Shown: positions 1-64,000 of the stretch, in pieces
Layout of the letters: each line of letters opens with the position of its first letter
Position numbering within the stretch: position 1 is the first letter of the stretch
Source of the DNA: Escherichia phage VEc33
Strand: one strand, 5' to 3'
Sequence record: NC_048818.1
Length of the DNA: 64,000 nt
Translations under genes and position numbers: made by a program
The notes under the pieces: model-generated
Database searches by the model: none
The model's input: the letters and a program-made list of their open reading frames with translations, nothing else
What the model was told of the DNA's origin: nothing

Positions 1-123
1 TGTCCACTGCCTCCGGCGAAAATACTTAGTCTGCTAACCGCCACCCCCGTTACTATTACCATGCTAACTGTTTCACCCTGCAACCATTTTAATTGCAAGG
101 TGAAACAATTTCAACTTTAATTA

Positions 124-858
124 TTACGCAACTTTTAATTTCTCAATATATTGTTGCGGGCTGCAACTATATTCTGCGCGTTCTTCTTCGGTCATACCTT
201 CCCAACATAATTGCAGGCGGTCGGCTAGGAACTGATAATCATTATCATCGTCGAGAGATTCATCGATAAAGGTTTCACCTATCAATGTCACGCCGATTGA
301 TAGAATATCGTTAACGGCTTGTGCGTCCAGCGTTTTAAATCCGTATGACGCTGCCGCTGATAGCACGCCTTTATGATCATCAATCATTGTAAAATCAGCG
401 TTCGGATATAATTGTTTGAATAGCCCAAAATAGTAACTTTTATAAACTGCGTCTTTGCTGTGGTATATCTCGCTAACTTTATCAGCCTCAAAATATTTGT
501 GTAGTGTATCGCGGGAAAATACACGGATATTACTATCACCACGACCGCGCAACCCTTGTTTACGCAAATAATAATAGTCCGACTTGCTCATTAGTCGAGC
601 GGTGCAAATAATGTTTAAAGTATTTACGTCATTCATGCACTGGCGCATATATGTAACAAGGGGTAATAGTGTATCTTGCATTATTAAATCATGTTTGCAG
701 GCTTCATTTTTATACTTATTTAAATCTAAATTGCCCTCGCTATCAAAGCAAGGCGCTACACGATGAAACGAATTAATGATAGTGCCGTCCAGATCCCAAA
801 TCATGACGCGGGAAATATGCGGGAAATTACGGGTAATATTCGTTTTAACTTGATTCAT
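124..858 (-). CDS. dmp: HAD-family 5'-deoxyribonucleotidase (T5 dmp-like); the six-frame ORF extends to 900 but the likely start is the internal Met at 858
   Basis: DxDGT motif (WDLDGTII) near the N-terminus typical of HAD phosphatases; 244 aa from the internal Met with a GGAG-type RBS upstream; position next to the A1-like gene. Confidence 0.6.
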   Translation of the reverse strand: MNQVKTNITRNFPHISRVMIWDLDGTIINSFHRVAPCFDSEGNLDLNKYKNEACKHDLIMQDTLLPLVTYMRQCMNDVNTLNIICTARLMSKSDYYYLRKQGLRGRGDSNIRVFSRDTLHKYFEADKVSEIYHSKDAVYKSYYFGLFKQLYPNADFTMIDDHKGVLSAAASYGFKTLDAQAVNDILSIGVTLIGETFIDESLDDDNDYQFLADRLQLCWEGMTEEERAEYSCSPQQYIEKLKVA

Positions 859-938
859 TTTGTTACGTTCTCCATTAAAGGGATTTAGTTTATCCAGCAT
901 TACCCGCTATTTATAAGCGGGTAATAATAAATCAACTA

Positions 939-1331
939 TTAAAGACCATAAGCCAACGCATCAGCGATAAAACTAATATCCTCGCCAGATACACCGGAAC
1001 GAATCCCCGCACAAGTATATACTTTTGCGCTGATCAATTGATCATCAAGACAAGCGGGGCAAGGCGCGACAACTGCAAAGGCTAGGCCGGATTTTACGGC
1101 GTCGATGATAATCGTTTCTTGTTTCACCGTGTCAACATAAACGCCTGCGGCCTTAATGTAACTACTTGCGCGGCCTTGCGTATAGGCAAAGGTAGTAACC
1201 TGCAAAGCGTCATTAAAGTCTAGTAGTTCATCAATAACGTGCCCTGCCTCAACGTGATACCGCTCACCATTAGAATAAACCAGAACAATTGAGGACTGAG
1301 CGCGATCGAATGGAATATTTTGCTTTTTCAT
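939..1331 (-). CDS. hypothetical pre-early protein (130 aa)
   Basis: Intact ORF co-oriented with and tightly spaced to neighbours; no recognisable motif. Confidence 0.45.
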   Translation of the reverse strand: MKKQNIPFDRAQSSIVLVYSNGERYHVEAGHVIDELLDFNDALQVTTFAYTQGRASSYIKAAGVYVDTVKQETIIIDAVKSGLAFAVVAPCPACLDDQLISAKVYTCAGIRSGVSGEDISFIADALAYGL

Positions 1332-1369
1332 ATTTATATAACTCCAATTAGTTTAATAAGGGGTTTAAT

Positions 1370-1627
1370 TTATTTGATAATAATCTGCATCTGGTACGGC
1401 GTTAATTCACCGTTTACGGGTAAATTATTATCGCTTAGCCACTCATAAAAAGCGCCATCATCATCAAAGGGGACAATATCGTTATCACGGGAATCGACGG
1501 AAATAATACCATCCGTATTAGTTTTGGCGGCTAGGATAGGCCCGAAGCTGTAAACTTTATCAGATTCCATTTCATCCGGTGAAATGAATACTTTTTCGTC
1601 CAATGTTTTGGGTAATGTAACTTTCAT
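1370..1627 (-). CDS. hypothetical pre-early protein (85 aa)
   Basis: Intact ORF, co-oriented, tight spacing. Confidence 0.4.
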   Translation of the reverse strand: MKVTLPKTLDEKVFISPDEMESDKVYSFGPILAAKTNTDGIISVDSRDNDIVPFDDDGAFYEWLSDNNLPVNGELTPYQMQIIIK

Positions 1628-1682
1628 TTTTGTGGCTCCTGTAATAGCGGCTATATTTCAAGCCGCTAGGGAAATAATTTAT

Positions 1683-3353
1683 TTACGCAAAGAATTTACC
1701 GTTTTTAAAGTCAATCAAAGTGCGCTGACCGTTTGCATAGGTAATTAAATGCGTTTGCGTCCAGCTTGACGCGCCAACGTTGTAACCCATATCCAGACTA
1801 CCAGCAACGCCAGCGGTATATACGCCGCCATAAATGCTGGCGGTATGGGTATGCCCCGTGTTTAACTTGCCCAATTTTTTAAATTGTTTAGGATTGCCAC
1901 GACTGCCGTTAATGCCATTGTGACCGTGTACGCCGCATTCAATGCCTGCAATCTTGAAAGATTGATCAGTGGTCAGGAAAATGGCGTTAAATTCACAACC
2001 TGCAACCTTGCGCAACGCATAATCTAGCACGTTAAACGTTTCGTCGTGTTCACCGATTGCCGCGTAAATTGCAGCATTCAGGCGGTGATATAACTCGGCG
2101 TTTGCTGGATCGTCTTTGATGTTAGCATTACGATCATCAAGCCAACGGGATAGCGCCAAATCGTGATTAGATTCAACAATGATTGTTTGACTAAAATCAC
2201 GTTCCATTGATTCCAGCACGCGCCCCGTATCGATAAGATCATCCAGAACTTTATCACGTCCGGCGGCGTATTGTTTAGCTAGGAATACACCGGATGCGCG
2301 GTTATGATGATTGCGGGATGTAAAATCGTGAACGTCATGCACAAACTGATATTTTGGTTTAAGAATATCTACTAGCCCATAAGTATCACCATGCCCCCAA
2401 GATGCGGCGGCGCACTCCTCATCTAATTTTTCGGCGTGAATATCGCCATACTGCAAGCCTAAAACATGCCCCGATGTCTCATAGCATCCGGCAGGAGTAG
2501 CGCAAACGTTCAGATCATAAAACACCCCGCTTTCGTCCATTGTTTCAAGCTGGCGAACAAAAAATTCCCCGTCCTCGTCGAACTCGACAATCAGCGCACC
2601 GAAGTTATGCAGCGCCTCGGCCTTTTGTCCTGCTTTCTGCTGAATGTAGTTTTTTAACGTTGCCGTTCCGGTTGAATACATACGGCGCACTACTTCACCT
2701 TTTAAAGCTGGCACGCTTTCAGCGGTAATTTTAGCGTGACCAATTGCCAGCCCCTCAATATTTAAAGCCGTTGCAGTCTCGGCGAATCCAGAAAGCGGAT
2801 AATCTGCGGTTGGCAAAACATTAATTTCAGCCATGAAAGCAAAGCGGCGGTTATTTAAAAACACGTTTTTGCTGCAAATATATTTATCGAACGCGGAATC
2901 ATATTTGATTCCATCCGCACCTTCCCCATTTTGAAAACCGTTTTTATTATAAATATACTTAGAAACAAGCAAATCAGCACCGATATATTTAGCAAATTGC
3001 TCCAGTGAGGCTAAAAAGTTTTTATGCGGGAAAGTATTATTCTGAATCGATGTAATAATAAAGCGTTTACCTTGTTTTACTTCCCATTGCTCCACCGTAC
3101 TAGAAACAATCCCAGCCGCTTCTGGGCGCTCATCATTTTTAATGGCTTTTGCTACTTTTGCCGCTTTTGGTTTCGCTGGTTTATTTGCTTCCAACCAATC
3201 ACAAATGGCGGTGGAGTGTTTAGTAGTATCGTATACCGCTTTCGAAATATCGTCACAAACTTCCAATTTAGTGGCGCGCAGGCGTTTACCGTAGAAGTTA
3301 AAGTCAGCGGCCATTTTCAGGATAACGGTTTGTTTTTCTGCGGAAATAATCAT
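1683..3353 (-). CDS. A1: A1-like pre-early protein, calcineurin-like metallophosphatase/nuclease fold (556 aa)
   Basis: 556 aa, the length I recall for T5 A1; metallophosphoesterase-type motifs (GDIHAEKLDE, GNHD-like, GHTHT); RBS before the ATG. Confidence 0.6.
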   Translation of the reverse strand: MIISAEKQTVILKMAADFNFYGKRLRATKLEVCDDISKAVYDTTKHSTAICDWLEANKPAKPKAAKVAKAIKNDERPEAAGIVSSTVEQWEVKQGKRFIITSIQNNTFPHKNFLASLEQFAKYIGADLLVSKYIYNKNGFQNGEGADGIKYDSAFDKYICSKNVFLNNRRFAFMAEINVLPTADYPLSGFAETATALNIEGLAIGHAKITAESVPALKGEVVRRMYSTGTATLKNYIQQKAGQKAEALHNFGALIVEFDEDGEFFVRQLETMDESGVFYDLNVCATPAGCYETSGHVLGLQYGDIHAEKLDEECAAASWGHGDTYGLVDILKPKYQFVHDVHDFTSRNHHNRASGVFLAKQYAAGRDKVLDDLIDTGRVLESMERDFSQTIIVESNHDLALSRWLDDRNANIKDDPANAELYHRLNAAIYAAIGEHDETFNVLDYALRKVAGCEFNAIFLTTDQSFKIAGIECGVHGHNGINGSRGNPKQFKKLGKLNTGHTHTASIYGGVYTAGVAGSLDMGYNVGASSWTQTHLITYANGQRTLIDFKNGKFFA

Positions 3354-3443
3354 AGTAATAAAACTCCATTAAAGGGATTAGGTTAATAACGGCAATATTG
3401 CCAAATATAACGCCTCGAACAATAGGCGTTATAATTTGCAACA

Positions 3444-3641
3444 TTAATTTAAAGGCACTAGGCTAGAACTAACACCACAAGCAACGGCAGCGATAAAACA
3501 AAGCAGACCTAAACGTTTTGCTAATTTAGATTTACGTTTAAAATAATATGAATCTAAATCATTTTGAAAATAAGCGAATAATAGGGAGGCCGCCATAATA
3601 AATAAGCCTAGAATTAAAGATTCAGTAGGGAAGAAAACCAT
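3444..3641 (-). CDS. small hydrophobic membrane protein (65 aa)
   Basis: Two hydrophobic segments; intact ORF between terminator-like hairpins. Confidence 0.35.
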   Translation of the reverse strand: MVFFPTESLILGLFIMAASLLFAYFQNDLDSYYFKRKSKLAKRLGLLCFIAAVACGVSSSLVPLN

Positions 3642-3731
3642 TTTTAAAACTCCTGATTTAAGGGAAGAAAATAACTATCGCTAAACAGTTATATTATTGC
3701 CCCCTCACTAAAAGGGGGCAAGATATAACTA

Positions 3732-4139
3732 TTATTCGCCTGCGGCCTGTTTTACTTCATCGGCAACGCCTAACAATTGCGCTACTGCGTCCAGCGTTTC
3801 AAGTTTTGCACTTTCAAGGCTTGCCAAATCATCGGCGTCTTTGATAATGCCGGAATCAATAGCATGTTTAGCGATAACGCGCACATAGTGAGCTTTACGC
3901 ACAGAGCTACCGCCGCCAACTTTACGCGGCTTATCGCTTTTTTGATAGGCTTTTGCACTGGTCAATTTTGAGCGAACGGATACGGGGGAGGCCGCGCCTA
4001 CTGCTTTTGCAATCTCTTTCAGGCCGTCGCTATTTGCAAAATCTAAACCGTTTTCGTTGATTAACTGCTGGTACATGGTAACAGCTTTCTGAGTGTTTTC
4101 TTCATTCCATGCGAATTTTGCGGTTTTTGCGTTAGTCAT
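3732..4139 (-). CDS. pre-early protein, possible A2-like DNA-binding protein (135 aa)
   Basis: Position immediately upstream (in transcript order) of the A1-like gene; basic central region; hairpin terminator downstream at about 3690-3720. Confidence 0.4.
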   Translation of the reverse strand: MTNAKTAKFAWNEENTQKAVTMYQQLINENGLDFANSDGLKEIAKAVGAASPVSVRSKLTSAKAYQKSDKPRKVGGGSSVRKAHYVRVIAKHAIDSGIIKDADDLASLESAKLETLDAVAQLLGVADEVKQAAGE

Positions 4140-4242
4140 GGTAAAAACTCCTATTAGTTTAATTTAAGGGATTAGATTAGATTAACTTAATGTTAATCGT
4201 TATATCCCCCTGAAATAAGAGGGATATAAAGTTAGCACTAAA

Positions 4243-4494
4243 TTATAAAACAGCTTCCCATTTTTCGTTGCGTTGAACAACCTTTACAACATCGCCGGAT
4301 TTAACGCGAACGCTAAAAACGGGCTTGCCGTTGTTACTGCGTTCATTTTCAGCGTATACCGCGTCGATTGTATCGAACGGCATAAGCGCCGCACCTTTAA
4401 TACGTTCGGCTTTTCCGGTTAATTCGTCCATTTTAGTAACGAAAGGAATAAAAACGGATTGACCAATTTTAGGCGCGGTAATAACGTTTTGCAT
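4243..4494 (-). CDS. hypothetical pre-early protein (83 aa)
   Basis: Intact ORF with RBS; hairpin at about 4205-4235 downstream. Confidence 0.4.
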   Translation of the reverse strand: MQNVITAPKIGQSVFIPFVTKMDELTGKAERIKGAALMPFDTIDAVYAENERSNNGKPVFSVRVKSGDVVKVVQRNEKWEAVL

Positions 4495-5371
4495 AATATA
4501 AACTCCTAGTTATTTGGGGATTGTTCCGCATTACCTGCTAGAAAGTAGCAGGTAATAAGTAACAATCCGCTCGCCAGTTTAATCAATTTAAAGAACTCCA
4601 CGTAGGCCGCTATATCCCGTTAGGGGGCGGGATGCATTATGGTAAGCACCGACCGTCAAATTTTATCAAGTTATCGCTCTTTTCGAACTGGGTACATCTT
4701 AAAACCTATCGGCTAGGCTGTCAAACAATTTTTTGAGATTTTTTATGATTTTCCTTCAGGTCAATCATAATGTTTCGCCAGATCATTTCTAAACCTTGCT
4801 GGCGACCTTGCAAATATTGCTTGAATCGCCATTTTACAGAATTTTGCGCTACTGTCAACAAGTTTTTTGTTTTGCTATCTAGTGCCTTGCTAGGCTTGCC
4901 AGTGATCAAAAGCGTTTGTTTCATATCGTCGATTCCTTATAATGAATAAGTTTACCGCCGATAGGCTTTAAGATATACCCAATTTTTAAAGAGCGCGGCG
5001 GTAAACTTCCCGCCGTGTAGTTCGTCATTGCCGCCCTACGAGATACATAATAGGGGATTCCCAAAAATGGCGCAACCTTATTTTTGTAAAGAAACGTAAA
5101 GACACGATTCACCGGACGGCGTGCGGCGACGGCCTAAAATTAAAAGAAACGGGCGCGCGAATACCACAAAACAGAACAAATAGGCAAGTAATTTTTTCAT
5201 TTATATTTGCTTTGCCCTACTTGACAAAATCTAAAAAGCTCGTGGCAGTGATAAACGGCGTGCCCCCTTATGATGGGATGGCTAAAAACTTCATCGCGTT
5301 CTAGGGCGTTTTAGGCGCATTCTAGCCTTGTTGATAACTTATCCCCAAAAGCAAAAATGAAATTTTCCTAG

Positions 5372-5797
5372 TTATCCACTTGACTTTTATTTTCCAGTGG
5401 ATAACTACTTATTTTATGAAATAAATTAATTGACTTTTATTTGTTAGTATGCATCGGAAAGATAGCAGACTAATAATTGCTAGAATGATAATCATGCTGG
5501 TGGATTGTAACGACCTGAATTATTAGCAGACTATTAATCACGGAAAATCTCATTAGCTAACTAACTATTTCCTGAGTTATAATATACATATAAATTAATG
5601 AGAAATAATAACTATAATAAATAATAACCGATAGGAATAATAACTATAAGAAACTATCGGCCTAAGTGAGAACCACTATCATTTAAGTTATCCACAAGTT
5701 TATTAACAGCACTTTTTGATTTGACACGATAGGCGGCGATATAAGCACTTATCCACAGACTTATCCACATGTTATCCTACTGTATAAATATACAAGA
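5372..5797. promoter_or_regulatory. divergent control region with at least five DnaA-box matches (TTATCCACA/T) and a LexA-box-like palindrome (CTGTATAAATATACAA at 5780-5795)
   Basis: TTATCCACT at 5372-5380 and reverse at 5396-5404; TTATCCACA at 5688-5696, 5749-5757, 5761-5769; CTGT-N8-ACAA adjacent. Confidence 0.6.
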
Positions 5798-6062
5798 CAA
5801 AAAGGTAGTGTTAACAACTGCAATCAATTTTAAGCGGCCTAAATCGCTTTCTAACGAGCAAAACGCTGTAGGGTAATACTAAAGTAAAGCCTCAACGCGT
5901 CGCCCTGGTGGCTTCGCCGTGTTTTGCTCTTTATTGCACCGCTGCGCGGTTAGCATAAAACTAGGCGTTAGGCAAGGAAAATAAAAAGGTAAAATAATAT
6001 TTGCCCCTAGAAAGAAAATACCTTTATCATTCACTCACCGATTAACGAGGGAGGCCGAACAA

Positions 6063-7073
6063 ATGAGGCTTTATAAACCAGATAACGCAACCGTCTTAAA
6101 AGGTGCGCTGCGTAACCTGCTGGACGGTAGCAAGTCAACCAGCATTAAACATTTTATTAACAAGGCTGAAACTATTCATCAAAACTTTTTTGATGACTAT
6201 GACGCCTATGATATGGATGGTTTTTTGCCATTATACAAGTATGGGGCAACGCTTGTTTTATATAATCGGGATTGCCATATCTTTACAGGCAGGGGAGCGG
6301 GGCCGGATACCGATTTTATTATTGCGCAGGGTAATAATATTGTTGCGTATCATAGCAATTCAGGCCGTCAATCATTTAATATAAATGGTTTTGAGCTTAT
6401 TGGGCTTGATCTGATAAACGGACTTTCTAGTATTGAGGGATTTTTAGATGTTATCTGGAAGTATTTACCAGCTGGATGGCATAAGCCGGATAACGACGGA
6501 TCTCAATATACTGGTATAATGGCTTTTGATGGCGACGGTAATTTTTTGTTACCCCGGGAGCTATACCCATATATTTATGATGGGGATATAGAAAGCGCTG
6601 GTTTTTCTTTCTGGAAAGATGAAGATCAGATTATTGACAGCGTAGAAAACCATGCTGTAAATTCTAACACTCAAAGCGTTAAAACTCAAACTACTGAAAA
6701 CAAAGGAAAAAACACCATGACCAAGATCGCTAATATTGTTGCCGCTAATAAATCCGCTGTTGTAAACGCTGCAAAACTGGAAGCGGGTAAAATTGCACTG
6801 ACTCAAATTACGAAAGTAGCGGCTAAAAAAGCACCGTTTATGATTAAAGGTTATATTGATACACCCATCGGTCGAGTAGTGATTGCCAACCTGCTGAGCG
6901 TAGCGGTTGACCAGTACGCCCCAAGTAACCAAAAGGCGAAAGCGGTGGCAGGTGCAGCTATGGAAGCGGCTATGTTAGAAATGGTACAAAGTTTTAATAT
7001 CGCTGAAATGATTGATGAAATGGTGAAAGGTATTGATATTTCTACTTTTACCACTAGCACCGAAAGCGAGTAA
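6063..7073 (+). CDS. hypothetical protein (336 aa), first gene of the rightward block
   Basis: Long ORF with GAGG RBS; Ala/Lys-rich C-terminal half; no recognisable catalytic motif. Confidence 0.55.
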   Translation: MRLYKPDNATVLKGALRNLLDGSKSTSIKHFINKAETIHQNFFDDYDAYDMDGFLPLYKYGATLVLYNRDCHIFTGRGAGPDTDFIIAQGNNIVAYHSNSGRQSFNINGFELIGLDLINGLSSIEGFLDVIWKYLPAGWHKPDNDGSQYTGIMAFDGDGNFLLPRELYPYIYDGDIESAGFSFWKDEDQIIDSVENHAVNSNTQSVKTQTTENKGKNTMTKIANIVAANKSAVVNAAKLEAGKIALTQITKVAAKKAPFMIKGYIDTPIGRVVIANLLSVAVDQYAPSNQKAKAVAGAAMEAAMLEMVQSFNIAEMIDEMVKGIDISTFTTSTESE

Positions 7074-7140
7074 TAACTAATTTAGCGGGGATTGTTTCCC
7101 CGCTTTATTATTCCCTTGTTAATTAATAGGAGGCTAATAA

Positions 7141-7635
7141 ATGGCTGCGGAAAAATATGGCTTCTCACTGGGAGAAGTGAGCACAGCTAAACACGATATG
7201 ATCATTTTGGTTGATTGTCATACGGGTTACTGCGGGGAAGGGAATACCGAGGAATATTTTGTTCCTGCTGGTACGGATCTGGACGCTTTAGCTCACGAAA
7301 TGGCTATTGATAATGCTTCTCGTTTTGGTAGCGATGGCTATGAAGACGAAGATACTGGCGAATGGTATGAAAATGAAAACGTATATGCAAGCCTTTATCA
7401 TTATCAATTAAGTAAATCCGGCACATATGTAAACGGCGGCGATCCTATTAATTCCGTCATGAAATTAATTATTAAATATGGTGGCGTCGAGATAATTGAT
7501 AACAAAGCGGTAATATATGCAAACCGATTAAAACAGCTTGTTTATATTCCTGATAGTACCCGATGGGAGGAATACGCTGTTTTGCATGACGAATTGAAAC
7601 GATGTTTCAATATTGAATCCTTACAAGTAGTCTAA
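7141..7635 (+). CDS. hypothetical protein (164 aa)
   Basis: ORF with AGGAGG RBS; followed by a hairpin terminator. Confidence 0.55.
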   Translation: MAAEKYGFSLGEVSTAKHDMIILVDCHTGYCGEGNTEEYFVPAGTDLDALAHEMAIDNASRFGSDGYEDEDTGEWYENENVYASLYHYQLSKSGTYVNGGDPINSVMKLIIKYGGVEIIDNKAVIYANRLKQLVYIPDSTRWEEYAVLHDELKRCFNIESLQVV

Positions 7636-7650
7636 TGTAAAGTTTTGTAA

Positions 7651-7678
7651 AGGCCGCCTCTTATGGTGGCCTTTTTTG
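7651..7678 (+). terminator. Rho-independent terminator
   Basis: GC hairpin AAAGGCCGCC...GGTGGCCTTTTTTGTT with T-run. Confidence 0.6.
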
Positions 7679-7741
7679 TTATAATGCCTTTACACCGTTT
7701 GAGGACGGTTGAAAATTTCCCAAAAAAATTGGAGGCTTAAA

Positions 7742-7972
7742 ATGGTTGCTTATTCTTCTGCTAGTCATCTGTTCACCGCTCAAGGCTGGGTGTCTAATCG
7801 CGTCATCATTCATGAAATGGTGCAGGAGTTCGGCATTGCTAAAACGTATAATACCATTCAGGAACTATATAACGCTGATAAAATCGATCAGCAAACGGCT
7901 GGCTTTTTGCTGGATACCCTGAAAGCGGAACACTGTACCAAAAAACAAGCGGCAAAAATTGTTTTAATGTAA
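7742..7972 (+). CDS. hypothetical small protein (76 aa from the RBS-supported ATG)
   Basis: GGAGG RBS 7 nt upstream of ATG 7742; the six-frame ORF begins further upstream at 7709. Confidence 0.45.
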   Translation: MVAYSSASHLFTAQGWVSNRVIIHEMVQEFGIAKTYNTIQELYNADKIDQQTAGFLLDTLKAEHCTKKQAAKIVLM

Positions 7973-8021
7973 TTAATAACGGGGCGTTACTTTCGCCCCA
8001 CTAACTAGGGGAGTAGTACAA

Positions 8022-8171
8022 ATGGTTATTTTTCGGGCTATTTTAGCTGGTATCTTGGGCGCCATTTTATCGTTGTTTGCAATAGCTTTCGGTGTTCACG
8101 CCGTTATTATCGGCGCGGGTATCGCCGCATTTTCTTATCTGCTGGGCTGCATGACTGGTAAAGGAGAATAA
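8022..8171 (+). CDS. small hydrophobic peptide (49 aa), absent from the ORF track
   Basis: ATG after GGGGAG RBS; translation MVIFRAILAGILGAILSLFAIAFGVHAVIIGAGIAAFSYLLGCMTGKGE; stop overlaps the RBS of the next gene. Confidence 0.4.
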   Translation: MVIFRAILAGILGAILSLFAIAFGVHAVIIGAGIAAFSYLLGCMTGKGE

Positions 8172-8173
8172 AA

Positions 8174-8386
8174 ATGATCCGCAACGTTTCTCTTGCTCGT
8201 TCGAAAGGCTTTAAGCTGGTGGATGTTAACACGTTCGAGCGGGAAGATTGTAAAATCGAATATGTAGCACGTAACAAAAATGCCTTTCGTGTTACCGAGA
8301 AAAAATTTGACAAGCGCGGCAACGTGATCGCTGAAACGGTTAAACACTTTGCCACCTTTTACGCTGCGTTTCGGGGAGTGTTATAA
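8174..8386 (+). CDS. hypothetical protein (70 aa)
   Basis: AAGGAG RBS; translationally coupled to neighbours. Confidence 0.5.
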   Translation: MIRNVSLARSKGFKLVDVNTFEREDCKIEYVARNKNAFRVTEKKFDKRGNVIAETVKHFATFYAAFRGVL

Positions 8387-8387
8387 A

Positions 8388-8732
8388 ATGGTTATTTATG
8401 AAGGCAATCGCTTTGTTGCTAATTGCCGTCCGGCATTATTAGCAAACTATTTAAATCAGCTTTCCCCAGCTTATAAGGGCGTTATTAATATTTATGAGGG
8501 CAAGGCGCATTATAAAATTAATGCGGTCGTTGCCCGTGAACTAGCGTTTCAATTTTTGACCTTTGCATCTTGTGACGTTCAGGTTATGGGTGAAGCATTA
8601 ATTGCAGAAAATGAAGATGATTTTATTAATATTTTCCGCAAGGTATGCACTGAGCGCCTAGTAATGAAAGGCGCGTATATTCAATCAACCGCTGACAGTA
8701 TTGAAACAGCGTTTCGAAAGGTGGCGCAATGA
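8388..8732 (+). CDS. hypothetical protein (114 aa from internal ATG with RBS)
   Basis: GGAG RBS before ATG 8388; the six-frame ORF begins at 8349. Confidence 0.5.
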   Translation: MVIYEGNRFVANCRPALLANYLNQLSPAYKGVINIYEGKAHYKINAVVARELAFQFLTFASCDVQVMGEALIAENEDDFINIFRKVCTERLVMKGAYIQSTADSIETAFRKVAQ

Positions 8733-8832
8733 GATTATATATTTTCGTTGGTAATGTTGAGGCAGCTAATGATTCCGCTGGTGGCGATAACGTTCGCCGC
8801 TATTGGCAAAAATATATTTACTAGGAGTTATT

Positions 8833-9027
8833 ATGAGCAATAAAATTGTTGTGACCAAAACTACTACGATGGTTGATGTTTTTTACGTGCCCGATACGCC
8901 GGAAAACCGACAAGCGGTCGAGCGTGGCGAATATGATAAAGTGATTTATGATCACGATGGTTATTATCAACATTTGGTAGATTCCTACGGGGAGGAGGAA
9001 AAAATCACGCACCGACTACCCGACTAA
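8833..9027 (+). CDS. hypothetical small protein (64 aa)
   Basis: AGGAG RBS before ATG 8833. Confidence 0.4.
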   Translation: MSNKIVVTKTTTMVDVFYVPDTPENRQAVERGEYDKVIYDHDGYYQHLVDSYGEEEKITHRLPD

Positions 9028-9283
9028 TAATCACGGGGCGCAACTATCAGGAAGTGCCCCCAATTTTCAAATGAGAATGATTATCATTTGACCGCGCCCG
9101 CGATAGTTAGCCTGCTAATGGTTAGGGTGTTACGTGTCGCCTTGTGTGATCGTTAGCGTGCTAACTAATTTTCAAGCCTCCTCCAATTTTGCCCTTGTTT
9201 TAGTATCCCCACCAAAATTAAACGCGTCAGAATGCGATCTAGGACGTTTTAGGCCTATATTAGAATTATTCACTGCATAGGAA

Positions 9284-9303
9284 TACTGTATAAATATACA
9301 GTA
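9284..9303. promoter_or_regulatory. LexA (SOS) box-like palindrome TACTGTATAAATATACAGTA
   Basis: Perfect CTGT-N8-ACAG with AT-rich spacer. Confidence 0.5.
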
Positions 9304-9313
9304 GAATAACCTG

Positions 9314-9394
9314 GGGATAAGTCTGTGGATAACGCTTCAAAATGGCTAGGATTCTGTCAAGTCAAATCGTGCTGTTGATAAGTCTGTGGATAAC
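9314..9394. promoter_or_regulatory. DnaA-box pair in reverse orientation (TGTGGATAA at 9324-9332 and 9386-9394), each preceded by GATAAGTC
   Basis: Reverse complements of TTATCCACA; inverted copy of the 5741-5769 module. Confidence 0.55.
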
Positions 9395-9627
9395 TTAAAT
9401 AGCAGTGTTTCTCACTTCCGTTTTTAAATGCGAATCATTATCATTCGCATTTCACTAGCTAACCGATAATCACTCCACGTTTTAAATGAGAATCATTTCA
9501 CTTCTTGAATAGTTCTCATTCCCTTTCTTAAATGCAAATCATTATCATTCGCATTTCACTTTTTAAATGAGATTGATTCTCATTATCATTCGCATTCAGG
9601 CGAGCAGGGCAATTGCCCTGCGCTTTT

Positions 9628-10228
9628 GTGCAAATCCGACATTTGCCCCCATGGGTTACGCGTGGGCATGTATGTGCAAATCCGACAATTTTTGGTAGTG
9701 TGCAAATCCGACCCGAAAAATTTTTATAGTGTGCAAATCCGACAACGAATTTTCCCAAAAACTCCAGCAATCACGAACTGCGTTCGAATCCTGTGGAATT
9801 AGCTAGAGTATGTGCAAATCCGACATGTGTTGAGCTATGCGAATCCGACAAGATTTTTGTGACTTCGATTGGAGGGTGTGTGATTGTATAAGTTTGAGGA
9901 GAAGATGAGAGAGCGAGAGAAATTTTGGGACTAGAAGGATGTGGGCGCAGGATTGGTGCGGAGCACCTGATTTGCGTGGATTTTGGGGAAGAGTTGAGAT
10001 AATTTGGGAAGATTTGAGATAGGCGCAGAAAAAGTAAAATTTTATTAGCAAAATGGCGCAAAATAGCTTGACAAGTGAAAATTCTTGTGGCTCTAAAAAC
10101 TCAGGCAATCATGGGCCTTCGGCCCGAAATAATGCTGCTATTTTCAGGAGAGTAAGAGTTCCTAAAAACTTAGGCGTTTGTGCAAATCCGACCATAAATT
10201 TCTAGAATATCAATGTGCAAATCCGACA
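9628..10228. repeat. about 8 dispersed direct repeats of GTGCAAATCCGACA
   Basis: Copies at 9628, 9674, 9699, 9731, 9812, 9837 (variant), 10180, 10215; irregular spacing. Confidence 0.6.
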
Positions 10229-10254
10229 GTAATTTCTAGAAATGTGTTTTCGAA

Positions 10255-10355
10255 AAATGTCTCCTAGAAATAACCGCCCTCCCTATAACCGCCCTATATT
10301 AACCGCCTAGTATATGCTCCTAGAAACTTAGGAGAACCGCCCTAGAAAGAGGGAG
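10255..10355. repeat. short tandem-like repeats of AACCGCCCT / CCTAGAAA
   Basis: AACCGCC(C)T four times and CTAGAAA four times within 100 bp. Confidence 0.45.
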
Positions 10356-10680
10356 TATTTCGTGAGAACTCTGGAGTTTCTAGGAAAGTGTTGTGTCATC
10401 CTAGCAGATGAGCGGCAACAGGTGTATCATCTTGAACACAGATATTGCCTTTAAATATTATAAGGTAAATTAAAAGTAAAGTAGCCCCCATTACATGTGT
10501 GCTTACTCGTGGGGCGCGTGATTAATTACGTAAGTCCTCGACTGTCATACCCCTGTTGCTCGGTCGCAAAGAGTTAACGAAGTCTCGTGTAATAATCATC
10601 GCCCCTAGAGTTCAAAACAAAAGTTGTTTTTAATCTATGTGATTATTATAACATGCAGATGGATGAACGTCAAGTAACGT

Positions 10681-11391
10681 TTATTCTTTTACTTTGGCTT
10701 TGAGTTTGATACCAAGAGATGCGAAGTAGATATAAGTTGCTAAATAGGACATAGCAGATCCTGTCTCTTCGTAAGAGAGAGTTCCTTTCACGTACCTCTT
10801 ATATTCTGGCTCTAGATTAATAATCGTAGTACTTGGCAATCCTAGCGAATTACATAATGATTTGAATGTTTCTTTATCTCTATGAATCGCATAGTGAATG
10901 GCTTTTTCTGTAGGAGTTAATTCTAGATCTTTGGTAATGGCTACGTGCAAACTCGCTATAGTCATGCCAATTCCACGATACGTTTCCTCCTTATTAAGAG
11001 AAGGTTTCTGTTTCTCTAACTCAGGAAGATGTGCAAATTCTCCCTTCTTTCTCGGAATCTTATCATCACTAAGTAATGCTGTTAAGAAATCTGTTTCTTC
11101 ATAGGCTGGGAGCACTTCATCAATCAATACTAGAATAGAACTAGCATTGATACCTTTCGCACTAGGATCTAAAGATTTTAATGCTTTATTAGTTTCAACG
11201 TAGGAGCCTGCTAATACTACCTTAGAGCTATTCCTATCATATTTAATTTTATTAGCTTCCCAACGTGCAGGACGATAATCAGATAGAAACATTACCGCAT
11301 ATTTTTGTTCATCTGTTAGCTCGGAGAAACATTTCTGGTTTGATTCTTTTGCTAGCGCAATAAGGTGCTTTAGTTTTTCTGCTTTATTCAT
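10681..11391 (-). CDS. hypothetical protein (236 aa)
   Basis: Long ORF; first of the AT-rich leftward early block. Confidence 0.55.
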   Translation of the reverse strand: MNKAEKLKHLIALAKESNQKCFSELTDEQKYAVMFLSDYRPARWEANKIKYDRNSSKVVLAGSYVETNKALKSLDPSAKGINASSILVLIDEVLPAYEETDFLTALLSDDKIPRKKGEFAHLPELEKQKPSLNKEETYRGIGMTIASLHVAITKDLELTPTEKAIHYAIHRDKETFKSLCNSLGLPSTTIINLEPEYKRYVKGTLSYEETGSAMSYLATYIYFASLGIKLKAKVKE

Positions 11392-11393
11392 TG

Positions 11394-11783
11394 TTAAACC
11401 TCCTGAGCTTTATCTTCTGTATAGAAATCTTCGGTAGCTTGATAATGTAATGTAAAGAATTCAAAAGACAGGCAATCTGATGCTGTCTTTTGAATGTATC
11501 TTAATTCATTAATAAAGGATTCCTTGAAGATCTTACGGTTAGGTTTTAGTTCTATCAGTTGGTTAATAAGCTCATCGATTAATTCTACTGCATCATCTAT
11601 ATAATCAACCTCAAAGACCGGGGATTCATAGATTATTTCCTCAACTCCGTTAGTAACTAAAGCGACTACAATTACCTCTCCAGTAGTTTCTTCAGGATAA
11701 AGATAACCTGCATCTACTTTACGAACAGTAACACGAGTTTGGCTAGTAATTTGACGATTTATAGCAATAATATAATGTAACAT
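11394..11783 (-). CDS. hypothetical protein (129 aa)
   Basis: ORF 3 nt from its neighbour (coupled). Confidence 0.5.
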   Translation of the reverse strand: MLHYIIAINRQITSQTRVTVRKVDAGYLYPEETTGEVIVVALVTNGVEEIIYESPVFEVDYIDDAVELIDELINQLIELKPNRKIFKESFINELRYIQKTASDCLSFEFFTLHYQATEDFYTEDKAQEV

Positions 11784-11854
11784 AAATTCTCCTAATATGC
11801 CTCTCCTATTAAAAGGTCTGGAGAGGCGTAGACCTATAAATTAGTTAACGATCT

Positions 11855-12469
11855 TTATTGATCTTTTTTACTCTCGTTAATAGCAGCTCCCAATGCCTCC
11901 ATAATAGCATCCTCTAAACTTCCATGTTTACCAGGATTATTAAAATGAATAGTACAAACAGAACTCCTAGAAACTCCAGAGTCCCCAGGTGCTACGCTTT
12001 TCATGTCAGATTCAAAAGCTTCTTGGGTATGTTGCAGCTGTACAGAAGGGCCGTAATCTTCACCAAACTTATATGACTTCGTACTACTTACCACACCACC
12101 ACAAGGAACATTGTGCATATCCGACATTAATCTTTTATCGGAGTTATTCAGCATTGAGATTGTCCCTGACTGCCACGGATCTCTAATAGTCACTGGGGTA
12201 CTGGGACGATTTACCTCAGTCTTCACAAGTTTGTACCCTGCATCGATCAGTGCATTAATCAGGTTATCCGCCGGGATGCGAGCCGTACCAAAAATCTTAC
12301 GAGCGTCCTCGAGCTTACCTTCAAGATCTTTACATGCTCTAAGGTCAGTGTGTGCAAATGTTAGCTTCATAGATTTGAATTGTACAGTAGCAGTCAAATC
12401 TTTAAAGCTATAATCCCATGTGTTCAGTTCATGGTCTGGTACTACTTGAATAGATTGTTGTGTAAACAT
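11855..12469 (-). CDS. hypothetical protein (204 aa)
   Basis: Long ORF with RBS. Confidence 0.55.
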   Translation of the reverse strand: MFTQQSIQVVPDHELNTWDYSFKDLTATVQFKSMKLTFAHTDLRACKDLEGKLEDARKIFGTARIPADNLINALIDAGYKLVKTEVNRPSTPVTIRDPWQSGTISMLNNSDKRLMSDMHNVPCGGVVSSTKSYKFGEDYGPSVQLQHTQEAFESDMKSVAPGDSGVSRSSVCTIHFNNPGKHGSLEDAIMEALGAAINESKKDQ

Positions 12470-12654
12470 TATTTATTCTCCAGTTTGTCTAACAGTTTAT
12501 GGGCTGCTAGGTTATATTGCTCAAGTTCACGATTAAGGATTTGGTTTTCACACTTTAGCTCTAGATTCTTATTATTAAGAATATTGCAGATCAGTAGAAG
12601 TGCTAATATAACTAGCAAGGAACCTACGAGCATTAAAATAAAAAGAGTTTCCAT
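12469..12654 (-). CDS. small membrane protein (61 aa)
   Basis: N-terminal TM helix then coiled coil; start/stop overlap with neighbours. Confidence 0.4.
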   Translation of the reverse strand: METLFILMLVGSLLVILALLLICNILNNKNLELKCENQILNRELEQYNLAAHKLLDKLENK

Positions 12655-12887
12655 TATTTAATTCCCATATAACGTTTGAGATATATGATGAAGTCTTCTG
12701 CTGTATGCTCTACGCTACCTTGAGCTACAAATAGCTTGAGGGCTTCACGTTGTAGTTTAAGAGCAGCCAACTCACCACGTAATTTTATTAGATCTTCTAC
12801 TAGTTCTCTAGCTCTACGCATAATAGCAAAAGATACAAGTACTACGATGAATAACATAACTACTAAAATAATTGCTATGATTTCCAT
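12654..12887 (-). CDS. small membrane protein (77 aa)
   Basis: N-terminal TM helix; coupled. Confidence 0.4.
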   Translation of the reverse strand: MEIIAIILVVMLFIVVLVSFAIMRRARELVEDLIKLRGELAALKLQREALKLFVAQGSVEHTAEDFIIYLKRYMGIK

Positions 12888-13165
12888 ATTAACATCCAGC
12901 TTTTATCGTATATTTGGGCATGTTCTACTAATTCGTTTATTGATGTAGAATTATCGTAGATACCCTCTAGTAAACGTTTTCTGTCAAATTTATCAACCAA
13001 ATACTCTGTGCCATTTATCACTACCCTATACAGCTCTGGAACTAAGGGGTGTTTGTTTGGTATTGGACGACTACCTAAGTCTATTTCGTTTTTACCCCAT
13101 TCTGTGTTAAATAGTTTGTTACTAAGTGCTGCTAGTGGGTTTGACCATACAATATAGCTACTCAC
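12875..13165 (-). CDS. hypothetical protein (96 aa)
   Basis: ORF with overlapping start/stop. Confidence 0.45.
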   Translation of the reverse strand: MSSYIVWSNPLAALSNKLFNTEWGKNEIDLGSRPIPNKHPLVPELYRVVINGTEYLVDKFDRKRLLEGIYDNSTSINELVEHAQIYDKSWMLIWKS

Positions 13166-13646
13166 TATTTATCTCCATTCTTAGCTTTGAAAACTTATTA
13201 TACCAAACTATATGATTATCGTCAATTACAAATTTATGGTAACATGCTGGTACGGTATAAGTTCCATAATCCGTGACACGCTGCACAACCTTGTGTGCAC
13301 ACAGTCGACAACCATGCCCTTCTAAATGAGATCTAGCAGTTTGCCAGTAATAACCATCATGGTCTGGGCAATAGATCTCGACTTGCTGTTGCATTGTCTT
13401 ATAATTTACACGCTCATACCCGAAGAAAGCTCCATGTGCTGATACTGCTTTCTTGATAAATATAAGGTTTAAGGCTTCTTGTTGAAAATCGGGATGTAGC
13501 TGTTTAATCTTAGTTCTATTAATAGACCCATCTGATTTGATGAACCTATTTATTGGAAAGTTGTTAGCTTCCTCTATTAATAATTCATTTACTTTTTCTC
13601 TCATACTAAATAGTCTCACAGCTAAGGTGGAAACATTCGTAAGCAT
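13158..13646 (-). CDS. hypothetical protein with Cys/His cluster (162 aa)
   Basis: CPDHDGYYWQTARSHLEGHGCRLCAH motif suggests a zinc-binding module. Confidence 0.5.
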   Translation of the reverse strand: MLTNVSTLAVRLFSMREKVNELLIEEANNFPINRFIKSDGSINRTKIKQLHPDFQQEALNLIFIKKAVSAHGAFFGYERVNYKTMQQQVEIYCPDHDGYYWQTARSHLEGHGCRLCAHKVVQRVTDYGTYTVPACYHKFVIDDNHIVWYNKFSKLRMEINSE

Positions 13647-13809
13647 CTCCAGTAAACTCTTTATCTTGTAGTAAACACTTAGCCTGGTCTTCCGGTACTC
13701 CAGTATCTAATAGTTGTTGTTTACTTGGCTTTTCAGCAAATACCTTTACAAAATACTCGCCATCCTGATTATACTCATTTATATCTCTAGTAAGGACATA
13801 TACTTGCAT
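13606..13809 (-). CDS. hypothetical protein (67 aa)
   Basis: ORF with RBS; hairpin terminator-like element at about 13825-13860 upstream. Confidence 0.4.
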   Translation of the reverse strand: MQVYVLTRDINEYNQDGEYFVKVFAEKPSKQQLLDTGVPEDQAKCLLQDKEFTGDAYECFHLSCETI

Positions 13810-13865
13810 TTGAAGTTCCTTGAAAACATAAAAGGCCAGAACAATTAAGTCCTGGCCTCCTAAAA

Positions 13866-14238
13866 TTAATGAAGTTGTTTACCACTTCTTAACATAGTGG
13901 CCGTTTCCATAAGACCTAGCGTAGCATCACGCTTATTGATCTGTTTACCAAGTTCATCAGTACGTTTACTGATGTAAGCATTAATAGCCATATTCATAGC
14001 TGTAGCGAGATCTTCTTTGGTTATCTCTTCATCGTCTAAAGCTAATTTAGCCAAAGAATCAAATGTGCTAGAGAGTCCTATAAGATCTGAGGTTTCTCCA
14101 GCCAAAATAGGATTAATATTATCTACTGTTACTTCTAGCATGGAGTTGACAATATCTTCACCGTCTATTAGACCAGTTTCAATATTACTCTCCCACTCCT
14201 TCATCTGCTCCAATAATGGATTTTTCTTTTCTGTCATG
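13866..14238 (-). CDS. hypothetical acidic protein (about 124 aa from the internal Met at 14238)
   Basis: The six-frame ORF runs to 14303, but the start at 14238 (MTEKKNPLL) reduces overlap with the upstream gene. Confidence 0.4.
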
Positions 14239-14646
14239 GTAGAGGTTTCCTGTATCTGTGGGTAAGAAGGATGATTGTGTCTTAGGAGGATGTTGCTTAG
14301 CAATCCAGTTAAGAATCAGCACGCGACTAGGAACAATATCGGTGTTATACCAAAAATCGTGAACCCATTGACGAGCATCTTCAAACTTACCAAATTTATA
14401 CGCTTTCTTAAATAATTCAAATCCAAAACAATCTGGTGTAAAGTCTACTTCGCGATATTGAACTACCTTAGAACCTGTTAAGTCTTGGATCGCTGCATTA
14501 ATTTCTGTATGCGAGAATTTTGTTTCATGAAACTTATTAAAGAATCGGTAGTTGAAGCGTCCGTTCGTTTCGACAAACAACTGGATGAAAAGATCGTTAA
14601 ATTGGCTATCAAACCAGTAATTCTGTAGTTGTTGTAGTGCTGTCAT
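14185..14646 (-). CDS. hypothetical protein (153 aa)
   Basis: Long ORF, aromatic-rich. Confidence 0.5.
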   Translation of the reverse strand: MTALQQLQNYWFDSQFNDLFIQLFVETNGRFNYRFFNKFHETKFSHTEINAAIQDLTGSKVVQYREVDFTPDCFGFELFKKAYKFGKFEDARQWVHDFWYNTDIVPSRVLILNWIAKQHPPKTQSSFLPTDTGNLYHDRKEKSIIGADEGVGE

Positions 14647-14843
14647 TTACGAACTCCGTTAATTGCCATAATGATGCCTTCGTACATAAAAGGAAGTAAC
14701 CCAGAAGTGTAAAATATATTTTCCGTTACTCCTAGATGTCGAAAAAGTATATTAAATAATGCTGTTAGAAATACAATCTGAGGCAGTAATACAAAATACT
14801 CAGTTACAATCTTTGGTGTCTGATAAACAAGACGTTTTATCAT
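14643..14843 (-). CDS. small membrane protein (66 aa)
   Basis: Hydrophobic core; overlapping start/stop. Confidence 0.4.
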   Translation of the reverse strand: MIKRLVYQTPKIVTEYFVLLPQIVFLTALFNILFRHLGVTENIFYTSGLLPFMYEGIIMAINGVRK

Positions 14844-14942
14844 TGTTTTTAAGTCTCCTTATTACTTTGGCCTGCTCCACAATAATGAAAACTGCTAGCA
14901 CTAACAATGCTATTAGCCCAGCAGTAATTGGTGCTAAATCAA

Positions 14943-15320
14943 TCATGGTAGACGCCATACATAATTAGCTGTCTGTAGAACTTCGGAAACACCATCATGT
15001 TGCATCACTACAGACGTTGGAGAGTAACTATTCGCCAGTTCTGTACGAACCATCTCACGTTCTTCTCCAGTTTCAATATTTTTAACAACTACCTTCATTT
15101 TGAGAGGTGTCAGTTCAGAGAGCGGTTTCCAAGAGTCCTCAATTGCAATTCCTACCTTTTTCTCGATTACCATGAGAACTTCTAGTGTGTCATCTGGAAT
15201 ACTAATATTATTATTTACAAACTGTAACAGCTCATGCAAAGTATTTAATTCGTTAAAATTAAGTTTCATCTTTAAGAATATCCTCAACCATATCACAGGA
15301 CTGTTGCAATTCGTCAGCAA
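14943..15320 (-). CDS. hypothetical protein (125 aa)
   Basis: ORF. Confidence 0.45.
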   Translation of the reverse strand: MLTNCNSPVIWLRIFLKMKLNFNELNTLHELLQFVNNNISIPDDTLEVLMVIEKKVGIAIEDSWKPLSELTPLKMKVVVKNIETGEEREMVRTELANSYSPTSVVMQHDGVSEVLQTANYVWRLP

Positions 15321-15501
15321 TGCGCTTAATATCGGTCTTTGTTACTTTACCGATTAACATCACCAGTAACATAGAAAGTATAATAAGTGGGACTGGAATA
15401 ACAAATAATGCTACCTTAGCTACATTCTTTGGTGCCCATGTGTGGTACTTAGTAACTAGAACCCCTACCACGATTAGATAAACCGCTAGAATAAACATCA
15501 T
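15259..15501 (-). CDS. small membrane protein (80 aa)
   Basis: Two TM segments. Confidence 0.4.
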   Translation of the reverse strand: MMFILAVYLIVVGVLVTKYHTWAPKNVAKVALFVIPVPLIILSMLLVMLIGKVTKTDIKRIADELQQSCDMVEDILKDET

Positions 15502-15779
15502 TTTTTAATCTCCGTGATTATCTGTGTACGCATTACTTTAGCAGGTAATTTATTATTTCCAATTATTGCTTCTATATTATTTAATTTTTCCTTAAGAATA
15601 TCCGAGCGTCTTTGTGCTAACTCAATATCTTGCTCTTGTTCTAGTAACCGGTGGTGTAGCCCATCATTAGTAATGAGCATACTTTCCATGTTTTTTCGTG
15701 CATTTACAATGCCAATAATTCCACCAATCGCTACTAGCGTAGTAAGAACCAGTAACCCAATAAGAATTTCTGTAATCAT
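15498..15779 (-). CDS. membrane-anchored coiled-coil protein (93 aa)
   Basis: N-terminal TM helix. Confidence 0.45.
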   Translation of the reverse strand: MITEILIGLLVLTTLVAIGGIIGIVNARKNMESMLITNDGLHHRLLEQEQDIELAQRRSDILKEKLNNIEAIIGNNKLPAKVMRTQIITEIKK

Positions 15780-16312
15780 TTATTTAATTCCTCTAAAGTA
15801 GGTAAGAGTTTTGTATGATCAAAAGTTTCTATAACAGCGTTAGACCCATGTAGTTCTAAACGTAGTTCATTAGCTCTTTGAACTGCCAACTCTAAATCTA
15901 AATACCTAAAGTAGCCTCCATGTACTGTAATACTTTCGGCGCTTCTGACCTGGACTCTCCATTGTTGTCGATCTTTTTTCCAGGTAACTCCTAAGTACCC
16001 CGAATTAGATTGAGCGATTTTGCTACGATTATTCTCTTGGGACGTACAATCTTTTAAATTACACCATCTATTATCTTTTCTTATATTATTTAAGTGGTGC
16101 ACTAGATTTGGAATATACCCCTCCATGTACAAAAAGGCTAATCTATGAGCTGCATATCTTTTTCTATTTATTCCAATAAATATATAACCATCCTTATCAG
16201 GACTACCAGCAATACTACCTGCTTTACCCCGTCCCCTACTGACTTTCCTTATAAACTCGCCCGTTTCCGGGCGGTATTCAAATAGCTCTTTTAATCTTTC
16301 TTGTGTTAGCAT
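15776..16312 (-). CDS. HNH homing endonuclease with AP2-like DNA-binding domain (178 aa)
   Basis: HHLNNIRKDNRWCNL...SQENNRSK HNH motif and YLGVTWKK...WRVQV AP2-like segment. Confidence 0.7.
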   Translation of the reverse strand: MLTQERLKELFEYRPETGEFIRKVSRGRGKAGSIAGSPDKDGYIFIGINRKRYAAHRLAFLYMEGYIPNLVHHLNNIRKDNRWCNLKDCTSQENNRSKIAQSNSGYLGVTWKKDRQQWRVQVRSAESITVHGGYFRYLDLELAVQRANELRLELHGSNAVIETFDHTKLLPTLEELNK

Positions 16313-16602
16313 TTTTTCTTTAATTGCTTAATTTCACGCTCAAAGCTAGCTGCTCGGCGTTCTGCCACTGCTTGGTGCTCCTTAGCAAAGCGTGCCTCTT
16401 GTTTTGCTAAGTTAAAGGCCATAGCGTTCTTGTTAAGAGAATCATACATCTTCTTCATCGCCGGAATAGACATTTTCATCAGTTGCCCCTCAAATCCTTG
16501 CATGTCGAGGAGAATTGCTAATACATTGGCCATTTCAGTCTTGGTAAGGTTAGAGGCGTCGAAGTCTTTAGTCATGTTTTCCATTAGAATTTCCTCTCTC
16601 AT
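16306..16602 (-). CDS. hypothetical protein (98 aa)
   Basis: ORF, coupled. Confidence 0.45.
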   Translation of the reverse strand: MREEILMENMTKDFDASNLTKTEMANVLAILLDMQGFEGQLMKMSIPAMKKMYDSLNKNAMAFNLAKQEARFAKEHQAVAERRAASFEREIKQLKKKC

Positions 16603-16662
16603 TAATTTATGGATTTATTATACAGAATTTTAAGGCTTAAAGCAACTGAATTTTTTAATTAC

Positions 16663-17094
16663 TTACCAATCGTTAACAACACCAGAGAACTCAGAAGCAA
16701 AAACTTTTTCAAATTTTTCTGCAATTTCAGGATGATCTTTACAGATCAACTCAATACATGCTTCTGGAGTCATTCCTTCATCTTCAGGATCGCCGTAATA
16801 TTTGTCCCAAAGATCATCAGGGATGATGTGCTCTGCCAAATCTTGGAAAGAGATTAGCTGATAACGTTCTGCTTCCTCGGGGATAAGGATTTCACAAAGA
16901 TCTTTATCTATATCACTACGGTAATCAGCAATTAGTAGGGTATTGCAAGCATGGCACTCCCAGACCATCAAGCGTTCAGAAATAGTATTAGACTTATCCT
17001 GAACGTAAGACTGGAACAAGGTTCGGAAAGTTGCCTTAACTTGTTCAAACTTATCTGCTGCTGCGAAAACTAGGGCTTTATCAACTTTGTTCAT
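16663..17094 (-). CDS. hypothetical acidic protein (143 aa)
   Basis: ORF with RBS and upstream promoter-like motif. Confidence 0.5.
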   Translation of the reverse strand: MNKVDKALVFAAADKFEQVKATFRTLFQSYVQDKSNTISERLMVWECHACNTLLIADYRSDIDKDLCEILIPEEAERYQLISFQDLAEHIIPDDLWDKYYGDPEDEGMTPEACIELICKDHPEIAEKFEKVFASEFSGVVNDW

Positions 17095-17261
17095 TTTTAT
17101 TCCTTCTCATCAATTTATAGAGTAATTATACAGAAACTTAGGCATTTTAGCAAATAAAACTTTTAATTAAAATGCCTAGTCCTGTACCAACAGCAATACA
17201 AATGATTATAAGTATTGCTACTGCTTGTATGATTCGTTTAATAATAGCCTCAGCTATATAC

Positions 17262-17783
17262 TTAGACATTTAACATCCAGCTAGTTTTATCATGAGAAGT
17301 GTACTTACCATTCATGATGTCTTCCAGGCGTACCGGTGATTTTGCATACTCTACACAAACGTTAATATAACGAGGGTCTCCCATTAACTCAAAGTGAGTA
17401 TGTCCGTGTAAGTTCTTCTTGCCTCTTAACTCTTCTGGATGTACTGGAGCATGGGAAAGCCAGAAGTTTTTATATTTAACTAGTGATTGTACGTTATCTA
17501 CAACTCCCACTAAGTCTTTGAAAGATAACCCTTCTCGTTCTAAGTCGTGGTTCCCCAAAACTAATGTAGTTCTAACATTGCTGAAGAGTTTCCCAAACTT
17601 CTCCAAACCATCTCTAGATACAAATGCATCCCCTAAAATATAGAATACTGTACGCTTATCCTTCATGGATGTAATGGTATCCATAATAAATTCATCATGC
17701 TCTTCCATAGTAGAGAAGATTGGTCTGAATTTAGTAATATTTGCATGTCCTAAATGGAGATCACTCCAAAAGCAAACTTTCAT
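17262..17783 (-). CDS. calcineurin-like metallophosphoesterase (173 aa)
   Basis: DLHLGH...GDAF...GNHD...GHTH motifs. Confidence 0.65.
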   Translation of the reverse strand: MKVCFWSDLHLGHANITKFRPIFSTMEEHDEFIMDTITSMKDKRTVFYILGDAFVSRDGLEKFGKLFSNVRTTLVLGNHDLEREGLSFKDLVGVVDNVQSLVKYKNFWLSHAPVHPEELRGKKNLHGHTHFELMGDPRYINVCVEYAKSPVRLEDIMNGKYTSHDKTSWMLNV

Positions 17784-18658
17784 TAAAGAATCCTCTGTAC
17801 ACCACAGCTATCTTCTCGAAGAGTGGTAAATGTTGTGATTTTTCCAGTTTCATCATTAACTTGCGCAACCGTCAACTGCCCGTTGAAAACACCGCCAGTA
17901 TCTAGGTAAACACGATTCTGGTATAAAATAGGGTAAGGTACTCCAGTATGTCCGTGAAACACGAAATCTACCCCACTAACTGGAGGTACTTCTACCATGT
18001 ATTTTTCTTTAAATCCTGCATAACGCTGGAAATACGAGTGTTCCTCGCCATTTTTGGACAAGTGGAAGCCTATTTCTTGGATTACATCTCGATCCCATAA
18101 GTATGGTTCAACATGGTATCCAGGATGGTCATGTGGGTCTTCCTTAGCTGCTTCTACTTGTGCAATAAGGTTATCCCATACTGGGGTTTCTACTTCGTTA
18201 CCACATTCTTTGTACGTAAAAGGTACACCACCATGAACAACACCATACTTCTTGCCACGATGTTTAACAGTTAGGAATACTGGCATTTTTTCAGCCATGT
18301 CTTCGGCAATATTTTTAATTGTATCTGCATCTAGTTCATTCATAGCCCACATACCACCGTTATACATCCAGTTAGCCCAATCTCCCACAATCATAAACTG
18401 GTCGTGGTTTCCACGAACGCTACAAAAACGTGGATTATATAAGAATTTAGCTAAAACTTGTAGGTTCTGCGTGCCTCGATCAATTAAATCTCCCACGCAT
18501 ACAACGCAATCTTTCTTGCCATTATAGCCAGCTAATTGTAGTGCATCTTCTAGTAAATCGTTACATCCATGAATATCACCAACAAAAAATAAGTTAACAT
18601 CATCAGGTACTACTAGTGTTTTATGCACATTAAATTCTTTTTTCATAATTATTCCCAA
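17783..18658 (-). CDS. Ser/Thr protein phosphatase (PPP family) (291 aa)
   Basis: GDIHGC, GDLIDRG, GNHD motifs. Confidence 0.7.
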   Translation of the reverse strand: MGIIMKKEFNVHKTLVVPDDVNLFFVGDIHGCNDLLEDALQLAGYNGKKDCVVCVGDLIDRGTQNLQVLAKFLYNPRFCSVRGNHDQFMIVGDWANWMYNGGMWAMNELDADTIKNIAEDMAEKMPVFLTVKHRGKKYGVVHGGVPFTYKECGNEVETPVWDNLIAQVEAAKEDPHDHPGYHVEPYLWDRDVIQEIGFHLSKNGEEHSYFQRYAGFKEKYMVEVPPVSGVDFVFHGHTGVPYPILYQNRVYLDTGGVFNGQLTVAQVNDETGKITTFTTLREDSCGVQRIL

Positions 18659-18894
18659 ATAACATTTAAAATAGTTGTACCATAGTTATTAGATAGTTTG
18701 AGAGTATAACCCTCTTTATAAATAGCTTTTATGGCCTCATAACTAATTTCATCACGGTTAAACTGCACATAAGAACCACCACATTCTACAGAAGATATAA
18801 TCCGTCTTTTAACGTATCTATACGGTTTCTTTCTGCTCTTGAGAAGAGCAGCTCTATTAACCCTAGCTAAATGTTTTGCTTGCTCTGCTAACAT
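18649..18894 (-). CDS. hypothetical protein (81 aa)
   Basis: ORF, overlapping coupling. Confidence 0.4.
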   Translation of the reverse strand: MLAEQAKHLARVNRAALLKSRKKPYRYVKRRIISSVECGGSYVQFNRDEISYEAIKAIYKEGYTLKLSNNYGTTILNVIWE

Positions 18895-18898
18895 TTAA

Positions 18899-19276
18899 TT
18901 ATCTCCAATGGTTGGTATGTTTTTCGGCCTCTTCATCATTAGGCTCAAATACTACGTGGCAATCTACAGCTTCCCAAAAGGCTTCACGGATTAAGGAGTT
19001 TTTAGCTGAGATATCTAACTCTTCCCACTCTTCCAAAGTCTCTAAGTCTGTATCAACTTCGGTATCACAGCCAACCAAACCCAGAGACACAACAAGAGTA
19101 AGACGATCTTCACGTTCTTCGGGATAAACCTCAGCATACTCCCAAGCAGCTTCTTCAACATAATATTGTTGTTCCTTTTCTGGAAGTGACTTATACTTTT
19201 CTTCTGTAATACCCATCTCAACAGCGCGAGTACCACAAACTACGTTATTATTAATAATTAGATATGCATAGTTCAT
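18899..19276 (-). CDS. hypothetical acidic protein (125 aa)
   Basis: ORF. Confidence 0.45.
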   Translation of the reverse strand: MNYAYLIINNNVVCGTRAVEMGITEEKYKSLPEKEQQYYVEEAAWEYAEVYPEEREDRLTLVVSLGLVGCDTEVDTDLETLEEWEELDISAKNSLIREAFWEAVDCHVVFEPNDEEAEKHTNHWR

Positions 19277-19403
19277 TGGAATACCCCTATTTCTTGTAGT
19301 GCGTAGATAGCCTTCTCATCAATTTATATAAGTATTATACCAAAATTTTTAGCAAAAAGCAAGTAAAATAAAAGCCTGATCCGCTAAGATCAGGCTTGGT
19401 TTA

Positions 19404-19694
19404 TTAATCCTCTGGATTATCATCCAGGAAATTTTTAATAGCTTCGTGCATAGTTTCTTTACGAAGCTGACGTCCAATCAAAATATGATTAGCTTCTACT
19501 CGACCATTAGGTAAGCGATCCGCCAGAACTACTACAGGAACTTGGCGCACACCAAATTTCTGCATTAATTCTGTATTATCAGTCTCTTTATGGATTTCCA
19601 AATTATAGTCACTGACTACTTTATCAAATACTGGCTCAAACATTTTGCAAGGGTTGCAAGTGGAACCTTTCAATAGATATACTAATTTACTCAT
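19404..19694 (-). CDS. thioredoxin/glutaredoxin-like protein (96 aa)
   Basis: CNPC (CxxC) active-site motif near the N-terminus. Confidence 0.6.
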   Translation of the reverse strand: MSKLVYLLKGSTCNPCKMFEPVFDKVVSDYNLEIHKETDNTELMQKFGVRQVPVVVLADRLPNGRVEANHILIGRQLRKETMHEAIKNFLDDNPED

Positions 19695-20118
19695 AGTTAT
19701 TAATGGCCTCTAAGAAGTTTTTCATAGTTTTTACGGTTGCGGTGCTCAGATCAAGATTTACACCCAAACACTCGGTTAGTGCTTTCTGATAAGGAGCCTT
19801 CAATCTGCCTTCTGGGACTTCTACCTTTTTATACTCTTTATTTTTGACCTTTTTAATCATAGTCTCTAGTACAAGAAGCGGTAATTTAGCACCTTCAATA
19901 TCAGTACCCAAAAGTTCAGTTAAAATTTTATTAAGATCAAGACGAGTTAACTTTTTGCCCTTAGACATAGATGCACCTACCTTTGTATCAATAGATTTTT
20001 CCGCTTTCTTTTCGAGCTTTTTGTACTCAGGAGAGTCATGATCGCGGAGTGCAATGTTTAGCTCGTAATGTGGTATACGAAAATGTTCCGCCATTTGAGT
20101 GTAGAAACGATCAGACAT
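19687..20118 (-). CDS. hypothetical protein (143 aa)
   Basis: ORF. Confidence 0.45.
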   Translation of the reverse strand: MSDRFYTQMAEHFRIPHYELNIALRDHDSPEYKKLEKKAEKSIDTKVGASMSKGKKLTRLDLNKILTELLGTDIEGAKLPLLVLETMIKKVKNKEYKKVEVPEGRLKAPYQKALTECLGVNLDLSTATVKTMKNFLEAINNYE

Positions 20119-20193
20119 AATATATACCTCTCTTAACTAATTTATGTATATATTATATAATAACTAGGGCTAAAAGTCAACTACTTTTTTATC

Positions 20194-20610
20194 TTAATCT
20201 ACTGCATGTATAAATCTTTTCCTAACTAGATACATAGTTATTGGGTAAATTGAGTACATAAGTATCGGGGAGAAAAGGGTGAAATACGCTGTAACTCCCC
20301 CAGCTAACATCAAAGGTATTAATGCTAGAGTAAGGGCCATAAGAATCATACCGAATGAAACAGCCAAAGCTATGGATATAGGATTCTCTAGTTCCATCCA
20401 TAACCAACAATATTTCGTATCTCTATGGCAATTGCATTTACAAACGCCGAATGAACCCATAATTATATACTCTAGTCCGTGAATAACCTTTATTAATAAG
20501 CTATTTCGGGTAGTTAATGCAATGATAGTAAAGACTATCATTAAAACGAATACTACTAGACTTATTTTCCAGATACCTAGCAGCATCATAGTGAATAGTT
20601 CTGCAAACAT
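20194..20610 (-). CDS. multi-pass membrane protein, candidate holin (138 aa)
   Basis: Three or more hydrophobic helices; adjacent to the endolysin. Confidence 0.45.
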   Translation of the reverse strand: MFAELFTMMLLGIWKISLVVFVLMIVFTIIALTTRNSLLIKVIHGLEYIIMGSFGVCKCNCHRDTKYCWLWMELENPISIALAVSFGMILMALTLALIPLMLAGGVTAYFTLFSPILMYSIYPITMYLVRKRFIHAVD

Positions 20611-20688
20611 GGCTTTCTCCTATCTTCAAAAAATTATTAAAGCCCCCTTTGCCTAAAAAGGCGGGAGTATTCCCGCCTAAGTTATTAA

Positions 20689-21102
20689 TTAAACTAGTTC
20701 GACATGACCGCCATCATAGGTACCACGTTTTATTTCATCGTGATAGTCTCCCGAAGCATTCCAATCAGCACCAAAACGAAGTTTAATGCCTAGCTCTTTA
20801 CCAGCTTGTTCAAAAGCCTTTTTAACTGCCCAAAATGCTTCTAAGTCATTCCAATCAATTTTGCCATTAATGTATGGAGCAAAATCAAGGGCATCCCCAG
20901 TAATATGCTTGCTTTTACTAGGATCTTTTAAAAATGAAGTACCATTAGCAATATTCTGGGCACTTTGTGCTACTGTACGAATACCCTGTACGATCGTGAA
21001 ATCATATGGAGATAATTCTAAAGCTCTACGAGCTACTTTTTGTAGCTCTGGCTTAACGGTAGCTAATTGTTTTTCGCTATTTTTACCAAATTTAAAACTC
21101 AT
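20689..21102 (-). CDS. lys: endolysin, M15-family L-alanyl-D-glutamate peptidase (137 aa)
   Basis: Peptidase M15 signature (HxxGxAxD...H) as in the T5 endolysin. Confidence 0.7.
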   Translation of the reverse strand: MSFKFGKNSEKQLATVKPELQKVARRALELSPYDFTIVQGIRTVAQSAQNIANGTSFLKDPSKSKHITGDALDFAPYINGKIDWNDLEAFWAVKKAFEQAGKELGIKLRFGADWNASGDYHDEIKRGTYDGGHVELV

Positions 21103-21755
21103 ATTGATCTACCTAAAGATCTCTGTTGCGGGGAACAGAGCTTTGTTAAATACTCGTTAAATTTCTCAGAATCGGCTGCATCTACAGGATTATCTTTCCA
21201 AGCAATACCAATATATCCAGCATAGATATTGTTTAGATTGAAGTACGGACAAGTGTATATGTAATTAAAAGTAACATTCTTAAACGCAGGTATATTTAAC
21301 CCCATGTATTTATTTACTTTTACACTTAAATCCGATGCGTAGTTAAAGCCGTCTAAGTGACGTCTATATAGCTCAGACGTCTTATTTACCGCTTTATCGG
21401 CCAAGTCAGCCCTATCTAATTGCGCATTGCTTTCCCATGCAATAATGTTAGAATAATCATTAATGGCATCGGGTTTATACTTGACTACAAAAACAGCATC
21501 CGCACCCGTTTGGGAAAAAAGCACCATGCTCTTTTCTCTAGCTACGTTAGGAAAATTACTTATCCTTTGAGTTTGAACATCCTGTAGAACCGCAGACGTG
21601 GAGAAAGTCTTTAAGAATGACATCACCTCACTAGTATTACTAACAAATAAGAAAATAATGACAGCAACTAAGATAGTTAGCAGACGTTTAAGAAGCGATG
21701 CTGGATCTTTCGCTTCTTGGAGCAGTACCGTTAATAATTGTAAGAACTTTTCCAA
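21099..21755 (-). CDS. membrane-anchored protein (218 aa)
   Basis: N-terminal TM helix; coupled to lys. Confidence 0.5.
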   Translation of the reverse strand: MEKFLQLLTVLLQEAKDPASLLKRLLTILVAVIIFLFVSNTSEVMSFLKTFSTSAVLQDVQTQRISNFPNVAREKSMVLFSQTGADAVFVVKYKPDAINDYSNIIAWESNAQLDRADLADKAVNKTSELYRRHLDGFNYASDLSVKVNKYMGLNIPAFKNVTFNYIYTCPYFNLNNIYAGYIGIAWKDNPVDAADSEKFNEYLTKLCSPQQRSLGRSI

Positions 21756-21867
21756 TTGTAACCTCCTCTAACCAGTACCATTATACTAATTTTGGAGGAA
21801 AATTACAATGTGTTTTTAAAGATCACTTCTGGAGCATAAAATTTTGTCGTTGTCAAGAAGAATTTTA

Positions 21868-21900
21868 GATAAAAGAAAAGCCAGGGTCGTTAAACCCTGG
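21868..21900 (-). terminator. Rho-independent terminator
   Basis: Hairpin GCCAGGGTCGTTAAACCCTGGC followed by T-run on the minus strand. Confidence 0.5.
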
Positions 21901-21911
21901 CTTAAAATTAC

Positions 21912-22511
21912 TTACTCTTCGTTATGCTCCTCGGATTGAGGTAACTGGGCTTTATTATATTGCTCAGATCGATATTTTGCCAAGATTTCAATACGCTTAT
22001 GGATTTCTTTGCTATCTAGATAGATATTTTTGTTGTCTTTTACCATCTCGTCGATTTCGTCTATTGAGAAGAATGGATAGTAGACATCTAGCATCATATC
22101 TTCTACGAACTTGTTGTAAGATTCATAGGCTTTCTTGATTTCTTGACCTTTCTCACAGAATCCGCCAGAGAACGTGTGTCCCATTAACGTAGCGTGTGGA
22201 TGTACTACCCACCCATGACAGGATAGGAAAATTGTGCAGTAAGCAGAAGCACTAGGACCAATCAGATGTCCTATAACTGTTCCACGGCAATTAGCAATTA
22301 AGTTAGATAACTGTGCAGCAGTATCAACATAACCACCCGGGCCATTAATCATCAGATTAATTTCGTCGTCCTCATTTGCCTGCATAAGTACCATTGATAA
22401 ATCACGGTATTCATCAGGTGGACCTAATTCTTCATCAAAGAAAAAGGTATACTCATTAGATTGGCGAATGGAGTGAAACAGGTTAGTCTTTTCTTCTTTT
22501 TTATTAGTCAT
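21912..22511 (-). CDS. ClpP-family serine protease-like protein (199 aa)
   Basis: INGPGGYV and GPSASAY motifs resemble the ClpP INSPGG / GxAAS signatures. Confidence 0.55.
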   Translation of the reverse strand: MTNKKEEKTNLFHSIRQSNEYTFFFDEELGPPDEYRDLSMVLMQANEDDEINLMINGPGGYVDTAAQLSNLIANCRGTVIGHLIGPSASAYCTIFLSCHGWVVHPHATLMGHTFSGGFCEKGQEIKKAYESYNKFVEDMMLDVYYPFFSIDEIDEMVKDNKNIYLDSKEIHKRIEILAKYRSEQYNKAQLPQSEEHNEE

Positions 22512-22523
22512 AGCGATCCTTGA

Positions 22524-23276
22524 TTATCCAACTAGTGGTTCTAGCTCTAAGTCACAGAAGTTATAAACTTCTAGTTTAAGGTTATTGATACCATCGAATT
22601 TATTAACTAATTCGTGAGTAATATATTTTGCAGGAATACCACTTTCAGATGGATGATCTGATTTAATAGTGAACTTCTGCTCAGCGGGTACTACATTTAC
22701 TATCAAAGAATCCATATCTAAATGGTTTGTTTCTCTGAGTAACTCTCCTTCATTGGGGAATCTAACATCTGTTATTACGGCGACGTCTGGGTCGTCTTTA
22801 GCGATGGATTGCTCCAGAATTATGAGCCAAATGCGTTCATGCACCAGCTGCCTTCCTAGCTCTGTTCCTACGAGCTGTAACATTTTTCTCGGAGAAATAA
22901 ATAAACTATAAAGACCATCTTCTTTACTCTCTGAGATAAGTTGTTGAGGATTAAGATATTTTTCCTCAAAAATAGGCCAAACGTACGAGAAGTCTTCAAA
23001 CTTATCGATACCATACTTAACCCACACATCTCTGGCTCGCTCCAATTGAGATTGTGTGACCGTAAACCATTGGTCAACCTCTTTTCCCCTGCGCTCTCCT
23101 AGAAACTCTGGAGTTACACCGAGGATTACGGATGCAAGTTCATAAACGGGCTTAGCAAAACTATAACGACGGGGTAAACACGTTGGATACGTGTCATTAC
23201 ACCAATCGATAATTAATTTTGCAACGGTATCTTTTCCCGAACCAGCTTCACCATGTAAACCGACTAATACTGACAT
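22524..23276 (-). CDS. deoxynucleoside monophosphate kinase (250 aa)
   Basis: P-loop GEAGSGKDT at the N-terminus; size matches phage dNMP kinases. Confidence 0.6.
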   Translation of the reverse strand: MSVLVGLHGEAGSGKDTVAKLIIDWCNDTYPTCLPRRYSFAKPVYELASVILGVTPEFLGERRGKEVDQWFTVTQSQLERARDVWVKYGIDKFEDFSYVWPIFEEKYLNPQQLISESKEDGLYSLFISPRKMLQLVGTELGRQLVHERIWLIILEQSIAKDDPDVAVITDVRFPNEGELLRETNHLDMDSLIVNVVPAEQKFTIKSDHPSESGIPAKYITHELVNKFDGINNLKLEVYNFCDLELEPLVG

Positions 23277-23629
23277 TAATCTTTCCTATTTGTAATGGGT
23301 GGATAGTAAACTAAGCAACGTTTTTCTTGTAAATCTTGGCGATAGAAGCAAACCATACTTGTCAGTCGTGAGATATATGAATATTCTGCCTCACGGCATT
23401 TTGCCAACATATTCCAATCTTTATATGGTACAACAACTACTACACCATCTTCTCCATTTGTAGCTAATTTCTTTTCAAACTTAAAATCAAAGCTACAAGG
23501 TTGAAGTCCTTTGGGCCAGTCTACATGAGCTGTTGGTAGCTCATGTGTAGATTCTGTCTTTATTTCTTGTGCACAGCCTGTGATTGTGATTGCGGCTGCG
23601 AGCAGTATTCCAAGTTTCCAGTTAAACAT
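23276..23629 (-). CDS. lipoprotein (117 aa)
   Basis: Signal peptide with lipobox ITGC. Confidence 0.55.
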   Translation of the reverse strand: MFNWKLGILLAAAITITGCAQEIKTESTHELPTAHVDWPKGLQPCSFDFKFEKKLATNGEDGVVVVVPYKDWNMLAKCREAEYSYISRLTSMVCFYRQDLQEKRCLVYYPPITNRKD

Positions 23630-24003
23630 GCTAATCTTTCCTCGAACTCCTTACTCTGCTTTTTAGCAATTAATGTTACCAATCCAGGCTTTGCAGCTAT
23701 AATGTCTTGACGACTAAGTGCTTTATCAAGCTGACTAATTTTCTTATCTAGATCTGCTTGGGAAACATTATTCATTGTGAAATACTGATTCATACGAGTC
23801 TCACGAAGTTCACTCTCAGCTTTCACCTTGTTAAGGGAAGTCTCTAGAGAAGAGATCTTTTTAGTAGCTACCGCAAGATCTCCCGCCAAAGTCTCCACTT
23901 TATTTATTAAGTGATAAGCACCGAACCCGATGCCTATCGCTAGACCTGCTCCCAGGATATACATCTTGTTATTCCAAACTAAGTCTACAAACCATTTCCG
24001 CAT
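23560..24003 (-). CDS. membrane-anchored coiled-coil protein (147 aa)
   Basis: N-terminal TM helix; ORF overlaps the downstream gene. Confidence 0.4.
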   Translation of the reverse strand: MRKWFVDLVWNNKMYILGAGLAIGIGFGAYHLINKVETLAGDLAVATKKISSLETSLNKVKAESELRETRMNQYFTMNNVSQADLDKKISQLDKALSRQDIIAAKPGLVTLIAKKQSKEFEERLACLTGNLEYCSQPQSQSQAVHKK

Positions 24004-24500
24004 TAGCCTGTACTCGCAAACTCACCGTGGAGTTCTTTGAGTTTGGTATCCCGCCATTTTATAGCCTCTTCCAAACTCTTAAGTGTTTTCGAAACTTGCT
24101 TACCATGTTTGGTAATTCTTACTTGGTAAGTCCCATTTGTTTTTCTATGGATATTTTTAACGCCTAAATGGTTATCGCTTCTTACTTTTTGGTTACAAGC
24201 ATTATCAGATCTTGTAGCAGGCCTTAGATTCTCAAATCTATCATTAGTTGAGTCTTTGTCCTTGTGATCAACTATTTCAGGCCATTCTCCAGTATGCCAT
24301 GCATAGATTAATCTATGTGCCCCTATAGCTATGGAACCATTATATAGTTCAACTACTCTATGTCCTGTACTTTGTCTAGATCCTGCTACTGTTCCGGCGA
24401 ATATCTTATTAAAATGTTCGTCCCCTTCCCTGGGTTTCCAGATAAGATTACCATCTTCTTGGTAATCGAACATTCTTCTTAGCTCTTCCTTACTGATCAT
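24003..24500 (-). CDS. HNH homing endonuclease with AP2-like domain (165 aa)
   Basis: HNH-type His/Asn motif (WHTGEWP...DHKDKDSTND...N) and AP2-like segment; same architecture as 15776..16312. Confidence 0.65.
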   Translation of the reverse strand: MISKEELRRMFDYQEDGNLIWKPREGDEHFNKIFAGTVAGSRQSTGHRVVELYNGSIAIGAHRLIYAWHTGEWPEIVDHKDKDSTNDRFENLRPATRSDNACNQKVRSDNHLGVKNIHRKTNGTYQVRITKHGKQVSKTLKSLEEAIKWRDTKLKELHGEFASTG

Positions 24501-25195
24501 CTTTTCATATTCCTAAAAGAAGTAACAGTATCAAATCCATGTGCAGCTAAGCGATCCTTATCGGAAATCGTAATAGTATTTGGTTCACCGGTTCCTAACA
24601 CGCCCCAGATATATTGCTCGATCATCTGGTGTAAACGGTATAAGTTACTTTCAATTTCCTGCCACGGAATACCGGACTGATGGAAACGAATGTTAGTCTG
24701 AATTACGAAGTTACGAACATCATCGTTATCGTTCTTTTTAATACCTTTCACATATGCAATCGGTACACGCAGTTCGGATAAGATACGTTCTGCTTTAGGT
24801 TTTGCTTCAGCTAGCAGATCACGCATTGTTTCACGAACATCTCCACGACTCTTATCCATTAAGTAAGAGCGAGCATGTAATCCCATCTCTTCCATTTTAT
24901 CGAACATAGTGTCGAGATTAAACGTTTTGAAGCTAAATGCTGGATGCCAGCAGTACAGCTCGTGTAACCAGTAAACTTCACCTGCAACAAATAGGGGGTT
25001 TACGAAGTATTCGAAATCACCACGGAAAGATAGCGAACCATCACGAAATACCTGGCGAGTATGCACAATGTTCTTTTCTGCATCATCGGTTACTTTAACC
25101 AGTAACTCCTCAGTTTTACGTTCCCACACACGATCTGGGTCGAACAAACTGTTCTGCAAATCATACACATCGGCGAACTTAGAAATAATCCTCAT
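24497..25195 (-). CDS. hypothetical protein (232 aa)
   Basis: Long ORF with promoter motif upstream at about 25200-25260. Confidence 0.55.
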   Translation of the reverse strand: MRIISKFADVYDLQNSLFDPDRVWERKTEELLVKVTDDAEKNIVHTRQVFRDGSLSFRGDFEYFVNPLFVAGEVYWLHELYCWHPAFSFKTFNLDTMFDKMEEMGLHARSYLMDKSRGDVRETMRDLLAEAKPKAERILSELRVPIAYVKGIKKNDNDDVRNFVIQTNIRFHQSGIPWQEIESNLYRLHQMIEQYIWGVLGTGEPNTITISDKDRLAAHGFDTVTSFRNMKR

Positions 25196-25349
25196 ATTTA
25201 ATCCTCTTGCCTCAATCTATAAACATATTATACAAAAGTTTGGGCATCTAAGCAACTAAAATTTTATTATAAAAATAGCCCAGTCGCAAAAGTGCAGGCT
25301 GGGCTTTGTCATTATTTGCTTTTGCTAGTAAGTTGATTTAGTATCAATC

Positions 25350-25730
25350 TTATGTAATATTAGTTTCTCTAGCTTTACGCAGTACCCCTGCATTTCTCCA
25401 CAATTTGATGTCAGCAACTGTTTCTTTATACGGAGCAATGGTAGAACCAATTGGGCCAGCAACTAATAGTCCAAAGAACCCTACAATACGCATGTAGAAC
25501 AAGCATTCTTTGGCTGTCATATTATTTACTGCTTTTTTCTGGCTTTCATCTTTAAACTCATGTTCTTGACCATCAATACGTAGATACTTAACAAACCATT
25601 CAGCAGAATGTTCGTCCAAATGTCTAATAATAGCTATCGCGTATCCAGCACCGATTAAAAACCAAGTTGTAACAAGAATTAGTAATATAGTCATATTATC
25701 TCCAGTTAGGGCTAGCAGCCACCTCACCAC
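25350..25730 (-). CDS. membrane protein (126 aa)
   Basis: Multiple hydrophobic helices. Confidence 0.45.
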   Translation of the reverse strand: MVRWLLALTGDNMTILLILVTTWFLIGAGYAIAIIRHLDEHSAEWFVKYLRIDGQEHEFKDESQKKAVNNMTAKECLFYMRIVGFFGLLVAGPIGSTIAPYKETVADIKLWRNAGVLRKARETNIT

Positions 25731-25804
25731 TTACCGCACTAAGGGGCACGACTCCCTTATCCGTAACAGTTGCAGGTGACGCAACTCGGTCCTACGCGAG
25801 TTCT

Positions 25805-26089
25805 TTAATTATTCTGCATTTCTGCTTTAAATTTTTTCATATTACGAGTTTTTCGGTAATAGAAAAATACAGATGTTGGGCCTAGAAGAATATCCATAAT
25901 AAATATCACAGATCTAGCACATCTGAGTAATGTTTTATCATCAAGAGGTGGTAGGTCTAACGGTCGGGTTTTATGTATAACATATAATATTACATCTTTG
26001 TTCTTAGAAATATACAGATCATCAACCAAGCTATAAATAGCTACTATGGATCCAATGACGAACCAAAGAGCAAAGGGAGAGATAATCAT
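25805..26089 (-). CDS. small membrane protein (94 aa)
   Basis: Hydrophobic N-terminus. Confidence 0.4.
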   Translation of the reverse strand: MIISPFALWFVIGSIVAIYSLVDDLYISKNKDVILYVIHKTRPLDLPPLDDKTLLRCARSVIFIMDILLGPTSVFFYYRKTRNMKKFKAEMQNN

Positions 26090-26382
26090 TTCAGATCCTT
26101 TTCATTAATTAGAATATTTGTAAACAGCGGAGTAAATCCTAGACTCATAGTAGGTCCAAACGTATTCATGGCTACCCACAATTGCATAGTGATCATCCCA
26201 TCTTTAATCTCTGGATCTTTATATTCTTCGATACGTTTTTTGGCAAAGGCAACTACATCTGGGTTATTTTTATTTTTCTGGATATAGTCATGCCAAAACT
26301 GGGCATTCTCACTACGTAGGAATGTTAAAATATCCTTAGTTGCTGGGATCTGCACTGTGCTATTAATATTTAGTCTTTTCAC
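26086..26382 (-). CDS. hypothetical protein (98 aa)
   Basis: ORF, coupled. Confidence 0.45.
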   Translation of the reverse strand: MKRLNINSTVQIPATKDILTFLRSENAQFWHDYIQKNKNNPDVVAFAKKRIEEYKDPEIKDGMITMQLWVAMNTFGPTMSLGFTPLFTNILINEKDLK

Positions 26383-26779
26383 GTTCTTCTCTCCGACGTT
26401 TGCATTCTTTCATCATATGAGCTGCTACAACTTCATGGTAGTAGCCATTAATGTTATCTTCTGGCAAGAAATGCTTAATAGTCTCTAGCTGACAAATAAC
26501 TCGATGAAGATGGTTATTTGGTAGACACAATTTTATACCTGCAACAAATCCAGAGAAGCCTGGAACACTGAACATGGGTTGGGCTTCTACTCTACCTTCA
26601 GAGTTGATATTAAGCTCAATTGAGATACCCATTTTCATGCTATAAAGCTGGCAATATTCTCCATTACCAGACCTTGACCAAACGGTGAAGTCCTCATCAA
26701 TTTGATCTTGGATTTCTGTAATTGCAAATTTAATTCTAGGATCTAAATTATTCATCTTCACCTTCAAAGTCGCAATCAT
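26363..26779 (-). CDS. hypothetical protein (138 aa)
   Basis: ORF. Confidence 0.45.
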   Translation of the reverse strand: MIATLKVKMNNLDPRIKFAITEIQDQIDEDFTVWSRSGNGEYCQLYSMKMGISIELNINSEGRVEAQPMFSVPGFSGFVAGIKLCLPNNHLHRVICQLETIKHFLPEDNINGYYHEVVAAHMMKECKRRREEREKTKY

Positions 26780-27053
26780 AACGACAAGTAAAAGAACTAG
26801 AGCTATTAGTACGTTGAGTAGTTATCTCACCACGTTTGCTAACAGTAACAGCCGGAGTAGAGAAGTTTTTATTAGTATATATTTCTACTTTGCCGTTACG
26901 TTCCTTAACATCACGCACTTTACCATATTCAGTAATGATGCCGTTTTGTTGGACTTTAACATTACCGTTTTTCATAGAAACTTTGGTAGATGCCAGAGAA
27001 CCGAAACTAACTGCGGAGATCATCAGTGCAATAATAAACTTATTCATCTTCAT
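26748..27053 (-). CDS. secreted protein with signal peptide (about 101 aa from the internal Met)
   Basis: MKMNKFIIALMISAVSFGSLAS signal-like N-terminus; the six-frame ORF extends to 27113. Confidence 0.45.
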   Translation of the reverse strand: MKMNKFIIALMISAVSFGSLASTKVSMKNGNVKVQQNGIITEYGKVRDVKERNGKVEIYTNKNFSTPAVTVSKRGEITTQRTNSSSSFTCRYDCDFEGEDE

Positions 27054-27321
27054 CCTCCCCACTACAATCACGACATACATCATAATCGTTGAAAGAACGT
27101 TCGTGAGCTTCACACCACCAAGAACAAGAATCGCAGAGGAACATTTCGGTTTTTTCCAGTGCTTGACCTAAAAGATCATCAGCTTCCTCAGCAGTAATCT
27201 TCAATCCACACACATCTGCCACACGTTCTTTAATTAAAGGACCTGCTTCGTGGTAAGACATACAGGTTCCCACAACATCATGTTCAAGAACATGAATGGC
27301 ACAGTCTAGGCGATTTTTCAT
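27040..27321 (-). CDS. Cys-rich zinc-ribbon-like protein (93 aa)
   Basis: C-x2-C ... C-x2-C pairs; promoter-type motif immediately upstream. Confidence 0.5.
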   Translation of the reverse strand: MKNRLDCAIHVLEHDVVGTCMSYHEAGPLIKERVADVCGLKITAEEADDLLGQALEKTEMFLCDSCSWWCEAHERSFNDYDVCRDCSGEDEDE

Positions 27322-27351
27322 TTCAAACCTCTCTCATCAATTTATAAATAT

Positions 27352-27380
27352 ATTATAGCAAGAAAAGAGAGGTTTAGCAA
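27352..27380 (-). promoter_or_regulatory. sigma70-type early promoter (TTGCTA -35, 17-nt spacer, TATAAT -10), representative of about 20 copies
   Basis: Reverse-complement reading: TTGCTA-N17-TATAAT followed by AAATTGATGAGAGAGG leader and the ATG. Confidence 0.6.
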
Positions 27381-27397
27381 ATGAATTATTTCAGAAT

Positions 27398-27745
27398 TTA
27401 GTCATAGCACCACCATAATCCACGCTTACGCATGTCATGATCGCGATTATAGTCGTAATTTTCTGGATCTTTCATCACGCGGTGGAGTTCTTGACGATTC
27501 CCTTGACGAACCATTTTATTAGAATGCCACTTAACATTCTTACTAATAGAATTCCAGTTATAACCATCCTTTTTCTCGTTACGAATGGTTGCTTCCTTCA
27601 TTTCCTGTTCTACATCATCCCAGGATTTGGCATAAATAACACGAATCCAGTAGCCATTTTCTTTGATGAAAGAATATTCTTGAGAGAATTGTTCTTTAGA
27701 CTTCCACCACTGATCACCAGATTGTCTACGATAAGTACGGCTCAT
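27398..27745 (-). CDS. hypothetical protein (115 aa)
   Basis: ORF. Confidence 0.45.
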   Translation of the reverse strand: MSRTYRRQSGDQWWKSKEQFSQEYSFIKENGYWIRVIYAKSWDDVEQEMKEATIRNEKKDGYNWNSISKNVKWHSNKMVRQGNRQELHRVMKDPENYDYNRDHDMRKRGLWWCYD

Positions 27746-27866
27746 ATTACCTCCATTAAGTCTTTTAAATTAACCTAATGTGGATGAATTTTGTTATACA
27801 TATATTATGTACCTTTATACAGAAAAACCCCAGACTACTTATTCAATAGCTGGGGTTTGTTATTAA

Positions 27867-28199
27867 TTACAGATCGGGGCGTTCATCTTCGAAACAGCCT
27901 GAGCTGATTCCTTCTCCGAATCCTACAAAGCCATCAAATTCATCATTTGAAGTACCACCAGTATAGGTGATGTCCGCAATCATCGCTTCCATTTTCCTGA
28001 TCTCCGAGGTTTTCATACCTGCTTTACTATTCTTATAATATTTGCGAGGGTTCCCACACATCCAGCAAGAACAGATGCAAGGAGTAGTAGTGATAATACC
28101 TAACCGCTTAGGGCTTTCTTCATGTGGAAAGACTGTCCAATACTTCTTGCGGTTGTTCTTCACACGTTGCCGGTGATGGCGTCTTAATGCTCGATCCAC
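27867..28199 (-). CDS. hypothetical Cys-containing protein (110 aa)
   Basis: ORF; CICSCWMC cluster. Confidence 0.45.
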   Translation of the reverse strand: MDRALRRHHRQRVKNNRKKYWTVFPHEESPKRLGIITTTPCICSCWMCGNPRKYYKNSKAGMKTSEIRKMEAMIADITYTGGTSNDEFDGFVGFGEGISSGCFEDERPDL

Positions 28200-28280
28200 A
28201 CATTTCTCCTAAAACTTGGGAGATAAACGGAGTTTGCTCGACTACCTTGCGTAGCTGGGAGAAATCGTATCCAAACCCCA

Positions 28281-28649
28281 TTACATCGCCTGAGTAAATG
28301 TACGACTAATAACGTCGTTCTGTTGTTCACGAGTCAGTGCGTTAAATCGAACAGCGTAGCCAGAGACACGGATGGTCAACTGAGGATATTTTTCAGGATG
28401 TTTCTGTGCATCCAAAAGCTGATCACGGCTTAACACATTGACATTTAGGTGCTGACCACCTTCGATTTGAGGGGCGACTTCCACTTTGACTTCACGGAAG
28501 GCTTCGGGATCGAATTGTGGTGTGATACCTTCTAGATCTTCAACTAGAACTTTCTGTTTAAGTTCACCATTGTCGGAGTATAGCTGAATAATCTGATTTT
28601 CATGAACAAGGTTAATTACGCCAGATTTAAGATTTTGATATGCTTTCAT
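28281..28649 (-). CDS. autonomous glycyl-radical cofactor (GrcA/YfiD-like) (122 aa)
   Basis: C-terminal [17 protein letters not shown] glycyl-radical signature. Confidence 0.65.
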
Positions 28650-28691
28650 TAGATCTCCCCGATGTTAGAAGTTGGCTCAGCTATTTATTCT

Positions 28692-28886
28692 TTATACTTT
28701 TCCATAGTATACGGAAACTGTCTTACCAGTTTGGTTCATGACATATGCTACTTCATCTTCTTTTAAAAAGATGGCTTGGTCTACTCCAACTATAGCCAAT
28801 CTTTTATTTCTAGGATTAAAGCTTACACTTTTGCCTGTATGAATCTGTTCCCCATTCTTGGCTGACATTATTTTAATTGTTAACAT
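28692..28886 (-). CDS. hypothetical small protein (64 aa)
   Basis: ORF. Confidence 0.35.
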   Translation of the reverse strand: MLTIKIMSAKNGEQIHTGKSVSFNPRNKRLAIVGVDQAIFLKEDEVAYVMNQTGKTVSVYYGKV

Positions 28887-28923
28887 AGCTGCTCCTAAAG
28901 TTAGCTATCTCTAGCTCTTTTAA

Positions 28924-28999
28924 TGGTAGTTAGTAGTGGATTTGAACCACTGTAGTCGCTCCGTATGAAGGAGGTGCATAACCTCTCTGCCAACTAACT
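28924..28999 (-). tRNA. tRNA-Met/Ile2 (anticodon CAT)
   Basis: Hand-folded: acceptor AGTTAGT/ACTAACT, T-arm GTGG-TTCAAAT-CCAC, anticodon loop TTCATAC, CCA encoded. Confidence 0.55.
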
Positions 29000-29166
29000 A
29001 GTTAATTCTTTATAGGTTAGATCTAGAAGATCTTTCTTACTGATAAGTCCTTCTCTATATTGGTCAATAAACATATCTATTCTAGAGTTCTCTGAGACTT
29101 CTATATCAGAAAGTTCAGCAAATATTTTTGCAAGTTTATCAATATCTTCCATACATAACCTTAATT

Positions 29167-29243
29167 TGGTACTCCGGGAGGGATTTAAACCCCCGATCTC
29201 TCGGTTATCAGCCGAGTGCTTTAGATCGCTAAGCTACCGAAGC
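29167..29243 (-). tRNA. tRNA-Ile (anticodon GAT)
   Basis: Anticodon stem CTCGG/CCGAG, loop CTGATAA; discriminator A; CCA encoded. Confidence 0.6.
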
Positions 29244-29244
29244 A

Positions 29245-29451
29245 TTAACATTTCACAGCAGAACGTTTGCCATTTCTAGGTGCACCGGGAAGTCGGGCAC
29301 ATTCCGCCATTTTTCTTTTTATTTTGCGGATGTTTTCAGGTGTTTGATCTTCTGGTTTTAGGCCAGATACATTACACCATAGTTTACCCTCCCATGCTGT
29401 AATGATCATTACGCCGTTACATATAATCTTTTCTGTAAAAGAAATTCTCAT
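29245..29451 (-). CDS. hypothetical small protein (68 aa)
   Basis: ORF between tRNAs. Confidence 0.35.
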   Translation of the reverse strand: MRISFTEKIICNGVMIITAWEGKLWCNVSGLKPEDQTPENIRKIKRKMAECARLPGAPRNGKRSAVKC

Positions 29452-29744
29452 TATCGTATCTCGTTTAGGTAAGAAGTATAATGGAATTTAGCTTCTCCAG
29501 TCTTATCTATTTCTACCTCAGTTCGTGGTACTTGACGAACCACGCCATGAATCATCTTATAGCGAATGCCTTTAGCTGGTTCATGATCTTTTGGAAATAC
29601 CTGTTTAACCGTTACTACTTTATACTCTTCACGCGGTGTTAACACAACTACTTGATCACCTTCTTTGATTTTCCAAGAAGATGGAAATTCATAGGTATAT
29701 CTTTGGCCACCAGTTTGGAATACTACAGAAAGATAACGCTTCAT
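29451..29744 (-). CDS. hypothetical protein (97 aa)
   Basis: ORF with promoter motif upstream. Confidence 0.45.
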   Translation of the reverse strand: MKRYLSVVFQTGGQRYTYEFPSSWKIKEGDQVVVLTPREEYKVVTVKQVFPKDHEPAKGIRYKMIHGVVRQVPRTEVEIDKTGEAKFHYTSYLNEIR

Positions 29745-29818
29745 TTGGTTTCCCTCTCATTAATTTATATAAATATTATAACAAGAAATAAGAGAGAAGG
29801 CAAATGAATTTTTAAATT

Positions 29819-29893
29819 TGGTGCTCCCACCAGGAATCGAACCCGGTTCAGATGCTTACAAGGCAACTGCATCGCCAGCAATGCTTTAGGAGC
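29819..29893 (-). tRNA. tRNA-Thr (anticodon TGT)
   Basis: T-arm CCGGG-TTCGATT-CCTGG; anticodon loop CTTGTAA; one mismatch in anticodon stem. Confidence 0.5.
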
Positions 29894-30060
29894 GATAATC
29901 CCATTATTTCAATGGGATTTCTTTTTCAAATACAGGGGATTTATCTGACATTACTGTCATTGCCAACTGCTGAAGAAACTCGAAAGTTAGCTTTAAACGT
30001 TCTTCGCCTAATTCAATCTCAACGTATTTCTTTTGTTTGTCAACCTTTAATTTTAGGTTA

Positions 30061-30282
30061 TCAGCCATCTTCGGATTCTCGTTGCTTGGCTACTGCTAGC
30101 CAGTCTGGTAAAAGAAACTTAGTACGAAACTCTTCATACGTTTCTTCTGGGTAAAAGCTAAAACCTCCTTTCTCATCATTCAAGATAACAGAGCCGTCAG
30201 TTTGTTCATAAGCTCGGTATGTTTCCCCAATAATGATAACTCGTTTATCGGTACTTTTATTACGAAACTCAAAAACGTGCAT
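30061..30282 (-). CDS. hypothetical small protein (73 aa)
   Basis: ORF. Confidence 0.4.
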   Translation of the reverse strand: MHVFEFRNKSTDKRVIIIGETYRAYEQTDGSVILNDEKGGFSFYPEETYEEFRTKFLLPDWLAVAKQRESEDG

Positions 30283-30298
30283 AATGTTTCCTTAAAGT

Positions 30299-30374
30299 TG
30301 GAGCGGCTAGAGGGAATCGAACCCTACTCAGCGAGGCTTGGAAGGCCTGCGACACAACCCGTGTGCTTAACCGC
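30299..30374 (-). tRNA. tRNA-Gly (anticodon TCC)
   Basis: Anticodon loop CTTCCAA; discriminator U; T-arm GGG-TTCGATT-CCC. Confidence 0.55.
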
Positions 30375-30382
30375 TTATTATT

Positions 30383-30458
30383 TGGCTGGAGAAGGAGGAA
30401 TCGAACCTACCATTAACGGGGTCAAAGTCCGTTGTGCTAACCGTTACACTACTCTCCA
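30383..30458 (-). tRNA. tRNA-Gln (anticodon TTG)
   Basis: Anticodon loop CTTTGAC; U1-A72; discriminator G. Confidence 0.55.
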
Positions 30459-30464
30459 ATTGTT

Positions 30465-30540
30465 TGGCTGGAGTGCCTGGGATCGAACCAGGAACCTTCG
30501 GAGTCAGAGGCCGACGATCTGCCAATTGATCTACACTCCA
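30465..30540 (-). tRNA. tRNA-Gln (anticodon CTG)
   Basis: Anticodon loop CTCTGAC; T-arm CCTGG-TTCGATC-CCAGG; discriminator G. Confidence 0.55.
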
Positions 30541-30548
30541 ATAATTCT

Positions 30549-30749
30549 TTACTCTACAGGAACCGTAGCTATTGGTTCTGGTTCTTCTAGACGTTTGCCT
30601 TCATGATCTACACGAATAACTCCGCATCCCTCGCAAAGCACAACAGCACCGTAACCTTCTTTAACTTCGGCTTCTGTAATCAAACCAGAAAGATCACCAG
30701 TATCTTTACCCCACATATCAATGGAGCATTGTTTGCAGAAATCAGCCAT
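30549..30749 (-). CDS. Cys-rich zinc-ribbon-like small protein (66 aa)
   Basis: CKQC ... CEGC pairs. Confidence 0.4.
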   Translation of the reverse strand: MADFCKQCSIDMWGKDTGDLSGLITEAEVKEGYGAVVLCEGCGVIRVDHEGKRLEEPEPIATVPVE

Positions 30750-30774
30750 ATTTTATTTCCTATTTAAGTTAATT

Positions 30775-30851
30775 TGGGGTGGCTAGTGGAATTCGAATCC
30801 ACATAGGCCTGATTCACAAGCAGGATCATTAACCAATTATGATATAGCCAC
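30775..30851 (-). tRNA. tRNA-His (anticodon GTG)
   Basis: Anticodon loop TTGTGAA; discriminator C as expected for His; T-arm GTGGA-TTCGAAT-TCCAC. Confidence 0.6.
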
Positions 30852-31405
30852 AATTGAAAACTCGCAGGGTTAGCGAAACCTTCCTCAATTAGCATGTTCT
30901 AGAATACTAATCAAGTTATCTCCTATTGCATGCAGCTCAAGACGAGTACGAATTTTCAATTGTGGCGGCTCTCAGAAACTCTTCTATTCTAGCCTCAGAA
31001 GCTTACCCCCGAACGCATGTCGGGAAAGTCTTTCCAGGAGCATCAAATAGCACCGTTACACTTTGAGCCATTGATGTATCAAGGAATAGAAGGGCTTGAA
31101 CCTTCACGAGATAGACCATTTATCTCAACCGCTTTTAAGGTATATTTCTAGGAGTGGATGTTCCTAGTAAACCTATTCGGCAGTCCCGTCTACCAATTCC
31201 GGCATATTCCAAGAATTTTTTATAAACCAGCAGAAGCCTCATTTAAAGCATCAATAATAGCTTCACGCTGGGTCATTCCATACCCGGTGGAGTCTAGGTG
31301 AGGCAAATAGGCTTCCCATCCATTATCTGTTTCATGAAGGCATGCTTTAAATTTTTTACCGTCCTTCATTGTTACAGTAACTGTTTTGCTCATAAGGATT
31401 CCTTA

Positions 31406-31495
31406 TATTTAATTGGAGGAAGGTAATGGAGTCGAACCATCACCGTATCACTACAGCGGGCTAGTTTTCAAGACTAGTTGCGTACCACTACGCCC
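31406..31495 (-). tRNA. tRNA-Ser (anticodon TGA), class II
   Basis: 90 nt with long variable arm; anticodon stem CTAGT/ACTAG, loop CTTGAAA. Confidence 0.6.
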
Positions 31496-31502
31496 TACCT
31501 TC

Positions 31503-31593
31503 CATTTGTTTGGCGGAAGAGGAGAGATTTGAACTCTCAAGCCGTTTTACCAGTCAGCCACTTTCCAAGCGGTTTTCGTCGCCAATTCGATTT
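31503..31593 (-). tRNA. tRNA-Ser (anticodon GGA), class II, tentative
   Basis: 91 nt; ...CTCTTCC-G-CCA 3' end; anticodon loop TTGGAAA resembles E. coli Ser(GGA). Confidence 0.45.
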
Positions 31594-31705
31594 GCTCTTC
31601 CAATAATAAGATGATGCCTCTATCACACCAGGCAGTTACGCCTCGCTGGGATTCGAACCCATTAAAACAGCTCAACCGAGATAGTAGGTTTAATTTACTC
31701 TGACC

Positions 31706-31782
31706 ATCAAATTTGGTGCGTGACAAGGGATTCGAACCCTCAAAACCCGACTTCTAAGGACGGTATGTATGCCAATTCCATC
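31706..31782 (-). tRNA. tRNA with anticodon TAG (Leu-type anticodon on a short class-I body)
   Basis: Acceptor GCGTGAT/GTCACGC, discriminator A, T-arm GAGGG-TTCGAAT-CCCTT; anticodon loop CTTAGAA; one U-U in the anticodon stem. Confidence 0.45.
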
Positions 31783-31787
31783 AATCA

Positions 31788-31866
31788 CGCATATTTGGTG
31801 GAGAATAACGGAATCGAACCGTTCTGATGTCCTCGGTGCAAGCGAGGTGTCCACTCCATGCAGACC
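31788..31866 (-). tRNA. tRNA-Ala (anticodon TGC)
   Basis: Anticodon stem CCTCG/CGAGG, loop CTTGCAC; G3-U70 wobble in acceptor; discriminator A. Confidence 0.6.
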
Positions 31867-32247
31867 CATTCCCCAAATTCTTTAGTTTACTAAGGCTATT
31901 AGCTCGGCGTAACTACAGCACCTTCGCTTCGAGCGGAAGGAACTGCGTCATCTCGCAAACCCAATACACTACTCAGTTGCCGCTGAATCTAGTGGACTAA
32001 TCTAGAACCTCTCCCAAATCGTAGGGATCGTGCTTTTTGGCAGCCAGTCCTAGGTCGAGCTAATACCTTAGTGAACTAAGATGAGGATTTCTCCTCATCA
32101 ATTTATATAAATATTATAACAAGAAATTAAGCATTAAGCAACTGCGTTTTTGAAATTTCTTGGACTTGGTACTCGGTGATAGAATCTAACTATCGCTACC
32201 GCCGTGTAAAGACGGGGTTCTCTCATTAAACTAACCGAGCAAAAATT

Positions 32248-32325
32248 TGGTGGATTGCCTGGGATTCGAACCCAGAACTGACGGATTAAAGGTCCGCTAC
32301 TCTTATCCAGTTGAGCTAGCAATCC
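32248..32325 (-). tRNA. tRNA-Lys (anticodon TTT)
   Basis: Anticodon loop CCTTTAA; D stem GCTC/GAGT; discriminator A. Confidence 0.6.
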
Positions 32326-32789
32326 AAATTCTCTACTAATAGTTTAAAAGCGTCTAACAGAGGTACTTCAAACCATTCTCCTGATACTTTGTAGTCTTTC
32401 AGAAGATTATGTAATGCTTTTTCAGTTCTTCTCTTGTCCGAGGAGAATCTAAAATGGTATAACTTGTAATCACGATAGGGCGAATATGTTTGATAACTAG
32501 ACAGTCTTTCATTTACGTCTACTGTCATACCTATCTTATAGAGTCCAGGCCACGCTGGGTTACCTATTACATATACAAACCCTTCTGTTATAGGGATTTT
32601 ATGCTCCCTTTTATACTTCAGTAAGTTTAACGCTGCCATTCTATAACAGAACTTAAACTCTGAGGATTTTAGTTTACCTTCTTTACCGGATATTTCGTTA
32701 TACTTCTCCATATACCTACGTATTAAGGAGTCAGTAATAGTAAAGTGCTTTGGAAGATCCAGGGCTTGAAGTACACGGTTAATAAGCAT
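32316..32789 (-). CDS. T5orf172-domain (GIY-YIG-like) endonuclease (157 aa)
   Basis: GFVYVIGNPAWPGLYKIGMT ... YKVSGEWF core; paralog of 34543..35061. Confidence 0.65.
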   Translation of the reverse strand: MLINRVLQALDLPKHFTITDSLIRRYMEKYNEISGKEGKLKSSEFKFCYRMAALNLLKYKREHKIPITEGFVYVIGNPAWPGLYKIGMTVDVNERLSSYQTYSPYRDYKLYHFRFSSDKRRTEKALHNLLKDYKVSGEWFEVPLLDAFKLLVENLDC

Positions 32790-32963
32790 AAACTTCCTTA
32801 ATAGAATGGACTTTTAAGTAAGAATGATTAATCCCAAACTCCGCCATTACTTCTTTTTCATCTTTTCCATAATGTGCAAGTAAGGATCTTGAGGTATTAT
32901 TACCTAAACGTTTGTCGCTTACTACTAATCGAAATACTTTCATTTCGAAATCCTCTATTAAAA

Positions 32964-33041
32964 TGGAAGCGGGTGCAGGAATCGAACCTACCTCTTTCTA
33001 GCTTATGAGACTAGCGATCTCTACCAGAGATCTAACCCGCA
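32964..33041 (-). tRNA. tRNA-Met/Ile2 (anticodon CAT)
   Basis: Anticodon stem CTAGT/GCTAG, loop CTCATAA; D stem GATC/GATC. Confidence 0.5.
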
Positions 33042-33047
33042 ATTGTT

Positions 33048-33125
33048 TGGTCTCCGTGGGAGGATTTGAACCCCCGACCCTATCGCCCCAAACGAAACGC
33101 TCTGGCCAAACTGAGCTACACGGAG
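33048..33125 (-). tRNA. tRNA-Pro (anticodon TGG)
   Basis: Anticodon loop TTTGGGG; D stem GCTC/GAGC; discriminator A. Confidence 0.55.
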
Positions 33126-33498
33126 AATATTATCTTTTTAACCACAGTAAAGATAAGCCTAGCATAGTGAATCCAGTACCTAATCCAATACATTTCTCTA
33201 TAAGAGTAAATGTATCTATGTTGAATGCTGTTATAACAATTGGGATACACCACAATAGCATAAAGACTTCGGCTATCTTATACTTCATTTAGCTTTCCTT
33301 CTCTTCACTTTATAAGATATATTATACAGAGAATTAAGTAAAATAGCAAATGAATTTTTAATAAATTTACTTATTGTGTAGGCCACCTGGAGGCTACCAA
33401 CCCCACGGCTGACAAAGAAGTTTGCGAGACCTCTCTTAAAAGCCAGAATAGACCCGCCGGTCTATCGGAACCTACATAATAAGTAAACTTTATAGTGT

Positions 33499-33619
33499 CA
33501 TTCTAGGCAGGATTCGAACCTGCTATCACTTGTGCGGACTTACGAGAACCATTCTTTCACTCGAATCGAACGAGCTTCTGCCCTAGCCAAGCTGGTTTCC
33601 CCATCAACCACGCTAGAAT
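33499..33619 (-). ncRNA. tRNA-like element with an approximately 45-nt insertion (unresolved)
   Basis: Acceptor-like ATTCTAG/CTAGAAT flanking a perfect T-arm GCAGG-TTCGAAT-CCTGC and D-arm TGGT...ACCA, but about 121 nt long with a second T-arm-like hairpin. Confidence 0.25.
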
Positions 33620-33741
33620 GTTAGATTGTTTTCAGTGCAAGAGTCCGAGTCTTGGACACGACCGCTTCGCAAGTACATAGGCAGCTTATCATGAGTCAGC
33701 ACTTCCGAATTGCTAGCTCCGTGTTCTGCACTGAAATTTTA

Positions 33742-34089
33742 TTAGTTTAACCGTAAAGTATTATCTACTTCACCATTAATTGTTCGGCATTCCTCTGGGA
33801 ATGCCGGGGTGGCTTTGTATTCCCACCACTCAGCACCATCATATTCCCCACGTTCTAGCCAAGTTCCATCGGCAAACCATACATTACCATAAAGTAATTG
33901 TCCACCGTATCCAGAATCATATTCAAAGTCTAGGTTATTAAGAAAATCCTCAATATCTTCTTCTGTATAACCTAAAGGTAATACCCAAACTTTTTTATCC
34001 CCATAATACCCAAATTCTATTTTAATACACTTAACTTCAGAATTAGTATTTTTTAAGGCAAGTAACAACTCTTCTTTGGCATTACGCAT
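33742..34089 (-). CDS. hypothetical protein (115 aa)
   Basis: ORF; Trp/Tyr/Gly-rich. Confidence 0.45.
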   Translation of the reverse strand: MRNAKEELLLALKNTNSEVKCIKIEFGYYGDKKVWVLPLGYTEEDIEDFLNNLDFEYDSGYGGQLLYGNVWFADGTWLERGEYDGAEWWEYKATPAFPEECRTINGEVDNTLRLN

Positions 34090-34114
34090 AGTATATTCTC
34101 ATACTGAATTAATT

Positions 34115-34191
34115 TGGCGCGACCGATGGGATTTGAACCCACATTCTCTCCCGTGACAGGGGAGTACCATTACCAAGCCAGCCCCGGTCGC
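34115..34191 (-). tRNA. tRNA-Asp (anticodon GTC)
   Basis: Anticodon stem CTCCC/GGGAG, loop CTGTCAC; discriminator G. Confidence 0.6.
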
Positions 34192-34200
34192 ATAATTTAT

Positions 34201-34386
34201 TTACTCAGCTTTGAGTTTTTCAATAGCTGCATTAAGTTCTTTAAGAAACTCTTTTCGTACATTAAGACGATTGAGACTTACTAGTATATCATGTTTAAGT
34301 TCTTCGATATATTTCTTCTCAACTTCAATATTGTTGATAGTGCTATCACGATGAACTTCTAGCTGCGCAATCACATTCTTGGACAT
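34201..34386 (-). CDS. hypothetical small protein (61 aa)
   Basis: ORF. Confidence 0.35.
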   Translation of the reverse strand: MSKNVIAQLEVHRDSTINNIEVEKKYIEELKHDILVSLNRLNVRKEFLKELNAAIEKLKAE

Positions 34387-34488
34387 ACTTATTTCCTCAG
34401 TTATTAATGAAAATGGTATCTGTGGCTGAATTCGATGTCAGCAATGATAGCTGGTTGGCTACCGGTTTACTTAACTCTACACAGAATT

Positions 34489-34566
34489 TGGCGGTTCCTG
34501 CTGGATTCGAACCAGCAACCCTCAACTTAACAAGATGCCGCTCTAACCAATTAGAGCTAAGGAACC
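34489..34566 (-). tRNA. tRNA-Asn (anticodon GTT), tentative
   Basis: Acceptor GGTTCCT/AGGAACC, T-arm GCTGG-TTCGAAT-CCAGC, loop TTGTTAA; anticodon stem poorly paired. Confidence 0.4.
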
Positions 34567-35061
34567 ATATAAGTCAGAACTAGAGTTAATACGTTCTAGA
34601 TATTTACTAAGATCTCTAGAATTTATACTAAACCACTCATGCTCTTTTAAATCTTTGAAATACCGGTGAATTAGTTTTTCACCTTTTCGTTTGTCAAACC
34701 AAAAAGACCAGTGCTCTAACTTATAATCCCTATAAGGGGAATAAGTCTGATATTGAGCTAATCTCTCTTTTGGATTTTGACTCATACCTATTTTATACTG
34801 ATTTTTCCATGCAGGATTACTAATACAGTATACAAAACCTTCAGAAATAGGAAGTTTATTTTCCTGCTTAAACTTTATAAAGGAAAGTGCAGCAAGTTTT
34901 CTCGAATACATAGTATTCGTATTCTTTTTGGTATTACCATTGGTTCCTGAAAGATTTATATATTCTTCCATAAATCTTTGGATTAGTTCTGCGGTTATAT
35001 AGAAGGGCTCATTAGTAACAACGCCTTTCTTTACCAAACTATCAAAAACTTTTGTATGCAC
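34543..35061 (-). CDS. T5orf172-domain (GIY-YIG-like) endonuclease (172 aa)
   Basis: GFVYCISNPAWKNQYKIGMS ... EHEWF core; 172 aa, the namesake size of the T5orf172 domain; 3' end overlaps the tRNA. Confidence 0.65.
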   Translation of the reverse strand: MHTKVFDSLVKKGVVTNEPFYITAELIQRFMEEYINLSGTNGNTKKNTNTMYSRKLAALSFIKFKQENKLPISEGFVYCISNPAWKNQYKIGMSQNPKERLAQYQTYSPYRDYKLEHWSFWFDKRKGEKLIHRYFKDLKEHEWFSINSRDLSKYLERINSSSDLYGSLALIG

Positions 35062-35082
35062 TACTTCTTTCCTTTAGCAAAT

Positions 35083-35158
35083 TGGACGACCGCATGAGAT
35101 TTGAACTCACATAAAAAGGATTTGCAATCCTTCGCCTAAGCCATTCAGCCAACGGTCG
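35083..35158 (-). tRNA. tRNA-Cys (anticodon GCA)
   Basis: Anticodon stem AAGGA/TCCTT, loop TTGCAAA; discriminator U. Confidence 0.6.
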
Positions 35159-35235
35159 GTTTATCTTGTTCTGTCATGTTGCTTCTCCAGTTCAATTTAT
35201 GTAATTATTATACAGAACTTTTGGAAACTAAGCAA

Positions 35236-35514
35236 CTACATTTTTAAGAATTTGATGCCTTTCTTTTTCTTCTTATATTTCCACGTTAATGGATTCTGCC
35301 GATTGTGAACGCTTGAGATCTTCGTCTCGTCAAAGTTCTTCAATATCATGTAATCACAAGATAATTGTTCTAATGGAATGTGATCACCGTCAAAAGCATA
35401 TACATAAGGTTGTTGACTAGCACGATAATGATAGACTTTGTTAATTCTACGTTTTAGCGACTTATCAGCGCAGTAAATAAAGAAGTTTTCAGGATGCATC
35501 AGCATCTCCTTCAA
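35236..35514 (-). CDS. hypothetical protein (92 aa)
   Basis: ORF. Confidence 0.4.
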   Translation of the reverse strand: MKEMLMHPENFFIYCADKSLKRRINKVYHYRASQQPYVYAFDGDHIPLEQLSCDYMILKNFDETKISSVHNRQNPLTWKYKKKKKGIKFLKM

Positions 35515-35516
35515 TT

Positions 35517-35591
35517 TGGTGCACCCTGTTCGTATCGAACGAACCTCTCAAGCTCTTCAGGCAAGCGCTAATCCATCTCAGCTAAAGGTGC
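35517..35591 (-). tRNA. tRNA-Phe (anticodon GAA), tentative
   Basis: T-arm GTTCG-TTCGATA-CGAAC; anticodon loop CTGAAGA; weak anticodon stem. Confidence 0.45.
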
Positions 35592-35597
35592 AAATTT

Positions 35598-35674
35598 TGG
35601 CAAACCTACTAGGACTCGAACCTAGACCGTACGGTTTTAGAGACCGACATGCTGTCCAGTAACACTCTAGGAAT
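35598..35674 (-). tRNA. Trp-like tRNA with anticodon CTA (reads UAG), candidate amber suppressor
   Basis: T-arm CTAGG-TTCGAGT-CCTAG and discriminator G as in E. coli tRNA-Trp; anticodon arm TCGGT-CTCTAAA-ACCGT differs from the Trp loop CTCCAAA by one base; acceptor stem has two U-U mismatches. Confidence 0.4.
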
Positions 35675-35682
35675 GCAGAAAT

Positions 35683-35759
35683 TGGCGTCCTGTGCGGGGA
35701 TCGAACCCGCAAATCCTACCTTGAAAGGGTAGTGACTTTACCAGTTTGTCTAACAGGAC
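35683..35759 (-). tRNA. tRNA-Glu (anticodon TTC)
   Basis: Acceptor GTCCTGT/ACAGGAC perfect; anticodon stem CTACC/GGTAG, loop CTTTCAA. Confidence 0.65.
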
Positions 35760-35766
35760 TTAAATT

Positions 35767-35857
35767 TGGTGTTGGATGATGGAGTCGAACCACCCGAGAC
35801 CCTTCCGAGTCGGCAGATTTACAGTCTGCTTCGCTACCTCTACGATACTAATCCAAC
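35767..35857 (-). tRNA. tRNA-Tyr (anticodon GTA), class II
   Basis: 91 nt; acceptor GTTGGAT/ATCCAAC; anticodon stem GCAGA/TCTGC, loop CTGTAAA. Confidence 0.6.
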
Positions 35858-35985
35858 ATATTTAAAAGTATTCAAATACTAGTTTAAACACTTTTAAATA
35901 TGTTTCCGAATTAGATAACTATTATATCAAGTTTTAAGGCACTGAGCAAGTCAAATTTTAAAGAACTTGCTCAGTGCTGTATTAG

Positions 35986-36261
35986 TTAGTCGAACTTAGG
36001 AGTGACAGTTAAGGAGAACGGAAGTTCGAAAACTTCTTCGCCCTCATTACTAACGGTAACTACACGACCTTTAAGTTCAGACATTAAAATATCAATATCA
36101 GCTTTTGCATCTGGAGCCATGCCAGCTTCAATACATTTAGCTTTAACTTCCGGTAAAAGCTCTACGTTATAGAGATAGAGCCACTCAATCTCACCTTCCC
36201 AGTCTTCCCAGGATTTGCAGATTGCACTTTCAATACCAGTTGCTACAACACGATTTTGCAT
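35986..36261 (-). CDS. hypothetical acidic protein (91 aa)
   Basis: ORF with promoter motif upstream. Confidence 0.45.
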   Translation of the reverse strand: MQNRVVATGIESAICKSWEDWEGEIEWLYLYNVELLPEVKAKCIEAGMAPDAKADIDILMSELKGRVVTVSNEGEEVFELPFSLTVTPKFD

Positions 36262-36351
36262 TAATTAACTCCTCCATCAATTTATATAATTATTATATCA
36301 GAAATTTAAGGCAAAAGGCAAGTACATTTTTAAAAATTCTGTTTGGAGGAG

Positions 36352-36558
36352 CTAAACTCCAGATTCTTCAGCTAAGTCTAGGCTAATAAGAGTTATAGCC
36401 ATAATTGCTGCACCGTGTTCTTTTTCTCCGGTGTTTTTAGCAGAGTCTATAATAGTCTTAATCTGTTCGTAATAGCCCTTTACTTCTTGTTCAATACCTG
36501 CCTCGGCTATCATGCCTTTAGTCATGATTCGTTGCATAGTAATTTCACGGTTAGCCAT
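36352..36558 (-). CDS. hypothetical small protein (68 aa)
   Basis: ORF. Confidence 0.35.
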   Translation of the reverse strand: MANREITMQRIMTKGMIAEAGIEQEVKGYYEQIKTIIDSAKNTGEKEHGAAIMAITLISLDLAEESGV

Positions 36559-36733
36559 GATGTTTCTCCAATTTCATCTTTAATAGTCTACAAATAAAAT
36601 CAATGTCTTCATCCGTGCCTAGATCTCTATCTTCAAGAGTTGCCTTGAAGTTTTTAGTCAATTCCATGAGGATAACTTCTCTAGAACGACGTGTTGGCGG
36701 AGGTGGATGTCTATACATCTTATTTCCTTAATT

Positions 36734-36810
36734 TGGTAGGGGTGGTGGGATTCGAACCCACAAAACCTGAATTTTAAGTCCAGTACCTATGCCAATTCGA
36801 TTACACCCCC
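36734..36810 (-). tRNA. tRNA with anticodon TAA (Leu-type anticodon on a class-I body)
   Basis: T-arm GTGGG-TTCGAAT-CCCAC; anticodon stem CTGGA/TTCAG, loop CTTAAAA; discriminator A; 5-nt variable loop. Confidence 0.5.
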
Positions 36811-36817
36811 GTGTAGT

Positions 36818-37006
36818 TTAGTCAATTACTTTTGAGGCTTCAAGGTAGTCGATATAGTGTATGTTTTCTACCGTAATCATATAATCTGCCACTTTATCCA
36901 TAGCTTGGGCTTCAGAGGTAGCTCTGGCTAACCTATATCCTTTTTTATATTCATCCTGGTATTCTCTATCTTGGATAAACACAACATAAACTATATATAG
37001 ATCCAT
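36818..37006 (-). CDS. hypothetical small protein (62 aa)
   Basis: ORF. Confidence 0.35.
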   Translation of the reverse strand: MDLYIVYVVFIQDREYQDEYKKGYRLARATSEAQAMDKVADYMITVENIHYIDYLEASKVID

Positions 37007-37025
37007 TTGTTACCTCTATTTAATT

Positions 37026-37103
37026 TGGTGGCTCCCCGAGGATTCGAACCTACGTACCTTCCGGTTATGAGCCGGGTGCTCATACCATATGAGCTTGAGA
37101 ACC
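37026..37103 (-). tRNA. tRNA-Met/fMet (anticodon CAT)
   Basis: Anticodon loop CTCATAA with a G-C-rich stem; third CAT tRNA in the cluster. Confidence 0.45.
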
Positions 37104-37109
37104 AAAATC

Positions 37110-37198
37110 TGGCGGAAGAAGTGGGAATCGAATCCACAAGGCTATATTTCAAACCGACAGATTAGCAATCTGCTGCAATACCGTTATGCTATTCTTCC
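37110..37198 (-). tRNA. tRNA-Ser (anticodon GCT), class II
   Basis: 89 nt; acceptor GGAAGAA/TTCTTCC; anticodon stem GCAGA/TCTGT, loop TTGCTAA; discriminator G. Confidence 0.55.
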
Positions 37199-37219
37199 GA
37201 ATTTATAAGATATATTATA

Positions 37220-37738
37220 TTAGAAATTTAGCTTCATAGCAAGAAAATTTTTCAAGTTTTCGGTAGACATCTCATCTACGTCTACAGGAGAAACAAAGCC
37301 GTTTAATTTTCTAGCAAATTTTTCACCCGCAGGATCATTATCCCCGACAGCTACCAATTTAAAAGGTAATAATTTCAGTTGCTTTAATAACGCTTTTCCT
37401 GGAGAAGAACCCAACATTGCTAGGGCTGGATAACCAGCGTTATGTAACGCAACTGCCTTAAATACAGATTCAGCGATCAATACTACTTTTTCATCTCCAT
37501 TGAGAGTTTCTAGTCCCCATACACACTGGGTAGTAGAATAAGTAAAGTATTTAGCTTCAAAAGGGCACTTACCATGACCTTTTGGAGCAGAAGGATTATA
37601 AGTTTGGTAGCCCCTCAACATCCCAGAGAAATCATATAACGGGACTGTTAGCCATCCTTCCGGACTTAACCAGCAATGATATTTTTCTGTATCAAATCCT
37701 CTAGATAAGAGGTGCTGTGTTAGCTCATCAACATTCAT
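37220..37738 (-). CDS. Toprim-domain-like protein (172 aa)
   Basis: VVLIAESVFKAV ... LVAVGDNDPAGEKFA resembles the Toprim E...DxD signature. Confidence 0.45.
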   Translation of the reverse strand: MNVDELTQHLLSRGFDTEKYHCWLSPEGWLTVPLYDFSGMLRGYQTYNPSAPKGHGKCPFEAKYFTYSTTQCVWGLETLNGDEKVVLIAESVFKAVALHNAGYPALAMLGSSPGKALLKQLKLLPFKLVAVGDNDPAGEKFARKLNGFVSPVDVDEMSTENLKNFLAMKLNF

Positions 37739-37915
37739 ACCTGGTTCCTCTCTCTCAAATTTATAGATATATTATACAGAGAATTTAGCATTCAAGCAAT
37801 CAAATTTTTTAACTTTTTAGAGGAAAATCATAGGGCACTTAAGGGTAGCAGATAAGTGGTGAGGACCAAAATTTGTGACCCCACTAAAAATCCGGGGGCA
37901 ATTTTTAAAGACCCC

Positions 37916-37944
37916 TTGACATTTTCGCTGGGGTAGTGTAAAGT
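37916..37944 (+). promoter_or_regulatory. sigma70-type promoter (TTGACA-N17-TAAAGT) for the rightward three-gene module
   Basis: Consensus -35 TTGACA at 37916-37921. Confidence 0.5.
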
Positions 37945-38006
37945 ATATGTTATGGATGAGTGATCAAAGAGACACACATTTTCTATATACTAGGAGGTGT
38001 CAAAAA

Positions 38007-38978
38007 ATGACAGAAGAAGTAGCTAAGAGTCCTGAAACCGTCGCTAGCGTAGCAGCAGAACTGCATCGTCACGAGGAATCAGATAAGAAAAAGTGGGAGA
38101 AGGTCAGAGCCTACGAAGAAAAACATCGTGTTCACGATGAAGAAGATGATGATGAACATTGTCATAAATATGGAAAACATAAAATGCAAGAACCAGTAAA
38201 CGTATTCACTAGTGGCTTCCCTGGCCTACTGGGTGGTTACCCAGCAAACGCAAGTGCTTTCGGTGGTGAAGGTATGGGACTATTCGGAGCTATCCTAATC
38301 GGTGCTCTATTAACAGGCGGATTTGGTGGTTTTGGTGGTTTTGGCCGTGGTGCTGGCGTTGCCGCTGAAGGGACTGCTGTGGACGCGATCCTTTCTAACC
38401 AAGATACTGCAAGTATTCTAGCTGCAATCAATACTACTCGTACAGAAGCTAACCAGGGCACTGGGGCTGTTCTAAGCGCAGTAAACGGTGTGGGAGCTGC
38501 TCAAGCTGCTAGCACTCAGCAAGTTCTGACTACTATCTACGGTACAGGTGCTAATCTGTCAAACCAGATCTGTGCTGAAACTCGTAACGTTATTCAGGGT
38601 CAGTTCGATCTTTCTCGTCAGATGGATCAATCTTTCGCTGCTAACCAGATCGCACGTGCTCAAGATAAATTTGACTCTGCTCAGATTGCTTTCCAGCAGT
38701 CTATTCAGACCAATAACCAGTTTGCCGCTGTTCAGGCTCAGATGTGTGCTAACCAGAATGCTATCGAACGTCAGCTTGCCGAATGTTGCTGTGAGCTTCA
38801 GACTGCAATCGCTGGTGTAACTACTGCACGTATCCAGGACGAACTGAATGAATGCCGTCTGCGTGAAGCAATCGCTGCAGGTAGCGGTGCTAACGGTCAG
38901 GTAATTAATCAAATCGCTGTAAGTCTTGGTGCTATCACTCAGACTCTGGCTGGTCTGCAGGCTAAACTGCCGGCTTAA
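38007..38978 (+). CDS. Gly-zipper membrane protein with acidic His-rich N-terminus and Ala/Gln-rich C-terminal domain (about 323 aa from the RBS-supported ATG)
   Basis: AGGAGG RBS before ATG 38007; hydrophobic GLFGAILIGALLTGGFGGFGGFG segment; CCCE and other Cys near the C-terminus; no recognisable enzymatic motif. Confidence 0.55.
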   Translation: MTEEVAKSPETVASVAAELHRHEESDKKKWEKVRAYEEKHRVHDEEDDDEHCHKYGKHKMQEPVNVFTSGFPGLLGGYPANASAFGGEGMGLFGAILIGALLTGGFGGFGGFGRGAGVAAEGTAVDAILSNQDTASILAAINTTRTEANQGTGAVLSAVNGVGAAQAASTQQVLTTIYGTGANLSNQICAETRNVIQGQFDLSRQMDQSFAANQIARAQDKFDSAQIAFQQSIQTNNQFAAVQAQMCANQNAIERQLAECCCELQTAIAGVTTARIQDELNECRLREAIAAGSGANGQVINQIAVSLGAITQTLAGLQAKLPA

Positions 38979-38999
38979 TATTAAGGGGAGGAGCCCATT

Positions 39000-39416
39000 A
39001 TGAGTAAATATGGTTTTGTAAATAACGGACTTAATCAAAGTATGGGCTCCCAGCAGCCCGTTCCGGGACTGGATAACCCTTACCTACAACAGTTGCAACA
39101 GCGTTTAGCAGAAGCGCAACAGATGCAGCAACAACTCCAGCAAAACCCTGGAAGTGTGAGTCCTATGCAAATGATGCAGCAAATGAGCGGGCAGTCGCAA
39201 ATGCCTCAACAAATGCAGCAACAGGTGCCTCAGCAGCAAGTTCAGCAGCAAACCCAACAACCGCAGGTTTCTGCGGAAGGACAGGCAGTACTAGCCCTTT
39301 TCGAAGACTTCGCAAAGACAGAGGATGGGAAGCAGCTTGTATCACTTATGGGTAAGTTTAATAGCTTCTGCCAAAGCCAAGTTGCAAAAGCTCAAAATGG
39401 TGGTAATAACTCCTAA
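39000..39416 (+). CDS. Gln-rich low-complexity protein (138 aa)
   Basis: GGAGGAG RBS; poly-Q/M stretches. Confidence 0.5.
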   Translation: MSKYGFVNNGLNQSMGSQQPVPGLDNPYLQQLQQRLAEAQQMQQQLQQNPGSVSPMQMMQQMSGQSQMPQQMQQQVPQQQVQQQTQQPQVSAEGQAVLALFEDFAKTEDGKQLVSLMGKFNSFCQSQVAKAQNGGNNS

Positions 39417-39425
39417 GGAGGAATT

Positions 39426-39620
39426 ATGTGTTGCAGAAAATCTGTTTCGTGCTGCCCAATGCCTGTAGCACGTTGTTGCTCTCCAGCAATGTTTACGCAA
39501 ATACCGGCGTTCAATCCGTTTGCCTTTAAGCCTACTCTTATCCTGCCCCCTAGAGTAGATTTTCAGTCAAGATTGGCCTCCCGTATGGGTGGTTGCTGTA
39601 ACAAGAGTATATGGTTCTAA
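39426..39620 (+). CDS. Cys-rich small protein with four CC doublets (64 aa)
   Basis: AGGAGG RBS; MCC..SCC..RCC..GCC pattern. Confidence 0.45.
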   Translation: MCCRKSVSCCPMPVARCCSPAMFTQIPAFNPFAFKPTLILPPRVDFQSRLASRMGGCCNKSIWF

Positions 39621-39633
39621 AGAACCAAACAAT

Positions 39634-39668
39634 AAAGCCCCTAGTCGAAAGACTTAGGGGCTTTTTCT
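39634..39668 (+). terminator. Rho-independent terminator, one of two back-to-back hairpins
   Basis: AAAGCCCCTAGTCGAAAGACTTAGGGGCTTTTTC. Confidence 0.6.
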
Positions 39669-39684
39669 TTTGCCTTAAATACAG

Positions 39685-39721
39685 AAAAGCCCGCGCTCTC
39701 GGAGGAAACGCGGGCTTGGTT
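39685..39721 (-). terminator. Rho-independent terminator for the convergent leftward gene
   Basis: AAAAGCCCGCGCTCTCGGAGGAAACGCGGGCTTGGTT hairpin. Confidence 0.5.
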
Positions 39722-39740
39722 CGAAGATTACGTGTAACTA

Positions 39741-40688
39741 TTACTTGTTACGCATATCCATGATCATTTGACCATCGTAACCAGTACCTACTACAGTCTG
39801 AGGCACACCACCTTGATATTTCTGAGCACGAATCATATCAACTTCCAGTTGTTTCCAACGAATCATCTCAGGAGTAATGGTACGTTGCAGTGCGGCGTTA
39901 GCTTCAGCTTCTTTCTTAGCTGCGTACAGTTTAGCATCTGCGTCACGTTCATTAGCGATAGCTTGGTTGTTGCGAGCTTCACGATCTGCTTCTGCTTGTT
40001 TAACTTTTTGCTGTGCTTCCTGTTCAACACGAGCTAATTCAGCTTTAGCAGCATTAGCCTGTTCTTCACGAACTTTGGTATTCTGTACCTGTTCCATGAT
40101 TACCGGTGGCAAAGTAATATCCTGAAGGAATACCTGCTTAACTGTGTAACCATATGGGCGTGCGTACTCTTCAACTTCCTGTTGAATTGCAGTTTGCAAT
40201 TGAGCCTGAATTTTAGCATCAAACAAATCTTGTGCTTTAGGTACAGACTTACCAAACTCACGAATAGTAGACAGTAATTTTTCAGTTACATATTTGTCTA
40301 ACGCTTGATCCTGAGTACCTGCATTAATACGGTTAATCGGTGCCTTAGAACCATCAAACTGCAACATAACAGTCAGATCAACAGTGGATTTAAACTTATC
40401 CTGACTAGGAACCTGAAGTTTATCTAATTTTACAGCAATATCTTTAGTACTAAAAGTATCGAAAGAAGCAAAAGGATTTACAATATGAAAGCCGGGTAAT
40501 ACTGGATTAGGGTCTACTTTACCCAGGAATGTTTGAGTTTTAACCGTACCATCAGAAACAATAGTATATGAATTAAAAGCTAGAATTAAACCTGCTAAAC
40601 CAACTACAGCACCAATCCCCCAACGTTTAATAGTACGAATTACTTTCTGCTCAGAAGTTAGTTCTTTCATATTTTTAGTATTAAACAT
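39741..40688 (-). CDS. SPFH/band-7 (prohibitin/HflC-like) membrane protein (315 aa)
   Basis: N-terminal TM helix, SPFH-like core, Ala/Glu/Gln-rich coiled coil. Confidence 0.6.
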   Translation of the reverse strand: MFNTKNMKELTSEQKVIRTIKRWGIGAVVGLAGLILAFNSYTIVSDGTVKTQTFLGKVDPNPVLPGFHIVNPFASFDTFSTKDIAVKLDKLQVPSQDKFKSTVDLTVMLQFDGSKAPINRINAGTQDQALDKYVTEKLLSTIREFGKSVPKAQDLFDAKIQAQLQTAIQQEVEEYARPYGYTVKQVFLQDITLPPVIMEQVQNTKVREEQANAAKAELARVEQEAQQKVKQAEADREARNNQAIANERDADAKLYAAKKEAEANAALQRTITPEMIRWKQLEVDMIRAQKYQGGVPQTVVGTGYDGQMIMDMRNK

Positions 40689-40722
40689 ATATTTCCTTTG
40701 TTTTAGTTACAGTTAATAAAAT

Positions 40723-40797
40723 TGGCCGAGGTGACAGGATTCGAACCTGCATAAAGGAATTTAGAAGACTCCTGCCTATCCCTTAGACTACACCCCG
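40723..40797 (-). tRNA. tRNA-Arg (anticodon TCT)
   Basis: T-arm GCAGG-TTCGAAT-CCTGT; anticodon stem GGAGT/ATTCC, loop CTTCTAA. Confidence 0.55.
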
Positions 40798-41299
40798 TTT
40801 AAGTATTTTTAAGAACTCTCGTAAAAACTCTTAAAAATACAGACGATACCGGGAGAGTCATAAGTCTCACTCATTAAGTATTTCAAGACAAAATACGGTA
40901 ACGTCTATTATTTTCCAGTTTAAGTCAGGGTGACTTAGTGGTTATGTCCTGCGGTATATTGAGGACTCGGTTAGGCTTGGGGTCATGACTTCCCGCCTTT
41001 TGCTGCTACTCAACAGGAGTTATCGCGAATTACCTGTGCTATTGTGCACCATTAGTGACATCTCTCATGTCAGCATTTCCCACTTTGTGGATAGCTTGAA
41101 AAACTACTCCGATATGGAGAAAGAACTTCACTACCCTAGAATACCTTCTAAAGTTCTTCTTTAGCCTGGACATAGTTAAATCGTAATAAAACTATTCAGC
41201 AGACTGGTTGGTTAGTCTGGAACCAACTACCGCGTGGTTTAGGCAGTGCGCAACTAACCTCGGAAGCTTTTACGTTAAAAGCATCAGTTATCCAGTTCT

Positions 41300-41371
41300 T
41301 ACCGACCGTAGGATTCGAACCTACATCTTCCACCAGTTACGGCTTGATAATACCAATTATACTAGGACGGC
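41300..41371 (-). ncRNA. tRNA-like element (acceptor and T-arm present, anticodon arm not foldable)
   Basis: Perfect T-arm GTAGG-TTCGAAT-CCTAC and acceptor-like GCCGTCC/GGTCGGT; no CCA; sits in an 840-bp ORF-free region. Confidence 0.25.
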
Positions 41372-41647
41372 AGTGTTACTACATAAGTGATTTCCACACC
41401 CCACTATTTATAAATTAGAGAAGAGTTTAGGGGAGAGGTTTCAGACGCCTCATTTTACACGTTCTAGCCACTAACCGGGATTGCCGCCCCCCTGTGTACT
41501 AGTTTTACAACTAACCCACCGACTCTATTCAACGAATCTTAGTGCTCGACGCATCTTACATTAAGACAAGTTCAGCGTAATCGGCTCGCTGTTCCCTAAT
41601 TTATGAATATATTATACAGAATTTAAAGGCATTTAGCAAATAAATTT

Positions 41648-42091
41648 TTAATTAAATTCGCCAGCAATCTGAGCAGCAGTACCACCATCATAACGCCCAG
41701 AAAATTCTTCCTTAATCGCTTTCATCAGCATACCTTTTGTAATTCCAGGGTTTAGCTTAACTAATTCTGCAAAGTATTTACGAATCTCAGTATCAGATAA
41801 CTGAGGAGGCAGATACTCCTGCAACCACTTAGTTAGAATGTATTCATACTGAGCGGACTGCAAGCTATAACTATCAAGATCTTGACCATGAAGTTTAGCT
41901 TTCATCTGGTTAATGCTTTTTAGTTGAGCTTTGAGATAAGACACAAATTGTTCAGAAGTGATGAAATCTTTATCAATACGCTGAAGATCCCCGATTATGG
42001 TCTGATAGCTTTTAGCGACTTCTTTATCAGAACCATTAAACTTAGAATCCTGCAAAGCTCTACGCAAAACATCTAAAATATTCTCTTCCAT
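41648..42091 (-). CDS. GatB/YqeY-domain-like protein (147 aa)
   Basis: Overall similarity to YqeY-family helical proteins (recognised by eye). Confidence 0.45.
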   Translation of the reverse strand: MEENILDVLRRALQDSKFNGSDKEVAKSYQTIIGDLQRIDKDFITSEQFVSYLKAQLKSINQMKAKLHGQDLDSYSLQSAQYEYILTKWLQEYLPPQLSDTEIRKYFAELVKLNPGITKGMLMKAIKEEFSGRYDGGTAAQIAGEFN

Positions 42092-42329
42092 TATTTCATT
42101 CCTAACGCTTGGTTAAAAGATTGTTCTGTCATAACTGCTGAGACTTTGGCGAAATCAAACTTTTTAGGGTTCGTAGTGATCTCAGCAACGTTAGAAGTTT
42201 TAACAGTTTTCGTAGTACGAATACCGCGAGTGTTAACGCCAATAATTACAACTGATTTCATATTTCGCTTCCTCTCATTAATTTATGAAAGTATTATACA
42301 GAAATTTAAGTACTTAAGCAAGTAAATTT

Positions 42330-42797
42330 TTAAGTTTTAGTGACAACAGGTTTATAAAACGTATGTCCCTTAATCTTAGTTGTTTTCTTAAACTTCTTTG
42401 TCCAGTAAGGTTTATCTTTACCACTATGGAAGTACAATGCTCCATGCGTAGGATCTTGTGGTAAATCAACGTAGTATATCACTCTAGCTAAATTCTTAGC
42501 GGTTTGCCAAGCCTCATCAGTTTTATCAACTTTTGGTCTCTTAGACACCCAAGAGAACTGGTTAGACTGATATACTACTTTACAGTAGGAATCTGGGAAT
42601 TTACCAGAGTTTACACGGTTTTTAGTAACGTGTGCAATCGCCGTCATTCCCTTTATGCCCTCACCACGACTTTCGAAATAGATATTTTTAGCAATGCAAT
42701 CTATTTCTTTTGCATCGTGCGATGCCTGACTACTAAAGCTGAAGGTAAGGGCAGCTACTAAAAGCAAAGCTGCCTTCATTCTTTTTACTCCTGCCAA
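42330..42797 (-). CDS. secreted cell-wall hydrolase (SleB/CwlJ-like) (155 aa)
   Basis: Signal peptide then CIAKNIYFESRGEG...AIAHVTKNR...QFSW hydrolase-2 motifs. Confidence 0.6.
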   Translation of the reverse strand: MAGVKRMKAALLLVAALTFSFSSQASHDAKEIDCIAKNIYFESRGEGIKGMTAIAHVTKNRVNSGKFPDSYCKVVYQSNQFSWVSKRPKVDKTDEAWQTAKNLARVIYYVDLPQDPTHGALYFHSGKDKPYWTKKFKKTTKIKGHTFYKPVVTKT

Positions 42798-43102
42798 TCA
42801 TATTCAACACGATTGGGGTTTTCTTTGTACCCTAAGTCAAGCAAATCATTACGCATATGTTGCTTAGCTACTGGGTTCGAGGTTACTAGTACCACTTTCT
42901 TTGGTCTCTGCCCAAATTCTAAGAGTAAACGAAGAATTTGATAACCTTCCATACCATCTACAGCCAAGTCATTATCCATATAAACGAAGTGGCCTGTGGT
43001 ATCAGTTTTATTCAGAAACTCTACAGCGGCTTCTGGGGTTCGAATGATAATGTCCATTCCGTGAAGATTACGCACATCATCAATCAAAATATGAAAAGTC
43101 AT
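42785..43102 (-). CDS. CheY-like receiver-domain protein (105 aa)
   Basis: ILIDD acidic pair, YMDNDL..DGMEG phospho-acceptor-like Asp region, VVLVTSN and downstream Lys, in receiver-domain order. Confidence 0.45.
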   Translation of the reverse strand: MTFHILIDDVRNLHGMDIIIRTPEAAVEFLNKTDTTGHFVYMDNDLAVDGMEGYQILRLLLEFGQRPKKVVLVTSNPVAKQHMRNDLLDLGYKENPNRVEYDWQE

Positions 43103-43544
43103 AATAGCCTCGTTTCATCAATTTAAAAATATATTATACAGATAACTTAATAAATTAGCAAATACATTTTTAAATTGTGAAACTAGTAAACCGATAAACA
43201 GCCTAGAGGCGCCACAGGCCATATCTTATGAGCCATGTACCTTTGATCTAGGGTTTGAATCATCAACGAATACTTTGCATCTTTTAGCTTTAGAAGTTTA
43301 GAAGTTTGAGTTCTTTAAACTTTTCAGCTTTCATACTTAAATGTTGATCTTTGAAGTTGTGTCGGTAATATCAACGACGCTTTGTTTTTACGTGTCAGAT
43401 TAAGTGTCTGATGTAATAAACATAATCTCCAATAGATTATACTTTATAGTATGGTCAGCGGTCTTATTTAACCTCGTATTTCAACCGCTGCTGCGAGGTA
43501 AGATGCTTGGGCTTTCGTCTACCGATTTACTAGCTTTTAAATTA

Positions 43545-44183
43545 TTACTCTACTTCAATGAAGGTAGAGGCGTTAGACTCGGACAGAACAAAGTCAACAT
43601 TTGTTGCAAAGTCCTGATATTCCTCGTCATGCTGCTTAATCAGCTTCTCCAGTTCCAGCGGATCAATCAAGAATGGAGTATTCTTGAGTTCCAGCAGGTT
43701 GAGCTGCATTTTAACTTCATCTTCGGAAGTTTTCTTATCGCGGGTAGCCATGCTATCCTGCAAACGCTCATATTTAGCATCAAACTGTGCTTTCTGCGTA
43801 TTAAACTTAACCGTAGCGGCATGGAACTGCTTACGCATGTTAGCCAGTAGCTGAGCTTTAAGCTCCATAGAACGCTTAGCTTCAATTGCTTCCGCAACAG
43901 TCATCTTACGAGAGCCAATCTCAACGATTGTTTCCGCATTGCTCTTAATCAGAGCAGCTTTGATACAATCACGCTGGGACATCATATCTAGGAGAGATTG
44001 GAAATCTGCCTTAATACGAGCAGATAGATCGTCTACTTCGATTGCAGCGCCAACTACAACCTTATTTTTATCCTTACCTTCACCAACAGCGATCAGAAGC
44101 TGTTGTTCAGTAGCTTTACGGATTTTAGCTTCCAGAGATTTGATAGTTGCCAGAGCGCGAGTTTTAGAAATACGAGTAGTCAT
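43545..44183 (-). CDS. coiled-coil protein (212 aa)
   Basis: Long ORF; heptad-like Ala/Lys/Glu pattern. Confidence 0.5.
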   Translation of the reverse strand: MTTRISKTRALATIKSLEAKIRKATEQQLLIAVGEGKDKNKVVVGAAIEVDDLSARIKADFQSLLDMMSQRDCIKAALIKSNAETIVEIGSRKMTVAEAIEAKRSMELKAQLLANMRKQFHAATVKFNTQKAQFDAKYERLQDSMATRDKKTSEDEVKMQLNLLELKNTPFLIDPLELEKLIKQHDEEYQDFATNVDFVLSESNASTFIEVE

Positions 44184-44236
44184 TATTTGCTTCCTTATAT
44201 GAAGTTTGAGATTTGAATTTGTTTAAATTTGATCTA

Positions 44237-44419
44237 TTACAGACCAATTGCCAGCAGAGTGCGCAGAACAGTATCATTACTGTTATCAATTTTAGGATTA
44301 GCACGATTTAACAGATCAAAGATTTTCTGGATACCTGATTGACGTTCAGCCATACGACGGATACCAAGATTACGAGTAGCTTTCTTACCATTTTTACGAA
44401 CATTTTTAGATACTGGCAT
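44237..44419 (-). CDS. small basic protein (60 aa)
   Basis: ORF; Lys/Arg-rich N-terminus. Confidence 0.35.
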   Translation of the reverse strand: MPVSKNVRKNGKKATRNLGIRRMAERQSGIQKIFDLLNRANPKIDNSNDTVLRTLLAIGL

Positions 44420-44489
44420 ATTTGTTTTCCTTTTATTGTTTTATCAAATTTATGAATATATTATACAGAATTTTGGGGACGGAAGCAAA

Positions 44490-45191
44490 TCAAATTTTCA
44501 TTTTTTCGATCATAGCTGCAACACAATAGCTTTCAACTAAGGCATCAAATGCAGGATCATGCTTAACCGGATAGATCCCATAACGAATAGTGTCCATCTT
44601 CTCCATTTTAGCTATTGCCCAGCTAATACCTTCGGTCTCTAGAGCCTTATAACTGTATCCAGCTTGCATCCAGAGATTACGAAGAGATCGAACATTACCC
44701 AAATTCCAGAATTTCCACGGAACTACCTCTTCATTGGTTCCAGCATGGAACGTGTTTGCAGAGTAGATAGTCATATCAAACTCTGGGCCATTGCCATAAT
44801 ACAAAGCATTTTCGCCTAGAGCCAACTCCATAATATTTTGAGCCATAGAGAAGGCAGCATAGTTTGAGCCTAATTTATTAGTGCAATGATGTTTACCATT
44901 TTGGAAGGCAATCAGTTTTGGATTACGTTCCTTCATAGCTTCCATAATGTGGATAGCAGACGGGCTATTTTTAGCTTGATCCATCCAGAATGCTAGAGTA
45001 GATGCTGTAACTTTGGCACCAGAATTAAGCTGATCCTGCACATCCAAAGTAACAAATACTAGATCAGGGTCTTTATCAACCCCATGCATAGCCACAAAAG
45101 CGAAAGAAGGCATTACGATATGAGTAGTACCACAATCTCCTGGAGTTCCTAGAGATTCAATATCTAGCATACCAAATGGTTTTACTTTCAT
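44490..45191 (-). CDS. DEDDh-family 3'-5' exonuclease (233 aa)
   Basis: LDIESLG (Exo I) and HDPAFDA (Exo III) motifs. Confidence 0.6.
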   Translation of the reverse strand: MKVKPFGMLDIESLGTPGDCGTTHIVMPSFAFVAMHGVDKDPDLVFVTLDVQDQLNSGAKVTASTLAFWMDQAKNSPSAIHIMEAMKERNPKLIAFQNGKHHCTNKLGSNYAAFSMAQNIMELALGENALYYGNGPEFDMTIYSANTFHAGTNEEVVPWKFWNLGNVRSLRNLWMQAGYSYKALETEGISWAIAKMEKMDTIRYGIYPVKHDPAFDALVESYCVAAMIEKMKI

Positions 45192-45219
45192 AACTTATCC
45201 TTTATTGTGTAGAAAACTA

Positions 45220-45456
45220 TTAAAGAGCTGTCTCTTTAATAGACTCCCACTTCTTGGGGTCTTTAAAACCAGGAAGCATATCCTCACTGACATCCCAGTT
45301 CTCCTCCATAGAGAGGTCGGGCCATTCATTCCAGCTACCTTCCAGCTCTTCATAACAGGTATCCATTACCTCATGACTAGAAAGTCGTGTATAATCCCTA
45401 GCTGACTTATGGGTGCTAGCACGGTTAAAATCATTCTTTGCTACAAAATTACGCAT
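45220..45456 (-). CDS. hypothetical protein (78 aa)
   Basis: ORF. Confidence 0.4.
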   Translation of the reverse strand: MRNFVAKNDFNRASTHKSARDYTRLSSHEVMDTCYEELEGSWNEWPDLSMEENWDVSEDMLPGFKDPKKWESIKETAL

Positions 45457-45497
45457 AGTTTCTCCAAATAAGAGGGGCTTTCGCCCCCTGATTTAAA

Positions 45498-45713
45498 TCA
45501 CTTGCCCAGCAGTTTAAGGATATTTTCCATAATAGTTTGGGCAGATTTTTCACTCTTGTTGGTTTCAGCCAACTTTAAAGCGAGTTCTTCCTGCTGTTTC
45601 TGAATATCCGCAGCAATTTTTTGATCAGCCTCAATACGAGCTTGAAGCTCATCAGTGATAGTGGTAAAGGAAGCAACGATTTCAGTAACAGAACGTGGTT
45701 TCTTAGAGAACAT
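45498..45713 (-). CDS. hypothetical coiled-coil protein (71 aa)
   Basis: ORF flanked by hairpins. Confidence 0.4.
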   Translation of the reverse strand: MFSKKPRSVTEIVASFTTITDELQARIEADQKIAADIQKQQEELALKLAETNKSEKSAQTIMENILKLLGK

Positions 45714-45776
45714 AAAAATATCCTTGATTAGTTAGAGAATTAGTAGATTGTAGGGGCAGAAGCCCCTATTTATCTA

Positions 45777-46292
45777 TTACTTCGCTTTACGCTTGCGAGC
45801 TGGTTTAGCAGATTTACGAGCAGAATCACCAGTGAACTTAATGCCTACACCGTAACACAGAGCACGAACATTATCTTTACTATACTCTACGCCAAAGATA
45901 TTTGGCTTAACAGAACCAAACTGTCCACGAGTATCACGCAATACATCTGCTGTTGGTTTACGCTTCTGGTTAACTGCTTTCTCGTAATCTTTCATGGCCA
46001 TGCCATTACGAGGGAACAATTCTGCTCCAGCATTGAAACTCAGTACTACTGGAACAGATTTGTGACCGTAACCCTGTACATAGGTCACAAGGTGGGCTAC
46101 AGAACGAGTAGCGTTCTTAGCCTTCGGCTTTTGACGAATCGGAGCCGGATTATTTAGTGCTTGCGCAGCCTGAGTATCGGTAGGATGCTTACGCAGGTGG
46201 CGTTCCAGACGAGCTTTACGGTTAGCCTCAGTCTGAGGGAAAGTTTTAACTGTAGTAGCTGCTTGAGTTTTTGCGTTTTTCTGCTTAGCCAT
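45777..46292 (-). CDS. basic, likely nucleic-acid-binding protein (171 aa)
   Basis: Lys/Arg-rich termini. Confidence 0.5.
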   Translation of the reverse strand: MAKQKNAKTQAATTVKTFPQTEANRKARLERHLRKHPTDTQAAQALNNPAPIRQKPKAKNATRSVAHLVTYVQGYGHKSVPVVLSFNAGAELFPRNGMAMKDYEKAVNQKRKPTADVLRDTRGQFGSVKPNIFGVEYSKDNVRALCYGVGIKFTGDSARKSAKPARKRKAK

Positions 46293-46375
46293 TATTTGTT
46301 TTCCTTTTTGTTTATCAATTTATGAAGTATATTATACGGTAATTTGAAGCGTTTAGCAAATGAATTTTTTAAAAA

Positions 46376-46654
46376 TTATCTACCAACCATCTTGGCTTGT
46401 TCTGCATCGGAAACATATTGATACGCTCCTTTATTATACGCTGGAGCAGTACACATTTTCTTACGCTCAATCTCTTCTTGGGCTTTTCTTTCGCGTTCAG
46501 CTAATTCTTCATCCAGATAAACTAAACGTTGTTCTGGAGGAGGTGGAAGACGTGTTTCTGGCTCACCAATATTAGCCTTTCTTATTTGACGAGGTGATTG
46601 TGCACGTTTTCTCAACGGTTTAAATCCTAATGAATTTGAGTTATAAATTCGCAT
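46376..46654 (-). CDS. hypothetical protein (92 aa)
   Basis: ORF. Confidence 0.4.
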   Translation of the reverse strand: MRIYNSNSLGFKPLRKRAQSPRQIRKANIGEPETRLPPPPEQRLVYLDEELAERERKAQEEIERKKMCTAPAYNKGAYQYVSDAEQAKMVGR

Positions 46655-46730
46655 AAAGCCCTCCTCACTTTCAATACGAATATTATACTAAATTAGAGGG
46701 CTTTAAGCAAGAAGATTTTTAATTTATTTA

Positions 46731-47219
46731 TTACATCTCAGCCATTTCAGCTTCAGTAATAACTGTGTTACACAATGCATCTACAGCTTCATTACCACTA
46801 ATACCAGAATGTCCTTTAACCTTAATAAAGGTAGGATTAGTATTGTGAAAGTTGATATACTGCTGTGTTAATTTAAATGCTTCCTGCCAAAGTTCTAGAT
46901 TAAGAGGGACTTCACCATCTGCTTTCTTCCAGCCTTTCCTTTGCCAAGAAAACATCCAACTTTCCATACCATTTTTGCAATAAGCAGAGTCAGTATAGAT
47001 AGCAATTGGTCTATTATCTTTTTTAACAGACCAACGTAGGGCTTCTACGATAGCTGTGAGTTCCATCTCATTATTTGTAGTTTTAGGATTATAACCAGAT
47101 TTAGAACCTAAACGATCGTCGTTATCATCATAGACAATAAAACCCCAAGCACCTGGACCTGGATTAGACTTACAAGCACCATCTGTGTAAATGTGGAAAA
47201 CCGACATTATACCTCCCAA
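46731..47219 (-). CDS. rnhA: ribonuclease H (162 aa)
   Basis: IYTDGACKSNPGPGAWG ... TNNEMEL ... YTDS RNase H motifs. Confidence 0.7.
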   Translation of the reverse strand: MGGIMSVFHIYTDGACKSNPGPGAWGFIVYDDNDDRLGSKSGYNPKTTNNEMELTAIVEALRWSVKKDNRPIAIYTDSAYCKNGMESWMFSWQRKGWKKADGEVPLNLELWQEAFKLTQQYINFHNTNPTFIKVKGHSGISGNEAVDALCNTVITEAEMAEM

Positions 47220-47488
47220 CTAATTTTAAGACCCATGTCTACAAAGGTGGCTTCTCGGTAGTATTGTGAGAGATGATACCCCTTATCCGATAAGGTTTTT
47301 AGTACCGATTTAGCTGCTCCTGGCATTTCTCTAGGATTATATAGCCACCTAGCGTAAGGATTATCTCGAATAATTACTTCTGTATTTCCAGACTTAGCAG
47401 CTTCTACAATCTTTTCTTCTATAAACTTTAGAAATGCGGGTACTTCTGTTAATCCTGCAAGTTCTTGGGCTTCTTTGGCTGAAATCAT
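47207..47488 (-). CDS. hypothetical protein (93 aa)
   Basis: ORF, coupled. Confidence 0.4.
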   Translation of the reverse strand: MISAKEAQELAGLTEVPAFLKFIEEKIVEAAKSGNTEVIIRDNPYARWLYNPREMPGAAKSVLKTLSDKGYHLSQYYREATFVDMGLKISWEV

Positions 47489-47581
47489 TGTATACCTCCA
47501 ATTTATAAAATATATTATATTTAAATTTCACTAAATAAGCAAATGAAATTTAAATATAATAGCCCCGAAGGGCTATTTAAG

Positions 47582-48421
47582 TTAAGAGGACATTTTAGCT
47601 TTAAGAGCCGGATGCGGATCATATCCTTCAAGCTGGAAAGACCAAGCTGCCGTATTATTTTCTAATAAATCGTAAAGATCTACAAACTCTGGCATTACTA
47701 GAGTAGGTAAAGCACGAGGTTTACGTTTTACCTGTTCTTCTACCTGTTCCATGTGGTCATTATAGATATGAGTATCACCACCACTAAAGATAAGATAACG
47801 AGGTTTTAATCCTGTCAGTTTTGCTAATATATGCGTTAATAAAGCATAGCTAGCAATATTGAAAGGTAAACCGAGGAAACAATCCACCGAGCGTTGTGTC
47901 CATTTAAGATCTAGGTATCCATCGTTACTTACATAGCACTGGAAGCCATAGTGACAGGGTGGTAATGCCATTTTATCAAGTTCAGCTACATTCCATGCAG
48001 ATACTAGGTGTCTACGACCATGTGGATTATTCTTGAGACCCTCAATGAGTTCTAGGATCTGATCTCGTCCACCAAAGTTGCGCCATTGTTTACCATATAC
48101 TGGCCCTAGATTACCATTGTCATATCCCATACTTATGGCTTGGTCTTCATAATTTGGAGTCCAGATGGTCCACTGTCCTTCGTCACGCCCAAATGTGAAT
48201 ACTCGCAGATCATGGAGATTTGTAGATCCAGATAAAAACCATAAGAGTTCTCCAACTACCGACTTCCAAGCTAGACGTTTAGTGGTTACAGCTGGGAATC
48301 CCTCACGTAGATCGAACTTAGCATAGGAATCAAAAATTGAAACTGTGCCTGTTCCTGTACGATCGTTACGTGGTTCACCTAGTAGAATTACATCTGTTAG
48401 AATTTTTAAATATTGTTGCAT
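47582..48421 (-). CDS. thyA: thymidylate synthase (279 aa)
   Basis: Active-site region PPCH and LGLPFNIASYALLTH motifs. Confidence 0.8.
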   Translation of the reverse strand: MQQYLKILTDVILLGEPRNDRTGTGTVSIFDSYAKFDLREGFPAVTTKRLAWKSVVGELLWFLSGSTNLHDLRVFTFGRDEGQWTIWTPNYEDQAISMGYDNGNLGPVYGKQWRNFGGRDQILELIEGLKNNPHGRRHLVSAWNVAELDKMALPPCHYGFQCYVSNDGYLDLKWTQRSVDCFLGLPFNIASYALLTHILAKLTGLKPRYLIFSGGDTHIYNDHMEQVEEQVKRKPRALPTLVMPEFVDLYDLLENNTAAWSFQLEGYDPHPALKAKMSS

Positions 48422-48954
48422 TAATAAGTAACCAATTCCTGTACAAATCGCAGGCTGTTATCACTGTTTGCGCCAACTGCATAGACTAATCGAGTGGATT
48501 CATAGTTATAATCCAGTATCATACTATCTAGGTGTATATCTGCCTCTAGCTTCTGCTCGCTAAAGATTGTAGATACAAAAGCACTTTCAATATGCCCATG
48601 TTGGTACATTTCTAGAAGAAGATTAGCTCCACCTAGAACTACTGTTTGCTGATCTTTTAGAAAAGTAGGTAATGTATCACCTATCATTGATATGGGAGTG
48701 TAAATATCGTGTGTAATATCATCTGGCAGTGGACGATCAGCACGAATAAATAGGTCAGAAGCTCCAATCATACGTTCCCTAACGGCGTATGGAAGAGCTA
48801 AATAAGTACCTGCCCCAATAATAATATTATCAGGATTTAGTACATCTAATTGTGAATAAAAAGCATCTAGTTCTTCTTTAAAAGAACCCCAGGGAAGCTT
48901 ACCTCGGAGGCCGAACTCCCCATTCGGCCCAACTGCATACATTGCTGTAATCAT
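48421..48954 (-). CDS. dihydrofolate reductase (177 aa)
   Basis: Size and MITAMYAVGPNGEFG...LPW N-terminal DHFR pattern; coupled to thymidylate synthase. Confidence 0.65.
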   Translation of the reverse strand: MITAMYAVGPNGEFGLRGKLPWGSFKEELDAFYSQLDVLNPDNIIIGAGTYLALPYAVRERMIGASDLFIRADRPLPDDITHDIYTPISMIGDTLPTFLKDQQTVVLGGANLLLEMYQHGHIESAFVSTIFSEQKLEADIHLDSMILDYNYESTRLVYAVGANSDNSLRFVQELVTY

Positions 48955-50096
48955 AGGAAATCTCCAAATTCATTGCCCAGATCTTTCAGAGTATCAGTAG
49001 AGGTCTCAGTTACCTGACCTACACGGTAAGCTGCACCAATCTGGATTTCTTGTGGAGCAGGCTGTAGAGAAGTAGTATCCAACCAGTTCATGATCCACGG
49101 AATAGGGTTTTTGGTGATTACTGGTAAGTGACTAGGCCATTCTACACCAATGTGTATAAATGCGTTACGTCCCACAAAGTACAAGTATTCTTCTAGAAGT
49201 TCTGCATTCAAACCAATCAGACTACGACCTTTGAAGATGAAATGACCCCATTCAATTTCAGTTTTCAGAGTTTTCAGGAGCTGTGCTGGTGCTTTAGCCA
49301 CTGCTTCATCTACCAGATCTTTGTCAAACTGCTGGAACATAATCTGGATGATTGTTTTAGACATCTGAGTATGTAGGGCTTCATCTTTAGCAATCAATTG
49401 CAGATTTTTAGCAATACCTTGCAGAATATCGTTCTCTGCTAACGCAAAGGTACATGCAAAGGATGCGTAGAACTGCATTGCTTCCAGACCGTAGATTGCA
49501 AAATAAGCATCTAACAGTTTAGCCTGAGTTTCACGCTTAACTTCAGGGAACTCAGTTTCTGGATATGTATTGTCACCACGATGATCACGTACTGCAATGA
49601 AATACTGACCTAACTGGTACAGTTCATCAAACAGTTCAACAGAATCTGCGATACGTGCAAATGCTTCTTGGTTTTTAGTTACAGAATCAATAAATTCTGC
49701 CGGATCAGTCAGCACATTACGGATAATGTTGCTATACGCACGGCTATGCAGGTCTTCGAAGTAGCTCCACTGTTTTAGCATTCCTTCCAGTTCAGGGCGG
49801 CTTACAAGTGGCATAATAGCTGCTTCAGGCGCTCGACTGATAAAGGAATCAGTTTGGGTCTGCCATGCTAAGTTCAGGAGTGTAATTTCCTGAATTTCAC
49901 GTGGGAGGTTGGGCCATTGTTTCTTATCTGCTTCCAGACTGATTTCAGTTTCAGTCCAAAATTGAGAGCGTTGCAGAAGTGCCAGACGCTCTAATTCTGG
50001 ATGGGCTACACGCACATAGTCTGCGATACCAAGAGAGTCTCCCAGGAAAAGATCAGCGTTAGTATGATCCCAGTTCAGGTTTAGTAAAGTAGTCAT
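48951..50096 (-). CDS. nrdB: ribonucleotide reductase class Ia beta subunit (381 aa)
   Basis: Di-iron/tyrosyl-radical helices (EALHTQ, FACTFALAE motifs). Confidence 0.8.
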   Translation of the reverse strand: MTTLLNLNWDHTNADLFLGDSLGIADYVRVAHPELERLALLQRSQFWTETEISLEADKKQWPNLPREIQEITLLNLAWQTQTDSFISRAPEAAIMPLVSRPELEGMLKQWSYFEDLHSRAYSNIIRNVLTDPAEFIDSVTKNQEAFARIADSVELFDELYQLGQYFIAVRDHRGDNTYPETEFPEVKRETQAKLLDAYFAIYGLEAMQFYASFACTFALAENDILQGIAKNLQLIAKDEALHTQMSKTIIQIMFQQFDKDLVDEAVAKAPAQLLKTLKTEIEWGHFIFKGRSLIGLNAELLEEYLYFVGRNAFIHIGVEWPSHLPVITKNPIPWIMNWLDTTSLQPAPQEIQIGAAYRVGQVTETSTDTLKDLGNEFGDFL

Positions 50097-50202
50097 TGAT
50101 TTTCCTCTTTCTCACTATTTCAGGAATATTATAGCAAATCAGGTAGCGATTAGCAAGTAAAATTTCAAAGAAAAAGGAGACCCGAAGATCTCCTTGTTTT
50201 TA

Positions 50203-52533
50203 TTATAACTGGCAACCACCAGAAGCACAACCCGCTGCTTCTTCTCCAGCCCCACCACCATTTGCAGTGTTGAAGTTTGCGTAGTACCAAGTTTTTATAC
50301 CGTACTTAACAGCAGTCATGAAATCACGAACTACTACTGGGCCAGGGATGATTTCATTCTCGAATTTAGAGTAATCATAATACATCTGGAAACTTGATGA
50401 CTGATTCAAGAATTTTTGGTAAACGGCGTTCCACTTGATCCACTCAGTGCGATCAATATCATAGGCCAGTTTATAGCTCATGAGAGTATCCCAATCGGTT
50501 GCACCTGGAGCAATTGCAATTACTTTATTCACTGCACTACCTTTGATAGATACAATCTTACGAGGTGGCTCAATTGAGTTGGTAACACCCAATAGTACAG
50601 AAGAGCTTTCTCCCGGCATCTGCGCAGTCAGAACAGAGTTACGCATACCGTATTTCAGAATATCTGCACGCAGAGATTCCCAGTCCATTTCTAGACCTAC
50701 GGATACCAGTTCATCAACAGTTTTCTTGTACGTGTCGATTACCAGAGTTCCTTTAGATGGTTTAGTACGATCGAACCATTCACATGCACCTTGCTCTTTG
50801 GCTAGACGTACAGAGGCTTTATGCAGGAAGTAAGACAGTTTTTCAGCCTCACGATGAATCCAGTTACGTGCTTCAACACCTTCGTAGGCCAAACCTTCCG
50901 CCGCCATTGCACCTGCTGCGTTCATCAGACCAATACCAACATTACGACGTTTCTTAGCCGTATATTCCATAGTTGGGAACGGATAATCCTGAATTTCAAT
51001 GATGGTATCAACGAATTTCAGAAGAATATAGCAAGTCTTTTCCCACTCAGCCAGAGATTCCATGCGTCCTAGTACAACACCACCTAAGTTACACAGAGAT
51101 ACTTCCCCAATATCCTCCGGCTTCATTTGATCAAGTTGTTCTTTTGTTTTATACAGTTCCGTGATATGATGGAACGGGCGTGTAGGCTGAGTAATTTCAA
51201 CACAAAGGTTTGTCATACGGATTGGATCAAGGAAGTTACCGTGACGATTAGATTCCCCGATGTGGTGTGCATACATACGTCCTGTTTCCATTCGGATACG
51301 TAGCCAAGTATCTAGGATTTCTTTTGCTGAGACTTTAGGAGCTGCTGGAACTGTTTTTCCTTCGTGGTCGATCTTTGTAAGAGATGCCACACGTTTCTCC
51401 GCTGCCACATAGATTTCTTCAAATTTAGCCTCGTCATCACTATAAAACGCTTCATGAACTTCTGGAGCATAGAAGTATGACATTAGCGTAATATCTTCAT
51501 TTTTCAGATAACGTTTTAACAAAAGATTGTTGAAGCTCAGAGAATAATCCATCTTATCGATTTTATTCTCATCTGTAGCACGTTGTTGCTTAACCTGCAT
51601 CAATTGAATGATTTCAGGGTCAAAGTATGGATAAGACACTGTAGCAGAACCACCACGAGTTTGCTGAGTATTGGCCTTTACTGAGCGGTCAATGTGTCGA
51701 TAATATGGCAGTTTTCCGGAATGCGGGAATGCCCCATTTCGCACCGGATCAGCAATTGATCGGCTTTCAAGATGATACCCGATTCCAGCTCTGGCTGCGA
51801 CCATTTTGAAGACGATGTGCTCGGCTGTGTCGATTGAATCCAACGTGTCAGTGGAATCCACGAGGCAGCAACTAGCAAATCCACGGTCACTAGAACGCAA
51901 ACCAACCAGTGGCGGCGTAGGAACGTTGATTTTGTGGAGCGACATTGCATTGTAGAGATCGATTGCATCTAGAATTGTCCAGTTGGGTTGAGATAACATC
52001 GCCATTGCCATGCCCATATAGGCAAATTGCGGGGTTTCGTAAATTTCGCCAGTTGCGATATTACGACGAGAATACTTATCAAAGAATTGTTTCAATCCTC
52101 CGCTAGTGAAAAGACGGTCGCGATCATGGTCGATAACCTGATTCAGAGCTTCAAATTGCTCATCGGTAATCCATGCACTCATGTCTTCCCATGCACCTAC
52201 ACTAACCATATGATCGTGGAAAAAGCGCAGAGAAGGTGGTTCGAAGGAATCATAAAGGCGTTTACGCATTTGCGCAAGACGTAATTCCTTTGCTGGCACG
52301 TCGTATGCTGGATTATCTTTGATAAGACTTTCAGCAGCCTTAATTAAAGCATCCATCAGAGTGTCGGAATCTACAATCCCCTTAGGTAGAGTTTTTTGAG
52401 CAGCCATAGTAATGGCTGACCAACTTACATCAACTGTTTTGCAACCATACTCTGCCCAACCATTGAGTTTTTCAGGAGCAAAGTCTTCTACAGTACCGTC
52501 ACGTTTAATTACTTTTTCGATGCGATGGCTCAT
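50203..52533 (-). CDS. nrdA: ribonucleotide reductase class Ia alpha subunit (about 776 aa from the RBS-supported ATG; the six-frame ORF extends to 52638)
   Basis: ATP-cone VIKRDGT near the N-terminus, catalytic core, C-terminal CxxC tail. Confidence 0.8.
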   Translation of the reverse strand: MSHRIEKVIKRDGTVEDFAPEKLNGWAEYGCKTVDVSWSAITMAAQKTLPKGIVDSDTLMDALIKAAESLIKDNPAYDVPAKELRLAQMRKRLYDSFEPPSLRFFHDHMVSVGAWEDMSAWITDEQFEALNQVIDHDRDRLFTSGGLKQFFDKYSRRNIATGEIYETPQFAYMGMAMAMLSQPNWTILDAIDLYNAMSLHKINVPTPPLVGLRSSDRGFASCCLVDSTDTLDSIDTAEHIVFKMVAARAGIGYHLESRSIADPVRNGAFPHSGKLPYYRHIDRSVKANTQQTRGGSATVSYPYFDPEIIQLMQVKQQRATDENKIDKMDYSLSFNNLLLKRYLKNEDITLMSYFYAPEVHEAFYSDDEAKFEEIYVAAEKRVASLTKIDHEGKTVPAAPKVSAKEILDTWLRIRMETGRMYAHHIGESNRHGNFLDPIRMTNLCVEITQPTRPFHHITELYKTKEQLDQMKPEDIGEVSLCNLGGVVLGRMESLAEWEKTCYILLKFVDTIIEIQDYPFPTMEYTAKKRRNVGIGLMNAAGAMAAEGLAYEGVEARNWIHREAEKLSYFLHKASVRLAKEQGACEWFDRTKPSKGTLVIDTYKKTVDELVSVGLEMDWESLRADILKYGMRNSVLTAQMPGESSSVLLGVTNSIEPPRKIVSIKGSAVNKVIAIAPGATDWDTLMSYKLAYDIDRTEWIKWNAVYQKFLNQSSSFQMYYDYSKFENEIIPGPVVVRDFMTAVKYGIKTWYYANFNTANGGGAGEEAAGCASGGCQL

Positions 52534-52677
52534 TTGGTTTTCCTTTTTATAGTTATCAGGATTTAGGAAATAGTTTACTTTATTCTCAGTCATTTGGCAA
52601 ATAAAATTTTCTGATAGAAAAGGCCCGAGTATTTTCATACCCAGGCCTTCTGTGTTGTCAGTCTAGTTTTTGGCCAC

Positions 52678-52875
52678 TTAAGTTCTCAGCAGAATATCTA
52701 TTGAGGTACTTAGTTCATTATAATTGAAGGGCCGATTTGGATTTGAGGTTACAATTTTCCACGCTAGGGTAGTCTTAGGACTATCTTCCCCTTCCTTACG
52801 TGTAATCATATTAGCAGCACTCAGTGAAGTACGATGTATTTTTGTTTTACGGTGTAGATGTACGACGTTTCCCAT
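52678..52875 (-). CDS. hypothetical small protein (65 aa from the internal Met)
   Basis: ATG 2 nt after the PhoH stop; the six-frame ORF extends into phoH. Confidence 0.35.
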   Translation of the reverse strand: MGNVVHLHRKTKIHRTSLSAANMITRKEGEDSPKTTLAWKIVTSNPNRPFNYNELSTSIDILLRT

Positions 52876-52876
52876 A

Positions 52877-53638
52877 TTACACCTTCCCCATGTCTTTAAA
52901 AATATCGTAGAATGCTTTAGACTCAGCAGAACGAACGTTATCAATCAATTCGATCATTGAGAATGGAGCATTTTCATATTTCTCATAAACTTCCATAAGA
53001 AGAGCTAGACCTGAGTCACCTTTAATATCTTTCTGAGCTATATCTCCGCAGATAATTAAACGGCAGTCTTGTCCTACACGAGTTAGGAGACAAACCATTG
53101 CCTCAACGGAAATATTCTGAGCTTCATCGACAATTACATAGGAGTTGTTGAAAGTTCTGCCACGAGCATGTTCTATAGCCAAAAATTTAATTTTCTGACG
53201 TTCGACATATCCCTTATAGGCATGATCACCGATGGCCCATTTCATACCATCAGCTATTGGCTCCAACCAAGGCTCTAGCTTTTCTGCTAGATCACCAGGA
53301 AGCATACCAAGAGACTTACCTAGAGGTTCATTAGGACGTACGAGGATCACTTGCTCAATATCTGAGTGAATGTCTACGAGTTCCTGAGCTGCAAGAACAG
53401 ACGGGATAAAGGTTTTACCTGTACCTGGCTCACCGATACCCACAGTCACTGTGTTGTTCTTGATCATATTGATATATGATTTTTGCTCTCGGTTTTTACC
53501 TACTAGGGATTTAGCAACTGGGTTAGCGTAATCATTAGAAAAATCAGCCTGAATTACGTTATTCTCATATTTGTTGCCACGCTTTCTTGAACCATTGCGG
53601 TTCTCTCTTTTTTGACGTGCTTTTCCCATAAATAACAC
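52877..53638 (-). CDS. phoH: PhoH-family ATPase (253 aa)
   Basis: Walker A GEPGTGKTF and PhoH-type Walker B. Confidence 0.75.
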   Translation of the reverse strand: MLFMGKARQKRENRNGSRKRGNKYENNVIQADFSNDYANPVAKSLVGKNREQKSYINMIKNNTVTVGIGEPGTGKTFIPSVLAAQELVDIHSDIEQVILVRPNEPLGKSLGMLPGDLAEKLEPWLEPIADGMKWAIGDHAYKGYVERQKIKFLAIEHARGRTFNNSYVIVDEAQNISVEAMVCLLTRVGQDCRLIICGDIAQKDIKGDSGLALLMEVYEKYENAPFSMIELIDNVRSAESKAFYDIFKDMGKV

Positions 53639-53942
53639 TCCTATAGTGTACTTCGCTAACAGAGGATCAACAAAAAGATCTTGTTTATCAACTTACAAAT
53701 ATATTATACCAGTATATGCAGTAAAAAGCAACTACAATTTTAAATAAGCCTATGATATTGCATTTAAATAAAAAATTTGCTTGCTTTTAACTGGAAATGT
53801 ATGGTATTAGATAATCATTTTATACCGCGTACATAGGCGCGTGATTATACTATTTTAAGTACAAAATAGCAAATAAATTTTTTAACAATTTGCTAACTTT
53901 TTAGCACAGATCAAAATACAATATCTAAGAGAAAAATTATAT

Positions 53943-53970
53943 TGACATTTGCCCTTGAATAAGCTATAAT
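53943..53970 (+). promoter_or_regulatory. sigma70-type promoter (TTGACA-N16-TATAAT) upstream of nrdD
   Basis: Consensus hexamers followed by AAAGGAGGG RBS. Confidence 0.6.
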
Positions 53971-53999
53971 AGTAGTCTTAGTTAGAAAAGGAGGGTATA

Positions 54000-55874
54000 A
54001 TGAATCGCAATGATGAACTAAAATACAAGGAAATGCAGTCCTTGATTAGAAACTGCAAAGAAATTATTGAGGGTTCTGCTGATGAAGAGCTTCTCTTTAA
54101 TAATGCGAATAAACCCTCTGAGCGTTTCCCTACACAAAGGGATATGCTCGCAGGGGAATTGAGTAAATATCTGATTCTAGAAGAAATGCCAGTTCAGATT
54201 CGAAATGCTCATATGATTGGAGATATTCATTTCCATGATGCTGATTACGCTGCTTTAGGCATGACTAACTGTTGCCTAGTAGCCCTGGAAGATATGTTGA
54301 AAAATGGTATGAAAGTTGGTAATGCTGAAATTAGCACTCCAAACTCTATCACTACTGCGGCTGCTATTACAGCTCAGATTATCACACAGGTTAGCTCCCA
54401 TCAGTATGGGGGTACTTCTGTAGACCGATTAGATGAAGTATTGGCTCCTTATGTTCGTAAGTCTTATGATAAGAATCATGCGTTTGCAAAACGTTGGACT
54501 AAGGATGAAGCCAAAGCATCAGTAATGGCTACGGAGATGACTGAAAAAGAAGTCTATGATGCTTGTCAGGGTCTAGAGTATGAAATCAATACGATGTTCA
54601 ACTCTAATGGTCAGAGTCCATTTATTACCTTTGGTTTTGGTCTAGGAACTTCTTGGGAAGCACGTCTAGTACAGAAAGCAATACTGAAAGTACGTATGGA
54701 TGGCTTAGGTATCAATAAACGTACAGCTATCTTTCCGAAACTGGTGTTTGTTCTGCGTGATGGCGTAAATATGAAGCCAGGGGATGTTAATTATGACATC
54801 AAGAAGTTAGCTATGAAATGTACTGCTGAACGTATGTATCCAGACTATATCAGCTATGATAAGGTTGTGGAAGTTACTGGTGACTATAAAGTTTCTATGG
54901 GCTGCCGTTCATTCCTAGCTGCTGCAGAAGATGGTGAAACTGCCGGTCGTAATAACTTAGGTGTTGTTTCTGTAAACTTGCCTAGAATTGCTATCGAAGC
55001 TGAAGGGAATATTGATCTATTCTTTGATTTGCTTGAGCTACGTGTTGATACAGCGTTAAAAGCGTTGGAGTGGAGAGTTGATCGCTTAAAATACATTCAA
55101 GCTAAAGCCGCGCCCATCCTCTATATGTCAGGAGCCTTTGGGTTACGCTTAGGGCCTGATGAATATGTATTCGATCATTTCTATAACCGTGCTTCTGTAT
55201 CTCTGGGGTATATTGGTTGCCATGAAATGCTACAGTTCATGTTTGGCAAAGATGTAGACACAATGTCCGAGACTTGCATCAAGTTTGTTCAGCGTGTATT
55301 GCAGTACATGCGAGATAGAGTCGATCAGAAGAAGGAAGAGACTAAGTTAGGTTATAGCCTGTATGCTACACCGTCAGAGTCCCTATGCGATCGGTTTTGT
55401 CGTCTAGACCGTGAATATTTCCCGGAGCATGAAGATATTCTGTCTAAAGGATACTACACTAACTCGCACCACCTTGATGTAGAACGCAAAGTTGCTCCCA
55501 ATGTGAAATTTGATTATGAATCTAATTTTACTCCGATTGCTTCTGGTGGGTGCATTTCCTATGTAGAACTACCAGATATGAAACGATTCCCAGATGCACT
55601 GGAATGGGTTATTAATTATGCTGCTAGTAAAGTTCATTACTTCGGTATTAATACTCCAGTGGATTCTTGTAGTAAATGTGGATTCTTAGGTGAAACAATA
55701 GCATCTGAAGATGGATTTAAGTGCCCTATCTGTGGTAATCATGACCCCGAAACTCTTGAAGTAACTCGTCGAGTTTGTGGGTATCTTGGAAATCCGGGTG
55801 CTCGTCCATTTAACCCCGGCAAACAGCACGAGGTGATGGGCAGAGTGAAACATCAGGATATTCGAGCTAAATAA
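54000..55874 (+). CDS. nrdD: anaerobic ribonucleoside-triphosphate reductase (class III) (624 aa)
   Basis: C-terminal CxxC Zn site and glycyl-radical motif RRVCGYLG. Confidence 0.8.
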   Translation: MNRNDELKYKEMQSLIRNCKEIIEGSADEELLFNNANKPSERFPTQRDMLAGELSKYLILEEMPVQIRNAHMIGDIHFHDADYAALGMTNCCLVALEDMLKNGMKVGNAEISTPNSITTAAAITAQIITQVSSHQYGGTSVDRLDEVLAPYVRKSYDKNHAFAKRWTKDEAKASVMATEMTEKEVYDACQGLEYEINTMFNSNGQSPFITFGFGLGTSWEARLVQKAILKVRMDGLGINKRTAIFPKLVFVLRDGVNMKPGDVNYDIKKLAMKCTAERMYPDYISYDKVVEVTGDYKVSMGCRSFLAAAEDGETAGRNNLGVVSVNLPRIAIEAEGNIDLFFDLLELRVDTALKALEWRVDRLKYIQAKAAPILYMSGAFGLRLGPDEYVFDHFYNRASVSLGYIGCHEMLQFMFGKDVDTMSETCIKFVQRVLQYMRDRVDQKKEETKLGYSLYATPSESLCDRFCRLDREYFPEHEDILSKGYYTNSHHLDVERKVAPNVKFDYESNFTPIASGGCISYVELPDMKRFPDALEWVINYAASKVHYFGINTPVDSCSKCGFLGETIASEDGFKCPICGNHDPETLEVTRRVCGYLGNPGARPFNPGKQHEVMGRVKHQDIRAK

Positions 55875-55916
55875 GCTAATCAGCCGGGTTGCTAGTCGAC
55901 CTGGCTTTTATTTTAT

Positions 55917-55945
55917 TTGCTTTCAGCCAAAAATTTATATATAAT
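55917..55945 (+). promoter_or_regulatory. sigma70-type early promoter (TTGCTT-N17-TATAAT), paralogous to the 62606 promoter
   Basis: TTTATTTGCTTTCAGCC...TATAATAGATTTATAAATTTGAGAGGAG leader. Confidence 0.6.
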
Positions 55946-55973
55946 AGATTTATAAATTTGAGAGGAGAAAGCT

Positions 55974-56264
55974 ATGAGCGAGTTGCTTCCTAAAGTAGAT
56001 GTCTCCCATCTTGGGGAGCCTAGTGAAGAACGTAAGGCTCTAGATTGGTTGGGTGGATTTGATTATCGTCGTGTTGTTGCAACATGGAATGATAAGAATG
56101 ATAAGAAAGTTAAGAAGTTTCGGGTACATTATGTAGGTAAAGACAAGTGGCTCTGGATTGATTATGAAGAATCAAAGGGGTCTACTAAGGCTGTGAAAAT
56201 TTATTGTATGTATGGGTATTATTATGCTCACTGTGATAAGAATGAATTTACAGTACAGAACTAA
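55974..56264 (+). CDS. hypothetical protein (96 aa)
   Basis: ORF with RBS. Confidence 0.5.
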   Translation: MSELLPKVDVSHLGEPSEERKALDWLGGFDYRRVVATWNDKNDKKVKKFRVHYVGKDKWLWIDYEESKGSTKAVKIYCMYGYYYAHCDKNEFTVQN

Positions 56265-56273
56265 GGAACAAGA

Positions 56274-56477
56274 ATGAAAAACGTAAAACATCTTAAATAT
56301 CGCTTAATTTACAACGGACGTATGGAAACAGAAGATCTGGCCCAATTAGCTATTACTTCTAATGAGGTTACGGTGCGTGCTCTGGCAATTGAAAAGTTGC
56401 GTGCCTCTTATGAAAATCGTGTTATGGAACTGGAGGAGAAACTTTATGGACTTCTTGAATCAGAATCTAAAAAGTAA
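56274..56477 (+). CDS. hypothetical protein (67 aa)
   Basis: ORF. Confidence 0.4.
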   Translation: MKNVKHLKYRLIYNGRMETEDLAQLAITSNEVTVRALAIEKLRASYENRVMELEEKLYGLLESESKK

Positions 56478-56640
56478 TCCAGAAAACATGCTTATTGAGC
56501 AATGGAACTTTGGTTATAATGCTGGTGTAGCTACTTGTATTGCTAGATTGGATACGCTTATTAAGCAAGAAAAGGTACGCCCTGAGGAAGCAATTTTACT
56601 CCGAAATATTATCGAAGGATTTAAGCAAGGAATCGTATAG
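56446..56640 (+). CDS. hypothetical protein (about 64 aa from the internal Met)
   Basis: GGAGGAG RBS before ATG 56446. Confidence 0.4.
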   Translation: MDFLNQNLKSNPENMLIEQWNFGYNAGVATCIARLDTLIKQEKVRPEEAILLRNIIEGFKQGIV

Positions 56641-57476
56641 TGCGTAGATTAATTATTATTAGCGGTGCAGGTTTGAGTGTTGAAAGTGGTGTACGAGCTT
56701 TTCGTACTGATACTGCTAGTGGTAAAGCATTGTGGGATGATTATGATCTAGAAGAAGTATGTAATATTCATGCCTTTCGTGGTAATTTTTATCATAAAAC
56801 CCATATGTTTTACAACAAACGTCGTGAAGAGCTAAAAACTGTTGAACCCAATCTTGCACATTTGCGTATTGGTGAATGGTATAAACAATATCCAGGTCAA
56901 GTAGTAAACTTGACTACCAACGTTGATGACCTTATTGAGCGTGCTGGCGTTCCACATAGTGACATTCTGCACATTCACGGATATTTAAAAGAGGTTGTTG
57001 TAGCTGATAGCTACAATAGTAGCAATAAACGGATTATTGATGTAGGGTATAATTCTATTGATCCAGATGATTATAAATGGGTTAAACCTAATGTAATCTT
57101 CTTTGGAGAACATGCTCCTGCATACGCAGAAATGTATAATGTTTTTGATGGTATTACCAGTCAAGATATGATCATTGTGGTTGGTTGCTCTAATCAAGTA
57201 ATTAACTTCTACTGGGAATTATTTCCTGTTCTTAATTTGACTGCTGCCAAACTAATGGTAGTTAACTACTATGATAGTGCCATAGCAGCAGAGCCAGGCT
57301 ATCAAGGTATGACTCGTAGTGAGATGTACCAACTGGAAGATCGTGGTATTCCTTACTGGAGTAATGGTGCGGTAGATGCTTTTAGTGACCCTGATTTTAT
57401 TGCTCGTGTGGAAGCCCATTTAGAGGGTAGACCTTATGTGCCGGAGAGAAGGGGAAACAGATATGTCCATAGTTAA
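56640..57476 (+). CDS. Sir2-family (sirtuin-like) NAD-dependent protein (278 aa, GTG start)
   Basis: GAGLSVESGVRAFR N-terminal nucleotide-binding motif typical of sirtuins. Confidence 0.6.
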   Translation: MRRLIIISGAGLSVESGVRAFRTDTASGKALWDDYDLEEVCNIHAFRGNFYHKTHMFYNKRREELKTVEPNLAHLRIGEWYKQYPGQVVNLTTNVDDLIERAGVPHSDILHIHGYLKEVVVADSYNSSNKRIIDVGYNSIDPDDYKWVKPNVIFFGEHAPAYAEMYNVFDGITSQDMIIVVGCSNQVINFYWELFPVLNLTAAKLMVVNYYDSAIAAEPGYQGMTRSEMYQLEDRGIPYWSNGAVDAFSDPDFIARVEAHLEGRPYVPERRGNRYVHS

Positions 57477-57645
57477 ATCTGTTTATACACATCCCGATGA
57501 TATATTTGTATGGGCGGACGGTAGTTGGTGCTATCGCTGTGAGCTATGGGAAATGGACTATAAATCCGATGATTATGGTGTCATATATGTTGATACGGTT
57601 GAGTATGATACGTTCTTAGAAAGGGACAAAAATGGAAATAAGTAA
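57463..57645 (+). CDS. hypothetical small protein (60 aa)
   Basis: Internal Met with RBS; overlaps neighbours. Confidence 0.35.
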   Translation: MSIVKSVYTHPDDIFVWADGSWCYRCELWEMDYKSDDYGVIYVDTVEYDTFLERDKNGNK

Positions 57646-58138
57646 TACTCCAATTATTTTTCTAGATATTGATGGGGTGCTCAACTCGAGCATCTCCCAT
57701 CACCATGCACCTGATGATGAAAAGATTTTCTTTGGAAGTGACTGGGTTTTTAAACCGCTTCTCAAGGCTTTTCAGGATTTTATTCGTCCTTCTCCAATAA
57801 TGATTGTTGGGGTATCTTCATGGTTCTCTGTCAGGAATGAGATGGAGAACGTTCAGATTATGACCGGATTAGATCTTATCGATCGTTTTCTTGGTACAAC
57901 GGATTTTACTGGTGGTGGATTATCTAGGGGTAATTCTGTTCTTCGCTTCGTTGAAAAGCATAAGCTCAAACATTGGTGTGTGCTGGATGATGCTGGTGCT
58001 ATGATGTATCAGTATCCAACGGTTATAGTCAATGGTAGAACTGGAATAAATCTTCAAGATTTAAGAGCTGTTAGCTATATGTTAGAATTTAGTCCAGATC
58101 TTGAAATGTGTAAAGCCCTGCAACAATTTAAGGTGTAA
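57632..58138 (+). CDS. HAD-like hydrolase (168 aa)
   Basis: N-terminal FLDIDGVLN (DxDGxL) motif and downstream VLDDAG. Confidence 0.5.
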   Translation: MEISNTPIIFLDIDGVLNSSISHHHAPDDEKIFFGSDWVFKPLLKAFQDFIRPSPIMIVGVSSWFSVRNEMENVQIMTGLDLIDRFLGTTDFTGGGLSRGNSVLRFVEKHKLKHWCVLDDAGAMMYQYPTVIVNGRTGINLQDLRAVSYMLEFSPDLEMCKALQQFKV

Positions 58139-58140
58139 AT

Positions 58141-58569
58141 ATGTTCAATAATGTATTCTCTAAAGAGGCTAACCCGATATTGGTTAATTTTTGGCGTACT
58201 CTTCCAGCCAACCTGTACAATGAGGCTATTAATGCTTTGAAAATATGGTGTGAGAATAATGAAATCTCCTTTGCTTTTAAAGGTGAGATTGAAGAGGCTC
58301 CCTGTATTGGTTTAATTGTGCAGGTGGAGGATGGTCTTGAAGAGATTGTCGGCTGGAAAGAGTTGGATGAAATGGGCTTGGTTTTTGCGTTAAACTATAA
58401 GCTGTTTATGCCCAATAAACACCGTATTGTTGTTAACTATAAAACCAATGAATCTCCTGGTTTTCAAGTTAATGAACGGTATGGTTGGTCTTACTCACCA
58501 GAAGAAGTAAATGATGGTATCCAAAAACTTCGTCGTTTTGGTTATCAAATTCCGGGTTTAACCGCCTAA
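58141..58569 (+). CDS. hypothetical protein, paralog A (142 aa)
   Basis: Shares PCIG(L/V), MGL(V/I)(F/V)ALN(Y/F)(K/S)LF and G(Y/I)(Q/Y)(I/V)PGL blocks with the next gene. Confidence 0.5.
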   Translation: MFNNVFSKEANPILVNFWRTLPANLYNEAINALKIWCENNEISFAFKGEIEEAPCIGLIVQVEDGLEEIVGWKELDEMGLVFALNYKLFMPNKHRIVVNYKTNESPGFQVNERYGWSYSPEEVNDGIQKLRRFGYQIPGLTA

Positions 58570-58578
58570 GGGGGCACA

Positions 58579-58971
58579 ATGGAACAAGTATATTGGCGTC
58601 AGATCGACCCTAGTTTGGTGAAGCGTGCAGAGAAGCTGCTACAACGTTGGTTGGGGGTAAGACAAGCCTCCTTCACTTTTCCGGAGCAGCAAATAGACGA
58701 TCCCTGTATTGGTGTTTTCCTATCAGGCTACGCTAGGGAATGGGAATTGGATTGGAATGAGTTGTCTGCTATGGGTTTAATTGTTGCCCTAAATTTCTCT
58801 TTGTTCCATACACGTGGTTTGGCTATATGTCGTGTGCCTGATGACGGTTGTTCGCCCCATCTTTTACAGGTGGAAGATGATATTTGGGAGTACACTCCAG
58901 ATATTCTCAAAGAAGCTAAAGAACAATTAAATCGTGCTGGGATTTATGTTCCAGGCCTGAACGATGAATGA
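58579..58971 (+). CDS. hypothetical protein, paralog B (130 aa)
   Basis: Tandem paralog of 58141..58569. Confidence 0.5.
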   Translation: MEQVYWRQIDPSLVKRAEKLLQRWLGVRQASFTFPEQQIDDPCIGVFLSGYAREWELDWNELSAMGLIVALNFSLFHTRGLAICRVPDDGCSPHLLQVEDDIWEYTPDILKEAKEQLNRAGIYVPGLNDE

Positions 58972-59063
58972 GTTTTATTAGCTGAACTCTGATTACCGAG
59001 CCATTTTGACTCGGTTTTCTCTATGTTCAAAGACACTGGTAGCAGCTCCTGGAAAAATCTACT

Positions 59064-59091
59064 TGCAGGATGCCCAAAATCTTGATATAAT
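59064..59091 (+). promoter_or_regulatory. sigma70 promoter with extended -10 (TTGCAG-N16-TGATATAAT)
   Basis: Hexamers with TG extension; followed by an about 500-nt ORF-poor leader. Confidence 0.5.
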
Positions 59092-59590
59092 ATTTATATT
59101 GAATTGAGAGACATTAGTAAAAATTGATTTTGCTAATTTTTCTTGTTTACAATCCGCGATACGGAACAGTTAGGCTGCCCCATTAAGGGTTGTTTTAACT
59201 GTTACGTGTTAGTTTTTAAACAAATAGTTAATAGAATACTTAGCGATCTGCGTCCCGTAGGAACCCTGGTAAGGCCTCGAAGCAACCTAGATAGAGGTGG
59301 TTGTGAAGTGAGACGGGAGGAGTGAAAAACTCCGAGACGTGATTCTGTAAGTTATATTGCATCTAGTATGAGCTAGTATATGAAGCATTAGGTGAGCAAA
59401 TCTGGCTTAGCGGCCATCCTCAAGGATTTGTGCGGTATAGCAAAGCAGCAGCGCAGCGTGAAAGTGGAAGTTGCCACCCCACTTCAGTATTTGCGATTAA
59501 TTTGTTGAGAAATTGACAGTAACAGTTGTTCTATTCTTTCTGAATAGTCCTAAAGAAAACTTATTTCATTTCCAACACAGGAGTATTGTT

Positions 59591-62380
59591 GTGTTTTCAA
59601 TCCTACAAGGTCATGCAGGATTTCATCGCGATTTAGCCACAGGCAATTGGCGAGAAGTTAAAGCAGAAGATTATCTTTTTGCTAAAAGATTTTCCTCAAA
59701 GCATCCTGAAGGTAAACCAGCTTCAATGCCCTTCAAGTTTGATGTAATTGACGAAGTTGATCCTCAAACCCTAGTAGAAATGCTTCCCATTATGAGACGT
59801 TTAACGTCTGACCCTCATATCGTTGCGGTACGAGGTCGATGTCTTGCACCTAAAAATAATGTGCGGCGTAAGAAGGGCAACTTTAATGTATCTAACCCAA
59901 GTCATATAATCGCAATGGATGTGGATGGTATTGTAGATACAGGTGGTTGTAACAAGTTTGATCTTGTTGGCATGGCTCGACATATTATTAGAATGTTAAA
60001 TAGTATTAGTGAGGATATGTTCCCTCTTGATGCAGGGTTTATCGCTCATGCATCATCTTCGGCTGGGCTAAAACCAGGTATCCGAATGCACTTAATACTA
60101 GAATCTAATGTTAAAGTAACTCAGGGTCAAATCAAATTCTTATTTACATCTATCAACGAAAGTAGTAGACAAAAGTATGGCTTTGATATTGCCGACCTAG
60201 CTTATTACTCTTCCGTACAGCTTCATTATTTTGCAGATCCGTTATTTATCGATGGTATAGTAGATCCGTTTAAAGCGGAGGGTGCTTCACGTCTGGTATT
60301 TGTTAAGGGTTCTAAAGTAAATTTACCCAATAATCTGGTTGACTATGAAACAACTAGAGGAGAGTTTAAAGAGGAGTTCTACTCCTTACTCGATCAAATT
60401 AAAGGTAAAAAGGCTGCCTCTGATAAAGTAGAAGAAACCATCAGCGAGTTAGAAGAAGCCGAGGATGGAGTGTATCTACGTATTATTCCTAAACTCTATC
60501 ACAGAGCTTTAGAGGATGGTGTTGATTTTGCATGGCTAGAAAAAGAAATCCGCCCAGCCTTATCAGAATATATTGCAACTAAAGATAATAGTCGTAATAT
60601 TCAAGACTACTTTAATAACGGTCGTAAACAGGCTCTGAAAGCGTTTGTTAATAATTCTAAACGCGATATACCTGATGTTTTAAAAGGTATTCCACTTAAA
60701 AAGCTAGAAACTAATTCTCTAGAAACTGATAACTTCTTGAAATTAAACACTGTACCACCAGAAGGTTATATGACTTTTGTAAAAGCAAGTCTAGGTACAG
60801 GTAAAACCACGGCAGTTGTGCGTTGGTTAGATTCAGGGGTTATTAAAGGTAATTTCTTAGCAATTACCAATACTAGAGCACTGGTATCTTCAAATGCTAA
60901 GAAATTTAGTGCAGGACAGTATGATAAGTCTGTAGATATGCTTAATTTTAAGCGTGGTGCTATTGACCGTATGTCCACAACTATTCACTCTTTGCATAAA
61001 TTCAAGAGTTTTATTGGTCAAATTGACGCAATCTTTATCGATGAATGTGATGCAGTAATGAATGACCTATTATTCGCCCCGGTTGTTAAGCAACGTCGAG
61101 AGTGTATTCAGGTTCTTCGGGATATTCTTGCAACTGCAAAAATCATTATATTATCTGATGGGGATATTAGTGCAGAAACAATTGAAGCATATGGTTCTTT
61201 GATTGAGTTTGATAAACCGGTTGCATTTTATAATCATCACCGTAAAATGCTATCAAAAGCTCATGCTTATGAGTTTCCTGATGAATCCAGTATTTGGGTT
61301 GCACTTCAGACTTCCCTGGAGATGGGTGAGAAATCTATCCTAGTATCTGACTGTGGGCCAGATGAACTGAATGAGAAGGGCATGGCGTTGCGTCGTAATA
61401 CGGGTGCGTTAGTTAAGGAAATCCATTCAAATTCTACGTCTGATGTGGATATTAGACGTATCCTGGATTACACAACTAATGAGTTAATTGACCAACAAAT
61501 TGATTGCTTATTATGTAGTCCATCCGTAACGAGTGGTGTTGACTTCAACTATTTTGATAACGTATTCGTTATTACTAGAACCTCAAACCAAGCGCCAAAC
61601 ATGCGTTTCCAAGCAATCAGGCGCGACCGTGGTGCTCAGAATATCTATTATTTTATTGATAAATCCACTAGTGGATTCTCCGCAGGTTCTGAACAATATA
61701 ATATTGATGAAGGTTGGCTGGAGTTAGCACAGCAATTATATGCACGTCGCAGAGAGCTGGAATCTAGGAACTATACTAGTACTTTACGTTATTACTTGCT
61801 TGATCAGGGTGCAACTATTGATATTTTCAGCGAAAGCTGGGGAACTATTGAAGGTGCTGGTAAAGAGTACACAGAAGAGCGAATCAAAGCTATACTGTAT
61901 TCAACTCCTGATTATTGTGCTCCACGCCATGCAGATGCGTATGAAGCTAAACTACTTCTTGTTCGCTATTATCATCTTGAGTCTATTAAAGATGTAACAG
62001 TTGAGCATGTTGAACAATATATCAAGGATAAACCTAATGATCGAGCGGCATTCTTCCATAAAATGCACGAGATGTTTTGGGAAGATATTAAGAAGTGTTC
62101 AAATGTCACTATCAAACCATTCATAGAAGCTCTGAAAGGTAAGAAGAAAGATTTCTTCCTTAAAACAGGTCAGAGTGCTAACCCAAAATATGCGAGAATG
62201 TATCTTGGTATGATGGGTATTGGTAAGGATATGAACACTGAAAATATTGTAGACTGGTACAGAACCTATTGTAAAATCGAGTGTATGCCAATCCCGTATA
62301 AGTTTATGACTGATGAGGAGAAACATATGCATGATGAAGCAATGGCAGAGCTAGGTGCTAGAAATGACAGTGAAGAATAA
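59591..62380 (+). CDS. P-loop NTPase/helicase-like replication protein (about 930 aa from the RBS-supported GTG; the six-frame ORF begins at 59513)
   Basis: Walker A ASLGTGKTT and Walker B IFIDECD; AGGAG RBS 8 nt before GTG 59591. Confidence 0.6.
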   Translation: MFSILQGHAGFHRDLATGNWREVKAEDYLFAKRFSSKHPEGKPASMPFKFDVIDEVDPQTLVEMLPIMRRLTSDPHIVAVRGRCLAPKNNVRRKKGNFNVSNPSHIIAMDVDGIVDTGGCNKFDLVGMARHIIRMLNSISEDMFPLDAGFIAHASSSAGLKPGIRMHLILESNVKVTQGQIKFLFTSINESSRQKYGFDIADLAYYSSVQLHYFADPLFIDGIVDPFKAEGASRLVFVKGSKVNLPNNLVDYETTRGEFKEEFYSLLDQIKGKKAASDKVEETISELEEAEDGVYLRIIPKLYHRALEDGVDFAWLEKEIRPALSEYIATKDNSRNIQDYFNNGRKQALKAFVNNSKRDIPDVLKGIPLKKLETNSLETDNFLKLNTVPPEGYMTFVKASLGTGKTTAVVRWLDSGVIKGNFLAITNTRALVSSNAKKFSAGQYDKSVDMLNFKRGAIDRMSTTIHSLHKFKSFIGQIDAIFIDECDAVMNDLLFAPVVKQRRECIQVLRDILATAKIIILSDGDISAETIEAYGSLIEFDKPVAFYNHHRKMLSKAHAYEFPDESSIWVALQTSLEMGEKSILVSDCGPDELNEKGMALRRNTGALVKEIHSNSTSDVDIRRILDYTTNELIDQQIDCLLCSPSVTSGVDFNYFDNVFVITRTSNQAPNMRFQAIRRDRGAQNIYYFIDKSTSGFSAGSEQYNIDEGWLELAQQLYARRRELESRNYTSTLRYYLLDQGATIDIFSESWGTIEGAGKEYTEERIKAILYSTPDYCAPRHADAYEAKLLLVRYYHLESIKDVTVEHVEQYIKDKPNDRAAFFHKMHEMFWEDIKKCSNVTIKPFIEALKGKKKDFFLKTGQSANPKYARMYLGMMGIGKDMNTENIVDWYRTYCKIECMPIPYKFMTDEEKHMHDEAMAELGARNDSEE

Positions 62381-62605
62381 AAAATGGGAAACAAGGAAGT
62401 TCCCAGTAAAAGAGCGTAAAGTTCCTGTTTACGATACTTCGGAAAAGCTATGTAGGGTGGTACCGCACAGACTAGCTGGCATCCCTAACATATCCGAGTG
62501 GTTACTTAAACAACGGAGGACTAACGTATCTCTTCGCATAGGGTTTGAATTAGATAAAGTATATGCTGAACTTTCTTCTTTGCTCAAGGAATCGTAAAAA
62601 TTTAT

Positions 62606-62634
62606 TTGCTTTCAGGAAAATTTTTCTGTATAAT
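62606..62634 (+). promoter_or_regulatory. T5 PN25-type early promoter
   Basis: AAAAATTTATTTGCTTTCAGGAAAATTTTTCTGTATAATAGATTCATAAATTTGAGAGAG matches my recollection of the canonical PN25 sequence. Confidence 0.7.
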
Positions 62635-62667
62635 AGATTCATAAATTTGAGAGAGAGGAGTTTAAAT

Positions 62668-63372
62668 ATGGCTGGTTCTCGCAGAAAGAAACATATCCAT
62701 GAAATCCCGGATGAAGTCTTTAAAAAAGTTATAGAGCATCTGGAGAACGGTGGTACTAAGAAAGCAGCATGTGAAATGCTTGGCGTATCATCCAACCCAA
62801 CTATGGAAAGGATGATAGAAGAGTGGCAAGATCGCCAAATTCAAGTTGCCGAGATGAAGAAAAAGAAACGTGGCACACTCATTGAAGGCATTGAGTTAGC
62901 TAACGTTATTGAGCAGTATTTATCTGGTGATTCTTTTGAAGAAATTGCCGATCGTAATTACCGCTCTGTAGCAATGGTTAAATCTGTTCTGGAACGATAT
63001 GGTGCTCTACTTCGTTTGAACGATATTGTAGATCCATTGAATCCTCCAATTATTCCTGATGATGCTGTAGCAGAAGAATTTGCAGTTGGTGAGCTTGTTT
63101 GGGTTCCTGGGTACCAGTGTATCGGTGAAATCAAAAAAGCAATGGATAACCCTGTTGGTTGTTACCGTGTATGGCTTCTATCAGAAGGCAAACAACAGAA
63201 CGTTCATTATATGAATTATGAGTTGGCTTCTGTAAAGCATTTGGAAAAGCTAGGAGTAGACGTAAAATCTCTGGGGTATAAATGGACTCGGGAAGAAGTC
63301 ATTACGTTGATTAACGAAGCTGTTAAGGCCGCCTTGAAACTTGATAAAGAAAAAGGAAAACGCCGTGAGTAG
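62668..63372 (+). CDS. helix-turn-helix DNA-binding protein (234 aa); ends with a TAG stop
   Basis: GGAG RBS before ATG 62668; N-terminal HTH-like segment GGTKKAACEMLGVS; the six-frame ORF begins at 62563. Confidence 0.55.
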   Translation: MAGSRRKKHIHEIPDEVFKKVIEHLENGGTKKAACEMLGVSSNPTMERMIEEWQDRQIQVAEMKKKKRGTLIEGIELANVIEQYLSGDSFEEIADRNYRSVAMVKSVLERYGALLRLNDIVDPLNPPIIPDDAVAEEFAVGELVWVPGYQCIGEIKKAMDNPVGCYRVWLLSEGKQQNVHYMNYELASVKHLEKLGVDVKSLGYKWTREEVITLINEAVKAALKLDKEKGKRRE

Positions 63373-63616
63373 ACTAACTGATTTACTTAAAGATGGGGAA
63401 GTAAAAACACTATATCGTAGAAGCTGGGATAACGATAATAACGGCTTAGTGTTACTAACTTTAGATGCTGACTCGGATGTAGCTACTCAGCATACCTGGG
63501 TAGCCGGTAACTATCCATACAGCGAGGTTGTTTCATTAACGGTATGCGAAGCTATTGCTGATGATTGGGAGATTGCCAGCATTGATGATATGCTCGCTGT
63601 TGGCCTGGTGGAGTAA
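63364..63616 (+). CDS. hypothetical protein (about 84 aa, GTG start overlapping the upstream TAG)
   Basis: GTG at 63364 in the frame of the listed ORF 63341..63616; coupled. Confidence 0.4.
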
Positions 63617-63633
63617 CTACTTAAAAATTTCAG

Positions 63634-63662
63634 TTGCTTAATCCTACAATTCTTGATATAAT
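63634..63662 (+). promoter_or_regulatory. sigma70-type promoter (TTGCTT-N17-TATAAT)
   Basis: Same architecture as the 55917 and 62606 promoters. Confidence 0.55.
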
Positions 63663-63719
63663 ATTCTCATAGTTTGAAAGAACTATTCTGTTTAATTCTT
63701 AATTAAGGAAATATAAAAT

Positions 63720-64000
63720 ATGACTACTCCAACTCAGTGGACTGATGAACTGTTTGAAAAAATGTCTTCCGAATATGTTGCTCGTATGGAGCAATTCCCA
63801 GAGGATGAACGTCCGGGCGTTAGCATGGAAATTGTTAGTGAAATTGCCCAGGAAAATGGTGTAACTCCGAACGGTTTTCGTATGAAGCTGACTAAAGCAG
63901 GTTTGTATATCAAGAAAGCTGCTGGTTCTACTTCTAAATCTAGTGCATCTACTGGAGAAAAAGCTTCCGGTGGTTCTCGTACCTCCAAAGCCCAAGCTCA
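63720..64000 (+). CDS. partial CDS running off the window end (at least 93 aa), absent from the ORF track
   Basis: ATG at 63720 after AAGGAAA RBS and the 63634 promoter; open to position 64000. Confidence 0.5.
   Translation, partial: MTTPTQWTDELFEKMSSEYVARMEQFPEDERPGVSMEIVSEIAQENGVTPNGFRMKLTKAGLYIKKAAGSTSKSSASTGEKASGGSRTSKAQA

What the first reader, a model, noticed from the sequence alone, without database searches (positions are those of the whole stretch)
33360..33740. ORF-free stretch with an over-long tRNA-like structure and a second structured element
33499-33619 has a perfect T-arm (GCAGG-TTCGAAT-CCTGC), a D-arm and a matching acceptor pair (ATTCTAG/CTAGAAT) but is about 121 nt long with an internal second T-arm-like hairpin, so it is not a canonical tRNA. 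It could be a tRNA with an insertion, a fused or decayed tandem pair, or a stable small RNA. 33641-33735 is bounded by the inverted repeat TTCAGTGCA...TGCACTGAA enclosing hairpins.
Basis: seen in the sequence. Interest (0 to 1): 0.5.

Follow-up and report, generated by a model that had tools for sequence, protein, structure and literature searches.

The report
Phage T5 tRNA-like stable RNAs
The over-long "tRNA" is the long-annotated but functionally unexplained RNA2 of phage T5: a tRNA whose anticodon loop is replaced by a conserved ~54-nt structured module. It sits between a second known stable RNA (RNAIV) and an unannotated conserved element.

Summary
The window is a close relative of phage T5 (97-98% identity here), with 23 tRNA genes on the minus strand. 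It coincides with the GenBank feature rna2 of T5 and BF23, "tRNA-like stable RNA with unknown functions" (window 33620..33496, minus strand).

Thirty-three homologues support a tRNA scaffold of an 8-bp acceptor stem, D arm, T arm and 4-6 bp anticodon stem. In place of the anticodon loop is a ~54-nt module: a bulged helix, a second genuine T-arm hairpin and a near-invariant single strand. 93% of cells are paired, against 24-44% in slid controls, and 24 of 32 pairs show double-sided changes.

The module also occurs in T4-like Acinetobacter phages and in metagenomic contigs, on otherwise dissimilar scaffolds. No Rfam family matches, and ARAGORN calls it only in relaxed intron mode. It cannot decode.

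My best guess is a natural "tRNA scaffold" that displays a ligand or decoy module. That function is inferred, not shown.

It is unannotated and 94.5% or more identical in 218 phage records, but its fold is not statistically supported.

The parts
33496..33620 (-). RNA2: tRNA-like stable RNA (125 nt as annotated in T5), a tRNA scaffold carrying a module in place of the anticodon loop
   Evidence: Maps onto the rna2 misc_RNA of AY543070, AY692264 and AJ604530. Model R1 scores 152 bits. Covariation.
33613..33620 (-). Acceptor stem, 5' strand (C-1 plus AUUCUAG)
   Evidence: 8 pairs, all with double-sided changes in homologues. The -1:73 pair is C-G in 26 sequences and U-A in 2.
33499..33506 (-). 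Acceptor stem, 3' strand (CUAGAAU plus G73). It is followed by ACA (33498..33496) where KKP_3711, AAS21, KEY and L042 encode CCA.
33593..33610 (-). D arm (UGGU / ACCA, loop UGAUGGGGAA)
   Evidence: 4 of 4 pairs with double-sided changes; 93% of cells paired.
33588..33591 (-). Anticodon-stem equivalent, 5' strand (CUUG)
   Evidence: 99.2% of cells paired; 4 of 4 pairs covary, e.g. CUUG/CAAG, CCUC/GAGG, CCACA/UGUGG, GACCA/UGGUC.
33529..33532 (-). Anticodon-stem equivalent, 3' strand (CAAG)
33533..33587 (-). Conserved ~54-nt module replacing the 7-nt anticodon loop. It holds helix Pa (GGGC/GUCC), a UAA bulge, helix Pb, the inner T arm and the single strand.
   Evidence: Mean identity is 0.76 in the module against 0.45 in the scaffold across 10 lineages. 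The Pa outer pair is C-G in 21 sequences and U-A in 9. The Pb pair is A-U 27, U-A 3, C-G 2, G-C 1.
33560..33574 (-). Inner (second) T-arm hairpin CUCG-UUCGAUU-CGAG
   Evidence: 100% of cells paired and 3 of 4 pairs covary, with G53-C61 invariant. Loop positions U54 U55 C56 R57 A58 are kept, and changes fall only at positions 57, 59 and 60.
33546..33559 (-). Near-invariant single strand UGAAAGAAUGGUUC, containing the GG that could dock on the inner T loop
   Evidence: Invariant in alignment A1. AAUGGU is retained even in the divergent KKP_3711 copy. The docking is inferred.
33507..33523 (-). Outer T arm GCAGG-UUCGAAU-CCUGC
   Evidence: 98.8% of cells paired; 3 of 5 pairs covary.
33375..33477 (-). 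RNAIV: second annotated stable RNA, a four-way junction with three hairpins. The loop of the middle hairpin, CUCGCAA, is invariant.
   Evidence: rnaIV misc_RNA in T5 and BF23. Consensus of 44 pairs, 10 with compensatory changes.
33362..33490 (-). Extended closing stem around RNAIV (UUUACUUAUU.../...AAUAAGUAAA). The annotated RNA ends lie inside it, so it may be a processing stem or end-of-operon stem.
   Evidence: MFE -53 kcal/mol, z = -5.8, 0 of 200 shuffles as stable. Its role in processing or termination is inferred.
33631..33735 (-). Element A: unannotated conserved 105-nt element closed by UUCAGUGCA/UGCACUGAA, lying directly 5' of RNA2. The strand is assumed from the direction of transcription.
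   Evidence: 218 phage records at 94.5% identity or more. No feature in the T5 or BF23 records. Fold z = -1.42. No covariation is available. No Rfam hit.
33321..33349 (-). Promoter P13a (TTGCTA, 17 nt spacer, TATAAT), which starts the next unit (small membrane ORF, tRNA-Pro, tRNA-fMet)
   Evidence: Consensus scan, 10 of 12 matches. Annotated as promoter P13a in T5 and BF23.
33742..34089 (-). Upstream ORF (115 aa, homologue of T5.067). Element A begins right after its stop codon.
   Evidence: No Pfam domain.

Best explanation
The feature is the RNA2 gene of a T5-like phage. It is a non-decoding, tRNA-derived stable RNA, transcribed on the minus strand as part of the early tRNA operon.

Shown: it keeps an 8-bp acceptor stem, D arm, T arm and a 4-6 bp anticodon stem. 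The 7-nt anticodon loop is replaced by a conserved ~54-nt module. The module consists of a helix interrupted by an invariant UAA bulge, a second bona fide T-arm hairpin, and a near-invariant 14-nt single strand containing GG.

Inferred mechanism: the tRNA part works as a natural 'tRNA scaffold'. It lets host tRNA-processing enzymes (RNase P, 3' trimming and CCA addition) cut the RNA out of the polycistronic transcript and keeps it stable.

Also inferred: the module is the working part. It probably folds into a second tRNA-like elbow (inner T loop docked on the conserved GG) at the end of the anticodon arm, and binds a factor that normally recognises tRNA. The RNA would then act as a decoy, sponge or adaptor rather than in decoding.

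RNAIV (downstream) and element A (upstream) are separate products or parts of the same precursor.
For: Identity: 97-98% identical to T5 and colinear with the annotated rna2 and rnaIV features.

tRNA scaffold: model R1 aligns ordinary tRNAs end to end at 20-38 bits, with the module deleted. After in-silico excision of the module, ARAGORN at default settings calls the remainder a tRNA in the window, T5, L046 and L042. An encoded 3' CCA is present in KKP_3711, AAS21, KEY and L042.

Structure: 93.4% of 1050 cells are paired, against 24-44% when partners are slid. 24 of 32 pairs show double-sided changes, and 0 of 500 shuffles reach any measure.

The module is the constrained part: identity is 0.76 against 0.45 for the scaffold across 10 lineages. 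It is found on unrelated scaffolds in Straboviridae Acinetobacter phages 133 and Acj9, in the unclassified phage W16, in Serratia, Pantoea and Erwinia Demerecviridae, and in metagenome contigs.

Not a decoder: there is no 7-nt anticodon loop, the acceptor identity is not conserved, no tRNA or tmRNA is called, and no Rfam family matches any homologue.

Scaffold principle: engineered tRNA scaffolds that keep the acceptor, T and D arms and replace the anticodon stem-loop are processed and stable in E. coli (PMC3753655).

Context: T5 tRNA-region products are known to counter tRNA-targeting defences (titles and abstracts of PMC11464382, PMC11555353 and PMC10264068).
Against: No expression, end-mapping or binding data were available here. 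'Stable RNA' rests on the GenBank annotation only, because the primary papers are not in the searchable library.

The binding partner is unknown, and the second-elbow fold is a model, not a test.

Most distant homologues were retrieved with a pattern taken from the module. This inflates its apparent invariance. The BLAST-found KKP_3711 copy has a more divergent module (0.67) than scaffold (0.85).

The Acinetobacter copies have a degenerate acceptor and D region, so the scaffold argument is weaker there.

Thermodynamic stability of RNA2 alone is unremarkable, z = -1.09.
Confidence: 0.55

Rival explanations
1. Intron-containing (or insertion-carrying) tRNA. The ~48-nt module would be removed to give a functional tRNA-Arg(CCG), or tRNA-Trp(CCA) in other phages. 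Alternatively the module is a small mobile insertion that targets tRNA anticodon loops.
For: ARAGORN with intron mode and lowered threshold calls tRNA-Arg(ccg) with a 48-nt intron at position 34. Excising the module gives default-threshold tRNA calls in 4 lineages, with anticodons CCG or CCA. Scaffolds differ greatly while the module is conserved. The KKP_3711 annotation and ARAGORN call part of it tRNA-Arg(ccg).
Against: The putative loop U-CCG-C-A / U-CCA-U-A has a pyrimidine at position 37. Its CC is paired in helix Pa, whose outer pair covaries.

The 'anticodon' assigned depends on where one cuts.

No group I intron or other ribozyme family matches. No bulge-helix-bulge motif forms, by my reading of the alignment. 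No splicing enzyme is known for such an element in E. coli (established knowledge).

SB9, Kamaji and the Acinetobacter forms are not recognised as tRNAs even after excision. No 'empty-site' parent tRNA was found among the 274 distinct tRNAs held. T5 and BF23 records describe the full-length 125-nt RNA as the product.
Confidence: 0.08
2. A tmRNA-like or otherwise aminoacylated non-decoding tRNA that acts on the ribosome (rescue or release), or that donates an amino acid outside translation.
For: An intact acceptor/T domain, with encoded CCA in several lineages. The Kamaji copy has G3.U70 with A73, the alanine identity shared by tmRNA (with established knowledge). In Acinetobacter phage W16 the homologue lies directly upstream of a 76-aa RF-1-domain protein.
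Against: Acceptor-stem sequence and discriminator are not conserved: A1-U72/G73 in T5, G3.U70/A73 only in Kamaji. No conserved reading frame exists in the module; the 8-codon frame seen in T5-likes runs on without a stop in L042 and phage 133 (my reading sequences). ARAGORN tmRNA mode and the Rfam tmRNA families find nothing. The RF-1 neighbour is lineage-specific and lacks the GGQ motif.
Confidence: 0.07
3. A cis-acting element rather than a trans-acting RNA. It would be a tRNA-like punctuation or processing signal for the polycistronic early transcript, or a DNA-level target conserved because of the homing endonucleases that populate this region.
For: It lies inside an operon of tRNAs, small ORFs and T5orf172/HNH genes. 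tRNA-like punctuation is a known principle (established knowledge). Element A and the RNAIV stem look like processing substrates.
Against: Compensatory changes in seven helices show selection on the RNA fold, not on DNA sequence. A processing signal would not need a near-invariant ~54-nt module shared between two phage families and placed in unrelated neighbourhoods.
Confidence: 0.1
4. Decayed or fused tandem tRNA genes (a pseudogene) with no function.
For: Two T-arm-like hairpins in one 121-nt unit. Default predictors fail.
Against: All helices covary and the inner region is the most conserved part. It is retained in more than 400 phage records and across families. The inner hairpin has no accompanying D, anticodon or acceptor elements of a second tRNA.
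Confidence: 0.03

Closest known systems
Phage T5 / BF23 RNA2 (GenBank misc_RNA rna2; AY543070, AY692264, AJ604530)
   Same: Same locus, same strand, same neighbours (T5.067 homologue upstream; RNAIV and promoter P13a downstream). About 97% identical.
   Different: A few substitutions, e.g. G26 against A26, and U3-A70 here against U3.G70 in T5. The records give no structure or function beyond 'tRNA-like'.
Phage T5 / BF23 RNAIV
   Same: Window 33477..33375 maps onto the annotated rnaIV, a 'stable RNA with unknown functions'.
   Different: Shown here to be a covarying four-way junction with an invariant CUCGCAA loop.
Phage T4 RNAC / RNAD (species 1 and 2 RNAs)
   Same: Small stable RNAs of 119-139 nt encoded at the end of a phage tRNA cluster. 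RNAC carries a T arm. Their biological roles are unknown (PMC3014915; PMC9697503).
   Different: No detectable sequence relationship. The RNA2 model gives only 20 bits on rnaC, the level of a generic tRNA-like match, and nothing on rnaD. T4 lacks the module.
Engineered 'tRNA scaffold' RNAs (Ponchon and Dardel)
   Same: Acceptor, D and T arms are kept and the anticodon stem-loop is replaced by a structured insert. Such chimeras are processed and accumulate stably in E. coli (PMC3753655).
   Different: That system is man-made. RNA2 would be a natural counterpart with an evolutionarily conserved insert of unknown ligand.
tmRNA (SsrA)
   Same: A tRNA-like acceptor/T domain joined to a large non-tRNA insert. 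The Kamaji copy has G3.U70/A73.
   Different: RNA2 keeps a D stem and an anticodon stem. It has no tag ORF and no pseudoknots, its acceptor identity is not conserved, and tmRNA finders do not recognise it.
Bacterial and phage Y-RNA-like tRNA mimics (YrlA)
   Same: Non-coding RNAs that embed T-arm and D-arm mimicry to engage host RNA-handling proteins (from memory, not tested beyond Rfam).
   Different: In YrlA the ends form the Ro-binding stem and the tRNA-like part is internal. Here the ends form a true acceptor stem and the extra T arm is internal. No Rfam family of any kind matched.

Membership tests
T5 RNA2 (annotated stable RNA of Tequintavirus) | Sequence identity and colinearity with the annotated rna2 feature | tested here: met
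   501 of 501 nt aligned at 97.4% to AY543070. rna2 at 32959-33083 maps to window 33496-33620. The same holds in BF23.
T5 RNA2 (annotated stable RNA of Tequintavirus) | Accumulates as a discrete stable RNA in infected cells | not testable with these tools
   Only the record's note 'stable RNA' is available. The primary literature is not in the library.
Canonical tRNA (Rfam RF00005 / ARAGORN) | Cloverleaf with acceptor, D and T arms | tested here: met
   Covarying acceptor, D, anticodon-stem and T helices. Model R1 cross-matches real tRNAs end to end.
Canonical tRNA (Rfam RF00005 / ARAGORN) | 7-nt anticodon loop (U33, purine 37) and a length of about 70-95 nt; reaches the family threshold | tested here: not met
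   The loop is replaced by about 54 nt. There is no RF00005 hit even at E<=10, and no ARAGORN call at default settings.
Intron-containing tRNA (group I intron or bulge-helix-bulge intron) | A recognisable intron class, and exons that join into a canonical anticodon loop | tested here: not met
   No intron or ribozyme family in Rfam. At 48 nt it is far below group I size. The only 'loop' obtainable has C or U at position 37 and is paired in helix Pa.
Intron-containing tRNA (group I intron or bulge-helix-bulge intron) | A spliced product exists | not testable with these tools
   Needs tRNA-seq or a northern blot.
tmRNA | tRNA-Ala-like acceptor (G3.U70), tag reading frame with resume codon, pseudoknots | tested here: not met
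   ARAGORN tmRNA search and the Rfam tmRNA families are negative. G3.U70 occurs only in Kamaji. There is no conserved ORF (sequences).
T4 RNAC/RNAD | Sequence or structure homology to T4 rnaC or rnaD | tested here: not met
   R1 gives 20.2 bits (E 0.007) on part of rnaC, the same level as generic tRNAs, and nothing on rnaD.
RNA2-module family (defined here) | Bulged helix Pa-UAA-Pb, an inner T-arm hairpin with a UUCRAYU loop, and the ...AAUGGU...CGUAA..CC motif, inserted at the anticodon-loop position | tested here: met
   All are present in the window copy, with 33 homologues aligned.

The most novel reading that the evidence does not exclude
The ~54-nt module may be an autonomous functional RNA domain: a second tRNA-like elbow on a bulged helix. 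Phages of at least two unrelated families (Demerecviridae and T4-like Straboviridae) would display it on interchangeable tRNA scaffolds. Its purpose would be to capture a host factor that recognises tRNA shape, for example a tRNA-targeting immune nuclease, RNase P, or a T-arm modifying enzyme. That would make it a natural RNA decoy built on the same principle as the laboratory 'tRNA scaffold'. A more radical variant, that the module is a small mobile or excisable insertion in CCN-anticodon tRNAs, is also not fully excluded.
Probability: 0.25. Interest if true: 0.65.

Novelty: already known. Interest (0 to 1): 0.35.

Why it matters
T5's tRNA region has recently become important because individual T5 tRNAs neutralise tRNA-cleaving defence systems (PARIS, retron Eco7). 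The non-canonical RNAs in the same operon (RNA2, RNA3, RNA2H, RNAIV) have sat in GenBank as 'unknown function' and are ignored by modern annotation. Most of the more than 400 related phage records leave RNA2 blank, place spurious ORFs over it, or call it tRNA-Arg.

RNA2 turns out to be a covarying tRNA scaffold carrying a module conserved across two phage families. This gives a concrete, testable object: delete or mutate the module, then pull down its partner. If the partner is a defence or translation factor, this would be a new class of phage RNA decoy. If not, the finding is simply a correct re-identification of a known gene.

Tried and rejected
- Rfam was run at gathering threshold on the whole window, at E<=10 on 33130-34110, and at E<=0.1 on six homologous loci. 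Nothing but ordinary tRNAs matched, so there is no tmRNA, Y-RNA-like, ribozyme, intron or riboswitch hit.
- ARAGORN at default settings and in tmRNA mode found nothing. Only relaxed intron mode gives 'tRNA-Arg(ccg), 48-nt intron'. I regard this as a scaffold detection, not evidence of splicing.
- I looked for an alternative '5' tRNA' fold that uses the inner T arm and AGAAU as the acceptor 3' strand. It is possible in T5-likes, but the complementarity is absent in Kamaji, L042 and L046, so I rejected it (sequences).
- A mini-ORF in the module (AUG GUU CUC GUA ...) is not conserved outside T5-likes, so I rejected it.
- I noticed a resemblance of the module to the 23S GTPase-associated centre (AGAAGC...AAAGAA...CGUAA). 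AGAAGC is not conserved in the family and the structural contexts differ, so I rejected it (recalled sequence, not tested).
- I searched for a host homologue or a complementary target. BLAST of RNA2 and of element A against 5,426 E. coli genomes gave no match.
Nothing scored above generic tRNA similarity.
- I looked for a conserved protein neighbour. There is none. The RF-1-domain ORF is specific to W16-like phages, and the other neighbours have no Pfam domain.
- Element A has no covariation because its sequences are too similar, and its folding z-score is not significant. For a 29-aa GTG ORF I counted by hand about 5 synonymous and about 6 non-synonymous differences, with a poor ribosome-binding site, so the ORF question is inconclusive.
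- Literature searches for the original T5 stable-RNA papers found nothing in the held library.
Full report
**What the window is.** BLAST of 33300-33800 against phage genomes gives 463 records, with T5 and its relatives at 97-98% identity over the full length. ARAGORN finds 23 tRNA genes, all on the minus strand, between 28.9 and 40.8 kb. Rfam finds the same array plus two more tRNA matches. The finding lies inside the well-known tRNA region of a Tequintavirus.

**Checking the observation.** Read on the minus strand, the tRNA-like element runs 5'-C AUUCUAG CG UGGU UGAUGGGGAA ACCA G CUUG ... CAAG UGAUA GCAGG UUCGAAU CCUGC CUAGAAU G ACA-3'.

- Only mechanical ORFs of 29-33 aa overlap the stretch.
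- A 9-10 bp inverted repeat at that spacing is expected by chance several times in 64 kb (my arithmetic). The fold of the element is not unusual, z = -1.42.

**What is already annotated.** In the T5 record AY543070 and the st0 record AY692264, the stretch equivalent to window 33620..33496 is misc_RNA rna2, 'tRNA-like stable RNA with unknown functions'. Window 33477..33375 is rnaIV, 'stable RNA with unknown functions', and promoter P13a follows.

- The BF23 tRNA-region record AJ604530 carries the same two features.
- A third T5 record, AY587007, annotates neither.
- Most of the more than 400 other T5-like records show nothing, spurious 'hypothetical proteins', or in one case a partial 'tRNA-Arg(ccg)' over RNA2.

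**Predictors.** Default ARAGORN (tRNA plus tmRNA) and Rfam at gathering threshold call nothing in 33130-34110. Rfam at E<=10 returns one meaningless lncRNA match. ARAGORN with introns allowed and a lowered threshold returns 'tRNA-Arg(ccg), intron of 48 nt at position 34' on exactly 33499-33619. The predictors therefore do not resolve the element into ordinary tRNAs.

**Homologues.** Besides the T5-like group, BLAST and pattern scans found copies in several places.

- Epseptimaviruses: SB9, mar003J3 and TrudiGerster.
- Enterobacter phage KKP_3711.
- Pantoea phage AAS21 and Erwinia phage KEY.
- Serratia phages Kamaji and Slocum.
- T4-like Acinetobacter phages 133 and Acj9 (Straboviridae) and the unclassified 167-kb phage W16. 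In phage 133 the copy lies in an unannotated gap next to or inside the tRNA array.
- Two metagenome contigs (L042, L046) and a 167-kb contig binned as 'bacterium' (L048).

Wherever enough flank is held, the element sits among tRNA genes.

**Structure.** I wrote a structure on the window copy, built covariance model R1 from 29 distinct sequences, and realigned 33 homologues to it. On that alignment 93.4% of 1050 cells form standard pairs, against 24-44% when 3' partners are slid by 1-3 columns. 24 of 32 pairs have changes on both sides, and none of 500 shuffles reaches any observed measure. The MAFFT alignment, which was not fitted to the structure, already gave 90.6% against 28-44%.

Per helix:

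| Helix | Cells paired | Pairs covarying |
|---|---|---|
| Acceptor (8 bp) | 92% | all 8, including the -1:73 pair (C-G 26, U-A 2) |
| D stem | 93% | 4 of 4 |
| Anticodon stem | 99% | 4 of 4 |
| Inner T hairpin | 100% | 3 of 4, with G53-C61 invariant |
| Outer T arm | 99% | 3 of 5 |
| Helix Pa (GGGC/GUCC) | 95% | outer pair switches C-G (21) to U-A (9) |
| Helix Pb | 71% | one pair switches among A-U, U-A, C-G and G-C with no exceptions |

- Pa and Pb are separated by an invariant UAA bulge.
- The inner loop keeps the T-loop signature U54 U55 C56 R57 A58; its variants touch only positions 57, 59 and 60.
- After the inner loop comes the 14-nt strand UGAAAGAAUGGUUC, invariant in alignment A1. 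Its AAUGGU core survives even in the divergent KKP_3711 copy.

**It is a tRNA scaffold.**

- R1 matches ordinary tRNAs end to end (model positions 1-128) at 20-38 bits, treating the module as a deletion.
- When I excise the module in silico, default ARAGORN calls the remainder a tRNA in the window, T5, L046 and L042.
- KKP_3711, AAS21, KEY and L042 encode a 3' CCA after the discriminator. T5-likes have ACA.
- There is no 7-nt anticodon loop, and the acceptor sequences and discriminators differ freely between lineages (AUUCUAG../G, AGACAAU../A, GGGUACU../A, GGUCAU../G). No aminoacylation identity or decoding function is conserved.
- Across 10 lineages the module is 76% identical on average and the scaffold 45%.
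- That contrast is inflated, because most distant copies were fetched with a motif from the module. The BLAST-found KKP_3711 copy shows the opposite trend (0.67 against 0.85).

**Interpretation.** The shown facts are identity with T5 RNA2, a tRNA scaffold, a covarying structured module in place of the anticodon loop, and conservation across two phage families. The inference starts from the observation that selection acts on the shape of the scaffold but on the sequence of the module.

This is the design of laboratory 'tRNA scaffold' chimeras. Those keep the acceptor, D and T arms so that E. coli processes and stabilises the RNA, and they present an insert at the anticodon position (PMC3753655).

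I therefore think RNA2 is cut from the early polycistronic transcript by tRNA-processing enzymes and persists because it looks like a tRNA. Its module would form a second elbow (inner T loop plus the conserved GG) and would be the ligand for some tRNA-recognising factor.

Individual T5 tRNAs are known to neutralise PARIS and retron Eco7, and phage tRNAs in general are thought to evade anticodon nucleases (titles and abstracts). A decoy or anti-defence role is therefore attractive, but nothing here tests it.

**Rivals.**

- Splicing to tRNA-Arg(CCG) or tRNA-Trp(CCA) is suggested by ARAGORN's relaxed call and by the UCCGCA/UCCAUA motif just 5' of the anticodon-stem 3' strand. Against it: that motif has a pyrimidine at position 37, its CC is part of covarying helix Pa, no intron class matches, no splicing machinery is known, several lineages are not tRNA-like even after excision, and no insertion-free parent tRNA was found.
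- A tmRNA-like role is hinted at by G3.U70/A73 in Kamaji and by a GGQ-less RF-1-domain ORF next to the W16 copy. Both are lineage-specific, and there is no conserved reading frame.
- A pseudogene or fused tandem pair is excluded by the covariation.
- A purely cis or DNA-level role does not explain the covariation, or the conservation of the module in unrelated neighbourhoods.

**RNAIV.** Thirty distinct sequences, down to 74% identity, give a 44-pair consensus with 10 compensatory pairs. It has a long closing stem and three hairpins, i.e. a four-way junction.

- The middle hairpin's 7-nt loop CUCGCAA is invariant and has the CU-NNN-AA form of an anticodon loop. ARAGORN's mitochondrial mode even calls 'Ala(cgc)' there.
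- The annotated RNA ends fall inside a longer duplex, UUUACUUAUU/AAUAAGUAAA. This suggests, by inference, double-strand-specific processing or an end-of-operon stem just before promoter P13a.

**Element A.** It occurs in 218 records, never below 94.5% identity. It is more conserved than RNA2 or RNAIV in the same genomes: SB9 is 97% in A against 78% in RNAIV.

- It always lies directly 5' of RNA2, but it is absent from about half of the RNA2-bearing phages, where a tRNA-Lys(CUU) abuts RNA2.
- It follows either the T5.067 stop codon or a tRNA-like 3' CCA, so it is independent of the ORF.
- There is too little variation for covariation, no Rfam match and no E. coli homologue.
- Its nature is unresolved: a separate small RNA, a leader of RNA2, or, less likely, a 29-aa ORF.

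**Comparison with known systems.** The closest known object is T5 RNA2 itself. The closest analogues are T4 RNAC and RNAD, whose roles are also unknown (PMC3014915, PMC9697503) and which are not homologous by my model. tmRNA, Y-RNA-like tRNA mimics and intron-containing tRNAs share single features but fail their defining tests.

**Verdict.** The object, however, has been annotated in GenBank for two decades as a stable RNA of unknown function. What this analysis adds is a covariation-supported architecture, the recognition that the conserved unit is the anticodon-loop module, its presence in T4-like Acinetobacter phages, and the flagging of an unannotated conserved neighbour. Function remains inferred.

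Noticed in passing
window 35598-35674 (-): ARAGORN calls a tRNA with anticodon CUA (amber-suppressor type, labelled 'Pyl') between tRNA-Phe and tRNA-Glu, with loop CUCUAAA. T5 has tRNA-Trp(CCA) at the same position, and the two sequences differ widely. CUA tRNAs also occur in the Acinetobacter-phage loci and in L048, where one lies directly upstream of the RNA2 homologue.
   Followed up: partly
window 37029-37103 (-) and 41300-41371 (-): Two Rfam tRNA matches (40.3 and 35.5 bits) that ARAGORN does not call.
   Followed up: no
window 32316-32789 (-): A 157-aa ORF with MUG113/T5orf172 domains (GIY-YIG-like), a paralogue of the ORF at 34543-35061. It sits between tRNA-Lys and the T5.065 homologue, where T5 has no such gene, so it looks like an insertion of about 450 bp. 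It overlaps the 5' end of tRNA-Lys by 10 nt.
   Followed up: partly
L034 502-732 (= L036 2797-3027, Acinetobacter phage W16): A 76-aa RF-1-domain protein (Pfam 40.5 bits) in which the catalytic GGQ is replaced by GKHSNW. It is encoded immediately downstream of the RNA2 homologue. This adjacency was not seen in other lineages.
   Followed up: partly
L046 7173-7225 (-): A 53-nt stretch matching bacterial 23S rRNA model positions 331-383 (32.5 bits, E 1e-6, below gathering threshold), directly downstream of the RNA2 homologue in a metagenomic contig.
   Followed up: no
L004 505-600 and 925-1030 (Salmonella phage SB9); L049 equivalents: Epseptimaviruses carry two further unannotated structured elements in this block. 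One is an ~88-nt tRNA-like RNA ending in CCA, just upstream of element A. The other is a ~100-nt element between tRNA-Gly(GCC) and RNAIV, which also gives a weak R1 hit in L013 at 8288-8392.
   Followed up: no
window ~33683-33688 (-), element A; L049 ~645-652: In phage TrudiGerster three substitutions turn the palindrome UCAUGA inside element A into CGCGCG, so palindromy is preserved. This could point to a kissing or dimerisation loop or to a protein or DNA site.
   Followed up: no
L009 3830-3947 (-), L036 7010-7116 (-), L048 7352-7452 (-): Further over-long (101-118 nt) tRNA-like matches to model R1 in T4-like Acinetobacter phage tRNA arrays. These may be other tRNAs with insertions or long arms.
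   Followed up: no
window 33389-33445 (-), RNAIV hairpin 2: The invariant RNAIV loop CUCGCAA and the RNA2 module segment UCUCGUAA share the motif UCUCGYAA. This may be coincidence or a common recognition element.
   Followed up: no

What the first reader, a model, noticed from the sequence alone, without database searches (positions are those of the whole stretch)
35598..35674. Trp-like tRNA carrying a CUA (amber-reading) anticodon
By hand-folding, this tRNA has the T-loop TTCGAGT and discriminator G seen in E. coli tRNA-Trp, and its anticodon arm TCGGT-CTCTAAA-ACCGT differs from the Trp arm (loop CTCCAAA) by a single base, turning CCA into CUA. The same change in E. coli tRNA-Trp produces an amber suppressor. 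The phage does use TAG as a stop (the 62668..63372 gene ends in TAG, in-frame TGA two codons later), so a functional suppressor would cause read-through. It may instead be a decaying tRNA-Trp copy: the acceptor stem has two U-U mismatches.
Basis: partly seen in the sequence, partly recalled or inferred. Interest (0 to 1): 0.7.

Follow-up and report, generated by a model that had tools for sequence, protein, structure and literature searches.

The report
Phage tRNA-Trp mutated to amber anticodon
This T5-like phage carries the family's usual tryptophan tRNA gene with one private base change that turns its anticodon into one that would read the TAG stop codon; nothing else in the window suggests the phage depends on it.

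Summary
A 77-nt tRNA gene lies at 35598-35674 on the minus strand, with anticodon CUA. ARAGORN calls it, and the Rfam tRNA model scores it 36.9 bits against a cut-off of 29.

It is the conserved Tequintavirus tRNA-Trp gene, sitting between tRNA-Glu and tRNA-Phe, with a single C35-to-U change (window base 35639, A on the plus strand where relatives have G).
- The CCA version is 100% identical in about 240 phage records.
- The CUA version was found in 0 of 277 phage records, and in none of IMG/VR, the metagenome contigs or the genome contigs.

The two U-U acceptor mismatches are not decay. They are invariant in distant relatives, while six other pairs covary.

The window shows no recoding.
- None of 106 genes mapped from relatives has an in-frame stop.
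- TAG ends 8 of the 106 genes, and reading through them would add only 2-17 codons.

Private substitutions in this lineage look like real evolution (27 synonymous, 14 non-synonymous). They hit tRNA genes as often as other DNA.

Most likely this is a real, recent, neutral or mildly harmful anticodon mutation. It removes the phage's own UGG decoding and gives at best a weak amber suppressor, probably inserting Gln. Suppression itself is untested. Interest is modest.

The parts
35598..35674 (-). tRNA gene with anticodon CUA. It is the Tequintavirus tRNA-Trp orthologue carrying one private substitution, and it has an encoded 3' CCA.
   Evidence: ARAGORN. Rfam RF00005 at 36.9 bits. It is 76/77 identical to the CCA allele found in about 240 phage records.
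35638..35640 (-). Anticodon CUA (plus strand TAG). The middle base, 35639, is the private change: A on the plus strand where every relative has G, which is C35 to U in the tRNA.
   Evidence: Alignments. In the singleton scan, 23 of 23 aligned relatives have G at 35639.
35517..35857 (-). Tightly spaced tRNA run Tyr(GUA)-Glu(UUC)-Trp*(CUA)-Phe(GAA), with 6-8 nt spacers. The same order occurs in relatives.
   Evidence: ARAGORN on the window and on 17 relatives' loci. Annotated records agree.
35893..35967 (-). Homologue of the annotated T5 early promoter P14a, upstream of the Tyr-Glu-Trp*-Phe run. It is the likely source of the precursor transcript.
   Evidence: The promoter is annotated in NC_005859, and the window is near-identical across it. 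The simple sigma-70 scan did not flag it, so its activity rests on homology.

Best explanation
The gene is the conserved tRNA-Trp of T5-like phages with a recent, lineage-private C-to-U transition at the middle anticodon base.

Shown:
- It is a tRNA with a covariation-supported cloverleaf.
- It is orthologous and syntenic to tRNA-Trp(CCA).
- The CUA change is unique among all public relatives searched.
- The window uses the standard code and has no gene that needs amber suppression.

Inferred:
- The change is a real mutation, not an error.
- The tRNA is still transcribed from the P14a-type promoter and processed with its neighbours.
- It can no longer read UGG, so the phage relies on the host's single trpT for Trp.
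- Because host TrpRS reads C35 and GlnRS reads U35, it would be charged poorly. [quoted passage not shown] It lacks the G2-C71 and G3-C70 pairs that GlnRS also uses.
- The net effect is loss of a dispensable phage tRNA, with weak UAG read-through at most. That read-through would be tolerated because TAG stops are few and are backed up by nearby stops.
- It is best seen as a neutral or slightly harmful drift event, not as a recoding device.
For: Identity as a tRNA.

Origin from tRNA-Trp:
- Only the anticodon base differs from T5_ev219 and NBSal003.
- 19 of 19 loci have CCA.
- 0 of 277 phage records are 100% identical to the CUA gene. 242 of 279 and 239 are at least 99% identical to the CCA gene.
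- There are no exact CUA matches in IMG/VR, the metagenome contigs or the genome contigs.
- ARAGORN calls no nonsense anticodon in 17 relatives' loci.

The parent tRNA is functional: six pairs have compensatory changes, 0 of 500 shuffles reach this, and slid controls give 0-2.

The mutation is real rather than noise:
- Private substitutions in coding sequence are 27 synonymous to 14 non-synonymous.
- Their spectrum is mixed.
- Three private changes in the adjacent gene are all synonymous.
- The private rate is 0.36% in tRNA genes and 0.35% elsewhere.

No dependence on suppression:
- No in-frame stop in 106 mapped genes.
- No TAG-joined ORF pair lies in the frame of a mapped gene.
- Stops are TAA 84, TGA 14, TAG 8. 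Six of the eight TAG stops are shared with relatives, and extensions are 2-17 codons.

Charging:
- The E. coli tRNA-Trp amber suppressor loses TrpRS recognition and is charged by GlnRS (PMC2965240; PMC9976931).
- GlnRS also reads pairs 1-72 and 3-70 and the 10-25 pair.
- The T5 GenBank note says T5's own tRNA-Trp with an amber anticodon is not a suppressor.
- Other private changes in this window damage tRNAs: Ser G53 to A, and the His 31-39 pair.
Against: - Both divergent Trp-slot alleles keep CCA in every relative seen. The anticodon is therefore normally under selection, and a neutral loss is an exception.
- Under neutrality, a private change that creates CUA specifically is improbable, roughly 0.5% per genome by my estimate from the rate. 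That leaves room for selection.
- The T5 negative result concerns a very different 71-nt allele that neither ARAGORN nor Rfam recognises.
- Only about half of the genome is in the window.
Confidence: 0.6

Rival explanations
1. It is a working amber suppressor kept by selection. It might rescue an amber codon in a gene outside the window, as in laboratory amber mutants or phage T4 psu+ strains. Or it might give useful read-through, or be a first step toward TAG reassignment.
For: [quoted passage not shown]
- The gene sits in an expressed tRNA run behind a conserved promoter.
- The specific change is unlikely by chance, given the rate.
- TAG is the rarest stop and the extensions are short, so the cost is low.
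- The model of Borges et al. places suppressor acquisition before recoding.
Against: - No in-frame TAG in 106 genes.
- No TAG-joined ORF pair lies in the frame of a mapped gene.
- There is no shift in TAG stop use. Two stops are TAG here and TAA in relatives; three are the reverse.
- The variant is a singleton in all collections searched.
- The acceptor stem lacks the 2-71 and 3-70 G-C pairs used by GlnRS.
- The T5 Trp allele with an amber anticodon did not suppress.
Confidence: 0.2
2. It is a sequencing, assembly or consensus error at one base, and the phage really has CCA.
For: It is a single-base singleton not seen in any other record. No reads are available to check it.
Against: - The site is not in a homopolymer, and the difference is not an indel.
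- The window's other private differences carry a clear signature of purifying selection, 27 synonymous to 14 non-synonymous, including three synonymous changes within 340 bp of the site. The assembly is therefore accurate, and the lineage has truly diverged.
- The private substitution rate of 0.35% per base is far above typical consensus error rates. That last comparison is my own inference.
Confidence: 0.1
3. The whole gene was already a dead tRNA-like relic, so the anticodon change has no consequence.
For: - There are three non-standard pairs.
- The Rfam score is among the lowest in the cluster.
- The cloverleaf is worth only -9.2 kcal/mol against a competing fold at -16.3, with a z-score of 0.32.
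- About half of the sampled GenBank records leave the CCA version unannotated.
- T5, VSe12 and phiLLS carry an unrecognisable allele at the same slot.
Against: - The 77-nt sequence is identical in about 240 records from phages only about 85-96% identical overall.
- Six compensatory pair changes occur in divergent alleles, while the mismatches themselves are invariant.
- CCA is kept in every relative and in both alleles.
- The gene was transferred intact to an unrelated myophage.
Confidence: 0.1

Closest known systems
E. coli tRNA-Trp amber suppressor (trpT with anticodon CUA; Yaniv et al. 1974, as cited in PMC2965240). From my own knowledge this is the su7 / supU suppressor.
   Same: - The same single change, C35 to U, in a tRNA-Trp.
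- An identical 7-nt anticodon loop, CUCUAAA.
- Four of five identical anticodon-stem pairs, the same T-loop, and G73.
   Different: - It is phage-encoded.
- The acceptor stem has U2-U71 and U3-U70 instead of G2-C71 and G3-C70, and there is a U27-U43 mismatch.
- The cloverleaf is much weaker, -9.2 against -27.8 kcal/mol.
- Suppression and the inserted amino acid are not demonstrated.
Phage T4 psu+ suppressors: anticodon mutants of T4 tRNA-Ser, tRNA-Gln and others, selected in the laboratory (from my own knowledge, not checked here).
   Same: A gene in a phage's own tRNA cluster becomes a nonsense-reading tRNA through one anticodon base change.
   Different: The T4 suppressors were selected to rescue known phage nonsense mutants. 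Here no nonsense codon needing rescue is seen in 106 genes, and the provenance of the phage is unknown.
T5 tRNA genes given amber anticodons (notes in GenBank AY543070 / NC_005859).
   Same: The same genomic slot between tRNA-Glu and tRNA-Phe.
   Different: T5's Trp allele is a divergent 71-nt sequence, sharing 63 of the 106 aligned columns including conserved flanks. Neither ARAGORN nor Rfam recognises it, so the result transfers only loosely.
Suppressor tRNAs of stop-codon-recoded phages (crAss-like, Lak and others; Borges et al., bioRxiv 10.1101/2021.08.26.457843).
   Same: A phage-encoded tRNA(CUA) in a virus of a standard-code host. TAG is the rare stop, and TAG-to-Gln through host GlnRS is the expected route.
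   Different: Recoded phages have many in-frame TAG codons. This window has none. The suppressor here is a private point mutant, not a lineage feature.

Membership tests
tRNA (Rfam RF00005) | A covariance-model score at or above the gathering threshold, with a full cloverleaf. | tested here: met
   36.9 bits against 29, model positions 1-71 of 71. ARAGORN also calls it.
tRNA (Rfam RF00005) | A cloverleaf supported by compensatory changes among homologues. | tested here: met
   Six pairs changed on both sides. 0 of 500 shuffles reach this, and slid controls give 0-2. Only six distinct alleles were available.
Tequintavirus tRNA-Trp orthologue | The same locus between tRNA-Glu and tRNA-Phe, and near-identical sequence. 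| tested here: met
   76/77 identity. The same order Tyr-Glu-Trp-Phe occurs in 15 of 17 relatives' loci.
Tequintavirus tRNA-Trp orthologue | Anticodon CCA, reading UGG. | tested here: not met
   The anticodon is CUA. All relatives have CCA.
Amber suppressor tRNA | Anticodon CUA in a normal 7-nt loop, with U33 and a purine at position 37. | tested here: met
   The loop is C-U-CUA-A-A, identical to the loop trpT would have with CUA.
Amber suppressor tRNA | Aminoacylated by a cellular synthetase. | not testable with these tools
   Inference only. U35, G73 and G10 favour GlnRS. The missing G2-C71 and G3-C70 pairs and the lost C35 argue for poor charging.
Amber suppressor tRNA | Measurable UAG read-through in vivo. 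| not testable with these tools
   The only related experiment is the negative note for the different T5 allele.
Stop-codon-recoded phage (TAG read as sense) | In-frame TAG codons inside conserved genes. | tested here: not met
   0 of 106 genes mapped from annotated relatives contain a stop. The eight TAG-joined ORF pairs are six antisense to mapped genes, one out of frame within the 59513-62377 gene, and one (9727) in a stretch with no mapped gene. Only the 64-kb window was examined.
Stop-codon-recoded phage (TAG read as sense) | TAG avoided as a true stop relative to relatives. | tested here: not met
   TAG ends 8 of 106 genes. Six are shared with relatives, two are gained and three are lost.
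tRNA-Pyl (ARAGORN's label) | pylT-type structure: no G18G19 or T-Psi-C motifs, a 3-nt variable loop and a 6-bp anticodon stem (features from my own knowledge). | tested here: not met
   The gene has GG in the D-loop, a UUCGAGU T-loop, a 5-nt variable region and a 5-position anticodon stem. The label only reflects the CUA anticodon.

The most novel reading that the evidence does not exclude
A natural, standard-code, virulent T5-like phage has just converted its own tRNA-Trp into a working amber suppressor that selection keeps. It would either rescue an amber codon in the unseen half of the genome, or be a caught-in-the-act first step of the 'suppressor first, recoding later' route proposed for recoded phages.
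Probability: 0.1. Interest if true: 0.7.

Novelty: new member of a known kind. Interest (0 to 1): 0.3.

Why it matters
If the tRNA does suppress, this would be a naturally occurring amber suppressor in a well-studied, easily grown coliphage and Salmonella phage family. That would make a convenient system for asking how a virus tolerates, or exploits, read-through in a standard-code host, and how stop-codon reassignment begins.

If it does not suppress, which is more likely, it is a small but clear example that phage tRNA genes can lose their decoding role through single mutations. It also has a practical lesson for annotation. The 'tRNA-Pyl' or 'tRNA-Sup' call here is a point-mutated tRNA-Trp, not evidence of an alternative code.

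Tried and rejected
- **Amber codons to rescue.** I mapped 221 annotated proteins of phages S131 and T5_ev219 onto the window. All 106 genes matched were uninterrupted. A first scan using every stop-to-stop segment gave 84 'in-frame stops'; I checked the TAG cases and all segments of 100 aa or more against the annotation, and every one was antisense, out of frame, upstream of the start codon or in unannotated DNA. A TAG-as-sense ORF merge scan gave eight pairs, none in the frame of a mapped gene.
- **The CUA variant elsewhere.** I found none in the phage records, IMG/VR, the metagenome contigs or the genome contigs.
- **The source genome.** Exact-protein look-ups for two window proteins were not on record, so the other half of the genome could not be examined.
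- **A mutagen signature.** I tested whether private substitutions suggest chemical mutagenesis, as used for classical amber-mutant stocks. The spectrum is mixed: 23 A:T-to-G:C, 13 G:C-to-A:T and 17 transversions. Rejected.
- **Literature on T5-family CUA tRNAs.** I found nothing specific.
- **Thermodynamic folding alone.** It does not recover the cloverleaf. I did not take this as evidence against a tRNA, because the conserved CCA allele behaves the same way.
- **tRNA-Pyl.** Rejected on structure.
- **Escape from an anticodon nuclease.** Rejected by reasoning: a CUA tRNA cannot replace a cleaved tRNA-Trp.

Full report
**1. What is there**

ARAGORN finds 23 tRNA genes on the minus strand between 28.9 and 40.8 kb. 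One of them lies at 35598-35674 and has anticodon cta. ARAGORN labels it 'tRNA-Pyl', which is only its name for CUA.

The Rfam tRNA model scores the gene at 36.9 bits against a gathering score of 29, over the whole model. It marks non-standard pairs at 2-71, 3-70 and 27-43.

Read directly, the RNA is AUUCCUA-GA-GUGU-UACUGGACA-GCAU-G-UCGGU-CUCUAAA-ACCGU-ACGGU-CUAGG-UUCGAGU-CCUAG-UAGGUUU-G-CCA.

I recalled the E. coli trpT sequence and then verified it: it is 100% identical and annotated tRNA-Trp in 5394 of 5426 complete genomes. It shares the anticodon-arm core, the T-loop and G73-CCA with this gene.

**2. Where it comes from**

The window is a Tequintavirus, a T5-like phage. Its nearest public relatives are Salmonella phage S131 and Escherichia phage T5_ev219, at about 96% identity over about 92% of a 24-kb query. 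No record matches at more than 99% over most of that query.

In the relatives the same slot, between tRNA-Glu and tRNA-Phe, holds a gene annotated tRNA-Trp. It differs from the window's gene at one base only, the middle of the anticodon: CCA in relatives, CUA here.
- All 19 loci first fetched have CCA.
- ARAGORN reads cca at this slot in 15 of 17 relatives' loci, and no nonsense anticodon in any tRNA it calls there.
- With the window's gene as query, 277 phage records match and none is identical.
- With the CCA gene as query, 242 of 279 records and 239 in a second search are at least 99% identical.
- Exact searches for the CUA version found nothing in IMG/VR, the metagenome contigs or the genome contigs.

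The change is therefore derived and private. It is plus-strand G to A at 35639, which is C35 to U in the tRNA.

**3. Is the parent gene a real tRNA or a relic?**

Evidence for a relic:
- There are three mismatches.
- The model score is low.
- The cloverleaf is worth only -9.2 kcal/mol, against a competing fold at -16.3.
- About half of the sampled GenBank records leave the CCA gene unannotated.

Evidence against a relic:
- The 77 nt are identical across about 240 records from phages that otherwise differ by 4-15%.
- Divergent alleles come from an Epseptimavirus, Klebsiella phage Sugarland and the unrelated myophage FBKp34. Among them, six pairs change on both sides and stay paired (four in the T-stem, two in the acceptor stem).
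- In those same alleles the U-U mismatches at 2-71, 3-70 and 27-43 never change.
- 0 of 500 shuffles reach the observed covariation, and slid controls give 0-2 compensatory pairs.

The mismatches are a conserved peculiarity, not decay.

T5 itself, VSe12 and phiLLS carry a second, very different 71-nt allele at this slot. It also keeps CCA, but neither ARAGORN nor Rfam recognises it.

**4. Real mutation or error?**

I compared window 24000-48000 with 25 relatives' loci.
- 79 of 22,577 positions are private to the window.
- The private rate is 7 of 1,949 nt in tRNA genes (0.36%) and 72 of 20,628 nt elsewhere (0.35%).
- Among private changes with a unanimous ancestral base that fall in genes, 27 are synonymous and 14 are not. 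Random errors would give the opposite ratio.
- The three private changes in the gene next to the tRNA are all synonymous.
- The spectrum is mixed, not mutagen-like.

The assembly is therefore reliable and the lineage has genuinely diverged, so a true mutation is far more likely than an error. Without reads, an error cannot be excluded.

Other private changes in this window's tRNAs look harmful or odd:
- tRNA-Ser(GCU) loses the universal G53-C61 pair.
- tRNA-His loses its 31-39 pair.
- tRNA-Gln(UUG) changes both partners of its 31-39 pair.

This fits weak constraint on the tRNA set in this lineage.

**5. Does the phage need or use amber suppression?**

I mapped every annotated protein of S131 and T5_ev219 onto the window.
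- 106 genes matched, none with an internal stop, and essentially all at full length.
- Their stops are TAA 84, TGA 14 and TAG 8.
- After each TAG, the next in-frame stop comes 2-17 codons later.
- Six of the eight TAG stops are shared with relatives. Two are TAG here and TAA in relatives, and three are the reverse.
- A scan treating TAG as sense found eight places where two ORFs of at least 50 codons are joined by a TAG. Six are antisense to mapped genes, one is out of frame within the 59513-62377 gene, and one (9727) lies in a stretch with no mapped gene.

The window uses the standard code, and nothing in it depends on the CUA tRNA. The other half of the genome could not be found.

**6. How it would work**

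Expression is likely. The gene sits 6-8 nt from its neighbours in the Tyr-Glu-Trp-Phe run. Upstream lies a near-identical copy of the promoter annotated as P14a in T5.

Decoding of UAG should be possible. [quoted passage not shown]

Charging is the weak point.
- In E. coli, the CUA form of tRNA-Trp loses TrpRS recognition and is charged by GlnRS (PMC2965240; PMC9976931).
- GlnRS also reads acceptor pairs 1-72 and 3-70 and the 10-25 pair.
- This phage tRNA has G73, A1-U72 and G10, but U-U at 2-71 and 3-70.
- The GenBank record of T5 carries experimental notes for each tRNA. For T5's tRNA-Trp, the amber anticodon 'does not convert this tRNA into amber suppressor'. That allele is very different, so the result is only a hint.

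My best reading is loss of the phage's own UGG decoding, which the host's single trpT covers. At most there would be weak, mainly Gln-inserting, read-through of a few TAG stops with short extensions.

**7. Chance and selection**

With a private rate of about 0.35% per site, only three single-base routes lead to CUA in this tRNA set: Trp CCA, Gln CUG and Tyr GUA. The chance of such an event in one genome under neutrality is roughly 0.5%, by my estimate.

That is rare, but expected now and then among thousands of sequenced phages. It is also exactly the kind of thing a scan would pick out. It leaves a minority chance, which I put near 0.2, that the change was selected. It might rescue an amber codon outside the window, or act as the first step in the 'suppressor first' route to recoding described by Borges et al..

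**8. Comparison and verdict**

The gene works like, and arose like, the classical anticodon-mutant suppressors: the E. coli tRNA-Trp amber suppressor (known to me as su7) and, from my own knowledge, the T4 psu+ strains.
- It meets the structural criteria of a tRNA.
- It meets the CUA criterion of an amber suppressor.
- It fails the CCA criterion of a tRNA-Trp.
- It fails the criteria of a recoded phage.
- It is not a pyrrolysine tRNA.

It is a new member of a known kind. Interest is modest unless suppression or dependence on it is shown.

Noticed in passing
window 35598-35674 (-); L030, L031, L032, L033: The tandem U2-U71 and U3-U70 mismatches and the U27-U43 mismatch of this phage tRNA-Trp are invariant from Tequintavirus to Sugarlandvirus and in a Stephanstirmvirinae myophage, while neighbouring pairs covary. 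The cloverleaf is worth only -9.2 kcal/mol. A conserved, deliberately weak acceptor stem is unexplained.
   Followed up: partly
window 37110-37198 (-), base 37133: tRNA-Ser(GCU) carries a private G-to-A change that breaks the near-universal G53-C61 T-stem pair. All 20 or so aligned relatives have G.
   Followed up: partly
window 30775-30851 (-), base 30820; window 30383-30458 (-), bases 30420 and 30428: tRNA-His has a private A-to-C change that breaks its 31-39 pair. tRNA-Gln(UUG) has private changes at both partners of its 31-39 position (C and U in relatives, A and C here), and neither combination is a standard pair.
   Followed up: partly
window 37029-37103 (-) and 41300-41371 (-): Rfam calls two further tRNAs that ARAGORN misses in the window. 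The first matches the tRNA annotated Ile2(CAU) in T5 and Met(CAT) in S131. The second lies in the homologue of T5 'RNAX', where ARAGORN reads a Ser(act)-like gene in some relatives and VSe12 annotates a pseudo 'tRNA-OTHER'.
   Followed up: no
L020 7178-7248; L028 10700-10785; L029 10945-11030: T5, VSe12 and phiLLS hold a second, highly divergent 71-nt allele at the Trp slot. It keeps CCA, but neither ARAGORN nor the Rfam tRNA model detects it. Two alleles therefore segregate in the genus at one locus.
   Followed up: partly
L031 (Klebsiella phage vB_KpM_FBKp34, MW394390 104784-104857): A 95.8% identical copy of this tRNA-Trp sits next to tRNA-Phe and tRNA-Asn in a myophage of a different subfamily. 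This suggests transfer of a tRNA cassette between unrelated phages.
   Followed up: no
phage records listed: About half of the GenBank records sampled leave the conserved tRNA-Trp(CCA) gene unannotated. Counts of tRNA genes reported for T5-like phages are therefore inconsistent.
   Followed up: no
window 28900-31900: ARAGORN finds no tRNA-Gly(UCC) and no tRNA-Ser(GGA) in the window. T5 and T5_ev219 annotate both, and several other relatives have tRNA-Gly(UCC). The tRNA complement varies between close relatives.
   Followed up: no

What the first reader, a model, noticed from the sequence alone, without database searches (positions are those of the whole stretch)
37916..39721. Self-contained rightward module inside the leftward tRNA region: Gly-zipper membrane protein, Q-rich protein, Cys-rich peptide
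These three co-directional genes have their own TTGACA promoter, consensus RBSs and a terminator, and are convergent with the flanking leftward genes. The first product joins an acidic His-rich N-terminus to a glycine-zipper transmembrane segment and a long Ala/Gln/Asn-rich domain; the second is poly-Q/M rich; the third is 64 aa with four CC doublets. None resembles a standard phage replication, structural or lysis protein. The composition recalls membrane-active bacteriocin-like toxins or a modified-peptide precursor set, but that is speculation.
Basis: partly seen in the sequence, partly recalled or inferred. Interest (0 to 1): 0.7.

Follow-up and report, generated by a model that had tools for sequence, protein, structure and literature searches.

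The report
Mobile three-gene phage cassette, function unknown
The three rightward genes are real and form a self-contained, dispensable cassette that has moved between at least five or six unrelated phage groups; its main protein belongs to a large, undescribed virus-wide family marked by an invariant Cys-Cys-Cys motif, but what it does is still unknown.

Summary
The window is a T5-like phage, and the module equals T5 genes T5.077, T5.078 and an unnumbered 64-aa ORF, with annotated promoter P12 and a terminator. All three ORFs evolve as coding sequence (pN/pS 0.17–0.26). Comparison with phage AKFV33, which lacks the module, sets its borders at about 37788–39684: promoter, three genes and own terminator. 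The viable T5 st0 deletion mutant lacks it. The same unit (P1, P2 and an "MCC…" peptide, followed by a terminator) occurs in divergent T5-sized phages, an N4-like phage, a lambdoid phage, Pseudomonas phage KPP23 (third gene annotated in the wrong frame) and one further lineage. It was not found in 5,426 E. coli genomes or 185,579 representative genomes.

P1 has a helical N-domain, a Gly-rich hydrophobic segment and a predicted continuous helix of about 154 residues carrying an invariant CCC. That core defines an unnamed family reaching gut phages, a jumbo contig and giant-virus MAGs. Pfam, NCBIfam, PADLOC, PDB and Foldseek give nothing.

Best reading (inferred): a membrane-tethered cytoplasmic coiled-coil complex held by cysteine thiolates, serving an accessory role. 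The bacteriocin and modified-peptide idea is not supported.

The parts
37788..39684 (+). Whole cassette as bounded by the indel against phage AKFV33, which lacks it. GC is 45.9% against 39.2% for the window.
   Evidence: Junction alignment, AKFV33 annotation, coverage pattern across records, GC content. In L015, homology starts at about 37880.
37916..37944 (+). Sigma-70-type promoter, TTGACA-17-TAAAGT, equal to T5/BF23 promoter P12.
   Evidence: Both hexamers are invariant in 12 cassettes while the spacer is 59% invariant. Transcription itself was not tested here.
37945..38006 (+). 62-nt stretch from the -10 hexamer to the start codon (the transcribed leader plus a few bases upstream of the start site), including SD AGGAGG at 37992-37997. 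It is 100% invariant in 12 T5-like cassettes.
   Evidence: No significant RNA fold (z = -0.95). The reason for the invariance is unexplained.
38007..38978 (+). P1 (323 aa), equal to T5.077 and PHROG 8119; a cassette-type member of the CCC-motif family.
   Evidence: pN/pS 0.19.
38040..38135 (+). P1 residues 12-43: conserved N-terminal helix ('AAELxRHExSDKK'), followed by a variable acidic and His-rich linker.
   Evidence: AF2 pLDDT about 90-95, alignment, His enrichment.
38271..38345 (+). P1 residues 89-113: Gly-rich hydrophobic segment (GMGLFGAILIGALLTGGFGGFGGFG), a probable single membrane span. It is preceded by the conserved 'M-x-EPVNVF' and followed by a conserved Arg.
   Evidence: KD19 of 1.72 here and 1.31 in KPP23. 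Family-wide positive-inside analysis.
38505..38966 (+). P1 residues 167-320: one predicted continuous helix of about 154 residues (about 23 nm) with coiled-coil periodicity of 3.5-3.6 residues. The C-terminal 'NGQVINQIAVSLGAITQTLAxLQ' is nearly invariant.
   Evidence: AF2 with the 50-sequence alignment, periodicity p of about 0.01, alignment.
38784..38792 (+). Invariant Cys260-Cys261-Cys262 (TGT TGC TGT) in 'QLAECCCELQ'; the partner Cys247 lies 13 residues upstream. This is the family signature.
   Evidence: C260 falls at an inferred heptad 'd' position.
39000..39416 (+). P2 (138 aa), equal to T5.078 and PHROG 7894: N-terminal helix, variable Q/P-rich linker, and a conserved C-terminal domain 'LFEEFAxT(E/D)DGKQLVSxxGKFNxFCQS' with one invariant Cys.
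   Evidence: pN/pS 0.17. The 'cAMP-dependent protein kinase' label has no Pfam support.
39426..39620 (+). P3 (64 aa, net charge +7): starts MCC, has four CC doublets, is Pro/Phe-rich and has a central FNPF motif. It is unannotated in most records.
   Evidence: pN/pS 0.26. Orthologues of 49-71 aa occur in every cassette lineage checked.
39634..39672 (+). The cassette's own rho-independent terminator (hairpin plus U-run).
   Evidence: -20.2 kcal/mol, z = -4.65. Annotated as 'efficient bidirectional terminator' in T5 and 'ter1' in BF23. It lies inside the indel.

Best explanation
The module is a mobile accessory operon, a 'moron'-type unit with its own promoter, three genes and its own terminator. 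It has moved horizontally between unrelated virulent and lambdoid phages of Proteobacteria and is not needed for growth in the laboratory. That much is shown. The following is inferred. P1 crosses the inner membrane once through its Gly-rich segment, with the N-terminus outside and the C-terminus inside. It oligomerises through that segment and through a cytoplasmic coiled coil of about 23 nm. The conserved cysteines of P1 (C247 plus CCC260-262), the single invariant Cys of the P2 C-terminal domain and the CC doublets of the small basic P3 are all cytoplasmic. They hold the three proteins together through shared thiolates, most likely bridged by a metal ion. Made early from a host-type promoter, this membrane-tethered complex serves an accessory, conditionally useful role at the cell envelope. 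My best guess for that role is protection of the infected cell against competing phages or a membrane-linked host response.
For: Unit and mobility: clean indel against AKFV33. The same slot holds pnuC-nadR in GRNsp8. GC is 45.9% against 39.2%. Promoter hexamers are invariant. The same three-gene unit followed by a hairpin-plus-U-run terminator is present in KPP23, two divergent T5-sized contigs, a lambdoid phage between the Q antiterminator and the holin, an N4-like phage and one further lineage. Dispensability: T5 st0 lacks window ~34218-42057, and PMC12483538 reports viable deletions of 200-15,000 bp in this tRNA region. About half of the T5-like records lack the cassette. All three genes are under purifying selection. 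Coiled coil: AF2 gives a single helix over residues 167-320 with pLDDT of about 90 over residues 170-260; periodicity is significant, and the inferred heptad register (Leu/Ile at a/d) puts C260 at a core position. Topology: Lys/Arg lie after rather than before the hydrophobic segment in 42 members against 3, p = 4e-8; 25 members have short N-tails nearly free of Lys/Arg; His and Cys are partitioned to opposite sides. Relatives without a TM segment occur in a jumbo contig and giant-virus MAGs. P2 and P3 have no export signal. P1 is acidic (-12) and P3 basic (+7). P2 and P3 occur only with P1. CCC motifs act as metal ligands elsewhere (PMC10066265, PMC13107397).
Against: No experiment bears on function. 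The hydrophobic segment only just reaches TM level here and is weaker in KPP23 and the lambdoid version. The 90-residue N-domain of this P1 carries 12 Lys/Arg and would be hard to move across the membrane, which argues for the opposite orientation. No interaction between P1, P2 and P3 was tested; it rests on co-occurrence only. The His-rich and Met-rich features are not conserved across lineages. Only the MCC start, the second CC doublet and FNPF are conserved in P3. Nothing links the cassette to exclusion or defence, and PADLOC gives no match. Stand-alone CCC genes often sit near lysis genes, which points to a different role.
Confidence: 0.35

Rival explanations
1. Opposite orientation. The N-domain stays in the cytoplasm and the coiled coil of about 23 nm spans the periplasm, stapled by interchain disulfides through CCC. 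It would work like an i-spanin or a TolA-like stalk, in outer-membrane contact, superinfection exclusion or lysis.
For: The long charged N-domain (12 Lys/Arg, 19 Asp/Glu) is easier to leave inside. By my own knowledge, the helix length of about 23 nm is close to the width of the E. coli periplasm. Also from my own knowledge of lambda Rz/Rz1, disulfide-linked coiled coils with a small Pro-rich partner are known in spanins. P3 is small and Pro-rich, and overlaps P2 in the N4-like phage. In the lambdoid phage the cassette lies next to the holin.
Against: The family-wide positive-inside signal points the other way. P2 and P3 have no signal peptide or lipobox. Relatives without a TM segment exist in giant-virus MAGs and a jumbo contig. 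There is no match to Pfam Phage_lysis/Rz. The lambdoid phage already has Rz. The promoter is of host sigma-70 type and T5 record AY587007 labels it a putative early promoter; expression timing was not tested.
Confidence: 0.15
2. An auxiliary metal-handling module. A His-rich and acidic outer domain captures a thiophilic metal (Cu, Zn or Ni), the Gly-zipper oligomer conducts it, and cytoplasmic CCC and CC thiolates on P1 and P3 receive or sequester it. This is analogous to Ctr1 plus a Cys-rich chaperone.
For: His is 6.3% in long N-tails against 0.6% elsewhere, and Cys shows the opposite polarity. The N-out/C-in topology fits. P3 is 12.5% Cys. CCC motifs bind metals in other proteins. In relatives the same slot carries another transporter-plus-cytoplasmic-enzyme module, pnuC-nadR.
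Against: His enrichment is absent from several cassette lineages, such as KPP23 and P0021-P0023. A single weak TM segment is a poor basis for a selective pore. The Met-rich stretch of P2 is not conserved. No homology to any metal transporter or chaperone was found.
Confidence: 0.12
3. A regulator or accessory factor of lysis, for example one that sets lysis timing or acts on the membrane together with the holin.
For: CCC-family genes lie near lysis genes in three independent contexts: divergent from the holin in the lambdoid phage, two ORFs downstream of an endolysin and a two-TM ORF in L084, and between tail fibre and integrase in about 60 gut phage contigs. A nearly invariant internal Met before the hydrophobic segment recalls dual-start holins.
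Against: In T5-like phages the cassette sits in the tRNA region, which the T5 records annotate with early promoters, under a host-type promoter and far from the lysis genes. Phages without it are listed in the records with propagation hosts. Lysis-gene neighbourhoods are also general hotspots for accessory genes. The SD before the internal Met is weak in T5 and in this window.
Confidence: 0.1
4. One reading: a membrane-active bacteriocin-like toxin, or a precursor peptide set that is post-translationally modified.
For: There is a Gly-rich hydrophobic segment and a small Cys-rich peptide.
Against: No leader or signal sequence, exporter, immunity gene or modifying-enzyme domain was found. P1 is a 323-aa coiled-coil protein. 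The cassette occurs only inside phage genomes and not in the bacterial genomes scanned. P3 is poorly conserved apart from MCC, the second CC doublet and FNPF.
Confidence: 0.04

Closest known systems
Phage morons (autonomous accessory transcription units such as lambda bor/lom or HK97 gp15; definition recalled from my own knowledge of Hendrix and colleagues)
   Same: It has its own promoter and terminator and is inserted between backbone genes, often on the opposite strand. Its base composition differs from the backbone. It is present or absent among close relatives and is dispensable for lytic growth.
   Different: Classical morons are carried by temperate phages and expressed from the prophage. 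This unit is mainly in virulent phages (T5-like, N4-like) and was not found in any bacterial chromosome scanned. It carries three co-evolving genes rather than one.
Two-component spanins Rz/Rz1 of phage lambda
   Same: A membrane-anchored coiled-coil protein with conserved cysteines is paired with a small Pro-rich peptide of about 60 aa that contains Cys. In one lineage the small gene overlaps its neighbour.
   Different: There is no sequence match to Rz (Pfam PF03245). P3 has no lipoprotein signal or lipobox. The inferred topology puts the coiled coil in the cytoplasm. The promoter is of host sigma-70 type and labelled a putative early promoter in a T5 record. The lambdoid carrier already has its own Rz.
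Membrane proteins of virulent phages that exclude superinfecting phages (T4 Imm and Sp, T5 Llp)
   Same: These are accessory, non-essential, membrane-associated and variable among relatives, and by my own knowledge are made early. For this cassette, early expression is inferred from the promoter type and T5 annotation only.
   Different: There is no homology, those are single small proteins, and no exclusion phenotype has been tested for this cassette.
Proteins that use a CCC motif as a metal ligand (PP1 Inhibitor-3, PMC10066265; Yarrowia metallothionein, PMC13107397)
   Same: An invariant run of three cysteines is the functional core.
   Different: These are unrelated folds and organisms. Here the CCC sits inside a long coiled-coil helix, and metal binding is untested.

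Membership tests
Moron-type autonomous accessory unit | Own promoter upstream of the cargo genes | tested here: met
   TTGACA-17-TAAAGT. Both hexamers are invariant in 12 cassettes, it is annotated as P12 in T5 and BF23, and it lies inside the indel. This is sequence evidence only; transcription was not measured.
Moron-type autonomous accessory unit | Own terminator directly after the cargo genes | tested here: met
   Hairpin plus U-run, z = -4.65. The same arrangement follows the third ORF in KPP23, L089, L093 and L094.
Moron-type autonomous accessory unit | Present or absent between otherwise collinear relatives, with clean borders | tested here: met
   AKFV33, DT571/2 and SA001 lack about 1.9 kb; for AKFV33, whose junction was aligned, the borders are about 37788-39684. 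GRNsp8 has pnuC-nadR in the slot.
Moron-type autonomous accessory unit | Base composition differs from the backbone | tested here: met
   GC is 45.9% against 39.2%.
Moron-type autonomous accessory unit | Dispensable for lytic growth | tested here: met
   The record of the viable T5 st0 mutant lacks the region. PMC12483538 reports viable deletions in this region.
Moron-type autonomous accessory unit | Expressed from a prophage and benefits the lysogen | tested here: not met
   Most carriers are T5-like and N4-like phages, groups known to be virulent. The cassette is absent from 185,579 representative genomes and 5,426 E. coli genomes.
Spanin (Rz/Rz1) | Homology of the large subunit to Rz (Pfam PF03245) | tested here: not met
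   No Pfam match at E up to 1.
Spanin (Rz/Rz1) | Small subunit is an outer-membrane lipoprotein with a signal peptide and lipobox | tested here: not met
   P3 and all its orthologues start directly with MCC or MCGCC and have no hydrophobic leader.
Spanin (Rz/Rz1) | Coiled coil located in the periplasm (N-in/C-out) | tested here: inconclusive
   The family-wide positive-inside rule favours C-in, but the long charged N-domain of this P1 argues the other way.
Holin / antiholin | Small membrane protein in the lysis cassette, often with a dual start | tested here: not met
   P1 is 323 aa and lies in the tRNA region under a promoter that a T5 record labels putative early. The internal Met60 has only a weak SD in this window.
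Bacteriocin / microcin with immunity and export | Leader or signal peptide plus exporter and immunity genes | tested here: not met
   None is present in the cassette or its flanks.
RiPP precursor with tailoring enzymes | A modifying enzyme encoded next to the precursor | tested here: not met
   P1 and P2 match no Pfam or NCBIfam family. The neighbours are a Toprim protein and an SPFH protein.
Metallothionein or metallochaperone-like peptide (P3) | Conserved Cys pattern that binds metal | not testable with these tools
   Cys is 12.5% of P3. Only the MCC start and the second CC doublet are conserved across lineages. Metal binding needs experiment.
cAMP-dependent protein kinase catalytic subunit (label 'kapc' on P2 in some records) | Protein kinase domain | tested here: not met
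   No kinase family matches in Pfam or NCBIfam. The label propagates from record AY587007.
PHROG 8119 (P1) and PHROG 7894 (P2), both of unknown function | Full-length profile match | tested here: met
   E = 5e-196 and 2e-80. P3 has no PHROG.
Known anti-phage defence systems (PADLOC) | Match to any defence protein model | tested here: not met
   No match for P1, P2 or P3 at E up to 0.1.

The most novel reading that the evidence does not exclude
The invariant 'QLAECCCE(L/I)K…R(L/I)RD(E/A)L' core defines a previously undescribed, virus-wide coiled-coil domain shared by tailed phages, a jumbo contig and giant-virus MAGs of eukaryote-infecting viruses. In Proteobacteria phages it has been packaged with two dedicated partners, a Q-rich adaptor and an MCC-start Cys-doublet micropeptide. 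Together they form a mobile three-gene system that builds a thiolate- or metal-linked fibre at the inner face of the membrane. This would be a new class of phage accessory machinery with no characterised counterpart.
Probability: 0.3. Interest if true: 0.8.

Novelty: new variant of a known kind. Interest (0 to 1): 0.55.

Why it matters
T5 is a classic model phage, yet these three genes have stayed 'hypothetical' since the genome was annotated, and one of them is not even called in most records. The work here shows that they form a single portable unit kept intact across T5-like, N4-like, lambdoid and Pseudomonas phages. That makes them a defined, testable system rather than three anonymous ORFs. 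It also uncovers a sizeable uncharacterised protein family with an invariant triple-cysteine signature that links phages and giant viruses. Natural phages with and without the cassette, and the T5 st0 deletion mutant, already provide the strains needed for a direct functional test.

Tried and rejected
- **Family and structure libraries:** Pfam, NCBIfam and PADLOC gave nothing for P1-P3. PHROGs gave only families of unknown function. A PDB sequence search with the CCC-core profile gave zero hits at E up to 1.
- **Structure prediction:** the first AF2 model from 18 sequences was poor (pLDDT 48). A 50-sequence alignment improved it to 69.7, but Foldseek against the PDB returned only a vimentin coiled coil at E of about 10.
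- **Bacterial genomes:** Scans with the full-length alignment and with the lambdoid protein found no relatives. The lambdoid cassette has no match in E. coli genomes.
- **Literature:** searches by locus tag, by accession and by motif found nothing relevant; the accession hits were prefix artefacts. The T5 deletion-mutant paper (PMID 29512629) is not held, and the supplement of PMC12483538 has no deletion coordinates as text.
- **KPP23 annotation:** the annotated ORF072 has no cysteines; it was rejected in favour of the overlapping ATG frame.
- **Partners of distant CCC genes:** distant stand-alone CCC genes have no CC-peptide partner.
- **Internal start at Met60:** the evidence is mixed and the question is unresolved.
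- **Leader RNA structure:** not supported.
- **Met-rich copper-motif idea for P2:** dropped because the Met richness is not conserved.
Full report
**What the window is.** The window carries 23 tRNA genes on the minus strand. The 2-kb stretch around the finding matches 407 phage records, nearly all from T5-like phages of Escherichia and Salmonella. In phage T5 (AY543070) the same stretch is annotated as promoter P12, T5.077, T5.078, an unnumbered 64-aa CDS and an 'efficient bidirectional rho-independent terminator'. BF23 has the same layout, with ribosome-binding sites marked. All products are called hypothetical. A second T5 record calls the middle gene 'kapc, cAMP-dependent protein kinase catalytic subunit'. 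That label has spread to other records but has no domain support.

**Checking the observation.**
- The promoter is TTGACA-17-TAAAGT at 37916-37944. A consensus match alone is not significant, with 5 sites found against 7.7 expected. However, both hexamers are invariant in 12 T5-like cassettes while the spacer varies.
- Strong Shine-Dalgarno sequences precede each ORF.
- P1 is 38007-38978 (323 aa), P2 is 39000-39416 (138 aa; 27.5% Gln, 7.2% Met), and P3 is 39426-39620 (64 aa; four CC doublets, net charge +7).
- The terminator hairpin at 39634-39664 has -20.2 kcal/mol and z = -4.65.
- Across 12-13 T5-like sequences, pN/pS is 0.19, 0.17 and 0.26, and third-position changes dominate, so all three are real coding genes.
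- Among 297 ORFs of at least 45 aa in the window, only P1 and P3 have a CCC or three or more CC doublets.

**Borders and dispensability.**
- Close relatives such as AKFV33, DT571/2 and SA001 match both flanks but lack about 1.9 kb.
- In AKFV33 only 96 bp with one terminator separate the Toprim and SPFH genes.
- The junction alignment puts the indel at about 37788-39684. It includes the promoter, the three genes and the first hairpin. It excludes the second hairpin (39687-39717), which terminates the leftward SPFH gene and holds the annotated nick site.
- In L015 homology begins only about 35 nt upstream of the -35.
- In GRNsp8 the same slot holds a leftward pnuC-nadR pair.
- The cassette is 45.9% GC against 39.2% for the window.
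- P1, P2 and P3 each occur in about 220 phage records, whereas 457 records match the wider 4-kb query that includes the flanking genes.
- The viable T5 st0 deletion mutant lacks window ~34218-42057. PMC12483538 describes this tRNA region as a hotspot for viable deletions.

**The cassette in other phages.** The same three genes, in the same order and followed by a terminator, occur in these lineages:
- Pseudomonas phage KPP23 (62.8 kb). The third gene there is a 60-aa ORF, MCCNQPVPQCCG…RCCKKFDCC, in a different frame from the annotated ORF072.
- Two divergent T5-sized contigs, L087 and L088.
- A lambdoid phage, between the Q antiterminator and the holin-lysozyme-Rz genes and on the opposite strand (L089 and L090).
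- An N4-like phage with the giant virion RNA polymerase (L093).
- One further lineage (L094).

P2 keeps an N-terminal helix and a C-terminal 'LFEEFAxT(E/D)DGKQLVSxxGKFNxFCQS' domain around a variable Q/P-rich linker. P3 keeps the MCC start, a second CC doublet and a central FNPF motif. No cassette-type P1 was found in 185,579 representative bacterial and archaeal genomes, and the lambdoid cassette DNA has no match in 5,426 complete E. coli genomes.

**What P1 is.**
- The wide search found only 27 close clusters. The exhaustive profile search found 105 representatives, 5 of them strong.
- Of the 102 distant representatives, 68 carry a CCC. It sits in a shared core: 'QL(Q/E)AC' about 13 residues upstream, then '(Q/R)(L/I)A(E/D)CCCE(L/I)K', then 'R(L/I)RD(E/A)L'.
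- Many members also have the Gly-rich hydrophobic segment. Some share only the N-terminal part, with a His-rich stretch, 'EPVNVF' and the hydrophobic segment.
- None has a Pfam family. PHROGs spreads them over three families of unknown function.
- In viral contigs the core occurs in T5-likes, in about 60 gut phage contigs, in a 473-kb contig with tandem copies, and in five giant-virus MAG contigs.
- No source gives any member a functional name.

**Structure.** With a 50-sequence alignment AF2 reaches a mean pLDDT of 69.7. It gives a confident helix at 12-43, a low-confidence region at 49-126, and one continuous helix at 167-320 with pLDDT of about 90 over residues 170-260. That helix has significant periodicity of 3.5-3.6 residues. 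In the heptad register that best places hydrophobic residues, Leu and Ile dominate the a/d positions and C260 falls at a 'd' position. This fits a coiled-coil oligomer. No solved structure resembles it beyond generic coiled coils.

**Topology.**
- The hydrophobic segment scores 1.72 on a 19-residue Kyte-Doolittle window here, 1.31 in KPP23, and lower still in the lambdoid protein.
- Across 61 non-redundant members, Lys/Arg follow the segment rather than precede it in 42 cases against 3 (p = 4e-8). Twenty-five members have short N-tails almost free of Lys/Arg.
- His is 6.3% in long N-tails against 0.6% elsewhere, and Cys shows the reverse.
- This favours N-out/C-in, which fits the TM-less relatives and the absence of export signals on P2 and P3.
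- The 90-residue charged N-domain of this P1 is the main objection.

**Context clues to function.** Stand-alone CCC genes sit between tail fibre and integrase in the gut phages, directly after a small Q/M-rich ORF. In L084 the gene lies two ORFs downstream of an endolysin and a two-TM ORF. In the lambdoid phage the cassette is next to the holin. These contexts hint at lysis, but such positions are also general hotspots for accessory genes.

**Conclusion.** The following are shown:
- a real, self-contained, mobile and dispensable three-gene operon;
- a new CCC-motif family;
- a conserved but mostly unannotated micropeptide.

The following are inferred:
- a membrane-tethered cytoplasmic coiled-coil complex held by cysteine thiolates;
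- an accessory role at the envelope.

Rivals are a periplasmic spanin-like stalk, a metal-handling module and a lysis regulator. The bacteriocin and RiPP idea has no support. I file the module as a new variant of a known kind, a moron-type accessory unit, whose proteins belong to no characterised family.

Noticed in passing
It contains GCGC at 39693-39696, which corresponds to the annotated T5 'major DNA single-chain interruption' (32.6% nick). It is retained in AKFV33, which lacks the cassette, so it belongs to the backbone.
   Followed up: partly
window 37945-38006: The 62-nt stretch between the -10 hexamer and the P1 start codon is 100% identical in 12 T5-like cassettes, although P1 synonymous sites differ by about 26%. 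No significant RNA fold was found (z = -0.95). The cause is unknown.
   Followed up: partly
window 38007-39620: Synonymous divergence falls along the operon: P1 0.26, P2 0.14, P3 0.07. The P3 DNA is unusually conserved for its protein constraint.
   Followed up: no
window 38184-38186 (P1 Met60): A nearly invariant Met lies just before 'EPVNVF' and the hydrophobic segment. An AAGGA-like tract lies 5-8 nt upstream in four other lineages but is weak here. This could be an internal start giving a short isoform.
   Followed up: partly
window 35598-35674: ARAGORN reports a tRNA with anticodon CTA (labelled 'Pyl'), which is an amber-suppressor-type anticodon, within the tRNA cluster.
   Followed up: no
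L004 5969-6151 (Pseudomonas phage KPP23, AB910392): The annotated ORF072 (GTG start, no cysteines) appears to be in the wrong frame. The overlapping ATG ORF encodes the conserved peptide with an MCC start and four CC doublets.
   Followed up: yes
window 39000-39416 and 39741-40688: Two misleading product names circulate in public records. P2 is called 'cAMP-dependent protein kinase catalytic subunit' without any kinase domain. The SPFH/Band 7 protein is called 'lipoprotein'.
   Followed up: yes
L092 1412-3146 (Salmonella phage GRNsp8): The slot between the Toprim and SPFH genes holds a leftward pnuC-nadR (NMN transporter plus NAD synthesis) pair in place of the cassette. The site is therefore a cargo hotspot.
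   Followed up: partly
L021 7345-7569 and L057 7334-7576: In gut phage contigs, a 74-80 aa Q/M-rich ORF lies directly upstream of the stand-alone CCC gene. Its composition resembles P2, but homology was not established.
   Followed up: no
L017 5735-11107 (473-kb viral contig): Three tandem CCC-family genes with repeated '(A/S)(V/I)ERNG' units lie next to a metallophosphoesterase gene. Giant-virus MAG members of 436-506 aa have the same repeats plus the CCC core.
   Followed up: partly
window 37220-37738: The Toprim-only 'primase-like' protein next to the cassette gives a weak PADLOC match (5e-7) to a DRT-associated 'RTasDnaG-like' model. This probably reflects only the shared Toprim domain.
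   Followed up: no
window 36718-37110: T5 has the HNH endonuclease gene hegA and tRNA-Ile2 here. This window instead has tRNA-Leu(taa) and a 62-aa ORF, which is another local difference from T5.
   Followed up: no
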